From Chthoniobacteraceae bacterium (GTDB lineage Bacteria; Verrucomicrobiota; Verrucomicrobiia; Chthoniobacterales; Chthoniobacteraceae): a stretch of DNA of 64,000 bases. Each line of letters starts with the position of its first letter. Within the stretch, counting starts at the first letter, position 1. Position numbers and translations under genes: made by a program. Below, piece by piece: positions 1-64,000 of this stretch. The notes beneath the pieces were generated by a model. That model saw only the letters and a list, made by a program, of their open reading frames with translations, was not told the DNA's origin and did not search any database. Where the stretch lies: assembly GCA_037190965.1 (NCBI GenBank), contig JBBCKI010000072.1, positions 1 to 64,000 on the forward strand, given 5' to 3'.

Positions 1-81
1 GGTTACACCCCAGTCTCCACTGAGATACTCGCTCATCAGTTTTACTCGTTCGCTCATCGCATCGGTTTGTTTCCAGGGCAT
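1..81 (-). CDS. IS481-family transposase, N-terminal part only (cut by the window edge)
   Basis: Hand translation MPWKQTDAMSERVKLMSEYLSGDWGVT matches the MPWK-x4-M-x-ER N-terminus of IS481-family transposases. A G-rich RBS lies upstream. Not in the ORF track. Confidence 0.8.
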   Translation of the reverse strand, partial: MPWKQTDAMSERVKLMSEYLSGDWGVT

Positions 82-141
82 CCCCCAGTTTGTAACCCAT
101 GTGTCCGGAAGAAACTGTCACCCTTGTGGTCGGAACGGACC
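1..141 (-). mobile_element. Left end of an IS481-family insertion sequence that runs off the window's left edge
   Basis: The minus strand reads GGTCCGTTCCGACCACAAGGGTGACA...CCGGACACATGGGTTACA. This gives two related subterminal motifs (+ strand TGTAACCCATGTGTCCGG and TGTCACCCTTGTGGTCGG) directly followed by a transposase start. The exact terminus is inferred. Confidence 0.75.
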
Positions 142-152
142 AAATCTTCCAA

Positions 153-234
153 CACCCCTGCCGGGTGAATCTCTCTTTTCCTAAGAGCCCGGTGGTTGTC
201 ACCACCGGCTAAAATCTTTCAACCCTCCGGGTTG
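153..234. repeat. REP-like cluster of three short hairpins
   Basis: CACCC-ctgcc-GGGTG (153-167), CCGGTGGT-tgtc-ACCACCGG (189-208), CAACCC-tcc-GGGTTG (220-234). Confidence 0.5.
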
Positions 235-313
235 GAAACTTGCCACATCGGCCTGAAACTGAAGCTTCGCAGGCTCGGCATTCCCAAAATCTTTGGAAAA
301 ATAGTGATTTTTT

Positions 314-344
314 CTCGTTCCCAAACTCGGAGTTTGGGAACGAG
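314..344. repeat. REP-like palindrome, CTCGTTCCCAA family (copy 1)
   Basis: Perfect 15-bp inverted repeat CTCGTTCCCAAACTC-g-GAGTTTGGGAACGAG. A degenerate half-element lies upstream at about 255-300. Related copies occur at 14789, 20690 and 39572. Confidence 0.8.
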
Positions 345-361
345 GGTGGTTTTGAGGGCGG

Positions 362-1360
362 CTATCCAGCTGAAGCCGCCGCCTGTGCGCTCAGCGCCTC
401 GCGGCTGGCGGCGATGACTCCCTCGGTGGTGAGGGATGCCTCGCCGGAGCGGCCCGCCACGCAGAGAAGGAAATCGACAAGGTATTTCCTGTTGGCTTTC
501 TCTGGCGCGGGGATAAACCGGGGGGTGTCGTCTTCGTCGGTAACCACCCTTACTTCCTTCGCCCCGTAGTTGGCGGAGGCAACGCCTTTGGTGCCGTGGA
601 TCGTGATTTGCCAGTAGTTCGGTTCCTGGAAACCGAGCTTGGTGGGGGCGAGATAGGAGAAATCGGCGAGAAACCCCGCGCCGTTTTCGAGGCGCGCCAT
701 GAGCTGTGCGGAGTCCTTGAAATGCGGGTAAGGCGTTGCCCTGGCGTTCCAATCGCGTGCGGCGAGCACTTCAGCCACGCGGCTGCCGGTCATCCAGGGG
801 ATGATGTCAAACGCGTGGATGCCGATGTCGTTGATCGTTCCGCCGTGGCAGCCGGGGATGAAGTACCAGGCCGGGCGTTTGCCGAGGTTCAGGGGATGCT
901 GGGCGGTGACATTGACGGTAACGACTTCGCCAATGAGCCCGGAGCGGACGGCATCGCGTAGGCCGAGCATCGAAGCGGCGTCACGCAGGTCGAGTTGAGC
1001 ACCAACCTGAAGGCCCTTTTCTTTCGCAAGGCGTTCGATTTCGTTGAGTTCCTCCAGCCGCGTGCAGATCGGCTTGTCGCTGATGACATGCTTTCCGGCC
1101 TTGAGGGCGGCAATCAGAAGGCGGCCCCGCTTTTCGTAATAGTCGCCGGTGACGATGACATCGCACGGAACTTCCGCAAGCATTGTTTCGTAGCAGTCGT
1201 GGGTGGGAATCGCGACCCCATCTGCCGCGAGCTGTTTGCGGGTGGCTTCGTCCTCTTCGCAAAGGGCAACGATTTCCACCTCGGGGTTTTCGCGGGCTCC
1301 GGCAAGAAGATCAAAGATGTGTCCGTGGCGGAAGCCAACGAAGGCAAAACGTGTTTTCAT
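362..1360 (-). CDS. Gfo/Idh/MocA family oxidoreductase
   Basis: Rossmann start MKTRFAFVGFRHGH, AGKHVISDKP motif and GGTINDIGIH. Start moved to the ATG at 1360, just after the larA stop. Confidence 0.88.
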   Translation of the reverse strand: MKTRFAFVGFRHGHIFDLLAGARENPEVEIVALCEEDEATRKQLAADGVAIPTHDCYETMLAEVPCDVIVTGDYYEKRGRLLIAALKAGKHVISDKPICTRLEELNEIERLAKEKGLQVGAQLDLRDAASMLGLRDAVRSGLIGEVVTVNVTAQHPLNLGKRPAWYFIPGCHGGTINDIGIHAFDIIPWMTGSRVAEVLAARDWNARATPYPHFKDSAQLMARLENGAGFLADFSYLAPTKLGFQEPNYWQITIHGTKGVASANYGAKEVRVVTDEDDTPRFIPAPEKANRKYLVDFLLCVAGRSGEASLTTEGVIAASREALSAQAAASAG

Positions 1361-1377
1361 GATTTGGGTTGGATGAT

Positions 1378-2646
1378 TTAGGCGAGGTACGGAATGGTCA
1401 GCGGCCCTTGAGGGAGCACGGCCACGCGGGCATCGGGCGGCAGCTTCGCGAGGCGTTCGCGAACCGCTTCGGCAATGTCGGGGCAGGGGGTCAGATGGGC
1501 CGCGCGGACCCCTTCTTCGCTCAGCATACTGTAAAGCAGCACCTCGGCGTTGCGTTGGATGATCGCCTGGATCTGCGCGCTCCATTGGTCGATCTCCCGG
1601 AAGCCGGGGGTGGAAATGAGAGCGATCAACTCTGCCGGGCTCTTGGCGCGGTGCAGGAGCTTTTCAAAATGGCTGTTGTGGGGGAGACCGTCGGAACACT
1701 CGGCGGCCAGGATGATCGTGCCGCCCGGCTTGACGATGCGCGCGGCGGCGCTCATCCCTTTCACCCCCTGGTAGAGATTCTGGTCGAGGGGGTAGCCGCT
1801 GGCGGTGGTGATGACGATGTCGTAAGGCGCTTCCTGCCTCTGCATCGCGGAGGCGCGGACAAATTCGATGCCGACCTTGTGCGCGGCCATCAGGTCGCCC
1901 GCGAAGATCCCGGTGATTTCCTTCTTTTCATTCAAGGCGACGTTGACGAGAAAGCTCGGCCCGACCCGCAGGGCGATGTCGCGCATTTCTTCCCAGATCG
2001 GGTTTCCCTCGGTGATGCCGAAGGCGGAGCGGGGGTCGCCGATGTTGCGCGCGCCGTGGTTGCTCATCACTGTCTCGACATGCGCGACGCCGGGCATGAT
2101 CCCCTTGGGGCCGCCGCTGAACCCGGCGAAAAAGTGAGGCTCGATAAACCCGGTGATGATCCGCACATCGGCCACGGCCAGATGCCGGTTGATCCAGGCA
2201 GGCGTGCCCGTATTGGTGACGCCGAACTGAACGCACGCGTCGACGTTCTCGGGTTCGTGATTGAGCACGCGATAATCCGCGACGACGGCGGGCGTCAGAA
2301 GCTCTTCCAGTTCCGCCTGGGTATTGGGGCGATGAGTGCCGAGGCCGTTGAGGAGGATGATGTTCTCCCGGGTGGCGCCCGCACTTTCCAGATATTCAAG
2401 CAGCCACGGGATGAGGCGTTCGTTGGGAGTGGCGCGGGTGATGTCGGTGAAGACGATGCAGATCTTCTTGTCCGGCCCGATGGCGGAAGCCAGCGATCCG
2501 GTGCCGATCGGCTGATCGAGCGCCGCGAGCAAGGCGGCTCGTTCGTCGGGCAACCCGTTTTGATGGGTCGGTTCGATGACGGTGGTTCGATCTGCGGGGA
2601 GCGCCACTTCAAGGACGCCGCGTCCGTAGGCCAGGGAGACATTCAT
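1378..2646 (-). CDS. larA: Nickel-pincer-dependent lactate racemase family protein
   Basis: Motifs DITRATP, GLGTHR, NH, EPHFFAGFSGGPKGIMPG, SNH, GYPLDQNLYQGVKG and DQW. Confidence 0.92.
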   Translation of the reverse strand: MNVSLAYGRGVLEVALPADRTTVIEPTHQNGLPDERAALLAALDQPIGTGSLASAIGPDKKICIVFTDITRATPNERLIPWLLEYLESAGATRENIILLNGLGTHRPNTQAELEELLTPAVVADYRVLNHEPENVDACVQFGVTNTGTPAWINRHLAVADVRIITGFIEPHFFAGFSGGPKGIMPGVAHVETVMSNHGARNIGDPRSAFGITEGNPIWEEMRDIALRVGPSFLVNVALNEKKEITGIFAGDLMAAHKVGIEFVRASAMQRQEAPYDIVITTASGYPLDQNLYQGVKGMSAAARIVKPGGTIILAAECSDGLPHNSHFEKLLHRAKSPAELIALISTPGFREIDQWSAQIQAIIQRNAEVLLYSMLSEEGVRAAHLTPCPDIAEAVRERLAKLPPDARVAVLPQGPLTIPYLA

Positions 2647-2714
2647 GGTGAGCGGGGAGAGTAACCAAGTAGTCCCGTCTTGGCAAAGCCTCCCTTTTGC
2701 CTTTTCGTGGAGGG

Positions 2715-4793
2715 ATGGCTTTCGAAGACAACCGCCTCCTCTTCGGGCATGACCCGGAGCCTCGCCTTATCGCGGTCGAACTTTCGGCCCCCGATGCCGT
2801 CGATCTTCTCTTTCGCAAGGAGGACGGCACCCTGGGCAGACGCACCGAACCGTTGCGACCGGTGATCTGGACGGCGGGGAGTGTCCCCGTCGCGCAGGTG
2901 GAATACCGGACGCTGGCGGGCGATCTCGCGCTAGGGTTCCTGGCGGAATGCGACGATTGGCCCGCGTTCATCAAGCTCCGCTCGGAGTTGAAGACGGCGG
3001 GGATGCCTCACCACGCCCCGGGCGATCCGGCGCACCAGTTTCTCCTTCAGTCGGGCAAGACGCTTTTCAAAGGGTTGGCCTTTGACGATCTATGCCGATT
3101 GCAGCTTTGGGTAAAAACCGGGGAGGGCGGGAGCATCGAGGCGGTGGCGCTTGCCGACAACCGGGGGTGGCAGGAGAATCTGACGGTCGACCCGGAGGAC
3201 AAGGGCGGGGAGCGCTCCCTGCTTGAAAAGTTAAGCGCCGTCATTGCGGAGCGCGATCCGGATGTCATCGAGGGGCATGATCTTTTTCGTTCCACGTTGA
3301 ATCAGATCGCCGGGCGTGCCAAGCGGGTGCGGCTGAAGCTCCCTTGGGGACGTGACGGGAGTCTCCTTGCCAGCCGCGCTTCGCGGCTCCAGATCGCGGA
3401 GAAGACCGTCGGCTACCCGAAATTCACGGCATGGGGGCGTCACTTTGTCGACACCTTCGTGCTGGCATTGACCTGGGATGTCAACGCGCGCGAGTTGGAG
3501 GGGACGACCCTGGAGGAGGTGGCGGCCCACTTCCATCTAACGGGCGAACCGGTGACGCAGATTCGCGCACTTTCCGAAATGCTGGGGGCGAGCGATTTCA
3601 TCCAGGCCCAGATATTTCCTTACTCGTTTCAGGATGTGGTGCTTCGCGGCAAGGCGACGAAGATCGACGCGCTCTTTCTGCGTGAATACTTCCGGCAGGG
3701 GCATTCGATTCCCAATCCGCCGGAGACTCGCTCTTTCGAGGGTGGGTACACCGATGTCTTCTTCACCGGCGTCGCGCGCGATGTCTGGCATTGCGACGTG
3801 GCGTCGCTCTACCCGTCGGTGATGTTGCAGTTCGATTGTTTTCCCGCCAACGACCGGTTGGGGATCTTTCGCGATTTGCTGCACGACCTGCGGCAGTTCC
3901 GCTACGAAGCCAAGTCCCGGCTGCGGCAGGCGATCGAGCCCGGGGAGCGGCATCACCTCGGCGCGCTTCAGGCGGCATTCAAGGTTTTGATCAACAGCTT
4001 TTACGGCTACCTCGGGTTTGCGCAGGGCCACTTTGCGGATTTCGACGCGGCGAGCCGGGTGACGCAGACGGGACGCGATCTTCTGCGCCAGATGGTGGAG
4101 TGGCTGCGGACGCAAGGCGCGGGGGTGATCGAGATCGACACCGACGGCATCTACTTCACCCCGCCCGCCGGGGCGACCCCGGAGGGACTCCAGGCGGGCC
4201 TTGCGGCAACGTTGCCGCCGGGGATCGAGGTCGATTTTGACGCCCGCTACCCGGCGATGTTCAGCTACAAGGCGAAGAACTATGCCCTGTTGACCGGGGA
4301 GGGGGATCTCATCCTGCGTGGCGGCGCGTTGCGCTCCCGGGGGTTGGAGAAATTTCAGCGGCTCTTTTTGGAGCGAATGCTGCGCGCGCTGCTGGAGGGA
4401 ACGCCGGAAAAATTCACCGCGTTGCGGGAGGAGTTCGAGGGGGCGATTCGCGGCCGCAAATGGCCCATCGAGTGGTTGATGAAGTGCGACACGCTCCAGG
4501 ACTCGCTGGCCCAGTATGCGCGCAAGATCGAAGGAAGCGCGCGGAATCGTTCGGCCGCCTATGAGCTAGCCTTGCGGAGCGGTCGACCGTACCAGCCAGG
4601 CGATCAGGTTAGCTATTACATTACCGGTACGAAAAAAGCCGTCGCTGCTTATGAAAACAGCCGTCTGGTGGAGGAATGGAACCCAGCGGAGCGAGATGAA
4701 AACGTGGAGTATTACGCGGCAAAACTTAATGAATTGGCGCGACGATTCGCCGAGCATTTTGCGCCACCTCCACAGCAGGGAGAGCTGTTGTAA
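2715..4793 (+). CDS. polB: Family B DNA polymerase (Pol II-like) with a degenerate exonuclease domain
   Basis: Motif A DVASLYPS, motif B KVLINSFYGYLG, motif C IDTDGIY, and a C-terminal QQGELL. GGAGG RBS before the ATG at 2715. Confidence 0.92.
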   Translation: MAFEDNRLLFGHDPEPRLIAVELSAPDAVDLLFRKEDGTLGRRTEPLRPVIWTAGSVPVAQVEYRTLAGDLALGFLAECDDWPAFIKLRSELKTAGMPHHAPGDPAHQFLLQSGKTLFKGLAFDDLCRLQLWVKTGEGGSIEAVALADNRGWQENLTVDPEDKGGERSLLEKLSAVIAERDPDVIEGHDLFRSTLNQIAGRAKRVRLKLPWGRDGSLLASRASRLQIAEKTVGYPKFTAWGRHFVDTFVLALTWDVNARELEGTTLEEVAAHFHLTGEPVTQIRALSEMLGASDFIQAQIFPYSFQDVVLRGKATKIDALFLREYFRQGHSIPNPPETRSFEGGYTDVFFTGVARDVWHCDVASLYPSVMLQFDCFPANDRLGIFRDLLHDLRQFRYEAKSRLRQAIEPGERHHLGALQAAFKVLINSFYGYLGFAQGHFADFDAASRVTQTGRDLLRQMVEWLRTQGAGVIEIDTDGIYFTPPAGATPEGLQAGLAATLPPGIEVDFDARYPAMFSYKAKNYALLTGEGDLILRGGALRSRGLEKFQRLFLERMLRALLEGTPEKFTALREEFEGAIRGRKWPIEWLMKCDTLQDSLAQYARKIEGSARNRSAAYELALRSGRPYQPGDQVSYYITGTKKAVAAYENSRLVEEWNPAERDENVEYYAAKLNELARRFAEHFAPPPQQGELL

Positions 4794-4849
4794 ACAACCC
4801 TTCGGGGGCATACGCGCAGGGAAGATTTACGATCCGATTGACCCTATGG

Positions 4850-4972
4850 ATGAAGGCGCTACTCTCCCGTTTGAGGCACACACTCCCCCCGCCAGAAATG
4901 GAAATCGTTCCGCCACTGGTTGGCGCGGCGCTTTTTGCAGCCACGATCCTGCATTGGCTGGCGGAGCAGTGA
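4850..4972 (+). CDS. Possible 40-aa small membrane protein
   Basis: Hand translation MKALLSRLRHTLPPPEMEIVPPLVGAALFAATILHWLAEQ has one hydrophobic segment. No clear RBS. Confidence 0.25.
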   Translation: MKALLSRLRHTLPPPEMEIVPPLVGAALFAATILHWLAEQ

Positions 4973-4980
4973 CCCTCATC

Positions 4981-5123
4981 AGGTAGCCCGCTCGCGCCGT
5001 CGAGCGCGGTATCGGCTCCGCGTCGTGAGGAGCGAATCCCAACACCAGCAGCCCGTCCTGCGGGGATGAGCGCCAAACGCGCCCGTAAACCCATCCCGCG
5101 CTCTCGGCGAGAGCGGGCTACCT
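4981..5123. repeat. Inverted pair of GTAG-type REP palindromes (REPIN-like)
   Basis: AGGTAGCCCGCTCGCGCCGTCGAGCGCGG (4981-5009) and its near reverse complement CCGCGCTCTCGGCGAGAGCGGGCTACCT (5096-5123). Each is a GTAG foot plus a hairpin. Confidence 0.7.
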
Positions 5124-5218
5124 TGCCGGTCCTTCCGAATCGGTGATTTTGCCGTCATGCACTCCTTCCCTTCATCGAACGTGCTTGCGTTTTGTGTCAT
5201 GTTCGTTGAACTGATTCG

Positions 5219-5872
5219 ATGTTCCACTCTCTCATCGCGCTTTGGTTCAGTTGGGTCAGTCAATGGGGTTATCTCGGGGTCATCGTTTTGATGGCGATGG
5301 AGAGTTCGATTTTTCCGGTTCCCAGCGAGGTGGTTATCCCGCCTGCCGCCTTCTACGCGGCTCAGGGGAAGATGAGTTTCTGGGGGGTGGTCTGGGCGGG
5401 GACATTCGGTTCGTGGCTCGGTTCTGCGATCACTTATCTTTTTGCCCGCTGGTTGGGGCGCGCCTTCATTGCGAGGTTTGGGCGCTACTTTTTGATCAGC
5501 GAGAAGAAACTCGAACTCGCGGAGACCTGGATCCATCGCTATGAGGCGGGCGGCATCTTCTTCGCGCGGCTGCTGCCGGTGGTTCGCCATTTGATTTCCA
5601 TTCCCGCCGGGATCGTGAGGATGAATTTCCTCACCTTTAGCATCATGACCACGATCGGCGCGTTCATCTGGTGCTGGGTACTGGCTTATCTTGGTAATGC
5701 GGCATACCAGGCGCAGCCGGACCTGATCAATGACCCGGAAGCAATGATTTCCTTTATCAAGACGAAGTCGCTCTGGATCGTTGGCTCCATCGCCGCATTG
5801 GCCGCGCTCTATTTCCTGGTGCTGAAGCTAACCGCAAAGCCCACCCCGGCGGCCGAGGGAGAGATTGGTTAA
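5219..5872 (+). CDS. DedA family membrane protein
   Basis: Motifs MAMESSIFPVPSEVV and FFARLLPVVRHLISIPAG. Confidence 0.93.
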   Translation: MFHSLIALWFSWVSQWGYLGVIVLMAMESSIFPVPSEVVIPPAAFYAAQGKMSFWGVVWAGTFGSWLGSAITYLFARWLGRAFIARFGRYFLISEKKLELAETWIHRYEAGGIFFARLLPVVRHLISIPAGIVRMNFLTFSIMTTIGAFIWCWVLAYLGNAAYQAQPDLINDPEAMISFIKTKSLWIVGSIAALAALYFLVLKLTAKPTPAAEGEIG

Positions 5873-5910
5873 TACCCCGGAAGAGCCCCGGGCTCCCGAA
5901 TCCTCTTTGT

Positions 5911-6543
5911 ATGTCCAGCTTGCCGCGCGAGTTCTTCCGGCGCGACCCGCTTGTTTGCGCGAAGGAACTGGTGGGGTGCGAGTTGTTCTGGGGCGAGTGC
6001 GCCGGGGTGGTCGTGGAGACGGAGGCTTACGCCGCCGTGGGGGATGAAGCCTCGCACGCCTTCTTTCGGCCCAGCACACGCGCCTTCATGGCGGGGAATC
6101 CCCCCGGCTCCGCGTATGTCTATTTCAACTATGGGGTGCATTGGATGCTCAATGTCCTCGTCAAGGGGAACGATCTTGAAGAAGACTCGCCGGAGAATGG
6201 GATCGTGCTGATCCGCGCGGCGGAGCCGTTGCGAGGTGTGGCTCTCATGCGGGAGCGGCGCGGCAGGGAGTCGCTGCGGGATCTTTGTTCCGGGCCCGGA
6301 AAGTTGACCTGTGCTTTCGGGATCACCGGCGCGGATCATTGCCTTGATCTGACGAAGGGCAACGCCGGTTTTCGCCCCCGTGGCGGATTGGTGGAGGTGG
6401 AGACCGACGAACGTATCGGAATCTCCCGATCGACTCATCTTCCCTGGCGGTTCCTGCTCAAGGGAAGTCCCTTTGTGAGCGTGAGAGCGGGGAAGGGAAG
6501 AGGAAAAACGAAAGGCCAGACCGGGGTACGGTCTGGCCCTTGA
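5911..6543 (+). CDS. mpg: DNA-3-methyladenine glycosylase (MPG/AAG family)
   Basis: Motifs VVETEAY, AYVYFNYGVHWMLNV, VLIRAAEP, CSGPGKL, RIGIS and PWRF. Confidence 0.93.
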   Translation: MSSLPREFFRRDPLVCAKELVGCELFWGECAGVVVETEAYAAVGDEASHAFFRPSTRAFMAGNPPGSAYVYFNYGVHWMLNVLVKGNDLEEDSPENGIVLIRAAEPLRGVALMRERRGRESLRDLCSGPGKLTCAFGITGADHCLDLTKGNAGFRPRGGLVEVETDERIGISRSTHLPWRFLLKGSPFVSVRAGKGRGKTKGQTGVRSGP

Positions 6544-6579
6544 CAGAAATCTAAGTTTCGACGGTTCGAAAACCGTGAC

Positions 6580-6699
6580 CTACTTGGCGTAGGTCGAAGC
6601 GGTCGTCGTCGTGGTCGTGGTCGCGCAGCGCTTGTTGGCGCAGGCACTGAGGCTCAGAGCGAAGGCTGCGGCAGCGAGGATAGTGATGGCTTTGATCAT
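6580..6699 (-). CDS. 39-aa small lipoprotein
   Basis: Hand translation MIKAITILAAAAFALSLSA-CANKRCATTTTTTTASTYAK: a signal peptide with an LSAC lipobox and host-like GC-ending codons. Below the ORF track cutoff. Confidence 0.8.
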   Translation of the reverse strand: MIKAITILAAAAFALSLSACANKRCATTTTTTTASTYAK

Positions 6700-6796
6700 A
6701 ACTGGTTTGATGTGTTGCAGGTTGCGGGGCTTGTTTAGAGCCACCGGGGGCGACGATGCAACGTTTTTTGCAGGGAAAACCTGATGTTTTTAAAAA

Positions 6797-7285
6797 TCAG
6801 GCCGAAAGCGGCCCCGATTCGGCGATTTCCACCTCGGTTCCCGGCGTTACCAGATCAAAAAGCGAGGCCACGTCAGCGTTGCGCATGCGGATGCAGCCAT
6901 GGCTGCTCGGTTCTCCGATGCGCTCTTCGTGGTTGGTGCCGTGGATGTAGATGTACCGTTCCCGGGTATTGGCGTTGTGCGGCTCCAGACCGTCGAGCCA
7001 AAGGATGCGGGAAACCACGAGATCCTCGGGATCCTCCGGGCTTACAAAGGGAACAATCTCCCCTGTCGGGACGCGCCCCTTGAAAACCGCCCCCAGCGGC
7101 GCGTTCCCTCCGATCATCTCCGCCACGGCGAATCGCCCCAACGGGGTCTTGAGACTTCCCGGCTCGGTTCCCAGCCCGAATCCCGAGCTGGAAATGGGAA
7201 AACTTACCAAAAGTTGCCCGCCATCGAGGAGGTCGAGGCGCTGCGCGGAAATATCCACCCGGATTTTGCGTGGGAAAGATTGCAT
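6797..7285 (-). CDS. L,D-transpeptidase (YkuD domain)
   Basis: KTPLGRF and the catalytic motif IYIHGT...SSHGCIRM. Confidence 0.92.
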   Translation of the reverse strand: MQSFPRKIRVDISAQRLDLLDGGQLLVSFPISSSGFGLGTEPGSLKTPLGRFAVAEMIGGNAPLGAVFKGRVPTGEIVPFVSPEDPEDLVVSRILWLDGLEPHNANTRERYIYIHGTNHEERIGEPSSHGCIRMRNADVASLFDLVTPGTEVEIAESGPLSA

Positions 7286-7338
7286 GGTTGCAGGTTGGTT
7301 ATATGATTCGAAACCTTTTTACAGGGAGCAATATAAAC

Positions 7339-8337
7339 ATGAGCCGAAACTACACCGTCGCAATCGTCGGCGCCACTGGCGCTGTCGGCGTCGAAATGAT
7401 CCAAGTCCTCGAACGCCGCAATTTTCCCGTGGGCAGCCTCAAACTGCTCGCCTCCGCCCGCTCGGCGGGGAAAACGCAGACCTTCAAGGGGACGACGGTG
7501 ACGGTGGAGGAACTCCGTGAAGATTCGTTCGCCGGCGTGGATATCGCTCTCTTTAGCGCGGGCGGGGATATTTCCCGGCACTACGCGCCGCTGGCCGTCA
7601 AGTCGGGCGCGGTGGTCGTGGATAACTCTTCCGCCTTCCGCATGGACGAGACAGTGCCGCTCGTGGTTCCCGAGATCAACGGGAACGACGTCAAAGGGCA
7701 TCGCGGGATCATTGCAAACCCGAACTGCACCACCGCCATTACGCTCATGGCGCTCAATCCGCTGCATCGCGCCTTTGGCGTGAAGCGAGTGATCGCGTCG
7801 AGCTATCAGGCGGTTTCCGGCACCGGGGCGCAGGCCATCGAGGAACTTCGCTCGCAGGTCGAGTCGATCGCCGCAGGCCAGACGCCCGCCAAGAAGGTTT
7901 ATCCGCACCAGATCGCCTTCAACGTTCTGCCGCATGTCGATTCCTTCCTCGACACCGGCTACACCAAGGAGGAGATGAAGATGCAGAACGAAGCGCGCCG
8001 CATCATGCACCTGCCCGAGTTCAAGGCCTCCGTGACGTGCGTGCGCGTGCCGGTCTACCGGGCGCATTCCGTGGCGGTGAACGCCGAATTTGAGCGTCCC
8101 GTCTCCCTGGCCGAAGCGCGCGACGTGCTCGCCAAGGGGCCGGGCCTCCGGTTGCTCGACGACCCCGCCAATAACGGGTATCCGCTGCCGCTCAATGTCG
8201 CTGGGCAGGACGACTGCGAAGTCGGCCGCCTGCGCCTCGATTGCGCGCTTGATAACGGCCTCGCCTTCTGGGTGGTGGGTGACCAACTCCTCAAGGGCGC
8301 GGCTCTCAACGCCGTCCAGATTGCCGAGTTGATCTAG
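7339..8337 (+). CDS. asd: Aspartate-semialdehyde dehydrogenase
   Basis: Motifs VAIVGATGAVG, DNSSAFRM, NPNCTT, SYQAVSG, CVRVPV and GDQLLKGAALNAVQIAE. Confidence 0.97.
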   Translation: MSRNYTVAIVGATGAVGVEMIQVLERRNFPVGSLKLLASARSAGKTQTFKGTTVTVEELREDSFAGVDIALFSAGGDISRHYAPLAVKSGAVVVDNSSAFRMDETVPLVVPEINGNDVKGHRGIIANPNCTTAITLMALNPLHRAFGVKRVIASSYQAVSGTGAQAIEELRSQVESIAAGQTPAKKVYPHQIAFNVLPHVDSFLDTGYTKEEMKMQNEARRIMHLPEFKASVTCVRVPVYRAHSVAVNAEFERPVSLAEARDVLAKGPGLRLLDDPANNGYPLPLNVAGQDDCEVGRLRLDCALDNGLAFWVVGDQLLKGAALNAVQIAELI

Positions 8338-8393
8338 TGTCCAGTCAACACTAGGATTGCTTTCGATCCGCAGCCTTTTATTGTCTCTGCTTT

Positions 8394-9338
8394 ATGGCGA
8401 GCCCAAAAATCGACCCCGCTCTGCACCAGGAGCGGAAGCCGGACTGGATTAAAGTCCGCCTTCCTTCCAACCCGGTCTTCTTCTCCACCAAATCGCTGAT
8501 TTCTGATCTGAAGCTGGTGACCGTGTGTGAAGAGGCCCAGTGCCCCAACCGTTGGGAGTGCTGGAGCGCGGGAACCGCCACGTTCATGATCGCCGGGGAG
8601 CGCTGCACCCGGGCGTGCGGATTTTGCGCGGTCGCGACGGCCAAACCGTTCGCGCTCGACCCCGATGAGCCCCGCCGGGTTGCCGAGGCGATCCGGCGCA
8701 TGAAGCTCCGGCACGTCGTCATCACGGCGGTGGCCCGGGACGACATGAAGGACGGCGGCGCGGAGCACTTTGCGCAGACCATCCAAGCCGTGCGGGATAT
8801 GGACTCCGGTATCACCATCGAGGTGTTGACGCCTGATTTCAAAGGGCGTGACGAGTCGTTGCAGATTGTGGCACAGGCCGCTCCGCACGTGTTCAACCAC
8901 AACCTGGAGACCGTCGAGCGGCTTACCCCCCTGGTTCGTTCGCGGGCCAAGTACGCACTCTCGCTTCAGGTGTTGCGGCGGATGAAGGAACTCGCTCCCG
9001 GAATGGCTACCAAGAGCGGCATCATGCTCGGCCTCGGCGAGAAGGAGGAAGAGATCTTCCAGACGATGGACGCCTTGCGCGACGCCGGAGTGCAAATCCT
9101 GACGATGGGGCAATATCTCCGTCCCAGCCCACAGCATTTGCCGGTAGTGGCGTATATCGAACCGGCCAAGTTCGACGAATACCGCGACGTGGCTTACTCC
9201 AAGGGGTTTGAGCACGTTTCCAGCGGCCCATTGGTGCGAAGTTCCTATCATGCGGCGGAATATAAGACCGCCAAAAGGCCCGATCAGCCGGATCAGCCGG
9301 ATCAGCCGGCGCAGGCCGTCCCGGCGAAGACCGTTTAG
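8394..9338 (+). CDS. lipA: Lipoyl synthase
   Basis: CEEAQCPNRWEC, the radical SAM motif CTRACGFC, and RSSYHA. Confidence 0.97.
   Translation: MASPKIDPALHQERKPDWIKVRLPSNPVFFSTKSLISDLKLVTVCEEAQCPNRWECWSAGTATFMIAGERCTRACGFCAVATAKPFALDPDEPRRVAEAIRRMKLRHVVITAVARDDMKDGGAEHFAQTIQAVRDMDSGITIEVLTPDFKGRDESLQIVAQAAPHVFNHNLETVERLTPLVRSRAKYALSLQVLRRMKELAPGMATKSGIMLGLGEKEEEIFQTMDALRDAGVQILTMGQYLRPSPQHLPVVAYIEPAKFDEYRDVAYSKGFEHVSSGPLVRSSYHAAEYKTAKRPDQPDQPDQPAQAVPAKTV
9282..9308 (+). repeat. 9-bp tandem repeat (GATCAGCCG)x3 in the lipA 3' end, encoding DQP x3
   Basis: Read directly from the sequence. Confidence 0.85.
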
Positions 9339-9344
9339 AACACA

Positions 9345-10031
9345 ATGAACTCCAGGGACGGCGGGAGGTTTGACTCGAAAAAGGTCGCGGCACTAATCCC
9401 GGCCTATCGGGAGGAGGCGCACATTGCTGACATTGTGCGCCGGGTAAAGGCCCAACTGGAGAATGTCCTCGTCGTCGATGACGGCTCGCCCGACGAGACC
9501 ACGCCACGTGCTCGCGAGGCCGGGGCGGAGGTGATCACGCACGCGCAGAATTCCGGCAAGGGAGCCGCCATCAAGACCGGGTTTGCCGTATTGCTGGAGC
9601 GAGGATTCGACTACGTGATCATTCTCGATGGTGACGGCCAGCATCTGCCCGAGGAGATTGACCGTTTTCTGCAAGCCGCCGCCGGGACCGACGCGGGAAT
9701 TTTTATCGGCAACCGGATGTGCAAGACCGCATCGATGCCGCTGGTGCGCCTTCTTACCAACCGGTTCATGTCATGGCAGATCAGCCGGCTCTGCGGCCAC
9801 CCGGTGCCCGATACGCAGTGCGGGTTCCGAATGATCCACCGCGACGTCATCCCCAGCCTTTTTTGCAAGAGCAACGCCTACGATTACGAGACGGAGATGA
9901 TCCTCATCGCCGGACGCGCGGGGCACCGTATCGTCAGCGTGCCCATCACCACAGTCTACGCCAATGAAGTGAGCAAGATCAGCCCGCTTCGGGATGGCTA
10001 TCGCTTTTTTAAGCTGATCTCGCGGTACTGA
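9345..10031 (+). CDS. Glycosyltransferase family 2 (DPM synthase-like)
   Basis: Motifs LIPAYRE, VVDDGS, GKGAA, LDGDGQH and DTQCGFR. Confidence 0.92.
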   Translation: MNSRDGGRFDSKKVAALIPAYREEAHIADIVRRVKAQLENVLVVDDGSPDETTPRAREAGAEVITHAQNSGKGAAIKTGFAVLLERGFDYVIILDGDGQHLPEEIDRFLQAAAGTDAGIFIGNRMCKTASMPLVRLLTNRFMSWQISRLCGHPVPDTQCGFRMIHRDVIPSLFCKSNAYDYETEMILIAGRAGHRIVSVPITTVYANEVSKISPLRDGYRFFKLISRY

Positions 10032-10045
10032 ACCGCGTAATGCTT

Positions 10046-12058
10046 CTACAGCTCGCACCGAAATTCGCTCTTCCGGTGGAAACGGTCTTCGCGGTAATTC
10101 ACATAGGTGGCCAGCGCGAGAAGGGGGAAGTTATTCCGGTACATGTCATAGCTCAGGTAGAACACTTTCGGGAATCCTGTGCCGGTGGTCTGCGGTTCAT
10201 CCCAGCTTCCATCGCGCTTCTGGGTATGCAGGAGGTAGGCGACGCCGCGCCGAATTGACCGGCGCTCGATATCGCCGCATGCGCATAATCCCATGAGCGC
10301 CCATGCCGTTTGCGAGGGAGTGCTTTCACCGCGTCCTTTCAGCGACGGGTCGTCATACGTGGCCGGGCTTTCTCCCCAGCCGCCGTCGTCGTTCTGGCAG
10401 CTTTCCAGCCAATCGCGCGCCCGGACGAGCCAGTCCTGAGTCATCGGCTCGCCGATGGAGCGGATGCCGCGGAGCACCTGCCATGTGCCGTAAATGTAGT
10501 TTACCCCCCAGCGTCCATACCACGAGCCGTCGTGTTCCTGGGTCTTGCGAAGATAGGCGATAGCGCGGCGCACCACCGGATTCTGGCGGTCGAAGCCGAT
10601 ATAGCCGAGCAACTCGAGCATCCGCCCCGTGAGATCGCTGCACGTCGGGTCGGTGATCGCATTGTGGTCGGCAAACGGGATGTCGTTGAGCCAGTGTCGG
10701 GTGACATCCTTGTCGAAGGCCGCCCAGCCCCCATCGCGGCATTGGAATGAGAGCAACCACGGCAGGGCCCGTCCGAAGATGGCCTTTAATGCTTCCTCGT
10801 CTCCCTCGGGTGGGGCGAAGCGGAGCGCCATCAACACCATCATGGTGTCATCGGTGTCGGGGTAAAAATCGTTGCGGTACTCGAAGGCCCAGCCGCTGGC
10901 GACCGGGTGAGGGTTCTTGACCGTCCAGTCGCCCATGGTGCGTACTTCGCGCTCGGCCAGCCATTCCCCCGCGCGCCGGATGGCGTCGGCGGCGGCCGGA
11001 GATGCGTCGAGACTGCTCTCGGCCAGCGCGATGAGGTTGATGGCGGTGTCCCAGACCGGCGAGAGACATGGCTGGATGCGAAAGTCCTGTGGGTCTTCGA
11101 CGAAGAGCCCCTGGAAATCGCAGATCGCCTTGGCCAGCAGGGGAGTGCTCCTCTCATCGTGCCCGAGCGCCTGCATGGCGATGATCGAGTTGAGCATTGC
11201 GGGAAAGACGGCGGCCAACCCGTCGGACCCTTCACCCATGCGCACCTTCATCCACTCCACGGCGCGTTCCATCGCGAGATCGCGTAGCGGCCTGAAGCCG
11301 ACCCGGTCGCTCCATTTCAGGAGCCGGTCCACCCGCAGGAAAAAGTTGCGCCACGTCATCCAGCGATGGTCCTTGCTGGGGGTGAAATCGTTCCCTTCCG
11401 TGCCCGCCGGGTAAAGCTCGTGGAGTTGCTTTTCCGCCGGAAGCTGGCGAGTCGGCTTAAGATGGTTGAGGATGGCGAGGGGAACGATCATCGCCCGCGT
11501 CCATGAGGAAATCTCATTGAGATTGAAGGGAGCCCAGGACGGGAGGAGGACGACTTCGACGGGAATCGTCGGCAGCGATTCCCACGGGAACTGCCCCAGC
11601 AACGCCAGGTAGAGCTTGGCGTAGGTGTTCATCCTGGGGATGCCGCCCAATCGCAGCGCCGCGGCGCGAGCCTCCTGCATCCAGGGCGCGTGCGGGGCGT
11701 GATCCGCCAGCTTGAGCGCAAAGTACGCCTTTACCGTCGCGTTGATCTCGCTGGGCCCGCCATGATAGATGTTCCAGCCGCCGTCGGGCCGTTGGCGACG
11801 CCGGATATGGGCGACGCATTTCTCCTGCAGCACGGGGTCGATCTTGCCCGACCAATGCATGTAGAGGATGTAATCCGAGCAGAGCGTGCTATCGACGATC
11901 AATTCCCCGGCCCAGTGTCCGTCCGGGTTCTGCAATCGCAGCAGATTTTGCTGGGCGAGCCTCAACGCCTCCCGAAGCGAGGCGGCATCATCCTGTCCGG
12001 CGATCTCATGAACGCCGGGGGAGAGGGGGATGTGCTGGTTGAATGGGCGCGATGCCAT
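10046..12058 (-). CDS. shc: Squalene-hopene cyclase
   Basis: QW repeats (QNPDGHW, QRPDGGW, QCRDGGW, QEHDGSW, QNDDGGW), DxDD motif YPDTDD, and GTGFP. Confidence 0.96.
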   Translation of the reverse strand: MASRPFNQHIPLSPGVHEIAGQDDAASLREALRLAQQNLLRLQNPDGHWAGELIVDSTLCSDYILYMHWSGKIDPVLQEKCVAHIRRRQRPDGGWNIYHGGPSEINATVKAYFALKLADHAPHAPWMQEARAAALRLGGIPRMNTYAKLYLALLGQFPWESLPTIPVEVVLLPSWAPFNLNEISSWTRAMIVPLAILNHLKPTRQLPAEKQLHELYPAGTEGNDFTPSKDHRWMTWRNFFLRVDRLLKWSDRVGFRPLRDLAMERAVEWMKVRMGEGSDGLAAVFPAMLNSIIAMQALGHDERSTPLLAKAICDFQGLFVEDPQDFRIQPCLSPVWDTAINLIALAESSLDASPAAADAIRRAGEWLAEREVRTMGDWTVKNPHPVASGWAFEYRNDFYPDTDDTMMVLMALRFAPPEGDEEALKAIFGRALPWLLSFQCRDGGWAAFDKDVTRHWLNDIPFADHNAITDPTCSDLTGRMLELLGYIGFDRQNPVVRRAIAYLRKTQEHDGSWYGRWGVNYIYGTWQVLRGIRSIGEPMTQDWLVRARDWLESCQNDDGGWGESPATYDDPSLKGRGESTPSQTAWALMGLCACGDIERRSIRRGVAYLLHTQKRDGSWDEPQTTGTGFPKVFYLSYDMYRNNFPLLALATYVNYREDRFHRKSEFRCEL

Positions 12059-12167
12059 GGCGCGAAGGTTTGAAAAGTTTATCGAAAACGAATCGGCGGA
12101 GACCAGCCCGTTTCTGACCTGCTCGTGGGGTCAGGGAGTACCCCAGCCTGGATTTTCGACGGGCGGG

Positions 12168-13460
12168 CTACCCTGCTTTCAGAGCTTCTTTGGCTGAATT
12201 CTTTCCGGTAAGATGACCGTTGCCTGCGCTAACTCCGTTGTAAGCGTGGACTTTGGCTCCGCCTTTGATCGGTTGCGGCCGCGCGCCGAAGTTGAAGCGG
12301 ATGTTCTTCCAAGTATCCCCGCTCTTTGCCTGAAGCCCGAGGCTGGCGGAGGGCTCGTAACCGCAATGAACCATGCAGTTCTCGCAACGCGGGTCACGCG
12401 CTTTGCCGTCCACAACGCCGTAGCGATCCCAGTCGGTCTTCGCGAGCAGGTCCGCATAGCTGGCGTGGTGGGCGTCCGTCATCAGGTAGCATGGTCCTTT
12501 CCAGCCGCGAATGTTGCGGGTGGGGATTGCCCAGGCCGAGCAGGTCAGGTCGCGTTTTCCGGCAAGAAATTCAAGGTAGATCGGCGTGCCGAAGAACGGG
12601 AATTTCCGGCCCCATTCCTCGATCTTCGCGAACTTTTCCACTGTCGCCGCGCGGGTGAGGAAGAAGTTCTCCGGGTTCAGGTTGAGCCGGGTGAACATGT
12701 CCTTCTTGGCGGCGTCGTAGTCGTAGCCTGGCGAAATCGTGTGCCCGTCGATGCCGAGGCTGCCGAGAAAGGCGAACATGGCTTCGATCTCCTCCATCTC
12801 CGTCTCCTTGTAGATGGTGGTGTTGGTTGCGACCTGGTAGCCGAGAATCTTGGCCATCCGCATGGCGAGAATGCACTCTTTGAAGACCCCCTCGCGCTCC
12901 ACGATCAAGTCATGGGTCCGCTCAAGGCCATCGAGGTGGACGTTCCAGTAGAGCCAGCCTGAAGGCTCGATCACCGGGCGGGAGGAATCCTTCGGACCTT
13001 TGCGGATCTCGGCGGCGTCCTTCTGGGTGATGAGTTCCTCTTTCAGCAGCCGCGTGAGATGCTGCTCCACGGCTCCCGGGCGGCGTAGCATTTCGGCTGC
13101 GAGGTAGTCGCGCATCTTCCGGCGCATCAGCATCGCGTTGGTGCAGATGTAGACAATGCGCCCCTGCTCAAGAAGGCCGGAGACGAGTTCCTCGATCTGC
13201 GGATAGATCAGCGGTTCACCCCCGCAAATGGAAATCATCGGCGCGTCGCACTCAACCGCCGCGTTAAGGCAATCCTCCAACGGCAGCACATCCTTGAGTG
13301 AGGTGGAATATTCCCGGATTCGGCCGCAGCCGGTGCAGGTCAGATTGCAGGTATGCAGGGGCTCAAGCTGGAGGACGGTCGCAAACTTCGGGGTTCTCCG
13401 GAGCTTGTGCTTGATGATGTACCCCGCGATCTTGAGTGTGAGCGGTAAGGGGAATCTCAT
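12168..13460 (-). CDS. hpnH: Adenosyl-hopene transferase, radical SAM
   Basis: LEPLHTCNLTCTGCG and DPRCENCMVHCGYEPS. Lies directly upstream of shc. Confidence 0.9.
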   Translation of the reverse strand: MRFPLPLTLKIAGYIIKHKLRRTPKFATVLQLEPLHTCNLTCTGCGRIREYSTSLKDVLPLEDCLNAAVECDAPMISICGGEPLIYPQIEELVSGLLEQGRIVYICTNAMLMRRKMRDYLAAEMLRRPGAVEQHLTRLLKEELITQKDAAEIRKGPKDSSRPVIEPSGWLYWNVHLDGLERTHDLIVEREGVFKECILAMRMAKILGYQVATNTTIYKETEMEEIEAMFAFLGSLGIDGHTISPGYDYDAAKKDMFTRLNLNPENFFLTRAATVEKFAKIEEWGRKFPFFGTPIYLEFLAGKRDLTCSAWAIPTRNIRGWKGPCYLMTDAHHASYADLLAKTDWDRYGVVDGKARDPRCENCMVHCGYEPSASLGLQAKSGDTWKNIRFNFGARPQPIKGGAKVHAYNGVSAGNGHLTGKNSAKEALKAG

Positions 13461-13700
13461 AGCGCGTCGAACATGATGATACGGGCTCGGAGCAGCAATC
13501 TTTTTTTACCCGGCGGCAGGCCATGGGAAGCGGGGATGCGCGGTATTTGGTTGTAATTTGTTGATGGAAAGGAACTTGGGGCTTGGGTTGTGAAAAACAT
13601 ACAATCTCTTACGCCAGCACATCGTGTGTCGAAGTGATTCCGGGTTGAAAAAAGAGGCTGGCATTTGACGGAAGTTTCCCATTCTCTCGAAGGGCTGTTG

Positions 13701-13714
13701 TTCAATCGCTTCAA
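13701..13714. promoter_or_regulatory. LacI-family operator-like site upstream of the isomerase
   Basis: TTCAATCGCTTCAA fits the symmetric AAnCGnTT pattern and lies 15 nt before the start codon. Confidence 0.4.
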
Positions 13715-13728
13715 TTTTACCTCCATTG

Positions 13729-14769
13729 ATGAATCCCCGTTTTACTCTTAAGGAAAAAGTCGGTCCTCAGGGACTCGGTGCCGGTGTTTGGAATCTTGGT
13801 CCCGGCGGCGACCCGTTCGGCGGCCCGACCCGCGAAGCCATCCCGATTCTCGACCGTCTGCCGCTGCTGGCGGAAGCGGGGATGACCTATTACGAGGCCC
13901 ATGATTCGGAAATTCCTGCCTCCGACGCCGAAAAGGCCCTCAAAATTGCGGCTCAGAACGGGCTGCAATGCGCGATGTACACGCCGTCCTTTTTTGCCGA
14001 CCCGATTTTCAAGGATGGCGCGATGACCTCCAACGACGCCTCGATTCGCGCCAAAGGGCTCGTCAACGCCAAGCTCGCCGTCGACACGACCCACATCCTC
14101 GGGGCCAAGACGATGGTCTTCTGGAATGGGCGCGAGGGGTTCGACTTCGTGCTCGCCAAGAACGGGCGCGATTCCTTCAAGCGTCTCGTGGAAGGTTTCA
14201 ATGCCGTTGGGCAGTATGCCAAGGAGAAGTATGGGGACGGCATCCGGTTCGCCCTGGAGCCCAAGCCCAACGAACCGCGCGCGAACATGTATCTCGCCAA
14301 TGTTGGCGAGGCGCTTTACCTCATCAGCCGTCTCGACCCCGAGATTCAGCCGCTCTTCGGTCTCAACCCCGAGACGGCTCACAGCCGGATTGCCGGGCTC
14401 GACTACCTTTGGGACATCGAGTTGTGCCTCGAAGCGGGCAAACTCTTCCACATTCACCTCAATGCGCAGGACGGCCAGCGGTACGATCAGGATCTCCCCT
14501 TCGGTTACACGGAACCTCTTAAGGACCTCGCCCTTCTCGTCGTCCTGCAGGACGCCAAGTATGACGGCATCGTCTGCTTTGACGTGAAGGCCCCCCGGAC
14601 GGACGATCCTGCGAACATTCAGGACATCCTGCATGTCAGCAGCAACAATCTGATCTGGCTCTGGGAGCGCGCGCTGGCGGTGGACCGGCAGAAGATCGCT
14701 CAGTTCCGCGCGGAAAATCGCGCAACCGCTTTGTCGGGCTATCTTGCCGAGTGCCTTTACGGGCGCTAG
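13729..14769 (+). CDS. Xylose isomerase-family sugar isomerase (class I-like, substrate uncertain)
   Basis: Motifs GGDPFGGPTR, VFWNGREG, ALEPKPNEPR, NPETAH, FHIHLN, YDQDLPFG and FDVK. Confidence 0.85.
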   Translation: MNPRFTLKEKVGPQGLGAGVWNLGPGGDPFGGPTREAIPILDRLPLLAEAGMTYYEAHDSEIPASDAEKALKIAAQNGLQCAMYTPSFFADPIFKDGAMTSNDASIRAKGLVNAKLAVDTTHILGAKTMVFWNGREGFDFVLAKNGRDSFKRLVEGFNAVGQYAKEKYGDGIRFALEPKPNEPRANMYLANVGEALYLISRLDPEIQPLFGLNPETAHSRIAGLDYLWDIELCLEAGKLFHIHLNAQDGQRYDQDLPFGYTEPLKDLALLVVLQDAKYDGIVCFDVKAPRTDDPANIQDILHVSSNNLIWLWERALAVDRQKIAQFRAENRATALSGYLAECLYGR

Positions 14770-14788
14770 AGCGTTTTTGAGTTAGAGG

Positions 14789-14948
14789 TTCCCTCGTTCC
14801 CAAACTCTGTTTAGGAACGCCTGTGTCTTCGAAACTCCAGTTTCGCAACCCCTGTCCGTTCCAGCAACCCTGCACGAAGTGACAAGGCTTTCGAATCAGA
14901 GATTCGGGGACAATGGCATTACCAATCTGGAGATTGGTAACGAGGGAA
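14789..14948. repeat. Composite four-hairpin REP/MITE-like element, CTCGTTCCCAA family (copy 2)
   Basis: Terminal inverted repeat TTCCCTCGTT...AACGAGGGAA, with internal hairpins CGAAACTCCAGTTTCG and CGAATCAGAGATTCG. Colinear with 39572-39715. Confidence 0.8.
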
Positions 14949-15064
14949 TGGATCGGGGTGATCAGGCGCAATTTGCTGGCCGCGAGTAACTTCCAATCGC
15001 TTTGAGAGAATCGCTGGCTGGAATCGCCTGCATCTCCCATTGGCGATTTCAGTGATTTCTCGCT

Positions 15065-16126
15065 ATGCGTTTTTCGTCGGATGCGGCCCTGAAAATTTTC
15101 GATGTGATTCTGGAGCTCTATGCTCCCGCTCGCAGCGAAGAGTTGCCGGGCCGTTTCATGGGTTGCGTCCGGCGCCTGCTCGATTGCGAGCATTTATCTT
15201 ACAATGAATTCGGTCCCGGGCACTTCTGCGGAATCCTCGATCCGGTGATCGATGACGAACTCAATGAAAGGTTCGCCGCCCTGGCCGATCAGCATCCCAG
15301 TATTCGGCACATCAACGCCACGGGGGAGCAAGGGGCGGTGAAAATTTCCGATTTCGTCAATTTGCGCGATTGGAAGCGGACGGAGTTATACAACGAATTC
15401 TTCCGCGAACTGGATATCAGCCATCAGTTGGCTTTTCTGCAGCCGGAGGGAGCGATTCAGATCGGCTTTGCCGCAAACCGAAGCCGAAAGGATTTTTCCG
15501 AGAACGACCGATGGATACTCAGTCTTCTTGCGCCCCACCTTCTTCAGGCGCGCCGAAATGCGCTCGCGCTGGAGAGGGCGAGCCGCGCCGGGGATGCCCA
15601 GGGGGGCGGGACCGTGGTGATTCTCAATGAAGGCGAGGTCCTTTATTGTTCGCCGAGAGCTCGTGAGGTTGTGAACCGCTTTTTTGGTCCGATTCTCAAT
15701 GATCGGTTGCCCGACGAACTGATTCGCTGGGTCAAAAACGGATTGAGAGGCCCCTCACTCGAAGGGCTTTCCGCCGGTTCCCTTCACCCCCTTGTCAAGA
15801 AAGGGGAAAACTCCACGTTGACGGCCCGACTGGCTCCCAATTTTGCCACCGGGGAGCATGTTCTGGTTGTCGAAGAGCAATTGAATCAGCTCCCAATCTC
15901 GATCTTCACCCAGTTCGGGCACTCCAAACGAGAGTCCGAAGTGCTGGCGTGGATCGCGCAGGGCAAAACCAATCCGGAAATTGCGGTGATCCTGGATATC
16001 AGCGCGAGAACGGTTGCTCATCACGTGGAGCGTATTCTTGCAAAAATCGGGGTCGAAGGCCGGGGGAGTGCGGGTCTCTGGGCGCAGGAAATTCTCAGGC
16101 GTCATCCGATGCAGAGCGCTTTCTGA
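15065..16126 (+). CDS. LuxR-family transcriptional regulator (GAF/PAS-like N-terminus, C-terminal HTH)
   Basis: LuxR HTH SKRESEVLAWIAQGKTNPEIAVILDISARTVAHHVERILAKIGV. Confidence 0.9.
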   Translation: MRFSSDAALKIFDVILELYAPARSEELPGRFMGCVRRLLDCEHLSYNEFGPGHFCGILDPVIDDELNERFAALADQHPSIRHINATGEQGAVKISDFVNLRDWKRTELYNEFFRELDISHQLAFLQPEGAIQIGFAANRSRKDFSENDRWILSLLAPHLLQARRNALALERASRAGDAQGGGTVVILNEGEVLYCSPRAREVVNRFFGPILNDRLPDELIRWVKNGLRGPSLEGLSAGSLHPLVKKGENSTLTARLAPNFATGEHVLVVEEQLNQLPISIFTQFGHSKRESEVLAWIAQGKTNPEIAVILDISARTVAHHVERILAKIGVEGRGSAGLWAQEILRRHPMQSAF

Positions 16127-16142
16127 GAAAGCGTTTCTTTGC

Positions 16143-16162
16143 AATAGGCAACTCTGCCTATT
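16143..16162. promoter_or_regulatory. 20-bp palindrome, candidate LuxR-type binding site
   Basis: AATAGGCA-actc-TGCCTATT, 17 nt after the LuxR stop. Confidence 0.4.
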
Positions 16163-16250
16163 TTCCGGTTAAGGGTGCTCTGCTTCAATGACCGGCAAGC
16201 AGAGATGCGAAGAGCTAGCATGGAGTTGCTGCACGGAGCATTTTGCCGAA

Positions 16251-16280
16251 GCTCGGGCGAGTTCATAAACTCGCCCGAGC
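16251..16280. terminator. Strong hairpin between convergent genes
   Basis: GCTCGGGCGAGTT-cata-AACTCGCCCGAGC, a perfect 13-bp stem with no clean U tract. Confidence 0.5.
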
Positions 16281-16282
16281 GC

Positions 16283-16318
16283 CTTTACCGTCTTTACCGT
16301 CTTTACCGTCTTTAACGC
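16283..16318 (+). repeat. 9-bp tandem repeat (CTTTACCGT)x3 plus one degenerate unit
   Basis: Read directly from the sequence. Confidence 0.85.
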
Positions 16319-16350
16319 CTTGACCGCTACGCGGTTTGAAGGTGACCCAA

Positions 16351-18501
16351 CTACCGAGGTTGCTCGGTAAGTTGGAAATTGATCACGTTAAAGGCGAGGG
16401 GACCATTCATCGTTTGAACGGCGGGGGCGGCGGTTTCGAAGGAGAGAATGTTTTTGCCGGGCTTGAGCACGGCTTTCAGGTTCTCCACTCGGATCACAGC
16501 GCCGGGTTTCAATGCCACGTTATTGGTGGCCCCGTTGAACCCGATGGTGATTTCCCGCTCGTCGATGCCTTGCAGGATGAACTGGAAGTAACGTTCGACC
16601 GGTTCGTCTCCGGGGTTGGTCACAACGACATCGCCTTTGCCCCGGCATCCGCGGATCAGAAGGTCCGGCCGGTTCCGCTCAATCTCATTCCAGCCTTGGG
16701 CAAAATAGGGGCCGGGCGGTGGCAGCTCCGGGGAGGAGGACGGATTCAACAGGATGCAAACCAGATCGCCCTTCGGGCTGTTCAGAACGGTCGCCGCCCG
16801 GTCTTTGGCGGCCTGAAGGTAGGTCTCGGCACGGTCGGCATAGCCATTCAGGTTGATGTAGAGCGCGCCGAATCCATAGCTCTCCAGCCGTTGCATTAAG
16901 GCTTCCGGAGCAAGAAGGGCCACTTCATTCTGCCAGGCCGTCTGGGGGCGTCCCTTTACGTCGCCGAAGGAATAGCGGAGAGCTTTGGTATAAAGGTAGG
17001 GCCGGAAATGATTGTAGGATGGAACGCCCGGAATGGGGTTCTCCGGGAAATCCATGACCGGAAGCTGGAAGACCATCGAGCCGGGGCGCAAGTGGGATTC
17101 CATCTCTTCGGCAAACGTCCGGTCGCGCTGGACATCCTTCGTGATATCGGCCGGGTCTTCGTTGGCAAAGCGGGGAACCTGGTCCCACAGGGCGATGAGG
17201 GCGACGCAGGCTGCGATCGCGACGCGTTTCTCCGTGCTCCACCGGATCGAAACCGCGCCGAGTCGACGGACGGCGTACATCAAGCCGAGGGCGCAGAGGA
17301 ATATGCTATAGCGAGTCGTGGAGCGGAAGAGGGTGAAGCCCAGGGAGCCGATCCATGCGTTCAGGCCACCCACCGTGGAGTAGATGACGACCCAGGCCGC
17401 GAGGAGGAATTCCCACGGTGGTCTCTGGATGGAGTGTTGGGCAAGATTTCGAGCGGCGGAGATAATCAGCCAAAGAAAGGCCGCGATCCCGATCACGCCG
17501 AGAAATGAGCCAACCGGGACTTCCCCTTTGAGGATAACCTCTCCAAAATACCGTTTGCCCCATTCGCCGAGAGGAGAAATCCAATATTCCGATGGCGGGA
17601 TGAAGAGGTCGGCCAGTTTGAAGCCGGAGTATTCCAGATATTGGGCGGAGCGCACGACAGCGCCGGGGTTCGGCCCATTGACGATGCGGGAGAAAAGGGT
17701 GTCGAGGTTGACCGTCAGGAATCCGAGCATGGCCACGGTGCCGACAAGCACGGCCAGGAAGGCGCTTTTCCATTGACGGTGAAACGCCTGATAAAGCGCG
17801 GCAAGGCCGAGGAACTGGATGAGCATGTGGGTGTAGTAAACATGCTGTACCCCGCTGATGACGGCCACCGCCAGCGCCCAGCCTAAATGGGAGCGGTTAA
17901 GCAATCCGCCGCCGTCTTCGTCCTTCGGGTTGGAAAACGCCCAACGGGCCACGACGATGATGAGGGGAATGTGACCCACCCACCCGACGGTAAGATGGTG
18001 AAGGCTGCGGGCGAAGATGAAGAGAGAGAACCCAAAGACGATCGCGCCCGCGAATGCCCACTCCCTGCGATATTTGAGAAGCCGGCACGCGAGATAAAAC
18101 CCAACTGCGGAGCTAACGTGCGCGAGAATCCCGAAAAGGTTCAGCGCGGGGAAAAGGCCGATCCATCGGGCCAGCATTCCCGGGATGACGATATGAAATT
18201 CCTCCGTGAAGGGGAAATCATCCCAACTCCCTTCAAACGGCGCGCCGAACGCCGGGATTTTCTTGGAGGCGATGAGCGGGAAGTTCCCTTCCGAGGCGGC
18301 CTTGATCGGCGCAAGCTGCGCCCCCAGGACATCGCCGGCAGGGCCGTCCATGCCATATTCAATGGGGGTCTGCCAATCCTTCGCCGACCATCGCCCGTGG
18401 AACATGCAGGCGAGGAAGAAGGTAATAATGACAAGCAGGATGATCCGTAGCGTCCCCGGGAATGCGCCTGAAATGGCACCCGGGAGAGGGGATTTCGACA
18501 T
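16351..18501 (-). CDS. Polytopic membrane protein, probable GT-C/YfhO-like glycosyltransferase with a C-terminal soluble domain
   Basis: About 12 hydrophobic segments, a first loop DFP motif, and a C-terminal VFQLPVMDFPE...LRYSFGDVKGR domain. The family call is tentative. Confidence 0.65.
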   Translation of the reverse strand: MSKSPLPGAISGAFPGTLRIILLVIITFFLACMFHGRWSAKDWQTPIEYGMDGPAGDVLGAQLAPIKAASEGNFPLIASKKIPAFGAPFEGSWDDFPFTEEFHIVIPGMLARWIGLFPALNLFGILAHVSSAVGFYLACRLLKYRREWAFAGAIVFGFSLFIFARSLHHLTVGWVGHIPLIIVVARWAFSNPKDEDGGGLLNRSHLGWALAVAVISGVQHVYYTHMLIQFLGLAALYQAFHRQWKSAFLAVLVGTVAMLGFLTVNLDTLFSRIVNGPNPGAVVRSAQYLEYSGFKLADLFIPPSEYWISPLGEWGKRYFGEVILKGEVPVGSFLGVIGIAAFLWLIISAARNLAQHSIQRPPWEFLLAAWVVIYSTVGGLNAWIGSLGFTLFRSTTRYSIFLCALGLMYAVRRLGAVSIRWSTEKRVAIAACVALIALWDQVPRFANEDPADITKDVQRDRTFAEEMESHLRPGSMVFQLPVMDFPENPIPGVPSYNHFRPYLYTKALRYSFGDVKGRPQTAWQNEVALLAPEALMQRLESYGFGALYINLNGYADRAETYLQAAKDRAATVLNSPKGDLVCILLNPSSSPELPPPGPYFAQGWNEIERNRPDLLIRGCRGKGDVVVTNPGDEPVERYFQFILQGIDEREITIGFNGATNNVALKPGAVIRVENLKAVLKPGKNILSFETAAPAVQTMNGPLAFNVINFQLTEQPR

Positions 18502-18525
18502 GGCAGGCGACCTCCTCTGGAAATT

Positions 18526-19731
18526 CTACCGGCGGCGGCTGGCGGGCGTTTTTCTCCGTACCGGTTTGGGCGGGGCGCCGGCGACTTCGGAGGCGAACAG
18601 CGCGGTATAGAGATAAGGGAAGCCGTCCAGCTTCTGCCGCGCGATCTTCGCGCCGATGAAGCGTTCGATGGCAGCGACGTGGTCGAGTTCCTCCGCGACG
18701 AAAATCGTGAAGGCGTCGCCGACTGCCTGGGCCCGGCCGGTACGCCCGATCCGGTGGACGTAATCCTCCGGGTGCTGCGGGACGTCGTAGTTGATCACGT
18801 GCGAGACCCCGGCCACGTCAATGCCGCGCGCGGCGATGTCGGTGGCGACCATGACCTCATACTTGCCCGACTTGAAGCCCGCGAGAGCGTCTTCACGCTC
18901 GCGCTGGGTACGGTTCGAGTGGAGAACGGCCACGGAATGCTTCGCTCCCTTGAGCTTTGCGGCGATGGAGTCCGCGCCGATCTTGGTGCGGCAAAACACC
19001 AGCGCACTGTCGTAGTTGGTTTTCTCCAGCAGGGCGAGGAGGAGGTCGTACTTCTGGTCCTTGGCCACCGGATAAAGCGCGTGAGTGACCGTTTCCGCGG
19101 GCATCCGGCGCGCGCCGATTTCGATGATCTCGGGATCGCGCACGACCCATTTGGTGAGGCCCTCGATTTCGGGGGGGATGGTAGCGGAAAAGAAGAGGGT
19201 CTGACGCTCCTTGGGGCAGCGTTCGACGACACGGCGCACCTGCGGGAGAAAGCCCATGTCGAGCATCCGGTCCACTTCGTCGAGCACGAGAACTTCGATG
19301 CCGGAAAGATCGACGCTGCCCTGCTCCAGATGATCGAGCAGGCGGCCGGGTGTGGCGACGATGACGTCAACCCCGCTCTTGAGTTCCTCGCGCTGCTTGC
19401 CGTAACCGACTCCGCCGTAAAGGAGGCCGATGGTCAGGTCGTTGAAGCGGCAGAAATCACGAAACGCGGTTTCCACCTGTGCCGCGAGTTCGCGCGTCGG
19501 TTCCAGCACGAGGCAGCGAGGCTTGTCGCTCCTGTGCGCGCCGAGCTTGGTGAGCAGCGGGAGGCCGAACGCGGCGGTCTTGCCGGTGCCGGTCTGTGCG
19601 GAAGCAATCAGGTCGCGGCCTGAAAGGACAACCGGAAAAGCGCGAAGCTGGATTGGCGACGGGTCGATGTACCCCATCGACTGCACCCCATGAATAATAG
19701 CGTCGGACAAGCCAAACTCCAAAAATGACAT
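18526..19731 (-). CDS. DEAD-box RNA helicase (RhlE-like)
   Basis: Q motif, AQTGTGKT, PTRELA, TPGRL, DEVD, SAT, ARGID and HRIGRTGRA. Confidence 0.95.
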   Translation of the reverse strand: MSFLEFGLSDAIIHGVQSMGYIDPSPIQLRAFPVVLSGRDLIASAQTGTGKTAAFGLPLLTKLGAHRSDKPRCLVLEPTRELAAQVETAFRDFCRFNDLTIGLLYGGVGYGKQREELKSGVDVIVATPGRLLDHLEQGSVDLSGIEVLVLDEVDRMLDMGFLPQVRRVVERCPKERQTLFFSATIPPEIEGLTKWVVRDPEIIEIGARRMPAETVTHALYPVAKDQKYDLLLALLEKTNYDSALVFCRTKIGADSIAAKLKGAKHSVAVLHSNRTQREREDALAGFKSGKYEVMVATDIAARGIDVAGVSHVINYDVPQHPEDYVHRIGRTGRAQAVGDAFTIFVAEELDHVAAIERFIGAKIARQKLDGFPYLYTALFASEVAGAPPKPVRRKTPASRRR

Positions 19732-19940
19732 CGTGAATAAATGGAGCAAAGTCAGCCAGCTCTCAAGGGAAATCGCGATTGGCCATAGCGCCCCGGTAAC
19801 GTGTCGTGCCTCCCCGTGCGACACTTGTGTTCAATGTCTGAACACGGTTTGGAGCGGCACGCGGCGGGCCTCTCTGTAAATGGGCCGTGGCACGGCGGTG
19901 GCTTATCAGCCTCCCCGGAACTTTAACACCTCAAGACCCT

Positions 19941-20669
19941 ATGCACACAACCGCACCCATACTGGAAGCCGAGTGTCCGCCGGAACTGGAAGGTCAAACT
20001 CAACTGGAGCAGATGGAGGAGCATCCGGAAACTGCCGGAGCTGCCGAAGTCGCGTCCCCTGCGCCGTTTCGCCGGGCGCGCCGCGTGCCCGTGCCTGGCG
20101 AGGAGAGCGACGAGGTCCTGATGACCAGGGTTGCCTCCGCCGATGCCGAGGCGCTGGAAAAGTTATTCGAGCGTCATTCGGGTGTCATCAAGAGCGTCAT
20201 TTTCAAGATTATCCATAATGAGGCCGAAGCCGAGGATGTCCTGATGGAGGTCTTCTTCGAGGCATGGAACGGAGCCTCGAAGTATTCGGCCGCGAAAGGA
20301 AAGGCCCTGGGCTGGCTCGTCACAATGGCGAGAAGACGGGGAATCGACCGGCTTCGCAAACGTCAGAGCTATTCGCGAGCCACAGACCGGTTGCAGGTGG
20401 AGGTGGAGCATGACCCGGAGGCATGGGTTTCCGGGCGCGATCCCAATGGTGACAGCGAACGTTCGGATGTTCGCGCCTTCATCAAGGCGAAGCTGCTGGA
20501 GTTGCCTCCGTTCCAGCGCGACGCGATCGAGCTGGCCTTCTTCAAGGGGATGAGCCAGCGGGAGATTGCCGCTCACACGGGGATCCCCCTTGGGACGATC
20601 AAGACGCGGATCGAACTCGGTCTCAAGAAACTGAGCGCGTCGCTGGAGATCCTGGCGAAGGAGTTGTAA
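19941..20669 (+). CDS. ECF sigma-70 factor (SigK-like)
   Basis: Region 2 EAEDVLMEVFFEAW...WLVTMARRRGIDRLR and region 4 GMSQREIAAHTGIPLGTIKTRI. Start uncertain. Confidence 0.9.
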   Translation: MHTTAPILEAECPPELEGQTQLEQMEEHPETAGAAEVASPAPFRRARRVPVPGEESDEVLMTRVASADAEALEKLFERHSGVIKSVIFKIIHNEAEAEDVLMEVFFEAWNGASKYSAAKGKALGWLVTMARRRGIDRLRKRQSYSRATDRLQVEVEHDPEAWVSGRDPNGDSERSDVRAFIKAKLLELPPFQRDAIELAFFKGMSQREIAAHTGIPLGTIKTRIELGLKKLSASLEILAKEL

Positions 20670-20689
20670 GAAGTGAGGATGGTGGGAAC

Positions 20690-20719
20690 CTCGTTCCCGA
20701 TCTGGAGATCGGGAACGAG
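20690..20719. repeat. REP-like palindrome, CTCGTTCCC family (copy 3)
   Basis: CTCGTTCCCGATCT-gg-AGATCGGGAACGAG between the convergent sigma and ychF genes. Confidence 0.8.
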
Positions 20720-20739
20720 AAGAATCCTTCCGGGAGACG

Positions 20740-21909
20740 TCAGACGTTGAACCGGAACTCCATCACGTCGCCGTCTTTGACGACGTATTCTTTCCCTTCG
20801 ATCCGGAGCTTCCCGGCTTCGCGGGCTTTGGCAAAGGAGCCGAGGGAGACGAGGTCGTCGAAGTGGACGGTCTCGGCGGCGATGAAGCCGCGCTCGAAGT
20901 CGGTGTGGATCACTCCGGCCGCGGCGGGGGCTTTATCTCCGGCGCGGATGGTCCAGGCGCGGGTCTCCTGTTCGCCGGTGGTCAGGTAGGTGCGCAGCCC
21001 CAGCAGGTGATAAACGGCGCGGATCAGCGAGCCGACGCCGCTCTCGCTGACGCCGAGGTCCTTGAGGTAATCCTTGGCTTCCTCCTCGGGAAGATCGACC
21101 AGTTCACTCTCGATTTGCGCGCTGATGACGACTGCCTCGGTGGCGAGGTGAGCGCGGACGTAATCCTGCACCGCCTTTACGTATCGGGCCGAGGGGTGCA
21201 TCTCCACCGTGTCTTTGGGAAGGCCGCCTTCCTGCTCCTGCGCGGCGTCGATCTCCGCGGTGACATGCCCGAGGTCGGATTCCGCCACGTTGCAGGCGAA
21301 GATGACCGGCTTGGTGGTCAGCATCGTAAATTCGCGGGCAATCTTCTTTTCCTCCTCGCTCAGTTCCAGCGTGACGGCCGGTTTCCCGGAGTCGAGGTGA
21401 GGGATGAGCTTTTCGATGACAGCCAGTTCGGCCTTCGCCACCTTGTCGCCGGTGCGGACGGCCTTCTGCATCCGCTCCTTCCGCTTTTGGAGGGAGGAGA
21501 GATCCGCCAGGATCAATTCGGTGTTGATGACCTCGATGTCGCGCACCGGGTCTACCGAGCCCGAGACGTGATGGATGTCGCCATCCTCAAAACAACGGAC
21601 GACCTGCACGATGGCGTCGACTTCGCGGATGTGGCTCAAAAACTGGTTGCCGAGCCCTTCGCCCTGGCTTGCCCCCCGGACAAGCCCGGCGATATCGACA
21701 AACTCGATGGCGGCGGGAACGAGTTTCTTGGAGTTGGAAATCTTGGAGAGCGCGGCAAGCCGGGGGTCCGGGACCGTCACGACGCCCTGGTTGGGGTCGA
21801 TGGTGCAGAACGGGTAGTTGGCCGCCTGCGCCTTGCGCGTCCGGGTAACCGCGTTGAAGAGCGTGGATTTGCCCACGTTTGGAAGTCCGACGATGCCTGC
21901 GCTTAACAT
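20740..21909 (-). CDS. ychF: Ribosome-binding ATPase YchF
   Basis: [38 protein letters not shown] and the TGS end [19 protein letters not shown]. Confidence 0.97.
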
Positions 21910-22022
21910 AAGGGGCCGGAGAGTAGAACCGCTTTGGAAGAAATGCAAGACGGCTGCCGACTCAGAAATTCGAGGATAAAAAAGTGTTTTTCACCTGTCT
22001 CTCTGTATAAGGATGTTTTTCG

Positions 22023-25000
22023 GTGCCTTCGAAAGAATCCAACCATTTTTTAACCGGACCGCGCGGCAGCGGAGTGATCTGCGGTCTGCTGGCGTTCGCG
22101 GTTGCCTCTGTGGGAATCGGCTGGGTTTATTGGAACGGGGTTCGGGAAGAGGTCCGTCGGGTTCGCGGGGAGATGCAAGGCGTGGCCCAGATGGCCGCGG
22201 AACTCATCGACGGGGATTTGCACGAAGCGGTGGCCCGGGAGCGGCTCCCCGTTCCCCAACAGGGGAATGAAGCACACCGCCTGCTGGTTGATCCGTTGGT
22301 GAAGCTGCACCGCGCCCGCCCGGAGATTCTGCATATTTACACGGTGGTGCTCCAGAATGGCTCGCCCCGTTTCATTCTCGATACCGCCGAGATCGGCCGG
22401 ATTTCTTCGCTTCCCTCGGCGCGCGCCATCCACATGGCTGTGCCTGATCCGGCCTTGTCGGTGGCCCTTCACCAAGGGAGCGTTACGAGTAGCGCGGCTT
22501 CCCGGGAATTGGACCATTGGCATTTTATGAGCGCCTACGCGCCCTTCCACGCCGGGGGAAAACAGGTTGGGATCGTGGGAGTCGATCTTCCTGACGCCGA
22601 GATTCGACGGTATATTGCCTGGCTTGGGAACGTGGCCTTGGGGGGAGGGGCGCTGGCGTTGACGCTTTCCCTTCTCCTCGGACGGCTCGTGTGGCGGTTG
22701 CGCTTGCGCACGTTCGACCATGAGCGAGATCAGCAACAGGCGGCGGATGCGCTGCGCGCGGGTGAGAGCCGGTATCTGACGGTGGTGAACAATCTCATGG
22801 AGGTTGTCTTCCAGACCGACCGGGAGGGGCGGTGGGTGTTTCTGAATTTTGCCTGGGTGGAGATTACCGGGTTCGCCATCGAGAACAGCCTCGGCGCGCC
22901 GATTTTCGACTTCATCCATCCCGAAGACCGCCCTCGGAGCCGCGCGTTTTTTGACGCCCTCCTGCGGCGTGAGATGAGGGATTGTCATATCCAGATCCGG
23001 TTCCTGACGCGTTCCGGGGCGATTTGCTGGATCGAAATTTACGCTCAACCGGGCATTGACGGGCACGGGAGGGTGACCGGTATTTCGGGGACGCTGGGGG
23101 ACGTGACGCAGCGCAAGGAAGCCGAGGAAAGCTCGCGGCTGAACCTGGAGAGGCTGAAGCTGGCTCTCGGCTCGTCGGACCAGGGCCTGTGGGATTGGGA
23201 TCTCACCACGGGAAAGGTGGCCTACGATTCCTCCTGGGCAGCCCTGCTGGGCCATTCCCCGACGGAGCTTGTCGATCTGGAGAAACGAAAGAACCCCTGG
23301 CGTGATACCTTTCACCTCGAGAACTGGAGCGACGCCGAGGTGGCCTTTCAGGAGTATCGGGAGGGGTGGCGAGAGACATTCGATATCGAGCAGCGGGCCC
23401 GGCACAGGGAGGGCGGGTGGATCTGGCTCCGCGTTCGCGGGCGGGTGGTCGGGCAGGATGAGAAAGGGGAGCCCTTGCGTGTGATCGGGACCATCGAGGA
23501 TATTACTGTCCGCAAGACGGTGGAGGCCGATTTGCAGCGGGCCAAGGAGTCGGCGGAAACGGCCGACCGTGCGAAGAGCGAATTCCTGGCGGTGATGAGC
23601 CATGAAATTCGCACTCCGATGAACGGCCTGATCGGTTTCACCAGCATTCTCTCCGAGACGAAGCTCGATCCGCAGCAGCGCGAATACATCGGCAGCATCC
23701 GGAGTTGTGCCGATCTCCTGCTCGCGCTCATTGATGACATTCTCGACTTTTCGAAGATCGAGTCCGGGAATCTTGAGTTGGAGAAACGACGCTTCAACCT
23801 GCGGGAGTGTGTGGAAGACGCCATCGGGGTTTTTGTGCATACGGCGGCGGTCAAGGAGATCGAACTGGTGTGCGACTTTGAAGGTGACGATCTGGAATGG
23901 ATCGAGGCCGACATGGCGAGATTGCGGCAGATTGTTGTCAATCTGGTCAGCAACGCGGTGAAGTTCACGCTCCAGGGGGAGGTGGTTGTGCGGGTTTCAC
24001 GAGTCGCGGAAAGCGGCGGGGTCTGCTTTGCAGTCTCGGATACCGGGATCGGCATTGCGCCGGAACGGCTGTCGAGACTCTTTAAGCCGTTTACCCAGGC
24101 GGATTCGTCGACCACGCGGCGTTTTGGCGGCACTGGACTGGGGCTCGCCATCTGCAAGCGATTGGTTGAGTTGATGGGCGGTGTCATCGAAGTGGAGAGC
24201 GTGCCGGGCAAGGGATCGACATTCCGGTTCACCATCGCCGCGTCCCCCATTCCGCCAGCGTTGCCGGTGCCGATTCCCGCCGGGTTTGCGGAGGCGAGGG
24301 TGTTGGTTGTGGATGACAACCGGCTCGCCCGGGAGGCTTTGGGCCGGCAGTTGTGCCGGTGGGGGTTGCAGGTTTTCGAGGCGGACGGGGCGGAAGCCGC
24401 GCTTGCCGCTCTGCAATCGGAAAAGCAGTTCAATCTCGCACTGGTTGACCGCCGGATGCGAGGGGCGGAGGACGGAATCAATCTGGTCCGCCGGATGCGG
24501 ACGATCCCGGGAGCTCCGCCTGCGATCCTGCTCCTTCCCCACGGGATGGCAGGGCCGGAGAAAAAGGCGAAGCCGCCAGAATTTTCGGCCGTTCTTGGAA
24601 AGCCGATCCGTCATTCCCAATTGAGAAACGCCCTGACCCGTGTGCTCGACGAGGCGCAGGCTGGCGAACCCCTCCCTTCCGAGCGGGAAGGTGAGGAGGA
24701 GTCCGTCGCGCCCGGGGCCCGCAAACGCCTGCCCGGCGAGGTTCGTCCGCTGAACATCCTGATTGCGGAGGACTCGTCGTTGAACCAGCACATTGCCACG
24801 TTGATGCTCAGAAAGCTCGGGTATGGAGCCACCTCCGTCCTGACCGGGAAGGCCGCCATCGAGGCGGTACGACGGGGGATTTACGATGCGGTGCTGATGG
24901 ATTTGCACATGCCCGAAATGGACGGGCTTGAGGCGACCAGGGAGATTCGCCGGTGGGAGGAGGAGACAGGTAGCACCAAGCGCATCCATATCATTGCCCT

Positions 25001-25124
25001 GACGGCGGACGCCATGGTCGGCGATCGCGAGAAGTGCCTGGAGGCGGGGATGGATGACTATCTCTCCAAACCGCTGCGGGGGCAGGAATTGGCGACCGCG
25101 ATTGCGAGGGTCGGAACTGCCTAG
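22023..25124 (+). CDS. Membrane-bound hybrid sensor histidine kinase (periplasmic sensor, two PAS, HisKA, HATPase, two receivers)
   Basis: [38 protein letters not shown], and receivers LVVDDN and VLMDLHMPEMDG. Confidence 0.93.
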   Translation: MPSKESNHFLTGPRGSGVICGLLAFAVASVGIGWVYWNGVREEVRRVRGEMQGVAQMAAELIDGDLHEAVARERLPVPQQGNEAHRLLVDPLVKLHRARPEILHIYTVVLQNGSPRFILDTAEIGRISSLPSARAIHMAVPDPALSVALHQGSVTSSAASRELDHWHFMSAYAPFHAGGKQVGIVGVDLPDAEIRRYIAWLGNVALGGGALALTLSLLLGRLVWRLRLRTFDHERDQQQAADALRAGESRYLTVVNNLMEVVFQTDREGRWVFLNFAWVEITGFAIENSLGAPIFDFIHPEDRPRSRAFFDALLRREMRDCHIQIRFLTRSGAICWIEIYAQPGIDGHGRVTGISGTLGDVTQRKEAEESSRLNLERLKLALGSSDQGLWDWDLTTGKVAYDSSWAALLGHSPTELVDLEKRKNPWRDTFHLENWSDAEVAFQEYREGWRETFDIEQRARHREGGWIWLRVRGRVVGQDEKGEPLRVIGTIEDITVRKTVEADLQRAKESAETADRAKSEFLAVMSHEIRTPMNGLIGFTSILSETKLDPQQREYIGSIRSCADLLLALIDDILDFSKIESGNLELEKRRFNLRECVEDAIGVFVHTAAVKEIELVCDFEGDDLEWIEADMARLRQIVVNLVSNAVKFTLQGEVVVRVSRVAESGGVCFAVSDTGIGIAPERLSRLFKPFTQADSSTTRRFGGTGLGLAICKRLVELMGGVIEVESVPGKGSTFRFTIAASPIPPALPVPIPAGFAEARVLVVDDNRLAREALGRQLCRWGLQVFEADGAEAALAALQSEKQFNLALVDRRMRGAEDGINLVRRMRTIPGAPPAILLLPHGMAGPEKKAKPPEFSAVLGKPIRHSQLRNALTRVLDEAQAGEPLPSEREGEEESVAPGARKRLPGEVRPLNILIAEDSSLNQHIATLMLRKLGYGATSVLTGKAAIEAVRRGIYDAVLMDLHMPEMDGLEATREIRRWEEETGSTKRIHIIALTADAMVGDREKCLEAGMDDYLSKPLRGQELATAIARVGTA

Positions 25125-25195
25125 GTCAACGACCTCGGCACAATTTTTTTGAAAGGAGCGGATTATTGAGCTGTAAGACGCAGATTTGTCTTGCT

Positions 25196-25217
25196 TTTAA
25201 TTCGCCGGAGAATTAAA
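25196..25217. promoter_or_regulatory. Palindromic operator candidate 1 of the carbohydrate island
   Basis: TTTAATTCGCCGGAGAATTAAA is a near-perfect 22-bp palindrome. Confidence 0.55.
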
Positions 25218-25390
25218 CCCGTTTCCATTGAAACTTAACTCATCGCTGCCAGCGAAAAACACCCCCTGTTTTTCCATGCGATCTCTCGGAATCACACTGG
25301 ATAACGTATTAACTCCCCCTTTGGCTCCCTTTAACTCCCTGTCATCCTCCGTAAGAACCTTGGTTTCATTTTATCCGTCTTTTTTTTCAT

Positions 25391-25411
25391 TTTAATTCGC
25401 CGCCGAATAAA
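25391..25411. promoter_or_regulatory. Operator candidate 2 of the carbohydrate island
   Basis: TTTAATTCGCCGCCGAATAAA shares the 13-mer TTTTAATTCGCCG with site 1. Confidence 0.5.
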
Positions 25412-25437
25412 CCTCCAGCATCCTTCAATTCCTCCCT

Positions 25438-26208
25438 ATGATGAAATTTATTCCATTCTTCCGCATCGTGATCTCGGGCAGCCTCTTAATGGTATCGCTC
25501 GGGAGCTTCCCTGTTCCCGCTCACGCTGCGCAGATCATCACGAGCAGTCCATTTAGCCTCTACTACGGCTATGATAACGTCGGCTCGAATAAGCCGGGTT
25601 GGGTCAAAGTTTCCGGCCCTTCTTCTACGGGAACCACGCAAGGGGATTTTACCTTGGCGCCGACCATTACCAGTGCTGCCGTCTCTGATTACGGCTTCAT
25701 CTTTACCAACGGAACGCCGACTTACCAGGAAGCTCAATATGCCTTTAGCGCAAAATCGGAGACTTTCGATCTCAGTATCACTGGGAGTTACAGCGGACCC
25801 AGTGGCGGCAATAACGCGCAGGTGAAACTGGTCATCACCAATATCAGCATCTATGGCGTGAGCTTCGACAACCAAGTGAGTTCGGATATGGCTTTCCAGG
25901 AAACGACCCTTGGCCACACGGCCGCTTCCAGTTCCGTCTCTCTTAAAAAGGTTCCGGTTTCGGCCGCAAATCTCCGTCCCCTCAATAACTATATCCAGCT
26001 TTCGTGGGATCCGGACGACTTCTTTACCGCAGGCACGAGTCAGAGCCGTTCGTTCACCCTGACGCCCGGCCGGATTGTGGACGGATTGGTAATCGAGGGG
26101 TATCTGGAATACTCCTATGATGCGATTCCGGAGCCTTCAACGGCTATGCTGGGCTTTTTTGGAGGCGGCGCTGCCCTGTTCGCCACCCTGCGCCGACGCA
26201 AGCACTAG
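25438..26208 (+). CDS. PEP-CTERM sorted surface protein
   Basis: Signal peptide ending AHA, a Ser/Thr-rich body, and C-terminal IPEPSTAMLGFFGGGAALFATLRRRKH. Confidence 0.92.
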   Translation: MMKFIPFFRIVISGSLLMVSLGSFPVPAHAAQIITSSPFSLYYGYDNVGSNKPGWVKVSGPSSTGTTQGDFTLAPTITSAAVSDYGFIFTNGTPTYQEAQYAFSAKSETFDLSITGSYSGPSGGNNAQVKLVITNISIYGVSFDNQVSSDMAFQETTLGHTAASSSVSLKKVPVSAANLRPLNNYIQLSWDPDDFFTAGTSQSRSFTLTPGRIVDGLVIEGYLEYSYDAIPEPSTAMLGFFGGGAALFATLRRRKH

Positions 26209-26255
26209 GCCGTATTACGAATATCCAGCCAGGCATTTCCTTCCTGTCCTTTTTC

Positions 26256-28115
26256 ATGATCCGATCCTTCTCTCTTTTCACCGGCAGCCTCCTTTTCGCA
26301 CAAAGCGTCTTTCCTGCCACCGCTCATGCCCGAAAGGGGCATCTCCTGGCCGAGAACGGCACGACCGCTTACGTGATCACGGTGGCCGAGGATGCCATCG
26401 CACCGGAGAAAACGGCCGCCCGCGAGCTAAAGCACTACCTTGAATCCATCACCGGTGCTGATTTCCCGATCGTCACACCGGCAGAAGTCGACGCCACTGC
26501 CCCCCAGATTATCGTGGGGGCCGGGCAGCAGGCTCACAAGCTCCTGCCTGAGAAGACCTGGCAGGCCGTGGGAAAGGACGGGATTGTCATCAAGAGCCAG
26601 GGCAATCGCCTTGTCTTGGCCGGCAATCGTCCTCGCGGGACGCTCTATGCCGTCTATGAGTTCCTGGAAAACAATACGGGCATCCGCTGGTGGGCACCCG
26701 GGGCGACCACAATCCCCAAGCAGCCGTTGCTGAAGATCTCCGCGCAGGACATCGTCTATACACCGCCGTTCTCCTACCGCGAGCACTACTCGCACGGCCC
26801 AAGCCGCCCGGGGGACGACCCGGTCTTCGCCACTATTCTCCGCGAGAATGGCCATTATCAAACGCAGAGCGAGGAGTGGGGTGGGCACTATAGCATTCTC
26901 GGCTTTGTGCATACCTTCTCGCGGTTGCTGCCGCCGGATGTCTATTTCAAAGATCACCCCGAGTGGTATAGCGACCCCGCAAACAAAGGGGCTCCCTGCA
27001 CCGCGCAGTCGAAAATGCCCGTGGGTGATACCTTCCAGCTTTGCTTTTCTTCTCCGGGTATTCTGGAGGAAGCGACGCGAAACGCCCTCAAATGGATTGA
27101 TAAGAACCCGGCGGCCGGGTACATCTCCCTTTCTGAAGCGGACGTTGCTCCTTATTGCCAATGTGCCGATTGCCGCGCCTTTGCCGCACGGGAGGGCTCG
27201 GAGGCCGGGATCATCGTCGATTTCGTGAACAAGATCGCCGCAAAAATCGGCGAGAAGTACCCCCACTTCCTGGTTGAAACGCTCGCTTACCATGGCAGCG
27301 AAAAGCCACCAAAAACGATTCGCCCGGCAAAGAACGTGATCGTTCGCATGGCCCCGATCGATACCGATTATGGTCACCCGGTGAATAGCGAAGAAAACAA
27401 GGCGGTGCGGGACAACCTGAAAGGATGGAGTAAAATCGCTCAGCATCTTTTCATCTGGAATTACGAGACGAACTTCACGTATCTCCTGATGCCGCATCCG
27501 AATTGGAATGATATTGGCAACGATCTGCGATTTTTTGCCAGCCACAATGTCAAAGGCTTCTATCAGCAGGGGAATCACTATACCAACGGCGCCGGAGATT
27601 TCGTCGAGATGCGCGCCTGGCTCGCTGGCAAGCTGATGTGGAACCCTGGGCAGGATCAGGCCGCTCTGATGAGCACCTTCCTGGAAGGGTACTATGGAAA
27701 GGCGGCGCCCTTCCTTCAGAAGTATATTGACCTAGTGCTCAAAAGCTATCATGCCACGAGCAAGCCTCTTGGTTGCTTCAATCCGGATTTTTCCTACCTC
27801 ACCCTTGATGTGATGAACGAGGCAACCCGCCTCTTCGGCGCTGCCGAGAAAGCCATCGGGGATGATCCCGTACTCCGCGAGCGGCTGGGGCGTACCCGCG
27901 TATCGCTCGATATGGCGTGGCTGCAATGTTACCGGTCGCTCAAAGCCGATGCTCAGAAGCGGAATGCCGTATTCCTCGGGCCGGAAGACCTCGTTACAGG
28001 GATTGAAGCATTTCGGACCACCGCTGCCCGCTATGGCATTGCGAAAGCCGGGGAGAACTACACGCTGGAGGCGCGCCTGGAGCAGATCGCAAATCCCAAG
28101 GAGCCTAAGAAATAG
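26256..28115 (+). CDS. DUF4838-domain protein with an alpha-glucuronidase-like N-terminus (putative glycoside hydrolase)
   Basis: AARELKHYLESITGA, RGTLYAVYEFLE...GIRWW, HPEWY, QLCFS, YCQCADC, TLAY and WLAGKLMWNP. Signal peptide present. Confidence 0.82.
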   Translation: MIRSFSLFTGSLLFAQSVFPATAHARKGHLLAENGTTAYVITVAEDAIAPEKTAARELKHYLESITGADFPIVTPAEVDATAPQIIVGAGQQAHKLLPEKTWQAVGKDGIVIKSQGNRLVLAGNRPRGTLYAVYEFLENNTGIRWWAPGATTIPKQPLLKISAQDIVYTPPFSYREHYSHGPSRPGDDPVFATILRENGHYQTQSEEWGGHYSILGFVHTFSRLLPPDVYFKDHPEWYSDPANKGAPCTAQSKMPVGDTFQLCFSSPGILEEATRNALKWIDKNPAAGYISLSEADVAPYCQCADCRAFAAREGSEAGIIVDFVNKIAAKIGEKYPHFLVETLAYHGSEKPPKTIRPAKNVIVRMAPIDTDYGHPVNSEENKAVRDNLKGWSKIAQHLFIWNYETNFTYLLMPHPNWNDIGNDLRFFASHNVKGFYQQGNHYTNGAGDFVEMRAWLAGKLMWNPGQDQAALMSTFLEGYYGKAAPFLQKYIDLVLKSYHATSKPLGCFNPDFSYLTLDVMNEATRLFGAAEKAIGDDPVLRERLGRTRVSLDMAWLQCYRSLKADAQKRNAVFLGPEDLVTGIEAFRTTAARYGIAKAGENYTLEARLEQIANPKEPKK

Positions 28116-28162
28116 TTATTTTTCCCCGACACCGCCCCGCCTTTTCGCCATATTCGCCTCCT

Positions 28163-29260
28163 ATGAAACCGACTCCCGCCAAGCCAGCTTCACCGCGCGC
28201 CCGCCCAACAGGAGGCAAACCGGTGCGCCTGATCGATATTGCCCGTACGGTGGGGGTCTCGTCGCGAGTGGTTTCAAAGGTGCTTTTCCCCAATGGGGCT
28301 AACAGCGCTCAGGTTAGCCAGAAAACCGCGGAGAAAGTGCGGGCTGTCGCGCAGGAGTTGGGTTATCTCCCGAATCTCACCGCCAAACAGCTCGCGGGCG
28401 AGAGCACCCGGATGATCGGTGTGCTGGTGCAATCTTTCGTGGCTGACGTTTCCTACAAAGTGCTCGCGCAACTGGAAACGTATGCCTCACTGCATGGCTA
28501 TCGGCTGGTCATCGGGCAGGTACATGATGACGAGAGCCTCGTAGAGCGTTTCATCGCCGACTTCGCCGGGCGGCGGATGGAAGGTGTTGTCTGCTTTGTG
28601 CATGAAGTGTTCGGGGCGTCCGAGGCGTTCCGCCGCCTGTGCGAACCGATCTCCAACATGGTATTTATCGGGCCTCCCAAGATCGACTGGGGCGACTGGG
28701 TCAGCGCGGATCTTGCCGAAGGGATCCGCTTGATCGTGCAGCACTTGCATGAGAGTGGCCGGCGGCGCATCGCGCTGGTTCAGCCCCAGAGTGACATGGC
28801 TCCCTATCTGGAACGAATTCGCGGCTTTTCCTCAATCCTGCAAACGCTCCGGCTCCCGCCGGAACAGTGTCCCGTCTGGACATTCACTCCCCGCGCCGAT
28901 GTGAAGGCGGTATTCCGGGAGACGCTTGAGGAGTTGCTCGTGCAACATCCGGAGATTGACGCAATTGTCGCTCCCAATGATGTCTCGGCCATGTACGTCA
29001 TGCAGTACCTGCACCGGCGCGGCATCGGCGTGCCGGAGAAGATCGCGGTCACCGGATTCGATAATTCCGTCGTGGCGGATGCGGCGATTCCTCCGATCAC
29101 CTCCCTGGACCAGCAGAGCAAGGAACTGGCACAGCGAGTCATCGATACTCTCCTCTCCCGGATCAAAGATCCGCAACGATCCCGGCAGGCGCTTTTGATT
29201 CCTCCTCAGCTTTGTGTGCGAGGTTCCAGTCTCTGTACCGAAGAGTCTGTCGCTATGTAA
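28163..29260 (+). CDS. LacI-family transcriptional regulator
   Basis: HTH LIDIARTVGVS, hinge LGYLPNLTAKQL, and IAVTGFDN...PPITS. Confidence 0.93.
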   Translation: MKPTPAKPASPRARPTGGKPVRLIDIARTVGVSSRVVSKVLFPNGANSAQVSQKTAEKVRAVAQELGYLPNLTAKQLAGESTRMIGVLVQSFVADVSYKVLAQLETYASLHGYRLVIGQVHDDESLVERFIADFAGRRMEGVVCFVHEVFGASEAFRRLCEPISNMVFIGPPKIDWGDWVSADLAEGIRLIVQHLHESGRRRIALVQPQSDMAPYLERIRGFSSILQTLRLPPEQCPVWTFTPRADVKAVFRETLEELLVQHPEIDAIVAPNDVSAMYVMQYLHRRGIGVPEKIAVTGFDNSVVADAAIPPITSLDQQSKELAQRVIDTLLSRIKDPQRSRQALLIPPQLCVRGSSLCTEESVAM

Positions 29261-29375
29261 GCCTGTTCCCTGGCTATTGTAGCCTCTCCGCTCTGGCTGT
29301 CGACACCGAGGGGAGGGGAAAGCAAGGAAAGCGACCGTTCTTCAGTAGTCACATTCCTTTTCCCCGTTTCTTCCT

Positions 29376-30164
29376 ATGAGTCGTTCCATTTCCCCCTCCC
29401 TTCGCTGGCCGGAGAGCTCCTCGCCAGGGTCCACCTTCCGCATCACGCCCTCAAGGCGAGCCGTCGCCTTTACCATCACGGAGCTGCTGATAGCCATCGT
29501 GATCATCGGGGTGATCGCCGCCCTGTTGATATCGGCCATTCAGTCCTCCGCCGCCGCTTCGCGTAATGCCAAATGCATCTCCAATCTGAGACAGATCGGC
29601 GTGGCCGTCCGTATTTATCTCAATGATAATCGAAACGTGATGTTCCCCGATGAACGCCTCAATCAACCGGCTGACAAGCACGGGCGATGGATCTCGGCAT
29701 TGCGGGAGGTTCTGGAGATCCCTACCAGTAATGAAAACGGGCAGCTTCAGGGGAACGTCTTCCCCATCTTTATCTGCCCTTCCGACCCAACGCGCGGTGG
29801 TTGGCGGAAGGACGGGGGCATCTCCATCAACGCGCTTGACGGCGAGCCCGGGGTGAATGGGGTGCTGGCCCGCAGCTATTTACCCAATCGTTATGTGCTG
29901 GCACGGCATCTGGGCGAAATGCCCAAACCGCAGGAGGTCATTATGTTTGCCGATTTCCAGTGGGCCTTGATCGGCACCCGGGCTATTTGGGCTAACGGGG
30001 CCAACTGGTTCGAAAACTATCCGCAAAAGTGGCACAACGGAAAGCTCAACTGCCTGTTTATGGATCTCCATGTCGATTCCGTTGCGATTAACGACCTGCG
30101 CTGGGGGAAACCGAAAGACTATCTCTGGTATCCGAAGTACCCGGAGCTGCCAATGGCGAAATAG
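29376..30164 (+). CDS. Prepilin-type N-terminal cleavage/methylation protein with an H-X9-DG-like C-terminal motif (PVC pseudopilin class)
   Basis: AFTITELLIAIVIIGVIAALL, CISNLRQIG, FICPSD and WHNGKLNCLFMDLHV. Confidence 0.88.
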   Translation: MSRSISPSLRWPESSSPGSTFRITPSRRAVAFTITELLIAIVIIGVIAALLISAIQSSAAASRNAKCISNLRQIGVAVRIYLNDNRNVMFPDERLNQPADKHGRWISALREVLEIPTSNENGQLQGNVFPIFICPSDPTRGGWRKDGGISINALDGEPGVNGVLARSYLPNRYVLARHLGEMPKPQEVIMFADFQWALIGTRAIWANGANWFENYPQKWHNGKLNCLFMDLHVDSVAINDLRWGKPKDYLWYPKYPELPMAK

Positions 30165-30240
30165 AGAAAGCCGCCGAATTGGCGCTTTTGTTCATCCTCC
30201 TTTTCCCTAGGGCAATCTTTCTCGGTTTCTCTTACCAACA

Positions 30241-31356
30241 ATGACCATGATTCCGCCGCCTCCGCTCATCCTCGGCAATGTTTGCTCTGTCTCACAGCGC
30301 CCCGATCTTTACTTTGGTTGGCCGACATTGGCACGGCGAGGGGAGGACCTCTTCGCGTTGTGCTCCGGCTTCAGAACAGAGCATGTCTGTCCTTTTGGCG
30401 AGTTGACGCTCTTTCGATCGACCGATGGCGGAGTCACATGGAGCGAACCTCGTTCTCTCCATGACAGTACGATTGATGATCGCGACGGAGGTCTGCTTGT
30501 CACCCGCGATGGAACTCTTGTTGCCGCATGGTTCACTTCGCGCCATTGGCTCGAGCAATTGGAGATTTTTCGCCGAAATCGATCCCTCAATAATCCCTTC
30601 GATGAAGATCGTCCGCTGAATGATAACGCCGGGCAGCGACAATTAGCTTGGAAGGAACGCGAGAGCCTCGCCACTCCGGAGGTTATCGAGCGCGAACTCG
30701 GAGTTTGGACGATCCGTTCCGAGGACGGCGGTGCAACCTGGTCTGCCCCGGTTAATAGCATCGTCAGCAGCCCACATGGCCCCACTGAGCTTGCCAACGG
30801 CGATTTACTTTTCGTGGGCAACGATCTTCACCGTTCCAAACGTTGCCTTGCTGTGATCTCAAAAGACGAAGGCCGATCGTGGAGCAAGATTGGTGAAATT
30901 CCCCCCAGAGAAGGCGATGCAGGCGACGCATATTGGGAATTTCATGCCGTTCAGGCCAACGATGGACGCGTTGTGGCACAGGTTCGCAATCATCATCCGC
31001 AAAACGAAGGTGAAACGCTGCAATGCGAATCGTTTGATAACGGGGCGACGTGGACACCTCTCCATAGCATTGGCGTCTGGGGTTACCCTTCGCATCTCCT
31101 GCGCCTTTCTAACGGATGTCTTCTAATGACCTATGGCTACCGTCGTGAAGGCGGAGCCATTCTGGTAAGGATCAGTCAAGACTGCGGCGAAAGCTGGTCT
31201 GAAGCCGCGATCCTTCACGCCAGCTTCCCATCGCTGGATATGGGTTATCCCTCCACTGTTGAAATGCCCGACGGTTCATTCCGCTCTCTCTGGTACGCGC
31301 AAGTGGCCAAAGATGGCAAGGCCGCCCTTAATATCATCGCGTGGCGCTTTCAATAG
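30241..31356 (+). CDS. BNR/Asp-box repeat sialidase-fold protein
   Basis: Asp boxes STDGGVTW, SEDGGATW, SKDEGRSW, SFDNGATW and SQDCGESW, plus DDRD and DMGYPS. Confidence 0.88.
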   Translation: MTMIPPPPLILGNVCSVSQRPDLYFGWPTLARRGEDLFALCSGFRTEHVCPFGELTLFRSTDGGVTWSEPRSLHDSTIDDRDGGLLVTRDGTLVAAWFTSRHWLEQLEIFRRNRSLNNPFDEDRPLNDNAGQRQLAWKERESLATPEVIERELGVWTIRSEDGGATWSAPVNSIVSSPHGPTELANGDLLFVGNDLHRSKRCLAVISKDEGRSWSKIGEIPPREGDAGDAYWEFHAVQANDGRVVAQVRNHHPQNEGETLQCESFDNGATWTPLHSIGVWGYPSHLLRLSNGCLLMTYGYRREGGAILVRISQDCGESWSEAAILHASFPSLDMGYPSTVEMPDGSFRSLWYAQVAKDGKAALNIIAWRFQ

Positions 31357-31387
31357 CCGATGCCGGCAAGCTCGGTAGTTTTTCCAT

Positions 31388-32485
31388 ATGACAGATTCTT
31401 TGAAAAACGGTTTCTCCCAGCTAGTGAAACAGGCCTCTGCCTCAGAGGAGTTTCCCAGGCATTCTGAAGCGAGCATGATTTCGCTCGGTGGCGCAAAACT
31501 GCTTCTTGCGTGGGGACGAAAACCGGGCGGAGATGATTTTTCAGGCGGATCGATTGTAGGAGTGTTTTCTCATGATGCGGGAAGGTCATGGGATAGCGAT
31601 CCTCACGTCATACAACAGGTGTGGCCGGGAGTTTTCGACGTCATGTCTCCCAATTTGGTCCGGTCGCCCCGGGGTATTCATCATTTTTTTGCGGGTCGGC
31701 TTTCCCTCGAGGAGGGAGAAGATTTGTACTCCGCCAAGCTGGCGATCTTTCAAACCATTTCCACTGATGAAGGGCAGACATGGTCTGCACCGACTATTGT
31801 CAGCTTACGTGAGGGCTACAATATCCTGGTCAATGCCCGGGCTCTTGTTCTTGAATGCGGTAGAATCGTAATCCCGATTGCCTTTGTATCCGGACCCATC
31901 TTTGAAAAGTATGACAAACAGCGTGTATTCTGCTACTATTCGGACGATGAAGGGCGTTCGTGGAGCGAGAGCAATCATCTCAGTCTTCCCGATGCGGCGC
32001 TCATGGAACCCTCGGTTGTCGACTGCCGGGACGGTTCTCTATACATGAGTATCCGCACAAAGCTCGGTTATCTTTACCAGGCCAGATCCAACGATAGCGG
32101 GAGATCATGGGTGTCTCTTTCGAGAAGCACCGTGGCCTCTGCTGAAGCTCCAAGCACCTTGATCAGGGGTGCCGGGGGAGAAATTCTTTGGATGTTCTGG
32201 TGCAATACCCCCTATGTGCCCGGGAAGAGTAAATGGTTCGAACGGCACGATCTGGCCTGGGCGTACTCTCGCGATCACGGTGGCACTTGGAGCTCTCCGG
32301 TGACTATCGAGCACGATAGAAGTAGAAGCTTCGGCTACGTGGACGCAAATATCGTGGGTGAGGAGGTCTTCTTGACGTACTATGACTGGCGCCTTGATAA
32401 GACCAAGCCCGATTTCTGGGGGACGAGCCTGAGGCAAAATGTGTTGCCGCTTGGATTGTTCAAGAGTCTGGAGAATTCAGATTAG
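31388..32485 (+). CDS. BNR/Asp-box repeat sialidase-fold protein
   Basis: Asp boxes SHDAGRSW, STDEGQTW, SDDEGRSW, SNDSGRSW and SRDHGGTW, plus the MEP motif. Confidence 0.88.
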   Translation: MTDSLKNGFSQLVKQASASEEFPRHSEASMISLGGAKLLLAWGRKPGGDDFSGGSIVGVFSHDAGRSWDSDPHVIQQVWPGVFDVMSPNLVRSPRGIHHFFAGRLSLEEGEDLYSAKLAIFQTISTDEGQTWSAPTIVSLREGYNILVNARALVLECGRIVIPIAFVSGPIFEKYDKQRVFCYYSDDEGRSWSESNHLSLPDAALMEPSVVDCRDGSLYMSIRTKLGYLYQARSNDSGRSWVSLSRSTVASAEAPSTLIRGAGGEILWMFWCNTPYVPGKSKWFERHDLAWAYSRDHGGTWSSPVTIEHDRSRSFGYVDANIVGEEVFLTYYDWRLDKTKPDFWGTSLRQNVLPLGLFKSLENSD

Positions 32486-32601
32486 AGCGGTTTTGAATTT
32501 TTCCATAAAGGCGTCCGCTTCCGGATGGCGGGCAAGGGCAAAACAGGGTGCCGAGATCAAGGGTTGCCAAACGGGGTGTGCCCGCATCAAATTGAGGGTT
32601 C

Positions 32602-33261
32602 ATGCGCGGTATTTTCATTTCATTCGAAGGCTCTGACGGGTGCGGGAAATCGACCCAGATCAAACTTCTGGCCCGGCGGCTGGAGGAAGCCGGGGTGCGT
32701 GTCCTCCTGACGCGGGAGCCGGGCGGGACGCCGATTGGCGAACAGATCCGGCATTTGCTTCAGACCGCCAAGGAGGGGGAGGCGATGGAGCCGCAAACGG
32801 AACTGCTTCTTTTTGCCGCCAGCCGCGCGCAATTGGTTCGCGAAGTGATCGAGCCCGCGCTGGCGGAGGGAATTGCCGTTCTGGTCGATCGTTTTTTCGA
32901 TTCGACGACCGTTTACCAGGGGGTCGCGCGGAAGCTCGATCCGGCCCGGGTACGTGAAATCAATGAGTTTGCCCTCGGTTCCCTGCGGCCCGATCTGACG
33001 ATGGTGCTTGATCTTGACCCGAAGCTTGCCCGGGAGCGGATCGAAGCCCGCTCTGAGCCGGGAACGCAGCGTGACCGGATGGAATCGCAGCCGCCGGAGT
33101 TTTACGAGGCGGTGCGCGCCGGTTATCTGGCGGTCGCCGGAGCGGAGCCCGAGCGCGTGAAGGTGATTGATGCCGGGCACTCCGTGGAGGAGGTGCAGGC
33201 GCGGATTTGCAACATCTTGGAGGAGAAATTTCATGGCATTCTCGCCGGAAGCCGCATTTGA
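32602..33261 (+). CDS. tmk: Thymidylate kinase
   Basis: Motifs FISFEGSDGCGKSTQ, TREPGGT and DRFFDST. Confidence 0.96.
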   Translation: MRGIFISFEGSDGCGKSTQIKLLARRLEEAGVRVLLTREPGGTPIGEQIRHLLQTAKEGEAMEPQTELLLFAASRAQLVREVIEPALAEGIAVLVDRFFDSTTVYQGVARKLDPARVREINEFALGSLRPDLTMVLDLDPKLARERIEARSEPGTQRDRMESQPPEFYEAVRAGYLAVAGAEPERVKVIDAGHSVEEVQARICNILEEKFHGILAGSRI

Positions 33262-34210
33262 GTTCCTGAGCCGCGCTCATCAGAGTGGACGGCTGGCGCA
33301 CGCCTACCTCATCACCGGCGAGGTCGGCAGCGGCAAGCGCCCGCTGGCATGGAAACTCTCGCAGCGGGTGCAGGCCCGCCCTGAAACCGGGGAGGCGGGA
33401 GAAGCGAACACACATCCCGACGTTCACACCATCGAGCCGGAATCGAAATCGCGCCTGATCCGGGTGGAGCAGACGCGTGAGCTGGAGAAGGCGTTGCAAA
33501 TGCGCTCCTCGCAGGGCGGATTGAAGGTCGGCATCATTTTTGATGCGGAGCGGATGAATGCCGCCGCGTCGAATTCGTTCCTCAAAACGCTGGAGGAACC
33601 TCCCTCGCATTCGCTCCTGATGCTGGTGAGCGCACACCCCGAGATGCTGCTCGATACCATCCTTTCCCGCTGCATTCTCGTGCAGTTGAAGGCCCCTGCG
33701 GATCGCGAGTTGACGCCGCAACAGGGCCGGCTTCTCGATCTGTTGGCCCGCTTCTTCAAGGAGCCCAACCCGGGGCTTGGCGCGGTGTTCGGGCTGGTGC
33801 GCGAGTTCACCGTTCTGCTGGCCGATGCGAAGACGGCGGTGCAGGACGAGGGAGGCGCGGAACTCAAGCGCGAGGAGGCTCTCTACAAACAGACCACCGA
33901 CGGCAAATGGCTTGAGGAGCGGGAGGATCACTTCAAGGCGCTGGCCGAGTCCCGCTATCTCCAGGCGCGCAATGTCTTCATCGAAACGCTGCTTCAATGG
34001 TGGGGCGACGTGCTCCGGCGGCAACATGGCTCCGATGCGCTTGATTTTCCCTCGTATGCCGAGGCAACGGCCGAGCTGGCCGGGCAGCTCCCCACTCAGG
34101 AGGTGCTCCAACGGATCGCCGCGCTGGAGGGGCTGCGGGAAAACTTCAATCGCAACGTCCAGGAGCAGCTCGCTATTGAGGTTGCCTTCCTGAAGGCCTT
34201 CGGAGCATAA
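33233..34210 (+). CDS. holB: DNA polymerase III delta-prime subunit
   Basis: AHAYLITG, HPDV, NSFLKTLEEPP and TILSRC. Sits in the conserved position after tmk. Confidence 0.92.
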   Translation: MAFSPEAAFEFLSRAHQSGRLAHAYLITGEVGSGKRPLAWKLSQRVQARPETGEAGEANTHPDVHTIEPESKSRLIRVEQTRELEKALQMRSSQGGLKVGIIFDAERMNAAASNSFLKTLEEPPSHSLLMLVSAHPEMLLDTILSRCILVQLKAPADRELTPQQGRLLDLLARFFKEPNPGLGAVFGLVREFTVLLADAKTAVQDEGGAELKREEALYKQTTDGKWLEEREDHFKALAESRYLQARNVFIETLLQWWGDVLRRQHGSDALDFPSYAEATAELAGQLPTQEVLQRIAALEGLRENFNRNVQEQLAIEVAFLKAFGA

Positions 34211-34253
34211 AAATACTCCATCATCAACAACCCCCGAAATCCGCAAAAATCGT

Positions 34254-35411
34254 ATGAAAAGGAAGCTCAACGTAGGAATGATCGGCTACAACTTCATGGG
34301 CAAGGCCCATTCCAATGCCTGGCGTCAGGCGGGGAAGTTCTTTGACCTCCCGGCGGAGGTGGAACTGAAGACGATTTGCGGTCGCACGGAATCCAGCGTC
34401 GAAGCGGCGCGGCGGCAACTCGGCTGGCAGCAGGCCTCCACCGACTGGCGGCAGGTGGTGGAAGATCCTTCGATCGACATTATCGACATCACCACGCCCA
34501 ACGACAGCCATGCGGAGATCGCCATCGCGGCGGCGCAGGCCGGGAAGGCAATCCTTTGTGAAAAGCCGCTCGGCATGAACGTCGCGGAGTGCGAGCAGAT
34601 GGTGGCCGCCGTGAAAAAGGCGAACGTGGTCAACATGGTTTGCCATAACTACCGGCGCATCCCGGCCATCGCCCTGGCCAAGAAGATGATTGAGGAGGGG
34701 GTGCTGGGAGACCGCATTTATCATTACCGCGCCCGTTATGCCCAGGATTGGATTGCCGATCCGAAGTTCCCGCTCGTCTGGCGTTTGCAGGCGAAGATCG
34801 CCGGATCCGGAACGCATGGCGACATCGACGCGCATATCATCGACCTTGGGCGCTACCTCGTGGGCGAGATCGACGAGGTTTGCGGGTTGATGGAGACCTT
34901 CATCAAAGAGCGGCCGCTGCTGGAGAGCACCGGTTCGGGGCTTTCCGCCGCCGCCGGGAAGACGACGGGAGAAGTGACCGTGGATGACGCGGTGAGCTGG
35001 ATCGGCCGGTTCAAGAACGGCGCGATGGCCAACCTGGAGGCGACCCGCTTTGCCTATGGCCGCAAGAATCACATCACGCTGGAGATCAACGGCAGCAAGG
35101 GTTCGCTCGCCTTCAACTTCGAGGATATGAACCGGCTCCAGTACTTCAACGCCGAAGACCCGGCGGATCGGCAGGGCTTCCGGGACATTCTGGTGACGGA
35201 CGGTTCGCATCCGTTCCTCAACGCCTGGTGGCCCCCGGGGCACATCATCGGCTATGAGCACACCTTCGTGAACACCTTTGCCGATTTCGTCAAAGCCGTC
35301 GTGGAGGGCAAGAGCGTCCAGCCGACCTTTGAGGACGGCCTCGCCAATGAGCGGGTGCTCTCCGCCGTGGAAGAGAGCGCGAAGAACCGTAGTTGGGTGA
35401 AGGTTGGTTAA
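34254..35411 (+). CDS. Gfo/Idh/MocA family oxidoreductase
   Basis: Motifs GMIGYNFMGKAHS, CEKP, GDIDAHIID and WWPPGHIIGYEHTF. Confidence 0.92.
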   Translation: MKRKLNVGMIGYNFMGKAHSNAWRQAGKFFDLPAEVELKTICGRTESSVEAARRQLGWQQASTDWRQVVEDPSIDIIDITTPNDSHAEIAIAAAQAGKAILCEKPLGMNVAECEQMVAAVKKANVVNMVCHNYRRIPAIALAKKMIEEGVLGDRIYHYRARYAQDWIADPKFPLVWRLQAKIAGSGTHGDIDAHIIDLGRYLVGEIDEVCGLMETFIKERPLLESTGSGLSAAAGKTTGEVTVDDAVSWIGRFKNGAMANLEATRFAYGRKNHITLEINGSKGSLAFNFEDMNRLQYFNAEDPADRQGFRDILVTDGSHPFLNAWWPPGHIIGYEHTFVNTFADFVKAVVEGKSVQPTFEDGLANERVLSAVEESAKNRSWVKVG

Positions 35412-35480
35412 ACTGGTAAACCCCCGTCCGAAGTCGCTTGAACTCGGCTCGAAAAGCCGTCTTCATGAACGCCGTTTTTT

Positions 35481-36230
35481 ATGAACCGTCTTGAAAATCA
35501 GATTGCCATTGTGACCGGTGCCGGACGCGGCATTGGCGAAGCCATTGCGAAACGCCTAGCCGACGAGGGGGCCAAGGTGGCTTGCGTCAGCCGTTCGGAG
35601 GCGAACTCCGCCCGGGTGGCGGAAGCGATCAACGCCGCCCACGAAGGGGCGGCCCGCGCCTATGCGGTCGATGTGGCCGACAAGAAGGCGGTCTCCGAGC
35701 TGTGCGAGAAGATCCTCGCCGATTTCGGCCGCGTGGACATCCTCGTCAACAATGCCGGGGTGACCCGCGACGGTCTCGCGATGCGGATGAGCGAGGAGGA
35801 TTGGGATGTCGTCATCGACACCAACCTCAAAGGGGCTTTCAACTTCATCCAGGGGATCATGCGCCCGCTCATCAAGCAGCGTTCCGGGCGGATCATCAAC
35901 ATCGCCAGCGTCGCCGGGTTGATGGGCAACGCCGGACAGGCCAACTACGCCGCCAGCAAGGCGGGGTTGATCGGGTTGACCAAGACGATCGCCCGCGAAC
36001 TTGCCAGCCGCAACATCACCTCCAACGCGGTGGCTCCCGGCTTCATCAAGACCGACATGACCGAAGTGCTTCCCGAAGCGGTGAAAACGGGGGTGGTCGG
36101 CTCGATTCCGGCTGGTTGCTTCGGCGAGCCCGAAGATATCGCAGCCGCCGTAGCCTTCCTGGCCAGCCCTGAGGCGAAGTATGTCACCGGGCAGACCTTG
36201 ACCGTCGATGGCGGCATGGTGATGGCGTAA
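35481..36230 (+). CDS. fabG: 3-oxoacyl-ACP reductase
   Basis: Motifs TGAGRGIG, NNAGVTRD, YAASK and VAPGFIKTDMT. Confidence 0.94.
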   Translation: MNRLENQIAIVTGAGRGIGEAIAKRLADEGAKVACVSRSEANSARVAEAINAAHEGAARAYAVDVADKKAVSELCEKILADFGRVDILVNNAGVTRDGLAMRMSEEDWDVVIDTNLKGAFNFIQGIMRPLIKQRSGRIINIASVAGLMGNAGQANYAASKAGLIGLTKTIARELASRNITSNAVAPGFIKTDMTEVLPEAVKTGVVGSIPAGCFGEPEDIAAAVAFLASPEAKYVTGQTLTVDGGMVMA

Positions 36231-36240
36231 CTTCTCCAAT

Positions 36241-36717
36241 ATGGAACAACTCCTCCTTCTCCGTCACGCCGAAGCGGAAAGCGTTGCGCGATCCGACAAG
36301 GCGCGTGTGTTGACCGAAAAGGGCCGCGAACAGGCCCGGCGGGTGGGGCGATTTTGCGAGGAGTATAAGATTTGCCCGGATTTGATCCTGGCAAGTCCCT
36401 ACGCGCGGACGGACGAAACCGCCCGCATCGTGGCCGCCCGGCTGAAGATGGAGGTGGTCACAGCGGACTTCCTTGCTCCGGGGATGGCCCCGGAGACCGC
36501 CTTGGAGGAGTTGCGCGCCTATACAAAGTTCCGCACCGTGATGACGGTCGGGCATGAGCCCGACACCAGCCATCTTGCGGCCTCGCTGCTCGGGGTGGAG
36601 GCCGCGAACGCGCTCCATGTCCGCAAGGCGACACTGATCGCGATGGACGTGATGAGCCTGCAACCGCAAGGGGCCGTTCTCGATTTCTTTCTTCCCGTCA
36701 AATTGATGCATTCATGA
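36241..36717 (+). CDS. sixA: Phosphohistidine phosphatase
   Basis: Motifs LLRHAEA, R-x-LT-x-KG, SPYAR and VGHEP. Confidence 0.88.
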   Translation: MEQLLLLRHAEAESVARSDKARVLTEKGREQARRVGRFCEEYKICPDLILASPYARTDETARIVAARLKMEVVTADFLAPGMAPETALEELRAYTKFRTVMTVGHEPDTSHLAASLLGVEAANALHVRKATLIAMDVMSLQPQGAVLDFFLPVKLMHS

Positions 36718-37406
36718 GTACCGAAATCATTCGTTCTTCCTCGTTCGCCGCCGATGCGGCCCGCTTGATCGCCGACGCGGCGCGGGAGGCGATCGCCGCG
36801 CGCGGTCTCTTCCGGCTTTCGCTTTGCGGCGGGAACACTCCGCGCGCCGTCTACGCCGAACTGGCGAAGATCGGTCTTCCTTGGGAGAAGGTGCAGATCA
36901 CCTTCGGAGATGAGCGGTGCGTGCCGCCGGAAGACAGCCAGAGCAATTACCGGATGGCGCGGGAGTCGCTGCTGGGCGTGGTGCCGATCCCCGAAGGGAA
37001 TGTGTTCCGCATGCGCGGAGAACTGGAGCCCGCCGCCGCCGCCGAGGATTATGAGCGCAAGCTCTCCGCCGTGGCGGATCGGTTGGGCGAGACGCGTTAT
37101 ATCCACGACCTGCTGCTCCTCGGAATGGGGGATGACGGCCACACCGCGTCGCTCTTTCCCGGTACCGCCGCGCTGGAAGAGACGGAGCGCAGCGTGGTTG
37201 CCAACTTCGTTCCGAAGTTCGACACCCACCGGATCACGTTCACTTTCCCGCTCATCAATGCCGCGCGTCACGTCTGCTTTCTGGTCAACGACCCGAAGAA
37301 GGAGCCGATTGTCCAGGCGGTGCTGGAGAAGAGCGGCGGTTACCCGACCGAGCGGGTTGCTCCCGAGTCCGGGCGAATTACATGGCTTCTCGGTTCCGGA
37401 GAGTAA
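36714..37406 (+). CDS. pgl: 6-phosphogluconolactonase
   Basis: Motifs GGNTP, GDERCVP, SNY and LGMGDDGHTASLFPG. Confidence 0.95.
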   Translation: MSTEIIRSSSFAADAARLIADAAREAIAARGLFRLSLCGGNTPRAVYAELAKIGLPWEKVQITFGDERCVPPEDSQSNYRMARESLLGVVPIPEGNVFRMRGELEPAAAAEDYERKLSAVADRLGETRYIHDLLLLGMGDDGHTASLFPGTAALEETERSVVANFVPKFDTHRITFTFPLINAARHVCFLVNDPKKEPIVQAVLEKSGGYPTERVAPESGRITWLLGSGE

Positions 37407-37423
37407 TTGGACGACAATCTTTT

Positions 37424-38500
37424 ATGAAGAGCGCTTACGCACCTGGCAGAGTTGAGCTTCTCGGCAATCACACGGATTATAACCAAGGCTACGTTCTTTC
37501 CGCGGCCATCGACCGCGGGGTGACGATGATGGGAGAGCTCACCGGATCATCATGCACGGAACTTCGTTCCATCGCCCTGGATCAGTCATTCGAGACGGCT
37601 GCGGACCGGTTGGTGCCAAGCGAGGAGCACGAATGGGCGAACTATCCGCTTGGGGTGCTCGATGTCTTCGGGAAGGAGGGGTTGCCGGTCTCCGGGTTTC
37701 GCGCGGAGATCGAGAGTACACTCCCGCTGGGCGCGGGGCTTTCGAGTTCCGCCGCTCTGGAAGTCTCGACGGCGAAGCTGCTGGAGAAACTTTTTGGGTT
37801 CACCCTCGATCCGTTGACGCTCGCGAAGCTCTGCCGCCGCGCGGAGAATGAGTTTGTGGGAGTCAATTGCGGGTTGCTCGATCAGGTTTCCTCCGTCTTC
37901 GGTAAAGCGGGGCACGCCATTTTTCTGGATTGCCTCAAGGAGACCGTGGAACTGACCCCGTTTCCCGCGGGTGTGGAACTTCTCATCACGCATTGCGGGG
38001 TGCCGCACCGGCTGAGCGGCGGGGAGTACAACGAGCGGCGGGAGCAATGTTTCGACGCGGCGGCGCGCATGGGTGTTCCCGCTTTGCGCGATGTTACGAG
38101 CGCCCAATTGGAGGCGGCACGGGAGAGTCTGCCGCGCCTTTCGTACCTGCGGGCGGCCCATATTGTGGGCGAGAACGAGCGGGTGTTGCGCGGGGTGGAA
38201 CTGCTGCGTTCGGGCGACGTGAAAGGGTTTGGCGCGTTGATGTTCGCCAGTCACGAAAGCTCGCGAGTGAACTTCGAGAACAGCACGCCGGAACTCGACG
38301 TGCTGGTGGAGATTGCCCGGGATCTGCCCGGGGTGCTCGGCTCGCGTTTGACGGGGGGCGGCTTCGGCGGGGCAACCGTCACGCTGCTCGAGAGCGATAA
38401 AGCCACGGCGACGGCGGAAGCGCTGGCCGCCCGTTATCATGAAAAAACAGGCTTTACCGCACACCCTTATCTTTGTGCCATCGCCGACGGGGCGAGGTAA
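37424..38500 (+). CDS. galK: Galactokinase
   Basis: Motifs APGRVELLGNHTDYN, PLGAGLSSSAA, CGLLDQ and SRLTGGGFGG. Confidence 0.92.
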   Translation: MKSAYAPGRVELLGNHTDYNQGYVLSAAIDRGVTMMGELTGSSCTELRSIALDQSFETAADRLVPSEEHEWANYPLGVLDVFGKEGLPVSGFRAEIESTLPLGAGLSSSAALEVSTAKLLEKLFGFTLDPLTLAKLCRRAENEFVGVNCGLLDQVSSVFGKAGHAIFLDCLKETVELTPFPAGVELLITHCGVPHRLSGGEYNERREQCFDAAARMGVPALRDVTSAQLEAARESLPRLSYLRAAHIVGENERVLRGVELLRSGDVKGFGALMFASHESSRVNFENSTPELDVLVEIARDLPGVLGSRLTGGGFGGATVTLLESDKATATAEALAARYHEKTGFTAHPYLCAIADGAR

Positions 38501-38543
38501 ACTTTTCACTCCCTCTTCGCGAAAGCGCGGTTACCTTTTAGAG

Positions 38544-39524
38544 ATGGACTCGCCATTGCAGTGCCTGGTCACCGAGATTCTCGATTCCTACCGGAAGGTG
38601 GGAGGGATCAACAATTTCGACGGGACGAACCTTCCCTCGAAGTTCGCGATTGCCGAGATCTGTCAGGACCTTCTGCAACTCCTCTTTCCCGGCTTTCTCG
38701 ATCAGGAGCCGATCCATTCCAAGGAGATGCGCCGGGCGACGGCGTATCGGATCGGCTCGATTGCCGATCGCCTGGCCACCGAGGTTGCCAAGAGCCTCCG
38801 GCTCTCGGAGCCCGATTGCCCGCAAGCCGAGGCGGAGCGGGTTGTCATGAAGATGCTCCAAAGGCTTCCCGCCGTGCGTGAGCTGCTGCGGACTGACGTG
38901 GAGGCAGCCTACGAGGGCGACCCTGCCACGCGGAGCTTCGACGAGATCATCCTTTCGTATCCGTTTCTGGAGACGATTGCCATCCAGCGGTGCGCGCACA
39001 TTTTTCATCTGGAGAAAGTGCCGCTCCTGCCGCGTATCATGACGGAGTGGGCGCATGGCCGGACGGGGATCGATATTCACCCCGGCGCGCAGATCGGCTC
39101 GCATTTTTTTATCGATCACGGCACCGGGGTGGTCATTGGGGAGACCTGCGTGATCGGGTCTCACGTGAAGCTCTACCACGGCGTTACGCTGGGGGCGAAG
39201 AGCTTCCAGAAGGACGATCATGGCCGCATCCTCAAGGGAGGCAAGCGGCACCCGAACGTCGAGGATCACGTCACGATCTACCCGAACAGCACGGTTTTGG
39301 GGGGCGAAACGGTGATCGGGAAGGGTACCACCATCGGCGGGAACGTCTTCCTCCAACAGAGCGTGCCGCCTAACTCGCTGGTTTATTACGAGGAGACGCA
39401 ACTCAAGGTGGTCCCCAAGAGAGAGCGGCATCATGGCGGGCCTCGGGAGGAAAAACCGGAAAAGGCCGAGATCGTCAGCGTGGGGCTCGAAGAGCCTGTT
39501 GAGGATTGGGACTGGTCGATCTAA
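38544..39524 (+). CDS. cysE: Serine O-acetyltransferase
   Basis: Motifs AAYEGDPA, TGIDIHPGA, FIDHGTGVVIGET and KRHP. Confidence 0.92.
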   Translation: MDSPLQCLVTEILDSYRKVGGINNFDGTNLPSKFAIAEICQDLLQLLFPGFLDQEPIHSKEMRRATAYRIGSIADRLATEVAKSLRLSEPDCPQAEAERVVMKMLQRLPAVRELLRTDVEAAYEGDPATRSFDEIILSYPFLETIAIQRCAHIFHLEKVPLLPRIMTEWAHGRTGIDIHPGAQIGSHFFIDHGTGVVIGETCVIGSHVKLYHGVTLGAKSFQKDDHGRILKGGKRHPNVEDHVTIYPNSTVLGGETVIGKGTTIGGNVFLQQSVPPNSLVYYEETQLKVVPKRERHHGGPREEKPEKAEIVSVGLEEPVEDWDWSI

Positions 39525-39571
39525 TTTCCCCCTGATGCCCAGTAAAGTCTCCGCGCGGTTGAAAAATACCG

Positions 39572-39715
39572 CCTCGTTCCCAAACTCCGTTTGGGAACGT
39601 CAGTGTCTTCGAAACTCCAGTTTCGCAACCCTTCGTCACGAAAGGCCGCTAGGGAGGCGCACGAATCGGAGATTCGCAGACAGGGGCATTCCCAATCTGG
39701 AGATTGGGAACGAGG
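39572..39715. repeat. Composite four-hairpin REP/MITE-like element, CTCGTTCCCAA family (copy 4)
   Basis: Terminal inverted repeat CCTCGTTCCCAA...TTGGGAACGAGG. Shares GTGTCTTCGAAACTCCAGTTTCGCAACCC and CCAATCTGGAGATTGG with the copy at 14789. Confidence 0.85.
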
Positions 39716-39746
39716 GGGCTAGCTGCAATAACCAGATTTTGATTCC

Positions 39747-40907
39747 GTGATTTATCTCGATTACAACGCCACCACGCCTCTGGCTTCCGAGGTCCTGGCG
39801 GCCATGCTTCCGGTTCTGGAGCGCGGGTTTGGAAACCCCTCCAGCATTCACGCCGCGGGCCGCGAGGCGCGCGCCGCCATTGATGACGCCCGCGACCGGC
39901 TCGGGGCGGTTCTGGGCGCGCGGCCGCATGAGATCGTTTTCACCGGGGGCGGCACAGAGGCCGACAACCTCGCGGTCCTCGGTTTGGCAAAAAGCCAGTC
40001 CCGAGAGAAAGGGAAAACCCGGCACGTCATTACCGCGAGCACGGAGCATCACGCCGTCCTTCACGCTGCCGCGCATCTGGAGAAGGAAGAAGGTTTTGCG
40101 GTTACCTGGTTGCCGGTGGACCGGCATGGGGTGATCGATCCCGATGAACTCCGGCGCGTGTTGACTCCGGAGACGGCTCTGGTCTCCATCATGTCGGCCA
40201 ATAACGAGACCGGAACGTTGCAGCCGGTGCGCGAAATTGCGACGCTTTGCCGGGAGCGGGGCGTTCTTTTTCACAGTGACATGATCCAGAGTTTCGGCAA
40301 GCTCCCCGTGAGCGTCCGCGATTCCTTGTCGGAGCCCGGCCCCGATGCGATCTCCCTTGCCGCGCACAAATTTTATGGGCCCAAGGGGGCCGGGGCGCTT
40401 TGGCTTCGGTCCGGCCTATCCATCGACCGGATTGTTTTTGGCGGTTCGCATGAAAACGAACGCCGACCGGGGACGGAAAACGCGGCGGCAATCGCCGGGC
40501 TCGCGCGGGCGGCGGAACTGCTGCTGCCCGGGATGAGCGCCGAGCAGGAGCGGCAAGCGGCGTTGCGTGATGCCCTCTGGGAGGGAATTGCGACGGCCTA
40601 CCCGCGCGCGGTGCTCAATGGGCATCCTTCGGCGCGGCTGGCCAATACGCTCAATGTTTCATTCCCTGGGCTTAACGGAGAGAGCCTGCTGATCAATTTC
40701 GATCTCGAAGGGATCTGCGTTTCCAGCGGTTCGGCTTGCATGGTCGGATCAATCCAGGCCTCGCATGTGCTTCTGGCGATGGGGGTTGCCCCCGAATCGG
40801 CTCACGCGGCGGTCCGTTTTTCGCTTGGGAAGGGGACGACTGAAAAAGAGATTGAAAAGGTCGTTGCGCGAATGCCTGCAATCGTCGACAGGTTGCAGGC
40901 AGAATGA
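39747..40907 (+). CDS. iscS: Cysteine desulfurase (IscS/NifS type)
   Basis: Motifs IYLDYNATTP, GNPSS, AAHKFYGPKG, RPGTEN and SSGSAC. Confidence 0.9.
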   Translation: MIYLDYNATTPLASEVLAAMLPVLERGFGNPSSIHAAGREARAAIDDARDRLGAVLGARPHEIVFTGGGTEADNLAVLGLAKSQSREKGKTRHVITASTEHHAVLHAAAHLEKEEGFAVTWLPVDRHGVIDPDELRRVLTPETALVSIMSANNETGTLQPVREIATLCRERGVLFHSDMIQSFGKLPVSVRDSLSEPGPDAISLAAHKFYGPKGAGALWLRSGLSIDRIVFGGSHENERRPGTENAAAIAGLARAAELLLPGMSAEQERQAALRDALWEGIATAYPRAVLNGHPSARLANTLNVSFPGLNGESLLINFDLEGICVSSGSACMVGSIQASHVLLAMGVAPESAHAAVRFSLGKGTTEKEIEKVVARMPAIVDRLQAE

Positions 40908-41530
40908 GATCGCTGAACGCCAAAACTTCCCCATTGGTCCCCCGAGTGATCGACTCGCGGCAAGCAAGCCTGGACGGCATTCTGGAGCCGCTTGCAGCAT
41001 TGCTTCAGTTGCCCGAGGGAGACTTTACCCAGTGCGCGTTGGAGGCTGCCTCCCGGCGCTTATTGGAGCGCGCGGGGTGCCCGGGGCTGGCGGGGCTTGT
41101 CAAGGTACGCTGGAATTACCGGCTACGGACCACGGCGGGGTTGGCGTGCGCGAATGAACAGCTTGTTTCTCTCAATCCACGGTTGATCGCTTTTGGGATG
41201 CCGGAGGTGGATCGCACCCTGCGGCACGAATTGGCGCATCTGGTGGCACGGTATCGCTCAGGGAGACGGCGGATCGAGCCGCACGGCCCGGAGTGGCGGC
41301 AGGCTTGCGTCGATCTGGGGCTCTCCAACGAAAAGCGTTGCCACGACCTGCCGCTGCCCCGTCGCCGCATGCAGGCAAAGCATCATTACCGCTGCCAACA
41401 TTGCCGCTTCGACGTTTTCCGGGTCAGACCGTTCCGGCGGGCGGTGGCTTGCCTCAAGTGCTGCCGCACTTATAGCGGCGGGAAGTACAATGAGAAGTTC
41501 CGGTTGGTGAAGGTCGTGTCAAATCCGTAG
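40904..41530 (+). CDS. SprT-like zinc metalloprotease
   Basis: WNYRLRTTAG, HELAH, HGPEW, and C-terminal CxxC...CxxC. Confidence 0.9.
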   Translation: MRSLNAKTSPLVPRVIDSRQASLDGILEPLAALLQLPEGDFTQCALEAASRRLLERAGCPGLAGLVKVRWNYRLRTTAGLACANEQLVSLNPRLIAFGMPEVDRTLRHELAHLVARYRSGRRRIEPHGPEWRQACVDLGLSNEKRCHDLPLPRRRMQAKHHYRCQHCRFDVFRVRPFRRAVACLKCCRTYSGGKYNEKFRLVKVVSNP

Positions 41531-41556
41531 CAGGTTTGCTTTCCCGAATGAGGGAT

Positions 41557-41740
41557 TGAATTCTGGAGGTCCGTCCCTTAGCGAAGGGGGTATTCTCGAA
41601 AACCTGAAGATGACTCTATGACTTTTCAGGCTGGGAAATAGGACCTTATGTGGAATACCACTGAATCTATCGTTACCCCCTTCTAAACCCTGGCGAAAGG
41701 GTTCTTTGGAGCGGTCAACCCCGCAAGGGAATCCAGTTCA
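41557..41740 (+). ncRNA. Candidate multibranched structured RNA or degenerate MITE, family unidentified
   Basis: Nested helices found by eye: 41557-67/41732-40, 41571-76/41708-14, 41583-92/41674-83 (perfect 10 bp), 41603-10/41623-30, 41686-91/41698-703, and a CCC-GCAA-GGG GNRA hairpin. Confidence 0.4.
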
Positions 41741-42029
41741 GAGGCGCCGATTTTTTCTTTATTCCGTTCAGCTTGTTGTGGTGCGGTTTTGCCATTTTTT
41801 GGGAATACATGGCCTTAAGTATTCCGAAACAAGGGGCCCGATAGGCATCATTTTTCCTGTGTTCGGGGCGGGTGCGTTCCCTTGGGTGACCCAGATTCCG
41901 GGAAGGATGCTCGTCGGCAACTTCAGACGAAATGATGCCTCCGACGTTCGAGATGATCGAAAACACCCGGACCGTTTACGAGATCGTGAGGACGGCGCAG
42001 AAAGCGGTGTCTTCCAGGGCGTAGTGACG

Positions 42030-42611
42030 CTATCGGCTCGTCGCGAAGTACCCGGGTTCGTTGCCGGGCTTCCACTTGATGTTGCAGCCAAGGCTGGGCT
42101 TTTGATCCGGATTCACAGGTTGATCGGCCAGAACAGCATCGATGGCGGCGCGGAGGTCGTGGCCGGTCGGCGTCTCCTGACGGGGGCGGGTGGAATCCAA
42201 CTGGCCCCGGTAGACGAGACGGCGGTTGGCATCGAAGAGGAAAAAGTCGGGCGTGCAGGCGGCGGTGTAGGCTTTTGCGACAGCTTGGGATTCGTCGTAA
42301 AGCACCGGGAGGGCGAGCAGGCCGGCGAGATCGCGGGTGGGCTCGGGAGCGTCATCGGGATATTCGGCGGCATCGTTGGAGGTAATGCCGACAAATCCCA
42401 CGGATTTTTGCGCGTAGTCCCGGGCGATTCTGGCAAGCTCCTCCCGCACATGGATGACGTAGGGACAGTGGTTGCAGAGAAAGACGACCATCAATGCTTT
42501 GCTCGCGGCGAAGTCGCCGAGGGAAACCGAACTACCGGAGATGACATCGGGAAGGCTGAAGGCGGGGGCTTGGGTGCCGAGCGGAAGCATGGTGGATTGC
42601 GTGCGTGCCAT
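42030..42611 (-). CDS. Thioredoxin-fold AhpC/TSA family protein
   Basis: Motifs FLCNHCPYV, AACTPDFFLF, YRGQLD and SLGCNIKW. Confidence 0.93.
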   Translation of the reverse strand: MARTQSTMLPLGTQAPAFSLPDVISGSSVSLGDFAASKALMVVFLCNHCPYVIHVREELARIARDYAQKSVGFVGITSNDAAEYPDDAPEPTRDLAGLLALPVLYDESQAVAKAYTAACTPDFFLFDANRRLVYRGQLDSTRPRQETPTGHDLRAAIDAVLADQPVNPDQKPSLGCNIKWKPGNEPGYFATSR

Positions 42612-42714
42612 GCCGGGATATTGGAGGATTGAGGCTCGTCAGGCGAGAGGGAAAGTAAAGTGAATTGGGGTGTTTCGGGTTGAGTGAACTGTTGGAACCG
42701 GTTTACGGTGCGAA

Positions 42715-43569
42715 ATGGCTTATACGGTCTTGAAATTGTCCTGCCCGGATCGTGTAGGGTTGCTTGCGCAGCTCACCGGCTTTGTGGCGGCTCACGGAGG
42801 CAACCTTCTGGAGGTGCATCAGTTCACCGATCCTTTGACGAAATGGTTCTTCGCCCGTATGGCGATCGATTCCGAGAGTCTCGGGTTTGATCTGTGTGCG
42901 CTCCGCAAAGCCTTCGCGCCGCTTGGCGAAGAGCTGGATGCGGAGTGGACGCTTCGTGATGCGGCCCAGCGCAAACGCGTCGTGATCCTCGTTTCCAAGG
43001 CCGATCATTGCCTGACTGATCTTCTCTGGCGGTGGCGAGCGGGGGAGATGCCGATGGAGATTCCATTGGTGATCGGAAATCACGATACGCTGCGGCCTCT
43101 TGTAGAGCGCGAGGGCATACGATTTGATAGGGTGCCGGTGACTCCCGAAACCAAGGAGGAGGCCTTCCAGACGATGCAAAGTCTGTTTATGAAGGCGGAG
43201 GCCGATGTCGTGATCCTTGCACGCTATATGCAAGTTATCCCCGCCGCGCTATGCGAGGAGTGGCATGGCAAGATCATCAATATTCATCATTCCTTTTTGC
43301 CGTCTTTCGCCGGGGCCAATCCTTATCGTCGGGCCTACGAGCGTGGAGTGAAGCTGATCGGGGCGACTTGTCACTATGCAACGCCGGAGCTCGACGAAGG
43401 GCCGATCATCGACCAGGAGGTCGTGCGCGTGGAACATTTCCATACGCCCGAGGATCTGCTGCGGCTCGGGCGCGATTGCGAACGCCTCGCGCTGGCACGC
43501 GGCGTCCGTTACCACGTGGACGACCGTGTGATGATGCACGGTAACCGCTCGATTGTATTTAGAGACTAG
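42715..43569 (+). CDS. purU: Formyltetrahydrofolate deformylase
   Basis: ACT domain SCPDRVG, LARYMQ, INIHHSFLP, GVKLIGAT and LDEGPII. Confidence 0.96.
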   Translation: MAYTVLKLSCPDRVGLLAQLTGFVAAHGGNLLEVHQFTDPLTKWFFARMAIDSESLGFDLCALRKAFAPLGEELDAEWTLRDAAQRKRVVILVSKADHCLTDLLWRWRAGEMPMEIPLVIGNHDTLRPLVEREGIRFDRVPVTPETKEEAFQTMQSLFMKAEADVVILARYMQVIPAALCEEWHGKIINIHHSFLPSFAGANPYRRAYERGVKLIGATCHYATPELDEGPIIDQEVVRVEHFHTPEDLLRLGRDCERLALARGVRYHVDDRVMMHGNRSIVFRD

Positions 43570-45709
43570 TGTTCTGTAACAAGGTGCTAGCCAAAGTCGG
43601 CTGTTGCGAGCCGGGCACTGCGGCATTGCGCCTGCGGGCGCGTTCGCGGAAGTACAATTGGGCTTGCGAGGGGGCGTGGCCCGGTTCGGGTTTGAGGCGG
43701 ATGTAAGAGCCGTCGGCCTGGAGCTCCCGGGCTTTCACGCGATCTTTCAAAAACGCGGGAAGCATCTCTTCGATAATCGACTTCTGCAGCTTGGGGCTTT
43801 CGACAGGGAAGGCAATTTCGATGCGGCGATAGAGATTGCGGGGCATCCAGTCCGCGCTGCCGAGGTAGAGGGAGGGATCTCCGTCGTTGGCGAAGTAGTA
43901 GATCCGGCTATGCTCAAGGAATCGCCCGACGATGCTGATGACGCGGATGTTCTCGCTCAGGCCAGGGATGTTCGGGCGCAGGCAGCAGATGCCCCGGACG
44001 ATGAGGTCGATTTTCACCCCGGCCTGCGAGGCTTCGTAAAGCGCGGAAATGAGCGTTTCATCTACGAGCGCGTTGAGTTTGGCGATAATGCGGGCGGGCT
44101 TTCCCGCCAGCGCGTGATCGCGTTCGCGTTCGATCATCGCCTTGAATCGCGGGGCGAGATCAAAGGGAGAGACCAGGAGTTTTTTGAACCCCGGATATTC
44201 GGCAGGGCCGGTGAGGGTGTTGAAAAGGGTGGCGACTTCGGCGGTCAACTCGGGGTTGCTCGTAAAGAGACCCAGGTCGGTATAAATCCGCGCGGTGCGC
44301 GGGTGGTAGTTGCCGGTGCCAAGGTGAACGTAGTGACGGATGCGGTCTTCGTCGCGCCGGACAATGAGGAGCATCTTGCAATGGGTCTTAAGCCCGACGA
44401 CGCCGTAGACCACGTGCACGCCGAACTCCTCCAGCTTGCGGGCCCATTGGATGTTGGCGGCTTCGTCGAACCGCGCCTTGAGCTCCACGATGACGGTGAC
44501 TTGCTTGCCGTTAGCAGCAGCTTCGCCCAACGCGGCGACGATGGGGGAATCGCCGCTGGTCCGGTAAAGCGTCATCTTGATGGCGAGGACGAGTGGATCG
44601 GCTGCCGCGTTCTCGATGAACTCGACCACGTCGTCAAACGGCTCGTAAGGATGATGCAGTAGTACGTCCTCCCGCCTCAGGAGTTGCCAGATATCGGTGC
44701 CAGGGGGGAGCGCGGGATCGTGCGCGGGATGGAAGGGGCGATCCTTGAGATGGGCAAATGCCTCGTTGGCAAGAAGCGGGACGAGGTGAGTCATCGTGAT
44801 CGGCCCGTCGAGCGGGTAGAGATCGGCGTTCTCCAGTTTGAAACGCTCCAGCAGGAAGGCTTGAAAATCGGCGGGGCAATCGGCCTCCACCTCCAGGCGG
44901 ACGGCATTGCCGCGATTGGCGCGCCGGAGTTCCTGCTCGATGGTCCGGAGAAGGTTTTCGGCTTCCTCGTCATCGATGTAGAGGTCGCTGTTGCGGGTGA
45001 TCCGAAAGGCGTGGACGCCTTCGAGGATCAGCCCTGGAAAAAGCTCCACGACGCGGGCTTTGATGAGGTCGCTCAGGTAAATGTAATCCCACGCCTCCTT
45101 TTCTCCGGGGGCCGATTTCTGGCGGGGGAGGGCGATGAGCCGGGGGATCACGCGCGGCACCTGCACAATGGCGTAAAGCGGCTCCTCCTCGCCGGGGCGG
45201 CGGGCGCGCGCCATCAGGTTGTGGCTTTTATTGAGGACCTGTGGGAAAGGGTGGCTGGCGTCAACGGCGAGCGGCGTCAGGACCGGGAAGACCTCGTTGC
45301 GAAAATAGGTTTGCGCCCACTCGGCAAGGTCGGGCGGAAGCGAGGCGACATGGTGAATGCGGATACCGTGTTTAACCAGTTCGGGAACGATTTCTTCATT
45401 CCATAGACCGTATTGCATGGCCACCAGTTCATGCGCGCGCTTCTGGATTTCCTCAAAAACCGTCGCGGGAACCATGCCGTCGGGTCCAATGTCGGCGGCA
45501 CCGCTGTTGATCTGCTGCTTGATGCCCGCCACGCGGATTTCGAAGAACTCATCAAGATTGGAGGAAAAGATGGTCAGGAACTTGACCCGCTCCATCAGCG
45601 GCTGGGTGGCATCCTGAGCCTCCTCAAGCACACGGCGGTTGAATTCCAGCCAACTCAACTCGCGATTGATAAAGTTTTTCGGGGCGTCGATCTCCTGTTG
45701 CATCACCAT
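43559..45709 (-). CDS. ppk1: Polyphosphate kinase 1
   Basis: Motifs NRELSWLEFNRRV, LHHPYE, KTHCK, GTGNY, GRFLEHSR and SADWMPRN. Confidence 0.97.
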   Translation of the reverse strand: MVMQQEIDAPKNFINRELSWLEFNRRVLEEAQDATQPLMERVKFLTIFSSNLDEFFEIRVAGIKQQINSGAADIGPDGMVPATVFEEIQKRAHELVAMQYGLWNEEIVPELVKHGIRIHHVASLPPDLAEWAQTYFRNEVFPVLTPLAVDASHPFPQVLNKSHNLMARARRPGEEEPLYAIVQVPRVIPRLIALPRQKSAPGEKEAWDYIYLSDLIKARVVELFPGLILEGVHAFRITRNSDLYIDDEEAENLLRTIEQELRRANRGNAVRLEVEADCPADFQAFLLERFKLENADLYPLDGPITMTHLVPLLANEAFAHLKDRPFHPAHDPALPPGTDIWQLLRREDVLLHHPYEPFDDVVEFIENAAADPLVLAIKMTLYRTSGDSPIVAALGEAAANGKQVTVIVELKARFDEAANIQWARKLEEFGVHVVYGVVGLKTHCKMLLIVRRDEDRIRHYVHLGTGNYHPRTARIYTDLGLFTSNPELTAEVATLFNTLTGPAEYPGFKKLLVSPFDLAPRFKAMIERERDHALAGKPARIIAKLNALVDETLISALYEASQAGVKIDLIVRGICCLRPNIPGLSENIRVISIVGRFLEHSRIYYFANDGDPSLYLGSADWMPRNLYRRIEIAFPVESPKLQKSIIEEMLPAFLKDRVKARELQADGSYIRLKPEPGHAPSQAQLYFRERARRRNAAVPGSQQPTLASTLLQNTSL

Positions 45710-45780
45710 TCTACCTTAGCCTCAATTTCAGATTTGGAACATGTGATTATTGGAATAGGGGAGGGCCTGCCTACGGATCA

Positions 45781-45809
45781 ATCGTGATAATGTGACGATT
45801 AGGTGTCAA
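45781..45809 (-). promoter_or_regulatory. Possible sigma-70 promoter for ppk1
   Basis: The minus strand reads TTGACA-17 nt-CACGAT. It overlaps two G(T/A)CAC motifs 11 bp apart, the Pho-box spacing. Confidence 0.35.
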
Positions 45810-45886
45810 AACCGGGCCCACCCGGGGAAAACGATTGCAGTCCCGCCTTAAAATCCGGACATTCGGTGCCGTTTCCCGGCCTTCTC

Positions 45887-46408
45887 ATGAAACTCACCCT
45901 TCGCTCTGCTGCTCCGGGCATTTTTGCCCTCGGTCTTCTGTTTGCCTGCCAATCGGTGTTTGCCGAAACGCCTTCCCAGATTCCACCCGAATCGCCGACG
46001 CCAACCGTCGTTTATACGGGAGGAGGCAAGTGGACGGAGCCAAGGAAAGTGGTGAGAGACTTTTTCAGCCGCCTGAAGTCGAACAATGTGGACGAAGCTT
46101 ACGACGAGTTGCTGAAAGGGACCAAGATCGCGGAGTCGGCCAAGGATGTTTCGATGCTCAAGGCCAAGACCCGTGAGGCGCTTCAACTCGGCGGTGCCAT
46201 CGAAGGCAACGATCTGATCGCAACGAAGGAGGCGGGCGAACACCTCGTCAGTTTGACCTATCTCTCCCTTGGCAAGACTTACCCGCTTCGCTGGCGGTTT
46301 TATTTCTACAAGGCTTCCGATCAATGGAAACTGATCGACATCCGCATTAGCGATCGTCTTGCGGAGATGCTCGGTGAGCAGGGGGCGGCGGCCGAGACTG
46401 CGCCATGA
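45887..46408 (+). CDS. Exported hypothetical protein
   Basis: Signal peptide ending VFA and a compact alpha/beta domain (PLRWRFYFYKASDQWKL). Its stop overlaps the next start. Confidence 0.75.
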   Translation: MKLTLRSAAPGIFALGLLFACQSVFAETPSQIPPESPTPTVVYTGGGKWTEPRKVVRDFFSRLKSNNVDEAYDELLKGTKIAESAKDVSMLKAKTREALQLGGAIEGNDLIATKEAGEHLVSLTYLSLGKTYPLRWRFYFYKASDQWKLIDIRISDRLAEMLGEQGAAAETAP

Positions 46409-47307
46409 GCATGAGCGGCGCGGTTTCCCCGGGTAAGCCTGCAAATCCCGGTTCGCCCGGTCCATTGAGGATGCTGGGGCAGACCCTCGCGTTCATCCGG
46501 TTTTCCCATACGGTTTTTGCGTTGCCTTTTGCGCTCGGTTCCATGCTGGTCGCGGCGGACGGGTTGCCCTCCTGGCGGCTTTGCGGGTGGATCGTGGCGG
46601 CGATGGTCTTTGCTCGCACTGCAGCGATGGCCTTCAACCGGCTGGCGGATTGGCAGATGGACAAGCGCAATCCCCGCACGGCGGGCCGTCATAAGCTGGT
46701 CTCTTTCCCCGGGGCCGTGGCGCTTTGTCTATTTAGCGCCCTCTGTTTTGTAGGGGTGACCTTTGCGATCAACCCGCTTTGTTACAGGTTGAGCCCGGTG
46801 GCTCTGGGGCTGGTGTTTTTTTACTCCCTGACCAAGCGTTTTACCTCACTGTGTCACTTTTACCTCGGGTTGGCGCTCTCCGTCTCACCCGTGGGCGCGT
46901 GGTTGGCGGTTACGGGCGGGTTCGCCCTCCCTCCCTTGATTCTCGCGGCAGGAGTGGTGCTCTGGGTAGCGGGGTTTGACCTTATTTACGCCACCCAGGA
47001 TCATGAATTTGACCGGCGAGAGGGGTTGCATTCTCTCGTGGTTCGCCTGGGCGTCACGCGCAGCCTGGCGGTCGCCCAATGGCTGCACGGCGCGGTGGTA
47101 CTCCTGCTTGCGGCTTTCGGTGCGGCTGCGGGCCTCGGAATGATTTATTACGGCGGACTCGCGCTGGTGGTGGCGGCGCTGATATATGAGCACCGGGTGG
47201 CGCGTCGGGCGGATCTGGATGCCATCAACCAGGCTTTCTTCGTCAGCAACGCTTTCGTCGGGCTGGTCTTTGTGACCGCGATTTTGGCTGACGTGCTTTG
47301 TCGATAG
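46405..47307 (+). CDS. UbiA-family polyprenyltransferase (MqnP/futalosine-pathway type)
   Basis: Motifs FSHTVFALPFA, ARTAAMAFNRLADWQMDKRNPRT, YSLTKRFT and GFDLIYATQDHEFD. Confidence 0.9.
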   Translation: MSMSGAVSPGKPANPGSPGPLRMLGQTLAFIRFSHTVFALPFALGSMLVAADGLPSWRLCGWIVAAMVFARTAAMAFNRLADWQMDKRNPRTAGRHKLVSFPGAVALCLFSALCFVGVTFAINPLCYRLSPVALGLVFFYSLTKRFTSLCHFYLGLALSVSPVGAWLAVTGGFALPPLILAAGVVLWVAGFDLIYATQDHEFDRREGLHSLVVRLGVTRSLAVAQWLHGAVVLLLAAFGAAAGLGMIYYGGLALVVAALIYEHRVARRADLDAINQAFFVSNAFVGLVFVTAILADVLCR

Positions 47308-47327
47308 AAGAGAGCTCGGAGCAATAA

Positions 47328-47378
47328 AAAACGGTTCCCGAAAATGAGGGCATCCCTCTTGTTCACAGGAACCGTTTT
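47328..47378. terminator. Bidirectional terminator-like hairpin between convergent genes
   Basis: AAAACGGTTCC...GGAACCGTTTT with an inner GAGGG-cat-CCCTC hairpin. Confidence 0.55.
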
Positions 47379-47397
47379 CGAGATTTTGAAACCTGAT

Positions 47398-47769
47398 CTA
47401 TTTCAGAAAATAGCGCTTGGAGCGAAGGGTCCCCGTTGTTTTGAAATCCTTGGGGTTGTTTTTCAAATAGAGAACAACAGTGTTATAATTGAGTTCGGTA
47501 ATATCGGAAATCTCTTTCTGGCTCAGCCCTTCCGGAGATTGGGAAAGCGCTTTGAGAATGCGGCCGCGCACTTCTTCGGAGCTGGTGCGCTTGCGGCGGA
47601 CCTCGACGACGACTGCCTTGCCGGTCATCCCAGCGATCTGGGCTTCGAGATCAACAACAACCTGGCGGGCGTCTTTTAACTTTTGCTGCAACTCCGATAG
47701 TTGACTGGAGCGCAACTGATGAATTTTTGCTTCGAGTTCCTGAATTTGAGATTGGACATCTTTTTCCAT
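47398..47769 (-). CDS. 123-aa coiled-coil plus winged-helix protein, probable DNA-binding or nucleoid-associated protein
   Basis: Heptad N-terminus VQSQIQELEAKIHQL..., basic linker RRKR, HTH GLSQKEISDITELNYNTVVLYLK and wing FKTTGTLRSKRYFLK. Start moved to MEKD. Confidence 0.75.
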   Translation of the reverse strand: MEKDVQSQIQELEAKIHQLRSSQLSELQQKLKDARQVVVDLEAQIAGMTGKAVVVEVRRKRTSSEEVRGRILKALSQSPEGLSQKEISDITELNYNTVVLYLKNNPKDFKTTGTLRSKRYFLK

Positions 47770-47849
47770 AGGACAGGGAGTCAATACCATTGCGATTTGC
47801 CTTTCGTCAATGGTAGCCCGCAAATCGAATATGATAACGTTTTGGATTG

Positions 47850-48033
47850 AACCTAAAAACGGCGTGGATCGGGGCGATCTGACGCAAGATGCGGCCAGGG
47901 TACGGGCTCCGCGCAGAGACTGCGCTTCGCTCCGTAAGAAGTAAACCGCTGATCGCGATAAAGCGGTCTGCTGGCCGCGAGTGACTTTCGTCGAGCTCAG
48001 CAGCTCATCCCCTCCCATTACCGTTTTTAGGTT
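47850..48033. repeat. 184-bp fold-back element with a 13-bp terminal inverted repeat (MITE or structured ncRNA)
   Basis: Ends AACCTAAAAACGG...CCGTTTTTAGGTT. Inner helices GCGGCCAG/CTGGCCGC, TACGG/CCGTA, GCGCAG/CTGCGC, ACCGCT/AGCGGT and GAGCT/AGCTC. Confidence 0.65.
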
Positions 48034-48191
48034 GAAACTTTTCAGGGTTTGATGTCCGATAAGGGGCGACGATCAATAAGAAGGCTGGATGTAAAACGAC
48101 GGTGAATGACGGGTGAATTTACTGGGGCAAGCCTGGGGCGAGCCAGGGCAGATCAAGGAAAACTTGGAAAATTGGGTAAACTGAGGAGGTT

Positions 48192-50096
48192 TTGAACCTG
48201 AAATATTCCGGAGAGTTGAGACATCTGAGAGAGATGGCGGGCCTGGATGAGCCTTCACCCAGGCCGACGATTCGAGTGTTTTTTGATGAGGTCGTCGGCG
48301 CGCTGTTTTTGCACGGGCAATTCATGTCTCTCTGGCGTGATCCGGAGGAGGAACACGAAGGAGCGAACCCTACGGAGCAGGAGAGGGTGGATGTTGCCCT
48401 CATTTTTTCCCGTTCACCGGGTGAGGTCCCGCTTGCCATCGGGCGCGATCTGGCGGTTCGCCTGGGCGAGGTTACCGAAGCGATTCCCGATGCCGCGGTG
48501 ATGGTGGTGTTGACTGGAGGGCTTCCTTCGGGCGATTGCGCGATGATGCTCTGCCATGGCGGCGACGGATTACATGGTTTTTTGACGAGTGAAACGCTGA
48601 CCCCCGAAACTCTCGCCCTGGCGATTCGCATTGCCGCAAAGCGGCAGCAGGGCATTCTGGAGATGCGCCGCATCGTGGCAGAATTGAACTGGCGGGTGAA
48701 AGAGCGGACCCGCGAGAATCGCGAAGCCGGAGAGCGTCTGGAAAAGGCGGTGGCGGAAAGGGAACGTGCGGAGCGACGCCTCAGCGAGGCTCATGACGAA
48801 CTCGGGATTCGCATTCTGGAGCGGACCTCGCAACTGGCTCATGCCAATGAGCTCTTGAAGGTGGAGGTGGCGGAGCGAAAACGGGCTGAGCGCGAGTCGA
48901 AGAAGGCGAAGGAGCAGGCTGAGGCGGCCAATCGTGCCAAGAGCGAATTTCTCGCCAACATGAGCCACGAGATTCGTACCCCGATGAATGGGATCATCGG
49001 CATGACGGAGCTGGTGCTCACCACTCCCCTGGATCCTTTGCAAAGCGAGTATTTGCATCTCATCAACCGTTCGGCGGAGTCGCTGCTTACCTTGATCAAT
49101 GATGTCCTCGATTACGCAAAGATCGAGGCGGGCAAGTTGTTGCTGGGTGAAGAGCCCTTCAGCGTCCGGGAGGTGCTGGAAGATGCGGTAAAAACATTGA
49201 GTGTGCAGGCTTCGCAGAAAAACCTTCAATTGGTTTTAAGCGTCTGCCCCGAGGTTCCTCTCCTGGTCGTTGGCGATCCGGGGCGGCTTAGGCAGGTGAT
49301 CCTCAATCTCGTGGGGAATGCCGTGAAGTTTACCGAAGCGGGGCAGGTGATCGTTTCGGCGAGCGCTTCCCTGGCGAGTGAGGAACGTGAGGACCTGGAG
49401 GGCCGGGTAGAACTGCGCTTTGAGGTTTCCGATACCGGCATTGGAATTCCTCCGGAAAAGCAGCAGCAGATTTTCGAAGCGTTCACGCAGGTGGATGGTT
49501 CGGTGACTCGTCGTTATGGTGGGACGGGGCTGGGCCTTGCGATCGTGACCAGCCTCGTGCAACAGATGGGGGGCGAAATCCAGCTCGACAGCCAGGTCGG
49601 CGCGGGGAGCACCTTCAAGTTTGCGATCCCGGTGGATATTTTTCTGCGGGAAGAAGGTTTGCCTTCGCCGGACGCAGGTTTCAAGCTTGGGCAAGAGCCC
49701 TATCCGTCCTATACGCCTTTCGGGACAGAGCGACGGGTCTTGATTGTGGAGGACAACCCGGTCAATCAACGGGTCGCGGAGACCATGTTGCTTCGCGGCG
49801 GTTACCAGGTCACGATTGCGGCCAACGGCAGGGAGGCGTTGAACGCGGTGCAGAGAGAGGTTTTCGATCTGGTGCTGATGGATATTCAGATGCCTGAGAT
49901 GGACGGTCTGGAGGCGACCCGGCAGATTCGGTTGCTCGACCGTATCGATGGAAGACTGCCGATTGTGGCGATGACCGCCCACGCCATGAAGGGTGATCGC
50001 GAGCGTTGCCTGGAAGCGGGGATGGATCACTACCTGTCCAAGCCATTCCACAAGCGGGAATTGCTGGAAGTCGTCGAACGCTTTGTGCGGCGGTAG
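48192..50096 (+). CDS. Cytoplasmic hybrid histidine kinase (pseudo-receiver, coiled coil, HisKA, HATPase, receiver)
   Basis: [32 protein letters not shown] and [19 protein letters not shown] lies before the TTG start. Confidence 0.92.
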
Positions 50097-50210
50097 ACGG
50101 TAAAAACGAGAGGCAAATCTCCTTTTCGCGTGATTTTGGGCGTGCCTTATGCTTTCTCGCATGACGTGGTCCGGCTTCCTTCCGGCCCGAAGAGTTCTCT
50201 TATCAGCCCT

Positions 50211-50696
50211 ATGAAAAACCAGACTTATTCCATGTTTGCGGCTTCCGTCTGTGCGGCCGCGCTTGTTCTGAGCGGATGCGCCAGCAACGAGCCGAGGCCC
50301 GTTCACCGGCAGCCTTCCAAGTACTCCAACAAAGCCAAACACCGGGATGACCGGAGAGACGATCGGAGAGATCGCAGAGACGATCATCGGGATCGCCGCG
50401 ATGACCGAGACGACCGCCGGGACGATCGCGGTGATCGCAGCGAGTGGAACCGGGCTCCCTCGGTGGGGATGACTAAATCGGAAGTGCGGAGACGCTATGG
50501 AGCCCCCGTGGAGGTTTCATCCACCCCGCAGGGAGAGGTTTGGTTTTACACGGCGAGAGTGAGTGGCCGCGATTTCATCCCAATCTACGGTGCCGTGACG
50601 CACCGTAGGAATGGAGGCTCGATTGGGTTTGATTCCCATGGCCGTGTGAGCGCCTTCCAGTGGGGCCGCGATTATCGCAACGCCTGGTGGTACTAA
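50211..50696 (+). CDS. Lipoprotein with an Arg/Asp repeat and a BamE/SmpA-OmlA-like domain
   Basis: Lipobox LSGC, the tract RDDRRDDRRDRRDD..., and GMTKSEVRRRYGAP...EVWFY...IGFDSHGRV. Confidence 0.8.
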   Translation: MKNQTYSMFAASVCAAALVLSGCASNEPRPVHRQPSKYSNKAKHRDDRRDDRRDRRDDHRDRRDDRDDRRDDRGDRSEWNRAPSVGMTKSEVRRRYGAPVEVSSTPQGEVWFYTARVSGRDFIPIYGAVTHRRNGGSIGFDSHGRVSAFQWGRDYRNAWWY

Positions 50697-50697
50697 A

Positions 50698-50847
50698 AGC
50701 GTCTCTCAAAATCTTTTCCGAATGCACTGGCGCGGCGTCGCTGAGCTTGGGCAGGGGCACTGCGGCCCCAGCCACTGCGCTCTGCTCGTTGCTTCAGAAG
50801 CCATGGCGCTCCCATTACCTTTCGGACATTATTTTCGAGAAAACGCT
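50698..50847. repeat. 150-bp imperfect fold-back element (MITE-like)
   Basis: Nested pairs AGCGT/ACGCT, TCTC/GAGA, AAAAT/ATTTT, TCCGAA/TTCGGA, CTGAGC/GCTTCAG and GGGCAGGG/CTCTGCTC. Confidence 0.5.
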
Positions 50848-50886
50848 ATAAAATCAACTGACCGCCAAGCAGGCTGAACAATAACC

Positions 50887-50925
50887 GGGCCGTGCCCTCG
50901 GGGGAGAGGGGCACGGCCCTTTTTT
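50887..50925 (+). terminator. Rho-independent terminator
   Basis: GGGCCGTGCCC...GGGCACGGCCC followed by TTTTTT. Confidence 0.85.
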
Positions 50926-51116
50926 GGGATTCTGATGGGGATGCCTCCCCGATTTGCCATCTTTTTCCCCCGGTGCACGCCACAAGCCGATTGTTTGGGG
51001 GACGGTGAGTTACGGTGTAATGAAGCCAGGGCTCACGGTTTCCCGTTCCGCCAGACTAGCGGTATCGAGGGCTAAGAGGAATCAGGCAGATGCCGCTTGG
51101 GGGGTGGTGCAATCCC

Positions 51117-52364
51117 TTATCCCGACTTTGTTGCGGCCATCGCGTTTCCCGCGATCCACCCGGTCGTCCAGGCTGCCTGGAAGTTGAAGCCACCGGTAAT
51201 ACCGTCGATGTCGAGGAGCTCTCCCGCGAAATGGAGACCAGGGACAATCTTGCTTTCCATCGTCTTGAAGTTGACCTCGCTCAGGCGAACTCCGCCGCAG
51301 GTGACAAACTCCGCCTTGTTTGTGCTTTTGCCGGTGACATGGAACTCGGTCGCGGAAAGTTGGTCGGCCAGCTTTAGCAACGCCGGTCGCGAAAGCGCGG
51401 CCCAGCGGGTATCCGGGGCGATTCTGGCGGCGAAAACCAGTTGCTCCCAGAGTCGGGACGGGATCGGTTTGATCGGCGTTTTGATAACCGGCGTTGATTG
51501 GCGTCGGGCGCGCAATTCTTCGGCGATGGCTTCGCGGGTCAACCCGGGCAGCCAGTTGATTCGCAGGGGAAACCGGTACTCCATGCCGTGAAGCTCGCGT
51601 GCTCCCCAGGCTGAGAGCCGCAGGATGACCGGGCCGCTCACGCCCCAGTGGGTGGCGAGCAGGGGGCCGCGCTCACGTAATCGGGTGCCCGGCACGGAGG
51701 CTTCCACCGGCTCCACGGAGACACCCGCCAAATCCCGAAGCCACGGCGTTTCGATATGAAAAGTGAAGAGGGAGGGAACCGGGGGTTCGAAGGTATGCCC
51801 CAGTGCGACCGCCGGTTCCGAAGAACTCGCGGAGCGGGGGCCACCCGTGGCGAGGAGGAGGCGGTCGCAGGAGATCGTCTTCCCGTCGGAAAGCGTCACT
51901 TCAAAGCCTTCGCTTTGCGCCTTTCGGGCGATTTTGCCGGCGCCGCATTGCGACACCAGTTCCACCCCGGCCTCGCGAGCCTCGCCCATCAAGCAGTCGA
52001 TGATGGTTTGCGAGGAATCGGTGATGGGGAACATCCGTCCGTCGCTCTCCGTCTTGAGTTTGACGCCGCGCGATTGGAACCACTCCACCGTATCGGCGGC
52101 CGCAAAGCGGGAAAATGCGCCAAGCAACGCCCGCTCGCCTCGAGGATAGTGAGCCGCCAGGGCGCGGGTCTCAAAGCAGGAGTGGGTGACATTGCAGCGG
52201 CCTCCCCCCGAGATGCGGACCTTGGACAGAAAATGCGGCCCTTTTTCCAGCACGACGACCGAAGCGGCGCCTCCGCTGGCGCGGGCACAGGCGATGGCGG
52301 CAAAAAAACCGGCCGCGCCTCCGCCGACCACGCAGGCGGAGTAATGATCACGGGAAGGACGCAT
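51117..52364 (-). CDS. BaiN/HI0933-family flavoprotein oxidoreductase
   Basis: Motifs VVGGGAAG, KVRISGGGRCNVTH, GRMFP and AGELLDIDGITGGFNFQAAWTTG. Confidence 0.94.
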   Translation of the reverse strand: MRPSRDHYSACVVGGGAAGFFAAIACARASGGAASVVVLEKGPHFLSKVRISGGGRCNVTHSCFETRALAAHYPRGERALLGAFSRFAAADTVEWFQSRGVKLKTESDGRMFPITDSSQTIIDCLMGEAREAGVELVSQCGAGKIARKAQSEGFEVTLSDGKTISCDRLLLATGGPRSASSSEPAVALGHTFEPPVPSLFTFHIETPWLRDLAGVSVEPVEASVPGTRLRERGPLLATHWGVSGPVILRLSAWGARELHGMEYRFPLRINWLPGLTREAIAEELRARRQSTPVIKTPIKPIPSRLWEQLVFAARIAPDTRWAALSRPALLKLADQLSATEFHVTGKSTNKAEFVTCGGVRLSEVNFKTMESKIVPGLHFAGELLDIDGITGGFNFQAAWTTGWIAGNAMAATKSG

Positions 52365-52374
52365 CCAGGATTAA

Positions 52375-54006
<1,632 letters not shown>

Positions 54007-54024
54007 GCTGCGGCGTGCAAAGGC

Positions 54025-54195
54025 TTAAAACCGGCGCGGACCCGGCTTGGGAGTGCGGGGGGCGGATGTCTCGTATCCGCCGTTAACGGCCTTCATCCCG
54101 CCGTCCACAAAAGTTTTATAAAACTCGAACAGGACGGCGGTCACAAAACCCGCCAGAATGACGAGGATCAATTTCTGAAAGAATGAGTTTTGCAT
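54025..54195 (-). CDS. Small single-pass membrane protein
   Basis: MQNSFFQKLILVILAGFVTAVLFEFYK... is co-oriented and fits the gap between two genes. Confidence 0.6.
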   Translation of the reverse strand: MQNSFFQKLILVILAGFVTAVLFEFYKTFVDGGMKAVNGGYETSAPRTPKPGPRRF

Positions 54196-54234
54196 GGGTG
54201 CGCCGCCGATCATAGCGGAGGCGGCGCGCCGATG

Positions 54235-55011
54235 TCACCAGAAACCCCATTGGCCGGTCTGCATAATGTAGAGGCCAAGGATGAGGTTTGTGATGGCGTG
54301 GGCAACGACGCACGCGGCAAGGCTGCGGGTGCGGATGGCGATGAGGTTGTATAACGCGCTGGTAATGAGGGCGGTCCAGAAGTCCTGCCCGGGTTGGAAC
54401 GTGAAGGTCTTCAGGCCAGGTAGAAAGTCCGGGGACAGGTGCGCAAGCCCAAAGCAAAGAACAACCGCCAAGAACGAGAACCGCGTGGCGGTGCCAAAAG
54501 GAACCTTCTCAAAATCCTCACGGATGAGATACCGGAGCAGAAAGCCGCGCCAGAAAATCTCTTCCAGGAGCGGGACCACAATGACAAGCCGCGCGAAGCG
54601 AAGCGCGAGACTTCCCCAATAGGTGGGGGAGCCATGGACAAAGACGTTGGGATCGAAACCTTCCAGTCGTGGAGCCGCGCCGAAAATTTCCTGGGGAGAA
54701 ATCCAGATGCCTAGAACGAGAATTGCTATTCCAAGCGTCCATGCCCAATCTTTCCCCTGTTTTGGCCAGCTTAACGAATAGTACCGCCAGTAGAAGGCAA
54801 GTAGGCCGCCGCACACCAGCGTTTGCAGCGGGAAGATCCAGTATTTCGGCTGCGCGAGCAGGAACTCCGTGCGTCCCAAGCCCTGAATCCACCCCGGCAG
54901 CATCATGAAAAACATGAACGCAAAGAACGGAAAACAGAAAGCCCGTAATGCCGGAGTCATGAGGGGCTCGGCAGGCGGCTTGGAGGCTTGGGGTGCTTGA
55001 GCGGGAGTCAT
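54235..55011 (-). CDS. CAAX prenyl protease-related (CPBP) intramembrane protease, exosortase/PEP-CTERM-associated type
   Basis: Motifs VVPLLEEIFWRGFLLRY, FGLAH and CVVAHAITN...GQWGFW. Confidence 0.88.
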   Translation of the reverse strand: MTPAQAPQASKPPAEPLMTPALRAFCFPFFAFMFFMMLPGWIQGLGRTEFLLAQPKYWIFPLQTLVCGGLLAFYWRYYSLSWPKQGKDWAWTLGIAILVLGIWISPQEIFGAAPRLEGFDPNVFVHGSPTYWGSLALRFARLVIVVPLLEEIFWRGFLLRYLIREDFEKVPFGTATRFSFLAVVLCFGLAHLSPDFLPGLKTFTFQPGQDFWTALITSALYNLIAIRTRSLAACVVAHAITNLILGLYIMQTGQWGFW

Positions 55012-55067
55012 GGCGCGGGTAATCTTGAGGAAAGCGGCGAATAATACAACTTTTCTAACAAACGGAC

Positions 55068-55313
55068 ATGGCTGACGTCGATCCCGAGAAGATTCTTGCG
55101 GAGCTGGAGGCGGCGCGGTTGGCGGCTTCATCCCGACGCGCCAAACCCGGTCGAAACGCCGTGCTCGTGGTTATCGTGCTTCTCATCCTTGCGATAGCTT
55201 CCATCGCGCTTTGGGTCCTGACGCTGATGCTCGACGGGCTGCCAAGGCCTGAAAGGTCTGAGGGCAAAGGCTCGCCCTCCGCAGCCGCGCCCGCCGTCGG
55301 GAAGGCTCCGTGA
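55068..55313 (+). CDS. Small single-pass membrane protein
   Basis: An N-terminal helix, a basic patch and one strong TM segment. Lies upstream of the pilM-like operon. Confidence 0.65.
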   Translation: MADVDPEKILAELEAARLAASSRRAKPGRNAVLVVIVLLILAIASIALWVLTLMLDGLPRPERSEGKGSPSAAAPAVGKAP

Positions 55314-55421
55314 CTTTTATGAAAAATCTCCTTTGCCCCAGTCTGTTGAAGTTCCTAAAATCGTCATCTGCCGGGCTGAACTGGGCCTGATTCAAATTTC
55401 CTGTTTACCCGCTAACACCTT

Positions 55422-56450
55422 ATGGCAAAACCCCCTTCCTCAGCCATCGGCGTTGACCTTGGCAGGCACTCGATGAAAGCAGTGCTTCTTGCGCGCAAAG
55501 GCAATGGCCGTCTCTCGCTCACCCGCTTTGCCACGCGCGATTTGGCCGTTGAGCTCCATACCGCCGATGAACTGGCTGCCAACCTCAAGGCGTTGCTCCA
55601 GGAGCTGGGGGGGAGCGCAAAGGCCTGCGGGATCGCCATTTCTTCCTCCGACTCGTTTTTGCGCATTATCGAGCAGCCCGAGATGGAGCCGGAAACCCTG
55701 CGCGATGCACTGCGGTTCAACAGCCAGATGCTGCTTAACCAGGATTGCAAAGATTTTGTGCTCGATTGCGACCGGATCTCCGCCGATTCGTCCGGGGGAA
55801 ACAATGGGTCCTCGCGCTATATCGTGGGAGGCCTGCCGAGAGCGCAGGTGCAGGTGATCCATGACGCGTGCCTGAAGACGAAGACCCCGATGACGGCGCT
55901 GCAGCTCAGCCCAATGGCGGTTTTCAACGCATTCGAGTTTGCCAATGAGGAAACCTTCAATACCCAGGGGTTCGTCCTTGTCGATATCGGCCATCTCTCT
56001 TCAGAAGTAATTGTCGGGGCAAAGCGCGAGTTGATTCTGGCCCGAACACTTGGCTACGGCGGCAACCATTTTGTGGAAGAGTTGATCTGTCACGGGGCGT
56101 CGGGTCCCGAGGAGGTGGCTCAGGCGCTGGCCGAGGAGGAGGTGCTTACCATCGAGAATGCGCGGCTTTCGCTCACGGAGCTTGTCCGTTCGATCAGTTC
56201 CTCCATCGGATTCGTTGAGGCGCGGCATGAGGTGGCGATCCCGAGAGTTTTTATTTCGGGCGGGATGGCGAAGTCACCCGCGATTCTGAAGATTCTCTCC
56301 GAAGAACTGCAACTCCCGTGCGAAACATGGGACCCCTTTGCCAAATGCGAAGTCGCTGTTCCTGCGGCACGCAAGGAGGCGTTGGGAGGGCAGCTTCCGG
56401 TATTAAGCGCGGCCTGCGGGGCGGCGGCGGAAATTTTGAAAGGACGTTGA
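55422..56450 (+). CDS. pilM: PilM-like actin-fold type IV pilus/T2SS assembly protein
   Basis: Motifs IGVDLGRHSMKAV, VLVDIGHLSS and VFISGGMAK...DPF. Confidence 0.82.
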   Translation: MAKPPSSAIGVDLGRHSMKAVLLARKGNGRLSLTRFATRDLAVELHTADELAANLKALLQELGGSAKACGIAISSSDSFLRIIEQPEMEPETLRDALRFNSQMLLNQDCKDFVLDCDRISADSSGGNNGSSRYIVGGLPRAQVQVIHDACLKTKTPMTALQLSPMAVFNAFEFANEETFNTQGFVLVDIGHLSSEVIVGAKRELILARTLGYGGNHFVEELICHGASGPEEVAQALAEEEVLTIENARLSLTELVRSISSSIGFVEARHEVAIPRVFISGGMAKSPAILKILSEELQLPCETWDPFAKCEVAVPAARKEALGGQLPVLSAACGAAAEILKGR

Positions 56451-56459
56451 GGGGAACTC

Positions 56460-57119
56460 ATGGCGCTACATCTTAATTTTTATCACGAAATCCAGCGCGA
56501 AGCTCAGGCCCGGGCGCGGGACCCGGTGAAACTTGCAGGGTTGGCAGGAGCGGCGCTGGCGGTCCTGCTTCTCGCCTACTATGGCTACCGGAGCTACGCC
56601 GTGAGCCGTGTGGAGGCCAAGCTCGCCTCGGTCCAGAAAGAATGGAAACGGCTCGAACCGGCGCAGGCTGAGGCCAAGAAGCGCGAGGCTGAGCTTTTCG
56701 TTCTGCAAAAGAGCAACAAGGCATTGGTCGATCGTCTTCATGGACGCCTCTATTTTGCCCCTCTGCTTGACAAGATTGCGACAGCCACGCCCCCCACGGT
56801 CCAGATCACTTCGCTTGCCGCTGATTACGCCGATCCTGAGAAACCGGCAACGGTCCTGGTTTCGGGCATCGCCGCGGGGCTCCAGCCACGGAGCGCCGCC
56901 GAGGCATTTCGTCTTGCGCTGGAGAAAGAGGTTTCAGGGCAGTATCCGAAAGCGACCGCCAGCTTCGACGCCAACTCACTGGAGGAGGCTGAGGAGAATA
57001 TCGAATGGAGCGGGGAATCGCTTCACACCGCCCGTTTCAAAATTCGGCTGACGCTTGAGGGTCGTCCGCCAGCAAAAGAAGAGGCACCCCCGGCCCCCAA
57101 GAAAGCGAAAACCAAATGA
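56460..57119 (+). CDS. PilN-like protein
   Basis: N-terminal HLNF (an INLL-like motif), a TM segment, a coiled coil and a ferredoxin-like domain. Follows pilM. Confidence 0.7.
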   Translation: MALHLNFYHEIQREAQARARDPVKLAGLAGAALAVLLLAYYGYRSYAVSRVEAKLASVQKEWKRLEPAQAEAKKREAELFVLQKSNKALVDRLHGRLYFAPLLDKIATATPPTVQITSLAADYADPEKPATVLVSGIAAGLQPRSAAEAFRLALEKEVSGQYPKATASFDANSLEEAEENIEWSGESLHTARFKIRLTLEGRPPAKEEAPPAPKKAKTK

Positions 57120-57676
57120 ATCTGACCAAGGAACAACTTCAGAAGGCCGCGCTGGGAGTGGTGCTCGTCCTTGTCGCCCTGTATGCCTATTTCAGCATGC
57201 TGTTGGGGCCGCTCGGAGCGCGGGAGAAGCGGGCGCAAAAGGCGATGGACGCCCTTGCGCCGAAGATGAAGGAAGCAAATACCCAGATTACCCGGACCCG
57301 CTCCATCGAAGCCGAAGACCCATTTGGAGCGGCGGCTGGAATCGCCCGGGAGGCAATGGCGACGCGCATCCCCGACGGGGCTGCCATCGTCTGGTTGCCG
57401 CAAAGACTCTCGGAGTTTTTCCATAGCCAAGGAATCAAGAAGATTACCTCCAAAGCGGAAGCCGAGCAGGATGATCTTAGCTTGCCGGGCTACCGCCTTT
57501 CGACCTGGCAGGTTAATATCGCCGAAGTCGAGTTTGTGCCTTTTGCCGCTGCCATCGCCGCGATGGAGAACCAGGAGGGCTTGGCACAGATCACCTCCCT
57601 GCGGATTGAGACCAATGCCGCCAACGTTCAATTCCAAAACGCCAGCCTGAAGTTCTCAACCCTGGTTAAAAAGTGA
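57116..57676 (+). CDS. PilO/GspM-like protein
   Basis: TM segment, coiled coil and ferredoxin-like C-terminus. Translationally coupled to the pilN-like gene. Confidence 0.68.
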   Translation: MNLTKEQLQKAALGVVLVLVALYAYFSMLLGPLGAREKRAQKAMDALAPKMKEANTQITRTRSIEAEDPFGAAAGIAREAMATRIPDGAAIVWLPQRLSEFFHSQGIKKITSKAEAEQDDLSLPGYRLSTWQVNIAEVEFVPFAAAIAAMENQEGLAQITSLRIETNAANVQFQNASLKFSTLVKK

Positions 57677-58125
57677 AAATCCTCTCTTTTCTTTCCCTGC
57701 TGTCATTGGCTTTTGCCGTGCTTCCCGCCAGCGCTCAAACGGTTGAAGATCTTCAGATCAAAGAGCGGTCGTTTTTTACGGCGTCAACGGCCAGAAATCC
57801 GTTCTTGCCTGTCGGTTGGGCAAAGCCTGAGCCAATCGTTCCTACGGTGGGTAAGCCTGTCAACCCGACGGCCGTGGTGTCGGATGCATTCTTCAAGCCG
57901 GAGCGCTTCGTGGTGACCAGCATTTCCATCGGCGCGCTTCCGCTGGCCTTGATCAATGGGAAAACTTACGGCGAGGGCGACCTCATTCCCGTGGAGGCCG
58001 GGATCAACGTGCAGGTCTATGCCATTCGCGACGGGGAAGTGACTTTGCGTTACCAGAGCAAAACGATCGTTTCGGCGATCCAGAGCGCGGAGGCCAAGAA
58101 GCAAAGGCCGAAGCCGAAGCATTAA
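57673..58125 (+). CDS. PilP/GspC-HR-like exported protein
   Basis: RNPF motif, Pro-rich linker, and beta domain LALINGKTYGEGD...VYAIRDGEVTL. Confidence 0.68.
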   Translation: MKILSFLSLLSLAFAVLPASAQTVEDLQIKERSFFTASTARNPFLPVGWAKPEPIVPTVGKPVNPTAVVSDAFFKPERFVVTSISIGALPLALINGKTYGEGDLIPVEAGINVQVYAIRDGEVTLRYQSKTIVSAIQSAEAKKQRPKPKH

Positions 58126-58230
58126 CGAGCGGAGCGGCCTACTTCATAAAAATCCGCCGCGACTTGCGCCGGGGGGCCAATCGCCCCTATCGTTGGGTTC
58201 CTGTCTCCCAAGCCAGATTCCAACAACGAT

Positions 58231-59565
58231 ATGTCGCCTTCTCTTGAATCTCTTTTCGACTTCACCCGGTTTCAGAGCATTTCCGCCGATGCGAATTACA
58301 CCCCGCAGGTGGCGGCGTGTGCGGAATGGCTGAAAAGCCGTTTCCTTGCCATGGGGTTGGAGGCGAAGGCGTACCCGACTGCCGGGCATCCTGTGGTGCT
58401 GGCGCGCAATGTGCCGAGGGCGGATCGTCGCACAGTGCTCATCTACGGGCATTATGATGTGCAACCGGCGGATCCGCTCAATGAGTGGACGACACCTCCC
58501 TTTGAACCTCGCGTGGAGAATGGCATGATCTATGCCCGGGGCATTGCCGACAACAAGGGGCAGATCATGGCGCACATCCTTGGTGTGGAGAAGGCGCTGG
58601 CCGAGAAGGGGGATCTCCCCGTGAACGTGATTTTTCTGGTGGAAGGCGAGGAGGAAATCGGCAGCGGGCATCTGGAAGCCTTCCTCAAGGAGCATCGTGA
58701 GGCGTTGAACCCCCATGTGATCGTCATTTCTGACACCAGCATGGTCGCGCCCGGCGTCCCTTCGTTGGACTATGGGTTGCGGGGTGTTCTGGCGATGGAG
58801 GTTCGCCTGCATGGCGCGGCGACGGATCTGCACTCCGGGAGCTACGGCGGGATCGCGCCGAATCCCGCGATGTTGCTCGCGCGGCTTCTCGCAACGCTTC
58901 ATGACGAGCAGTTCCGTGTGGCGGTGCCGGGCTTTTATGACGCGGTCATTCCCGTTCAGGATTGGGAGCGGAAGGAGTGGGCTCAACTGCCGATGAGCGG
59001 GGAGGAGGATTACAAGAATGAGATCCGTTCTCCCTCCCTTTTCGGGGAGGCGGGATACACGCCGTTGGAGCGGCTCTGGGCCCGGCCCACGGCGGAGGTC
59101 AACGGAATTGGCGGCGGATACCAGGGGCTGGGAAGCAAAACGGTGATCCCGCGCGAGGCCTTTGCGAAGCTGACCTTCCGGCTCGTTCCCAACCAGACCC
59201 CGGAGGAGATCGAGGAGAAGGTGATCGCCCATCTCAAACGGCATTGCCCACCGGAGGTGCGGCTGGAGATCAGCCCCGGGCATGGCGGTGCACCGTTCTT
59301 GTGCGATCCGAAAGGAGCCAACAGCCTGGCCGCGGGTCGTGCGGCAATGCGGACCTGGGGTCAGGATCTGGCACTGATCCGGGGCGGGGGTTCGATTCCG
59401 ATTTTGCAGACTTTCCAGCGGATTCTCGGCGTCGATATCCTGCTTATCGGACTGGCGTGGCCGGGGTGCTGCGCGCATGCTCCCAACGAAAACTTCCCCG
59501 TGGAAAGCTTCGAGACCGGGATCCGCTTCAATCAGGCGTTGCTGGAAGAGCTAGCCGCAGGGTAG
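58231..59565 (+). CDS. M20 family dipeptidase
   Basis: Motifs YGHYDVQP, ARGIADNKGQ, EGEEEIGS, DLHSG, GGSIP and HAPNE. Confidence 0.94.
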   Translation: MSPSLESLFDFTRFQSISADANYTPQVAACAEWLKSRFLAMGLEAKAYPTAGHPVVLARNVPRADRRTVLIYGHYDVQPADPLNEWTTPPFEPRVENGMIYARGIADNKGQIMAHILGVEKALAEKGDLPVNVIFLVEGEEEIGSGHLEAFLKEHREALNPHVIVISDTSMVAPGVPSLDYGLRGVLAMEVRLHGAATDLHSGSYGGIAPNPAMLLARLLATLHDEQFRVAVPGFYDAVIPVQDWERKEWAQLPMSGEEDYKNEIRSPSLFGEAGYTPLERLWARPTAEVNGIGGGYQGLGSKTVIPREAFAKLTFRLVPNQTPEEIEEKVIAHLKRHCPPEVRLEISPGHGGAPFLCDPKGANSLAAGRAAMRTWGQDLALIRGGGSIPILQTFQRILGVDILLIGLAWPGCCAHAPNENFPVESFETGIRFNQALLEELAAG

Positions 59566-59639
59566 CGAGGGCGCGGGAATTTTGCGCGGCGGGGGCAATC
59601 TCGCCGTGCGCCGCCGGGGCGGGTTCTTACGCTCGTGGC

Positions 59640-61595
59640 ATGATTAAGACTGCGTTGACGCTGACAGGGGATCAATTGCAACGGATGGCCCGCTATGTGC
59701 GCCATCGGATCGAGGGGATCGAGGCCGCCCGGAGCCATGGGTGGATTGCCGACCGCGAACGGTTCGACCGGGAGTGGAACGATGACTTTTCGCACAGGAG
59801 CCGGGAGAGTGCGGTTTTTGCGAAGTCCAACGAATCGCTGAACATGGTTGGCTCCGGGGTTGACTATATCCGCTCCCGGATCATGGAGGAGATCTTCGGG
59901 AGCAAGCCGTGGTTTTCCGTCGATTCGAAATCGCGCCGAAGCGGCGGGGCGGCGCTTTCCGATCAGGTGGCGCGGCATCTCCGCTGGAAGCTGGGTCAAG
60001 ATCAGATCAACTTCGAGGGAGTGGCGGTCGATCTGATCACGCAGGCCTGCAAGATGGGGGAATGCGTGGCCAAGATTTTTTACAAGACTGACGAAGAGAG
60101 CTTCGAGCGGATTGCCTCGATTTTGTGGGATACGGAAACCGCTTCGCCGGTACTGACCCCGGAGGGCGATTTTATTTTTGAGGAGGACGCGCATCTTTCA
60201 GGGCAGAGGAGTGGCGAGTCTGAGGCGGAATGGAGACCGGGGCAGGAGGGTTCCTCGGCGGCGCCCAAGCCGTTGCCACCCGGAACCTGCTGGAAGGAGC
60301 AGATTGTCTCGGAGCACCGGGTCCATTACACCGGGGCGAAGGCGGTGCCCATGCACTTCAAGGACTTCTATTGCCCCTTGAATGCGCCCTCGATCCACGA
60401 GGCCGACTTTGTGGCGCACAGGACTTCCATGCGTCTGTCGGATTTGTGCAGGCATCTCGGCATTTCTCCGGAGACTTTCGCTGACCGAGGGGAGGAGAAC
60501 TATCTCGCGCGGGCCTTGGAGCAAATCCGACGGGCGGGCGCGCGCGCGGAGACGGGGGCGGAACAGCCGCGGGCGGGAGAAGGCGAGGAGCCGGATGCCG
60601 CCGAAGCCGATCCGGAGTTCCGGCTGGTGGAGGCTTACTTTCAATTCGACGCGCGGGACGATGGCCGCTCCTGCCGGATCTTCATGATGATGGCGTATGA
60701 CTTCGATCTACCCATCTTCTGGGACTACAGCGCCAACGTGACTCCGGGCGGACGCTATCCGTTCGAAGCCGTGGTCATCAACAAGGAGCCGCATCGTTGG
60801 TACGGGAAGAGCTGGTTCAAGAAGTACGAGAAATTTCAACAGTTGATCGACAAGCTCCTCAATCAGATCCTTTATCGAAATGAGCTCGCGGCCAATCCCG
60901 TCAAATTCCGTCGCAAGGAGGCGGTGGTGCAATGGCAGGATGATCAACCGTTCGAGATCGGACCGGACAAGGTGTTCGATCTCAACGACGGCTACACCGC
61001 TGACGACGCCTTGCAGACGGCGAAGATTCCCGAGTTGGACGAGCAGACGAAATATCTCCTTGAAACCGTGGTGTCCAGTTGGCGGACCCGGTCGGGAGTG
61101 ACGACGGCGACACAGGGGATGTTCGGCGGTCTCCCCTCGGAGCATACCGCCACGGGGGTGGCGCAGATCGTGGAAAGCGGCACCACGATCTTCAAACCAC
61201 AGGTCCTGGACATCAAGCGGGGTTTGGAGGCCGTGCTCAGGCAGTTGGTGACGCATCAGTATACCTGCCAAACGACGGACGAGACGTTCACGTATATGGA
61301 GGGGAATGAACGTGTCCAGGGGACGCTCTCCTGTGAAAGCGTGCGCAATCTGGATTTCAATATTGAACTGACTTTGACGCGCGCTCGCCAGATCCGACGG
61401 CTTGAAGCCGCGCGGGTGGGGGCGGAGTTCTTCAGTAAATTCCTGGCCGTTCCCGACGAGTTCAAGCCGGTGGCGGCTCCGCTTTTCGCGACGATTTACA
61501 AGAACCTCGAAATCGACAACGCCGACGACTATTTCCGGCAGGCTGTCGAGATTGCCCGGGAGCGGGACAATGAAACGAAGGAGGCACGCGCGTGA
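59640..61595 (+). CDS. Phage portal protein, podovirus (P22-like) type, orphan
   Basis: Portal-type motifs in the expected order: IFGSKPWFSV, ACKMGECVAKI, DFYCPLNAPSIHEADFVAHR, YPF...PHRWYGKS, QQLIDKLLNQI...NP and SGV...G...TATG. 651 aa from the ATG at 59640. Confidence 0.8.
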   Translation: MIKTALTLTGDQLQRMARYVRHRIEGIEAARSHGWIADRERFDREWNDDFSHRSRESAVFAKSNESLNMVGSGVDYIRSRIMEEIFGSKPWFSVDSKSRRSGGAALSDQVARHLRWKLGQDQINFEGVAVDLITQACKMGECVAKIFYKTDEESFERIASILWDTETASPVLTPEGDFIFEEDAHLSGQRSGESEAEWRPGQEGSSAAPKPLPPGTCWKEQIVSEHRVHYTGAKAVPMHFKDFYCPLNAPSIHEADFVAHRTSMRLSDLCRHLGISPETFADRGEENYLARALEQIRRAGARAETGAEQPRAGEGEEPDAAEADPEFRLVEAYFQFDARDDGRSCRIFMMMAYDFDLPIFWDYSANVTPGGRYPFEAVVINKEPHRWYGKSWFKKYEKFQQLIDKLLNQILYRNELAANPVKFRRKEAVVQWQDDQPFEIGPDKVFDLNDGYTADDALQTAKIPELDEQTKYLLETVVSSWRTRSGVTTATQGMFGGLPSEHTATGVAQIVESGTTIFKPQVLDIKRGLEAVLRQLVTHQYTCQTTDETFTYMEGNERVQGTLSCESVRNLDFNIELTLTRARQIRRLEAARVGAEFFSKFLAVPDEFKPVAAPLFATIYKNLEIDNADDYFRQAVEIARERDNETKEARA

Positions 61596-61861
61596 CGCCG
61601 GAACAGAAGATGGAGCGGGTGGCCGAGATCGCTCAGGAATTGACGCTGCTCAATCGTCTGCCCGCGGAAGGGGCGGCGATTCTGGACCGCGAGCTGGAAC
61701 GGCTCGTGGCGTTTCATACCGAGAAATGCTGCGATTGCAGGCTCCCGCCCGAGCAAAGCGCGATGCACCGGGAGGCCCGTGCCCTCGCGCGCGGTCTGCT
61801 CGGGTTTTTCGACAAGCGGAAGACCGCGCTCAAGGACGAGTTGGGCCAGTTGCGGCGATAG
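61592..61861 (+). CDS. 89-aa helical hypothetical protein coupled to the portal gene
   Basis: The GTG start overlaps the portal stop (GTGA), with a GGAGG RBS and host-like codons. Confidence 0.75.
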   Translation: MTPEQKMERVAEIAQELTLLNRLPAEGAAILDRELERLVAFHTEKCCDCRLPPEQSAMHREARALARGLLGFFDKRKTALKDELGQLRR

Positions 61862-61918
61862 GTACAGTAACCACTCCGGTTGGAACAGCCGCTTCGGCAG
61901 CAGGCTGCGTTGTCAACA

Positions 61919-61948
61919 TCAAGCTGTTATCTACGGATAGCAGCTTGA
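61919..61948. terminator. Hairpin between convergent genes
   Basis: TCAAGCTGTTATC-tacg-GATAGCAGCTTGA, a 13-bp stem with one G-U pair. Confidence 0.6.
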
Positions 61949-62008
61949 GTTTCCTCCTTGCCTGGGAAAAGAATCCGGCGGTCGACGCGACTCAGCGTTG
62001 ACTGGATA

Positions 62009-63916
62009 CTAGATCCCGTTCCTCCTGCGGCGGAGCAGGAACGCTGCAAGAGCCGCGCTTCCGGTCAAAGCCCACGTCGTCGGTTCAGGCACCGCAGCCA
62101 GGATCGTATAACCGCCAAGATTATGGTAGCCGGTGTAGTTATACGCGTCGCCTTCGTTCAGGAAATAGAGCGCTTCGAAGCCGCCGGTGTCGGTCGTGAC
62201 CCAGGCATCGCCATCCCAAACCTGGAAAACTCCTTGACCAAGGAGAGTTGTCAGGTCGGAGCGGCGATCGCCATCCCACGCGAAAAAGCCGCCATCGAGG
62301 CGCAGGAGATTATTGGTGCCGCCATTCTGATTCATAACAAGGTTGCCGCCGAGGGAAAACAGCGCCTTGTCCGCGATCGTAATGGTATTGTCACTCCCGA
62401 AATTTCCGAAAGTCAGGTCCCCGGAGTTATTCCAGATGGAGCCCTCTCCGGTCACAACAACAGTATTATTCTTTGCATTGGCATTCGATTCACCGATGCC
62501 GGTGCTGCCGCTCTCCAAAAGGGCTCCACTTTCAACCTTCAGGCTTTGCCAGCTGGAGAAGCTTCCGACACTCAGGACCGTCGTGCTCCAGGAGGTTCCC
62601 TCTCCTTTTACCGTGACCGAGTGCCCGGTTCCCGAATAACCGACCGTTCCGGTTCCGCTCGTCACGGTAGCTCCGTTCTGGATGGTGATGGAGTTGGATG
62701 TCCCGGACCGTGCGCCAAGCTCACCGGAAAGAGTCACCTGAGTCCCCGGTCCCGTGATGAGAATCGAGTTGTTCACTGCCCTAGAGCCTCCTCCAGCACG
62801 AATAATGGCTCCGTCTACCGTAGCACCGTCTTGAATTGTCAATGTGTTGTTGGGCCCGGCCTCTCCCACTGTTACCGATCCGGTGAAGGAGGTGCCAGTG
62901 CCGGTAATGAGCATGGAGTTTGAAGAACCAAGCGTACCGCTGGCAATGAGGGTGGCGACGCTTGTGGAACTCACGACGACCGCCCCATCCTGGATGGTCA
63001 GGGAATTTCCTGTGCCGTGGCTACCGACCCGGAATCGACCGGTCGTGGTGATGCTGGAACCGGATCCACTCACCACGATCGAATTGCTGCTCCCCCTGAC
63101 GCCGTCATTCCCTCCACCAACGTAAATATCACTCGCGGAAGTCCAGGAACCGCCATCTTCGATAGTCAAGGAATTATTGTTCCCGAAAGCGCCGATTTGA
63201 TTGGCACCGTAATTGGTAGTTACCAAGGTAGAGCCGGAGCCTGAAATGAGGGCCGTATTGTTCTTCCCTCGACCGGCGGTATTGCTGTTGCCCCATCCAA
63301 CCACGAAAGACGAGAAAGTCACTGAGGCTCCATCCAGAATCTGCAACGAGTTCGAATCGCCCTCCTGCCCAATACTGGCATAAGTACCCGATAGAACCGT
63401 GCCGGATCCCTTCACCGTCACCGAATTACCGTTCGAACCCAGATTGTAACCGGCTGAAAGCCCTATATTGGAAGACACCAGCCCGAATCCGAAATACCCC
63501 CCATCCTCAACCGTCAAGGAGTTATTGCTCCCATTGTAGCCTATTAAAACGTTGCCGTTCCCCGCAAAACGGGAACCCTCCCCGGTAACCTTGAGCGAGT
63601 TTCCCCCGCTGGTCTGGTTATATCCGAGGCTCGCCAAACTGTCTCCCACCACGGCGGAGCCGTTGCGAATAATCAATTCATTGTAGGATGTGGTGCTTCC
63701 CGTTGTCATTGCGCCGGAAAAAGTTTTGGGAAACGCTTCCGTATCTCCAATGATATATTGTGCCTTGTCTACCTCTGTGCCTCCTGAATTCATAAGCTCT
63801 GGCACTGAGTTATCCACGCTGACAATTCCTGCATGGGCTGGAGTCATAATCGAAGACACCGCCAGGGAACTGAGAGCGAGGGTTACAGCAAAGGCACGAG
63901 AGGAAATTGAATTCAT
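62009..63916 (-). CDS. PEP-CTERM protein with T5SS/PEP-CTERM-associated beta-helix repeats
   Basis: Signal peptide ending AHA, about 10 repeats of G-x-G-x-N-S-L-T-I-x-D-G...N-x-x-x-V-x-G-x-G-S, and C-terminal VPEPTTWALTGSAALAAFLLRRRR. Confidence 0.92.
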   Translation of the reverse strand: MNSISSRAFAVTLALSSLAVSSIMTPAHAGIVSVDNSVPELMNSGGTEVDKAQYIIGDTEAFPKTFSGAMTTGSTTSYNELIIRNGSAVVGDSLASLGYNQTSGGNSLKVTGEGSRFAGNGNVLIGYNGSNNSLTVEDGGYFGFGLVSSNIGLSAGYNLGSNGNSVTVKGSGTVLSGTYASIGQEGDSNSLQILDGASVTFSSFVVGWGNSNTAGRGKNNTALISGSGSTLVTTNYGANQIGAFGNNNSLTIEDGGSWTSASDIYVGGGNDGVRGSSNSIVVSGSGSSITTTGRFRVGSHGTGNSLTIQDGAVVVSSTSVATLIASGTLGSSNSMLITGTGTSFTGSVTVGEAGPNNTLTIQDGATVDGAIIRAGGGSRAVNNSILITGPGTQVTLSGELGARSGTSNSITIQNGATVTSGTGTVGYSGTGHSVTVKGEGTSWSTTVLSVGSFSSWQSLKVESGALLESGSTGIGESNANAKNNTVVVTGEGSIWNNSGDLTFGNFGSDNTITIADKALFSLGGNLVMNQNGGTNNLLRLDGGFFAWDGDRRSDLTTLLGQGVFQVWDGDAWVTTDTGGFEALYFLNEGDAYNYTGYHNLGGYTILAAVPEPTTWALTGSAALAAFLLRRRRNGI

Positions 63917-64000
63917 AGTCACTGAGAAACTCTCAGATTTTAGAAAACTGCGCCGCGTGGGGAAGAAAATTCCGGCATGCCTCTGGGGATGGTGTATCGA

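Follow-up and report, generated by a model that had tools for sequence, protein, structure and literature searches.

The window, a 64,000-nucleotide stretch of contig C72 from a 4.2-Mb Chthoniobacteraceae genome (G000), carries a phage-type portal gene followed by a small gene (Table 1). We confirmed that the portal gene is, as originally predicted, a single open frame without interruption, encoding 651 aa. The protein matched PF23899 (SU10_portal; E = 6.5e-26, 91.3 bits against a Pfam cut-off of 30) and phrog_1216 of PHROG (E = 3.9e-21). The structural search proposed in the original prediction yielded a portal fold: with an AF2 model (pLDDT 76.9) as query, all Foldseek matches listed were portal or portal-tail entries, those of N4, Pa223, DEV and SU10 on top (E 6e-17 to 1e-14, TM about 0.5). 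The identification as a portal was upheld; given the score above the Pfam cut-off and the portal fold, SU10/N4-type is a more exact label than "P22-like".

The second frame was correctly described as a translationally coupled helical ORF: it overlaps the portal frame at GTGA, and its predicted structure is all-helical (pLDDT 96). It directly follows the portal in 16 of the 17 chromosomal loci examined, the 17th ending with its contig, and the encoded proteins share an invariant H-x-E-x-C-C-D. The gene is of phage origin and likewise lies behind the portal in a prophage of the relative G002; its position suggests a role in head assembly. The protein has no family in Pfam or PHROG, no usable Atlas match and nothing in BFVD at E ≤ 0.001; the best VIA match, at Z 7.3, was to helical bundles of a generic kind. 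A weak BFVD lead, the 123-aa JWAlpha protein, which has the size of the JWAlpha post-portal gene product, received no support from hhalign, and homology with the post-portal genes of related viruses was unsupported as well. The predicted complex of the portal with the 89-aa protein scored 0.00, which counts neither for nor against an interaction.

Table 1. Features of the portal locus in the window and of further phage-derived loci in the same genome (G000)
Feature	Location	Strand	Remarks
M20-family peptidase	58231..59565	+	Pfam PF01546
Shared upstream motif	59576..59634	+	PWM; boxes A (59576-59587), B (59604-59610) and C (59627-59634), spaced 16 nt apart
Portal, SU10/N4-type, 651 aa	59640..61595	+	PF23899, phrog_1216, Foldseek
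89-aa helical protein gene	61592..61861	+	Overlaps portal ORF at GTGA; translationally coupled
Stable hairpin	61915..61951	+	16 pairs, between convergent genes; terminator-like, no U-tract
Large terminase (TerL)	C56:1417-3222
Scaffold-MCP-121 aa-adaptor operon	C66:16107-20329
Fibre-like + holin/spanin-like + endolysin cassette	C51:6731-10129
Small-terminase-like (TerS-like) gene	C30:19890-20354
Further small phage-derived genes	C64:74251-74888 and C19:97239

The portal gene does lie 74 bp behind a peptidase gene, as had been noted. This peptidase is an accidental neighbour, absent among the portal neighbours in 16 of 16 other annotated loci; an ORF of 150 aa that precedes the portal in several relatives was likewise discarded as a component of the system, being a host gene whose position changes. 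Of the terminator-like hairpin predicted at the end of the operon, the hairpin itself was found (region z = −3.75, none of 200 shuffles equally stable), with a second one of 10 pairs at 61979-62004, but no U-tract terminator was called at these hairpins (61915-62004). No sigma-70 consensus promoter was detected within 59400-62200. The codon adaptation of the two ORFs (57th and 71st percentile among 3,145 genes) agrees with the host-like style ascribed to them, although it is weak evidence alone because an unrelated lambda-like terminase of the same genome sits at the 52nd percentile.

The statement that the window holds no further phage structural gene was also borne out. When every ORF from five related phage genomes was compared with the contig by tblastn, only the portal was recovered, besides a weak match to a helicase gene (E = 5e-5); the Pfam scan took in 8 proteins of the window. 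An assembly join inside the interval, which would have undermined the locus, is not indicated: two contigs of run X1, possibly the source run, cover 56500-61302 (without difference) and 61279-64000, and despite their overlap of only 24 nt a chimeric join is unlikely because the orthologues are collinear along the full portal protein. The portal is alone only as far as the 64-kb window goes.

Dispersed phage genes and their upstream motif

The search for isolated phage genes in the rest of the genome, suggested in the original prediction, revealed matching genes on other contigs: a large terminase, an operon with scaffold, capsid and adaptor, and lysis genes. Together with the portal operon, these loci (hereafter the kit) are spread over at least five contigs, amid housekeeping genes. 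The portal, major capsid protein (MCP), TerL and endolysin all match phage families, the MCP being an N4-gp56-like capsid (PF13252, phrog_334). The PF03237 profile detected no terminase in G000, and TerL was recognised only by means of related phage ORFs; its motifs, which we take to be ATPase- and nuclease-like, are the same in 10 of 10 aligned rows, prophage included, bar three conservative substitutions. The TerS-like protein aligns with the prophage TerS over the C-terminal 46 columns only (hhalign probability 72%, E = 3e-5) and is without the phage N-terminal domain. Its PHROG match was phrog_645, labelled "Rnase E"; it matched no TerS family in PHROG or Pfam, and a search of G000 for the TerS family phrog_51 came out empty. 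Lambda-like prophage pieces on contigs C62 and C34, so labelled by inspection, have terminase-like genes of their own. An endolysin copy on contig C1 of the relative G001 was not counted as part of the kit, since it sits in a separate prophage-like stretch.

A promoter-like motif occupies the 74-bp gap before the portal. Its box C is a −10-like TAnnnT element 5 nt ahead of the portal ATG, and we infer a leaderless portal transcript. The PWM was trained on 30 upstream regions, all from relatives and none from G000. When it was applied to G000, the portal site scored highest (29.0) and ranked first among 3,260 gene upstreams, with the scaffold at rank 2, the fibre-lysis cassette at 3, TerL at 6, C19:97239 at 9 and the TerS-like gene at 10; the four other genes among the top ten (ranks 4, 5, 7 and 8) do not resemble phage genes, and scores of 21.6-24.8 were reached in the reversed-genome control. 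Five kit loci of G000 have the motif in common, and the C64 locus does not.

The kit is shared by the sister genera g1, g8 and g17. Searching these relatives with the motif uncovered cassettes of fibre genes, lysis genes or both in 12 of 17 genomes, including lysis cassettes that homology had missed; the endolysin is CHAP-like in g1 and of the GH108 type in g8. No such cassette was recovered from G005, G021, G171, G172 or G173 with 150 motif candidates scored per genome. An IUPAC pattern of the motif had 19 matches in 5 genomes, 7 of them heading kit genes. Ahead of the TerS-like gene, the motif was found in G000 only (15.4), with weaker sites in G021 and G004; in the remaining relatives, this gene is the last of a three-gene operon. 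Two options offered for the portal in the original prediction, repurposing as a channel and service as a lone decoy, are disfavoured because it has been retained alongside genes for a motor, a capsid and lysis that are intact and headed by the same motif.

Distribution, selection and descent

The portal, MCP and TerL each matched the same 9 of 61 genomes. When 151 genomes of the family were searched, the MCP was present at 80-93% identity in all 17 genomes of the three genera and in only 3 of the other 134, at 30-40%. The portal was also present in 17/17, TerL in 16/17 (it was not found in G170, and in G171 it is split across two frames) and the TerS-like gene in 16/17, with none in the other 134. 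The dispersal is real: G175, a genome in a single contig, has the head operon at 0.70 Mb, the portal at 1.26, TerL at 2.25, the TerS-like gene at 3.15 and the fibre-lysis cassette at 5.10 Mb.

Median dN/dS was 0.19 for the portal (35 of 36 pairs unsaturated), 0.15 for the 89-aa gene (25 of 28 pairs), 0.14 for TerL and 0.095 for the MCP, with 0.06 for rpoB; the TerS-like gene gave 0.29, and the g1 adaptor was the least constrained (0.40), all values being rough because dS was 1-2. The portal is under purifying selection by this measure. In the rpoB tree of 30 genomes, the 8 carriers with rpoB make up one side of a branch with support 100/100. Among these 8 genomes, the portal and TerL trees share 5/5 splits with the rpoB nucleotide tree and the MCP tree 4/5; with the rpoB protein tree, portal and TerL share 4/5, and support for the G001/G002/G005 split is low (34-44). 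Mantel tests against rpoB gave p = 0.04 for the portal, 0.0008 for the MCP and 0.23 for TerL. The comparison of gene and species trees, also among the checks originally proposed, indicates that the portal is congruent with rpoB.

Prophage remnants in slow decay, scattered by rearrangement, could account for the lineages in which tail-side genes were lost or shortened and for the state of TerL in G170 and G171. This explanation has next to no chance, however, since it conflicts with the results on selection and on the motif: the frames are open, dN/dS stays at 0.1-0.3 across dS 1-2, the genes are single copy throughout the clade and congruent with its tree, and the same motif heads each separately relocated operon. 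The proposal of domestication rather than decay is thus supported by clade-wide co-occurrence, purifying selection, tree congruence and the shared motif. The same evidence, with the matching genes elsewhere in the genome, favours the suggestion of a dispersed GTA-like particle (GTA, gene transfer agent). Judging from the genes, we consider it reasonably probable that the portal operon belongs, as one locus among several, to an independently domesticated, vertically inherited GTA-like kit that would pack host DNA and be released by lysis.

Related phages and known packaging systems

A full prophage at the portal site of close relatives would have pointed to a simple remnant. The G002 prophage (contig C7) lies at another site, on top of the dispersed copies, and G005 carries a related prophage remnant. 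Identity of the G002 prophage to the kit is 53% for the portal, 77% for the MCP and 65% for TerL; in the 60-65-kb IMG/VR viruses G061-G065 it is 23-30%, 34-42% and up to 37%, respectively. Portal alignment against viral contigs gave 20 loci and TerL 5, and pattern scans of viral contigs with the portal alone or the prophage MCP alone gave nothing. The prophage and these viruses have the scaffold-MCP-adaptor order of the kit but, unlike it, form one continuous stretch and encode a giant protein ahead of the portal. The prophage differs further in its recombination/replication genes (RecT-like, DnaC-like), its full-length TerS and its late genes, ahead of which the motif was not found; in five related virus genomes, the motif score did not exceed 19. 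In the portal tree, the chromosomal copies group together (SH-aLRT 100), to the exclusion of those from the prophage and the viruses. These temperate podoviruses are the source lineage of the kit, and the prophage, as a near-ancestor, offers a reference for what domestication removes: the N-terminal domain of TerS, the giant protein, the contiguous arrangement and independent late control.

Kit and resident prophage are near enough in MCP and TerL for co-assembly, and the motif could be recognised by a phage-encoded activator. Host head proteins and a sequence-blind terminase might accordingly divert or poison podovirus assembly, with early lysis aborting infection. We regard such interference as highly improbable, given the low motif scores in the related viruses, the lack of the motif at the prophage late genes and the fact that the enzymes all look intact rather than dominant-negative.

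The kit agrees in several respects with the definition of GTAs (RcGTA, BaGTA, VSH-1) in the available part of PMC9662315: its proteins are caudoviricete-derived (phage family matches, portal fold), it is fully endogenised over several loci (G000, G175), the distances in G175 (loci 0.5-4.4 Mb apart) should make the whole set unpackageable, and its inheritance is vertical, co-diversifying with the host, on the rpoB group and the tree splits of 8 genomes, one split being weak. According to the accessible text of PMC6854486, a TerS without the N-terminal DNA-binding domain, as in RcGTA gp1, has been proposed as a GTA feature, and the small-terminase candidate of the kit is alike in this respect. 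In contrast to the GTAs covered there, the kit has an N4-gp56-like podovirus capsid with an SU10/N4-type portal, a Verrucomicrobiota host, no main cluster (TerL, the TerS candidate and the portal lie apart), no complete tail identified, and putative packaging and delivery.

A close parallel is FpGTA of Faecalibacterium, which, by the description in the available part of PMC12946183, is a podovirus-like GTA candidate with TerL, portal, scaffold, capsid and a TerS without obvious DNA-binding domain, its delivery being unproven too; FpGTA I differs, by that description, in its single 10.5-kb operon, its Gram-positive host and its packaged-DNA evidence. The cf-PICIs, as far as the accessible text of bioRxiv 10.1101/2025.02.11.637232 goes, also encode head and packaging functions and use outside tails, a possible model for the missing tail parts; they are single mobile islands packaging their own DNA, whereas the kit is immobile, single-copy, vertical, scattered over megabases and equipped with lysis genes. 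Nor does it resemble an intact prophage with contiguous replication and morphogenesis modules, its modules lying on separate contigs amid host genes. Portal-less mini-viruses (PMC13669383, available part) were set aside as not relevant. Titles and abstracts of the literature searched mentioned no GTA from Verrucomicrobiota; supplementary tables of genome-wide GTA or prophage surveys could list the kit genes.

The tail side and the possible use of the kit

We picture that the ancestor of one clade of Chthoniobacteraceae captured the kit once, from a temperate podovirus of the N4/SU10 type. A dedicated activator would turn the loci on together in some cells; a prohead would be assembled from scaffold, portal and capsid; TerL, with a TerS without the phage N-terminal domain, would fill it with host DNA with no sequence preference; the adaptor would close the portal, and the lysis genes would let the particles out. 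The weakest link is delivery to recipients, as neither a nozzle nor ejection proteins could be identified in the kit. The prophage giant protein (a 1,367-aa part) was found in 2 of 20 genomes, or 2 of the 17 of the three genera, both times as prophage or remnant copies, and 59 windows of giant proteins gave one weak match in G000 (E = 5e-4). A 313-aa protein behind the adaptor is present in 10/10 g8 genomes and was not found in G000, G001, G003, G004 or G021; the g8 adaptor is cut down to about 150 aa. With these components not found, patchy, shortened or weakly constrained, the tail side is reduced and variable. The fibres are lectin-like (LamG, PF13385) and differ between genomes.

One reading of this pattern is that the kit makes DNA-filled heads without tails, unable to inject on their own, to which related temperate phages would contribute tails and ejection proteins, or which would be taken up by another route. 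The genes for head, motor, adaptor and lysis have been retained, a related prophage is present in G002 and a remnant in G005, and phage tails complete cf-PICI capsids according to the available text of bioRxiv 10.1101/2025.02.11.637232. We nevertheless find it unlikely: the g8 313-aa protein and a g8 fibre N-terminus matching the prophage tail fibre mean that a minimal tail of its own may exist, the shortened g8 adaptor fits poorly with phage-tail docking, and no nozzle was identified in the related phages either.

Particles might instead transfer no genes, acting in DNA export or biofilms, as receptor-blocking decoys or as PBSX-like killers, with packaged DNA a by-product. The retained lysis genes and variable lectin-like fibres, and the ejection proteins not found, are consistent with this, and PBSX packages DNA without injection (PMC12946183, available part). 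Killers usually need a tail, however, here the least conserved part, and purifying selection on TerL, portal and the TerS-like gene points to selection for packaging itself, which leaves this quite unlikely.

Returning to the GTA-like kit, these Verrucomicrobia probably use it to pack their own DNA into particles, as its gene content suggests. A more specific version seems rather doubtful: a host-owned, co-regulated, head-only system in which a sequence-blind terminase packs random chromosomal DNA, lysis follows and the ejection machinery has been given up, delivery relying on borrowed temperate-phage tails or on a tail-independent route with the lectin-like fibres. If true, it would be a chromosomal, non-mobile counterpart of the tail-pirating cf-PICIs, a GTA type absent from the accessible parts of the literature searched.

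Prophage finders and cluster-based GTA finders cannot see a kit that is scattered over separate contigs. The shared motif offers both a way to list its parts and an experimental handle on the activator and the inducing condition. To our knowledge, few independent GTA lineages are known. If the particles are without tails, they would pose a new delivery problem; if they transfer DNA, they would give these bacteria a dedicated route of gene exchange.

The portal operon and its dispersed partners

The intact 651-aa open reading frame and the overlapping 89-aa frame of the original prediction were both recovered, the two genes overlapping at GTGA. The first product matched Pfam SU10_portal (E 6.5e-26) and phrog_1216, and in the proposed fold check its AF2 model (pLDDT 76.9) returned, in all Foldseek rows shown, portal or portal-tail entries, with N4, Pa223, DEV and SU10 on top; by sequence and predicted fold, it is a portal. 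A larger open frame from 59244 runs into the M20 peptidase gene, which ends 74 bp upstream, and homologues start at the 59640 ATG. The GC content of the operon is that of the window, and named records of portal homologues belong to Chthoniobacteraceae, Spartobacteria or Verrucomicrobiota. Terminator-like hairpins are present downstream (61915-61951 and 61979-62004), with no U-tract called at them. Convergent with the operon is a gene (62009-63922, minus strand) for a PEP-CTERM-tailed, Gly/Ser/Asn-rich repeat protein of low codon adaptation (4th percentile); a 1,345-aa protein resembling it is encoded just past the window end (C72:68480-72517). At 55422-58125, a PilM-like gene is followed by three genes weakly similar to type II secretion/pilus assembly.

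The source genome, G000 (4.2 Mb, 97% complete), was searched with the ORFs of 20 viral loci, found with an alignment of 44 portal homologues, and with those of five whole 60-65-kb virus records. This genome-wide search for isolated terminase and capsid genes, suggested in the original prediction, matched a head operon and a large terminase gene (TerL). Apart from the portal, no phage structural gene was matched on contig C72 in this search, and related head, terminase and lysis genes occur on other contigs; the portal stands alone locally and not in the genome. These dispersed loci are here called the kit.

Coordinates of kit loci and associated small genes in G000
Feature	Position	Strand	Details
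Portal, 651 aa	C72:59640-61595	+	ORF
89-aa protein	C72:61592-61861	+	overlaps portal gene
Head operon	C66:16107-20329		scaffold-like gene, major capsid protein (MCP), 121-aa gene, adaptor-like gene
TerL	C56:1417-3222		phrog_2, E 2.5e-12
Fibre-lysis cassette	C51:6731-10129		two fibre-like genes, holin-/spanin-like genes (by inspection), endolysin
TerS-like gene	C30:19890-20354		reached from weak prophage TerS match, E 0.087
Palindrome and small genes	C64:74156-74888		
Palindrome and small gene	C19:97222-97460		

The MCP matched PF13252 and phrog_334, and the head operon is flanked by host genes that read, by inspection, as bioF and ptsI. The fibre-lysis cassette was located through a related prophage in genome G002; its endolysin matched phrog_9589 (E 6e-10), with CHAP under the Pfam cut-off. 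The TerS-like protein aligns to the final 46 columns of the prophage TerS (probability 72%, E 3e-5) and is without its N-terminal region. A stand-alone 101-aa gene (C30:103567-103872, L109), with no motif upstream in G000, has homologues that close the head operons of two of the three sister genera of kit carriers (g8 and g17, the third being g1), and also in the prophage early region. Pieces of an unrelated prophage, whose genes read by inspection as a lambda-like terminase, head and tail, lie at C62:21845-43446 and C34:8700-37200; a fibre N-terminus at C34:33400 resembles g8 kit fibres.

Distribution, inheritance and selection

In a set of 61 genomes, the portal, MCP and TerL searches all picked out one and the same group of 9. 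When 151 family genomes were searched, close MCP orthologues were found in all 17 genomes of g1, g8 and g17, and distant copies in 3 of the remaining 134. The portal is likewise present in 17/17; TerL in 16/17, split in G171 and not found in G170; and the TerS-like gene in 16/17 and in 0/134 others. An rpoB tree of 30 genomes places all kit carriers for which rpoB was available (8 genomes) on one side of a branch (100/100). The proposed comparison of gene and species trees, in which one split is weakly supported, gave, for the portal, TerL and concatenated trees, 5/5 splits in common with the rpoB nucleotide tree and 4/5 with the rpoB protein tree, and for MCP 4/5 with either; the distance test against rpoB was not significant for TerL. 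The 17 chromosomal portal rows cluster apart from prophage and virus rows in a quick tree that carries a long-branch warning. The neighbours of the loci vary from genome to genome, with TerL still adjoining the portal in G001, G002 and G005. In the single-contig genome G175 the loci lie at 0.70, 1.26, 2.25, 3.15 and 5.10 Mb; therefore, the dispersal is no assembly artefact.

Median dN/dS (NG86, usable pairs, dS close to saturation) was 0.19 for the portal (35/36 pairs), 0.15 for the 89-aa gene (25/28), 0.14 for TerL (35/36), 0.095 for MCP (36/36), 0.26 for scaffold (33/36), 0.19 for the 121-aa gene (24/28), 0.40 for adaptor (10/10) and 0.29 for the TerS-like gene (119/120), with rpoB at 0.06. 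These values indicate purifying selection, and decay of prophage remnants is a highly improbable account of the kit.

A shared upstream motif and a second element

A three-box motif, with an A-B spacer of 16 nt in 30/30 training sequences, occupies the 74-bp gap before the portal gene, and the same motif precedes the scaffold and TerL genes. A weight matrix trained on relatives alone was scored over 3,260 G000 upstream regions (median −1.9, 99th percentile 10.5). The portal (29.0), scaffold (28.7) and fibre-lysis (25.8) sites ranked 1 to 3, TerL 6 (17.5), a small phage-derived gene at C19:97239 9 (15.7) and the TerS-like gene 10 (15.4). The genes at ranks 4, 5, 7 and 8 do not look phage-like, and peak scores with the genome reversed as a control were 21.6-24.8, so that only the top three sites are clear by themselves. 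Scores of 23.9 and 20.3 were reached before a response regulator gene (C29:87592) and an aminotransferase-like gene (C2:90708), either chance matches or host regulon members.

The motif had predictive value, as new lysis cassettes were located through it, bringing fibre and/or lysis cassettes to 12/17 genomes. The one in G036, which a CHAP-endolysin search did not pick up, contains fibre, chaperone-like, holin-like, spanin-like and GH108 endolysin genes, the fibre having a prophage-like N-terminus and a C-terminal LamG. In 8 g8 genomes, 22/23 matches (E<=0.053) preceded portal, scaffold, fibre or TerL genes, most of the portal sites among the 22 being near sequences of the training set. Upstream of the late genes of the G002 prophage, no such motif was found. 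A −10-like box 5-7 nt from the ATG suggests that transcripts may be leaderless. The g8 cassettes (L163, L297, L299, L302, L303, L306) keep the N-terminal fibre domain, with C-terminal domains and lengths (423-571 aa) swapped, and most follow one common host gene; the endolysin is GH108 in g8 and CHAP-like in g1. We read this as lysis module replacement with the promoter retained.

A 13-bp palindrome lies upstream of a 98-aa/107-aa/TerS-like operon at 12/12 linked loci and, in G000, upstream of C64:74251 and C19:97239; scanning gave 5 matches with <=1 mismatch, 2 of them perfect, and 0 with the reversed pattern. The 98-aa gene is present too in G003, G004 and G021, and not in G174 or the outside genome G024; the C19 gene occurs in 4/5 genomes tested. 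The palindrome-preceded 98-aa and 107-aa genes had no Pfam match. The operon, with or without the TerS-like gene, is a candidate early or regulatory tier, and we hypothesize a two-tier control in which it would be repressed and the late operons activated later.

Tail-side genes and the nature of the kit

Related phages encode a 3,200-6,000-aa giant protein upstream of the portal; it had no informative family match, and its size and position suggest a role in ejection. Of the prophage's giant protein a stretch of 1,367 aa was available; it matched in 2/20 genomes, both prophage-type copies, and 59 giant-protein windows gave a single weak match in G000. A 313-aa protein related to prophage post-adaptor genes is present in 10/10 g8 genomes and was not found in G000, G001, G003, G004 or G021; no nozzle was identified in related phages. 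Head-only particles finished with phage tails are a rather unlikely alternative at this point.

Alongside its dispersed kit, G002 carries a related temperate podovirus prophage (C7:about 92000-151453; L087, L085, L086, L020) with TerL, TerS, MCP, portal, 89-aa homologue, RecT-like and DnaC-like genes; its giant protein is truncated by the contig end, and its head and lysis modules lie ~16 kb apart with apparent host genes between. In G005, this phage family is represented by decayed remnants (C83:42500-45400, L140; C33:63700-66800, L139) with TerS, the giant protein start, adaptor and a broken post-adaptor gene. A second, unrelated podovirus-like prophage type is present in two g1 genomes (L141, G005:C60; L142, G001:C113); by inspection, it has a portal and a capsid of its own, and a small gene follows the portal.

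The kit looks complete for head and packaging functions and also includes an adaptor, fibres and lysis genes; it is dispersed, clade-wide and behind one motif. Together with the purifying selection, this supports the proposed domestication, and the portal locus is real and domesticated. We consider it fairly probable that the kit is a GTA-like particle system: its loci would be induced together, the head proteins would assemble a prohead, TerL and a putative, N-terminally reduced TerS would pack host DNA blind to sequence, and particles would be freed through lysis. That particles form and transfer nothing is unlikely, and anti-phage interference by the same proteins very unlikely.

RcGTA is siphovirus-like, whereas the kit comes from another phage lineage. 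From the podovirus-like FpGTA, as described in PMC12946183, it differs in host and dispersal. A reduced TerS N-terminus is a feature proposed for RcGTA gp1 in PMC6854486. No report of this kit was found among the titles and abstracts searched outside subscription journals and supplements. Of the six features that define a gene transfer agent in PMC9662315, the kit has the genomic ones; particle formation, packaging of random DNA and delivery would be expected of it if it is a GTA. On present evidence it resembles a working GTA, and we regard it as a putative one.
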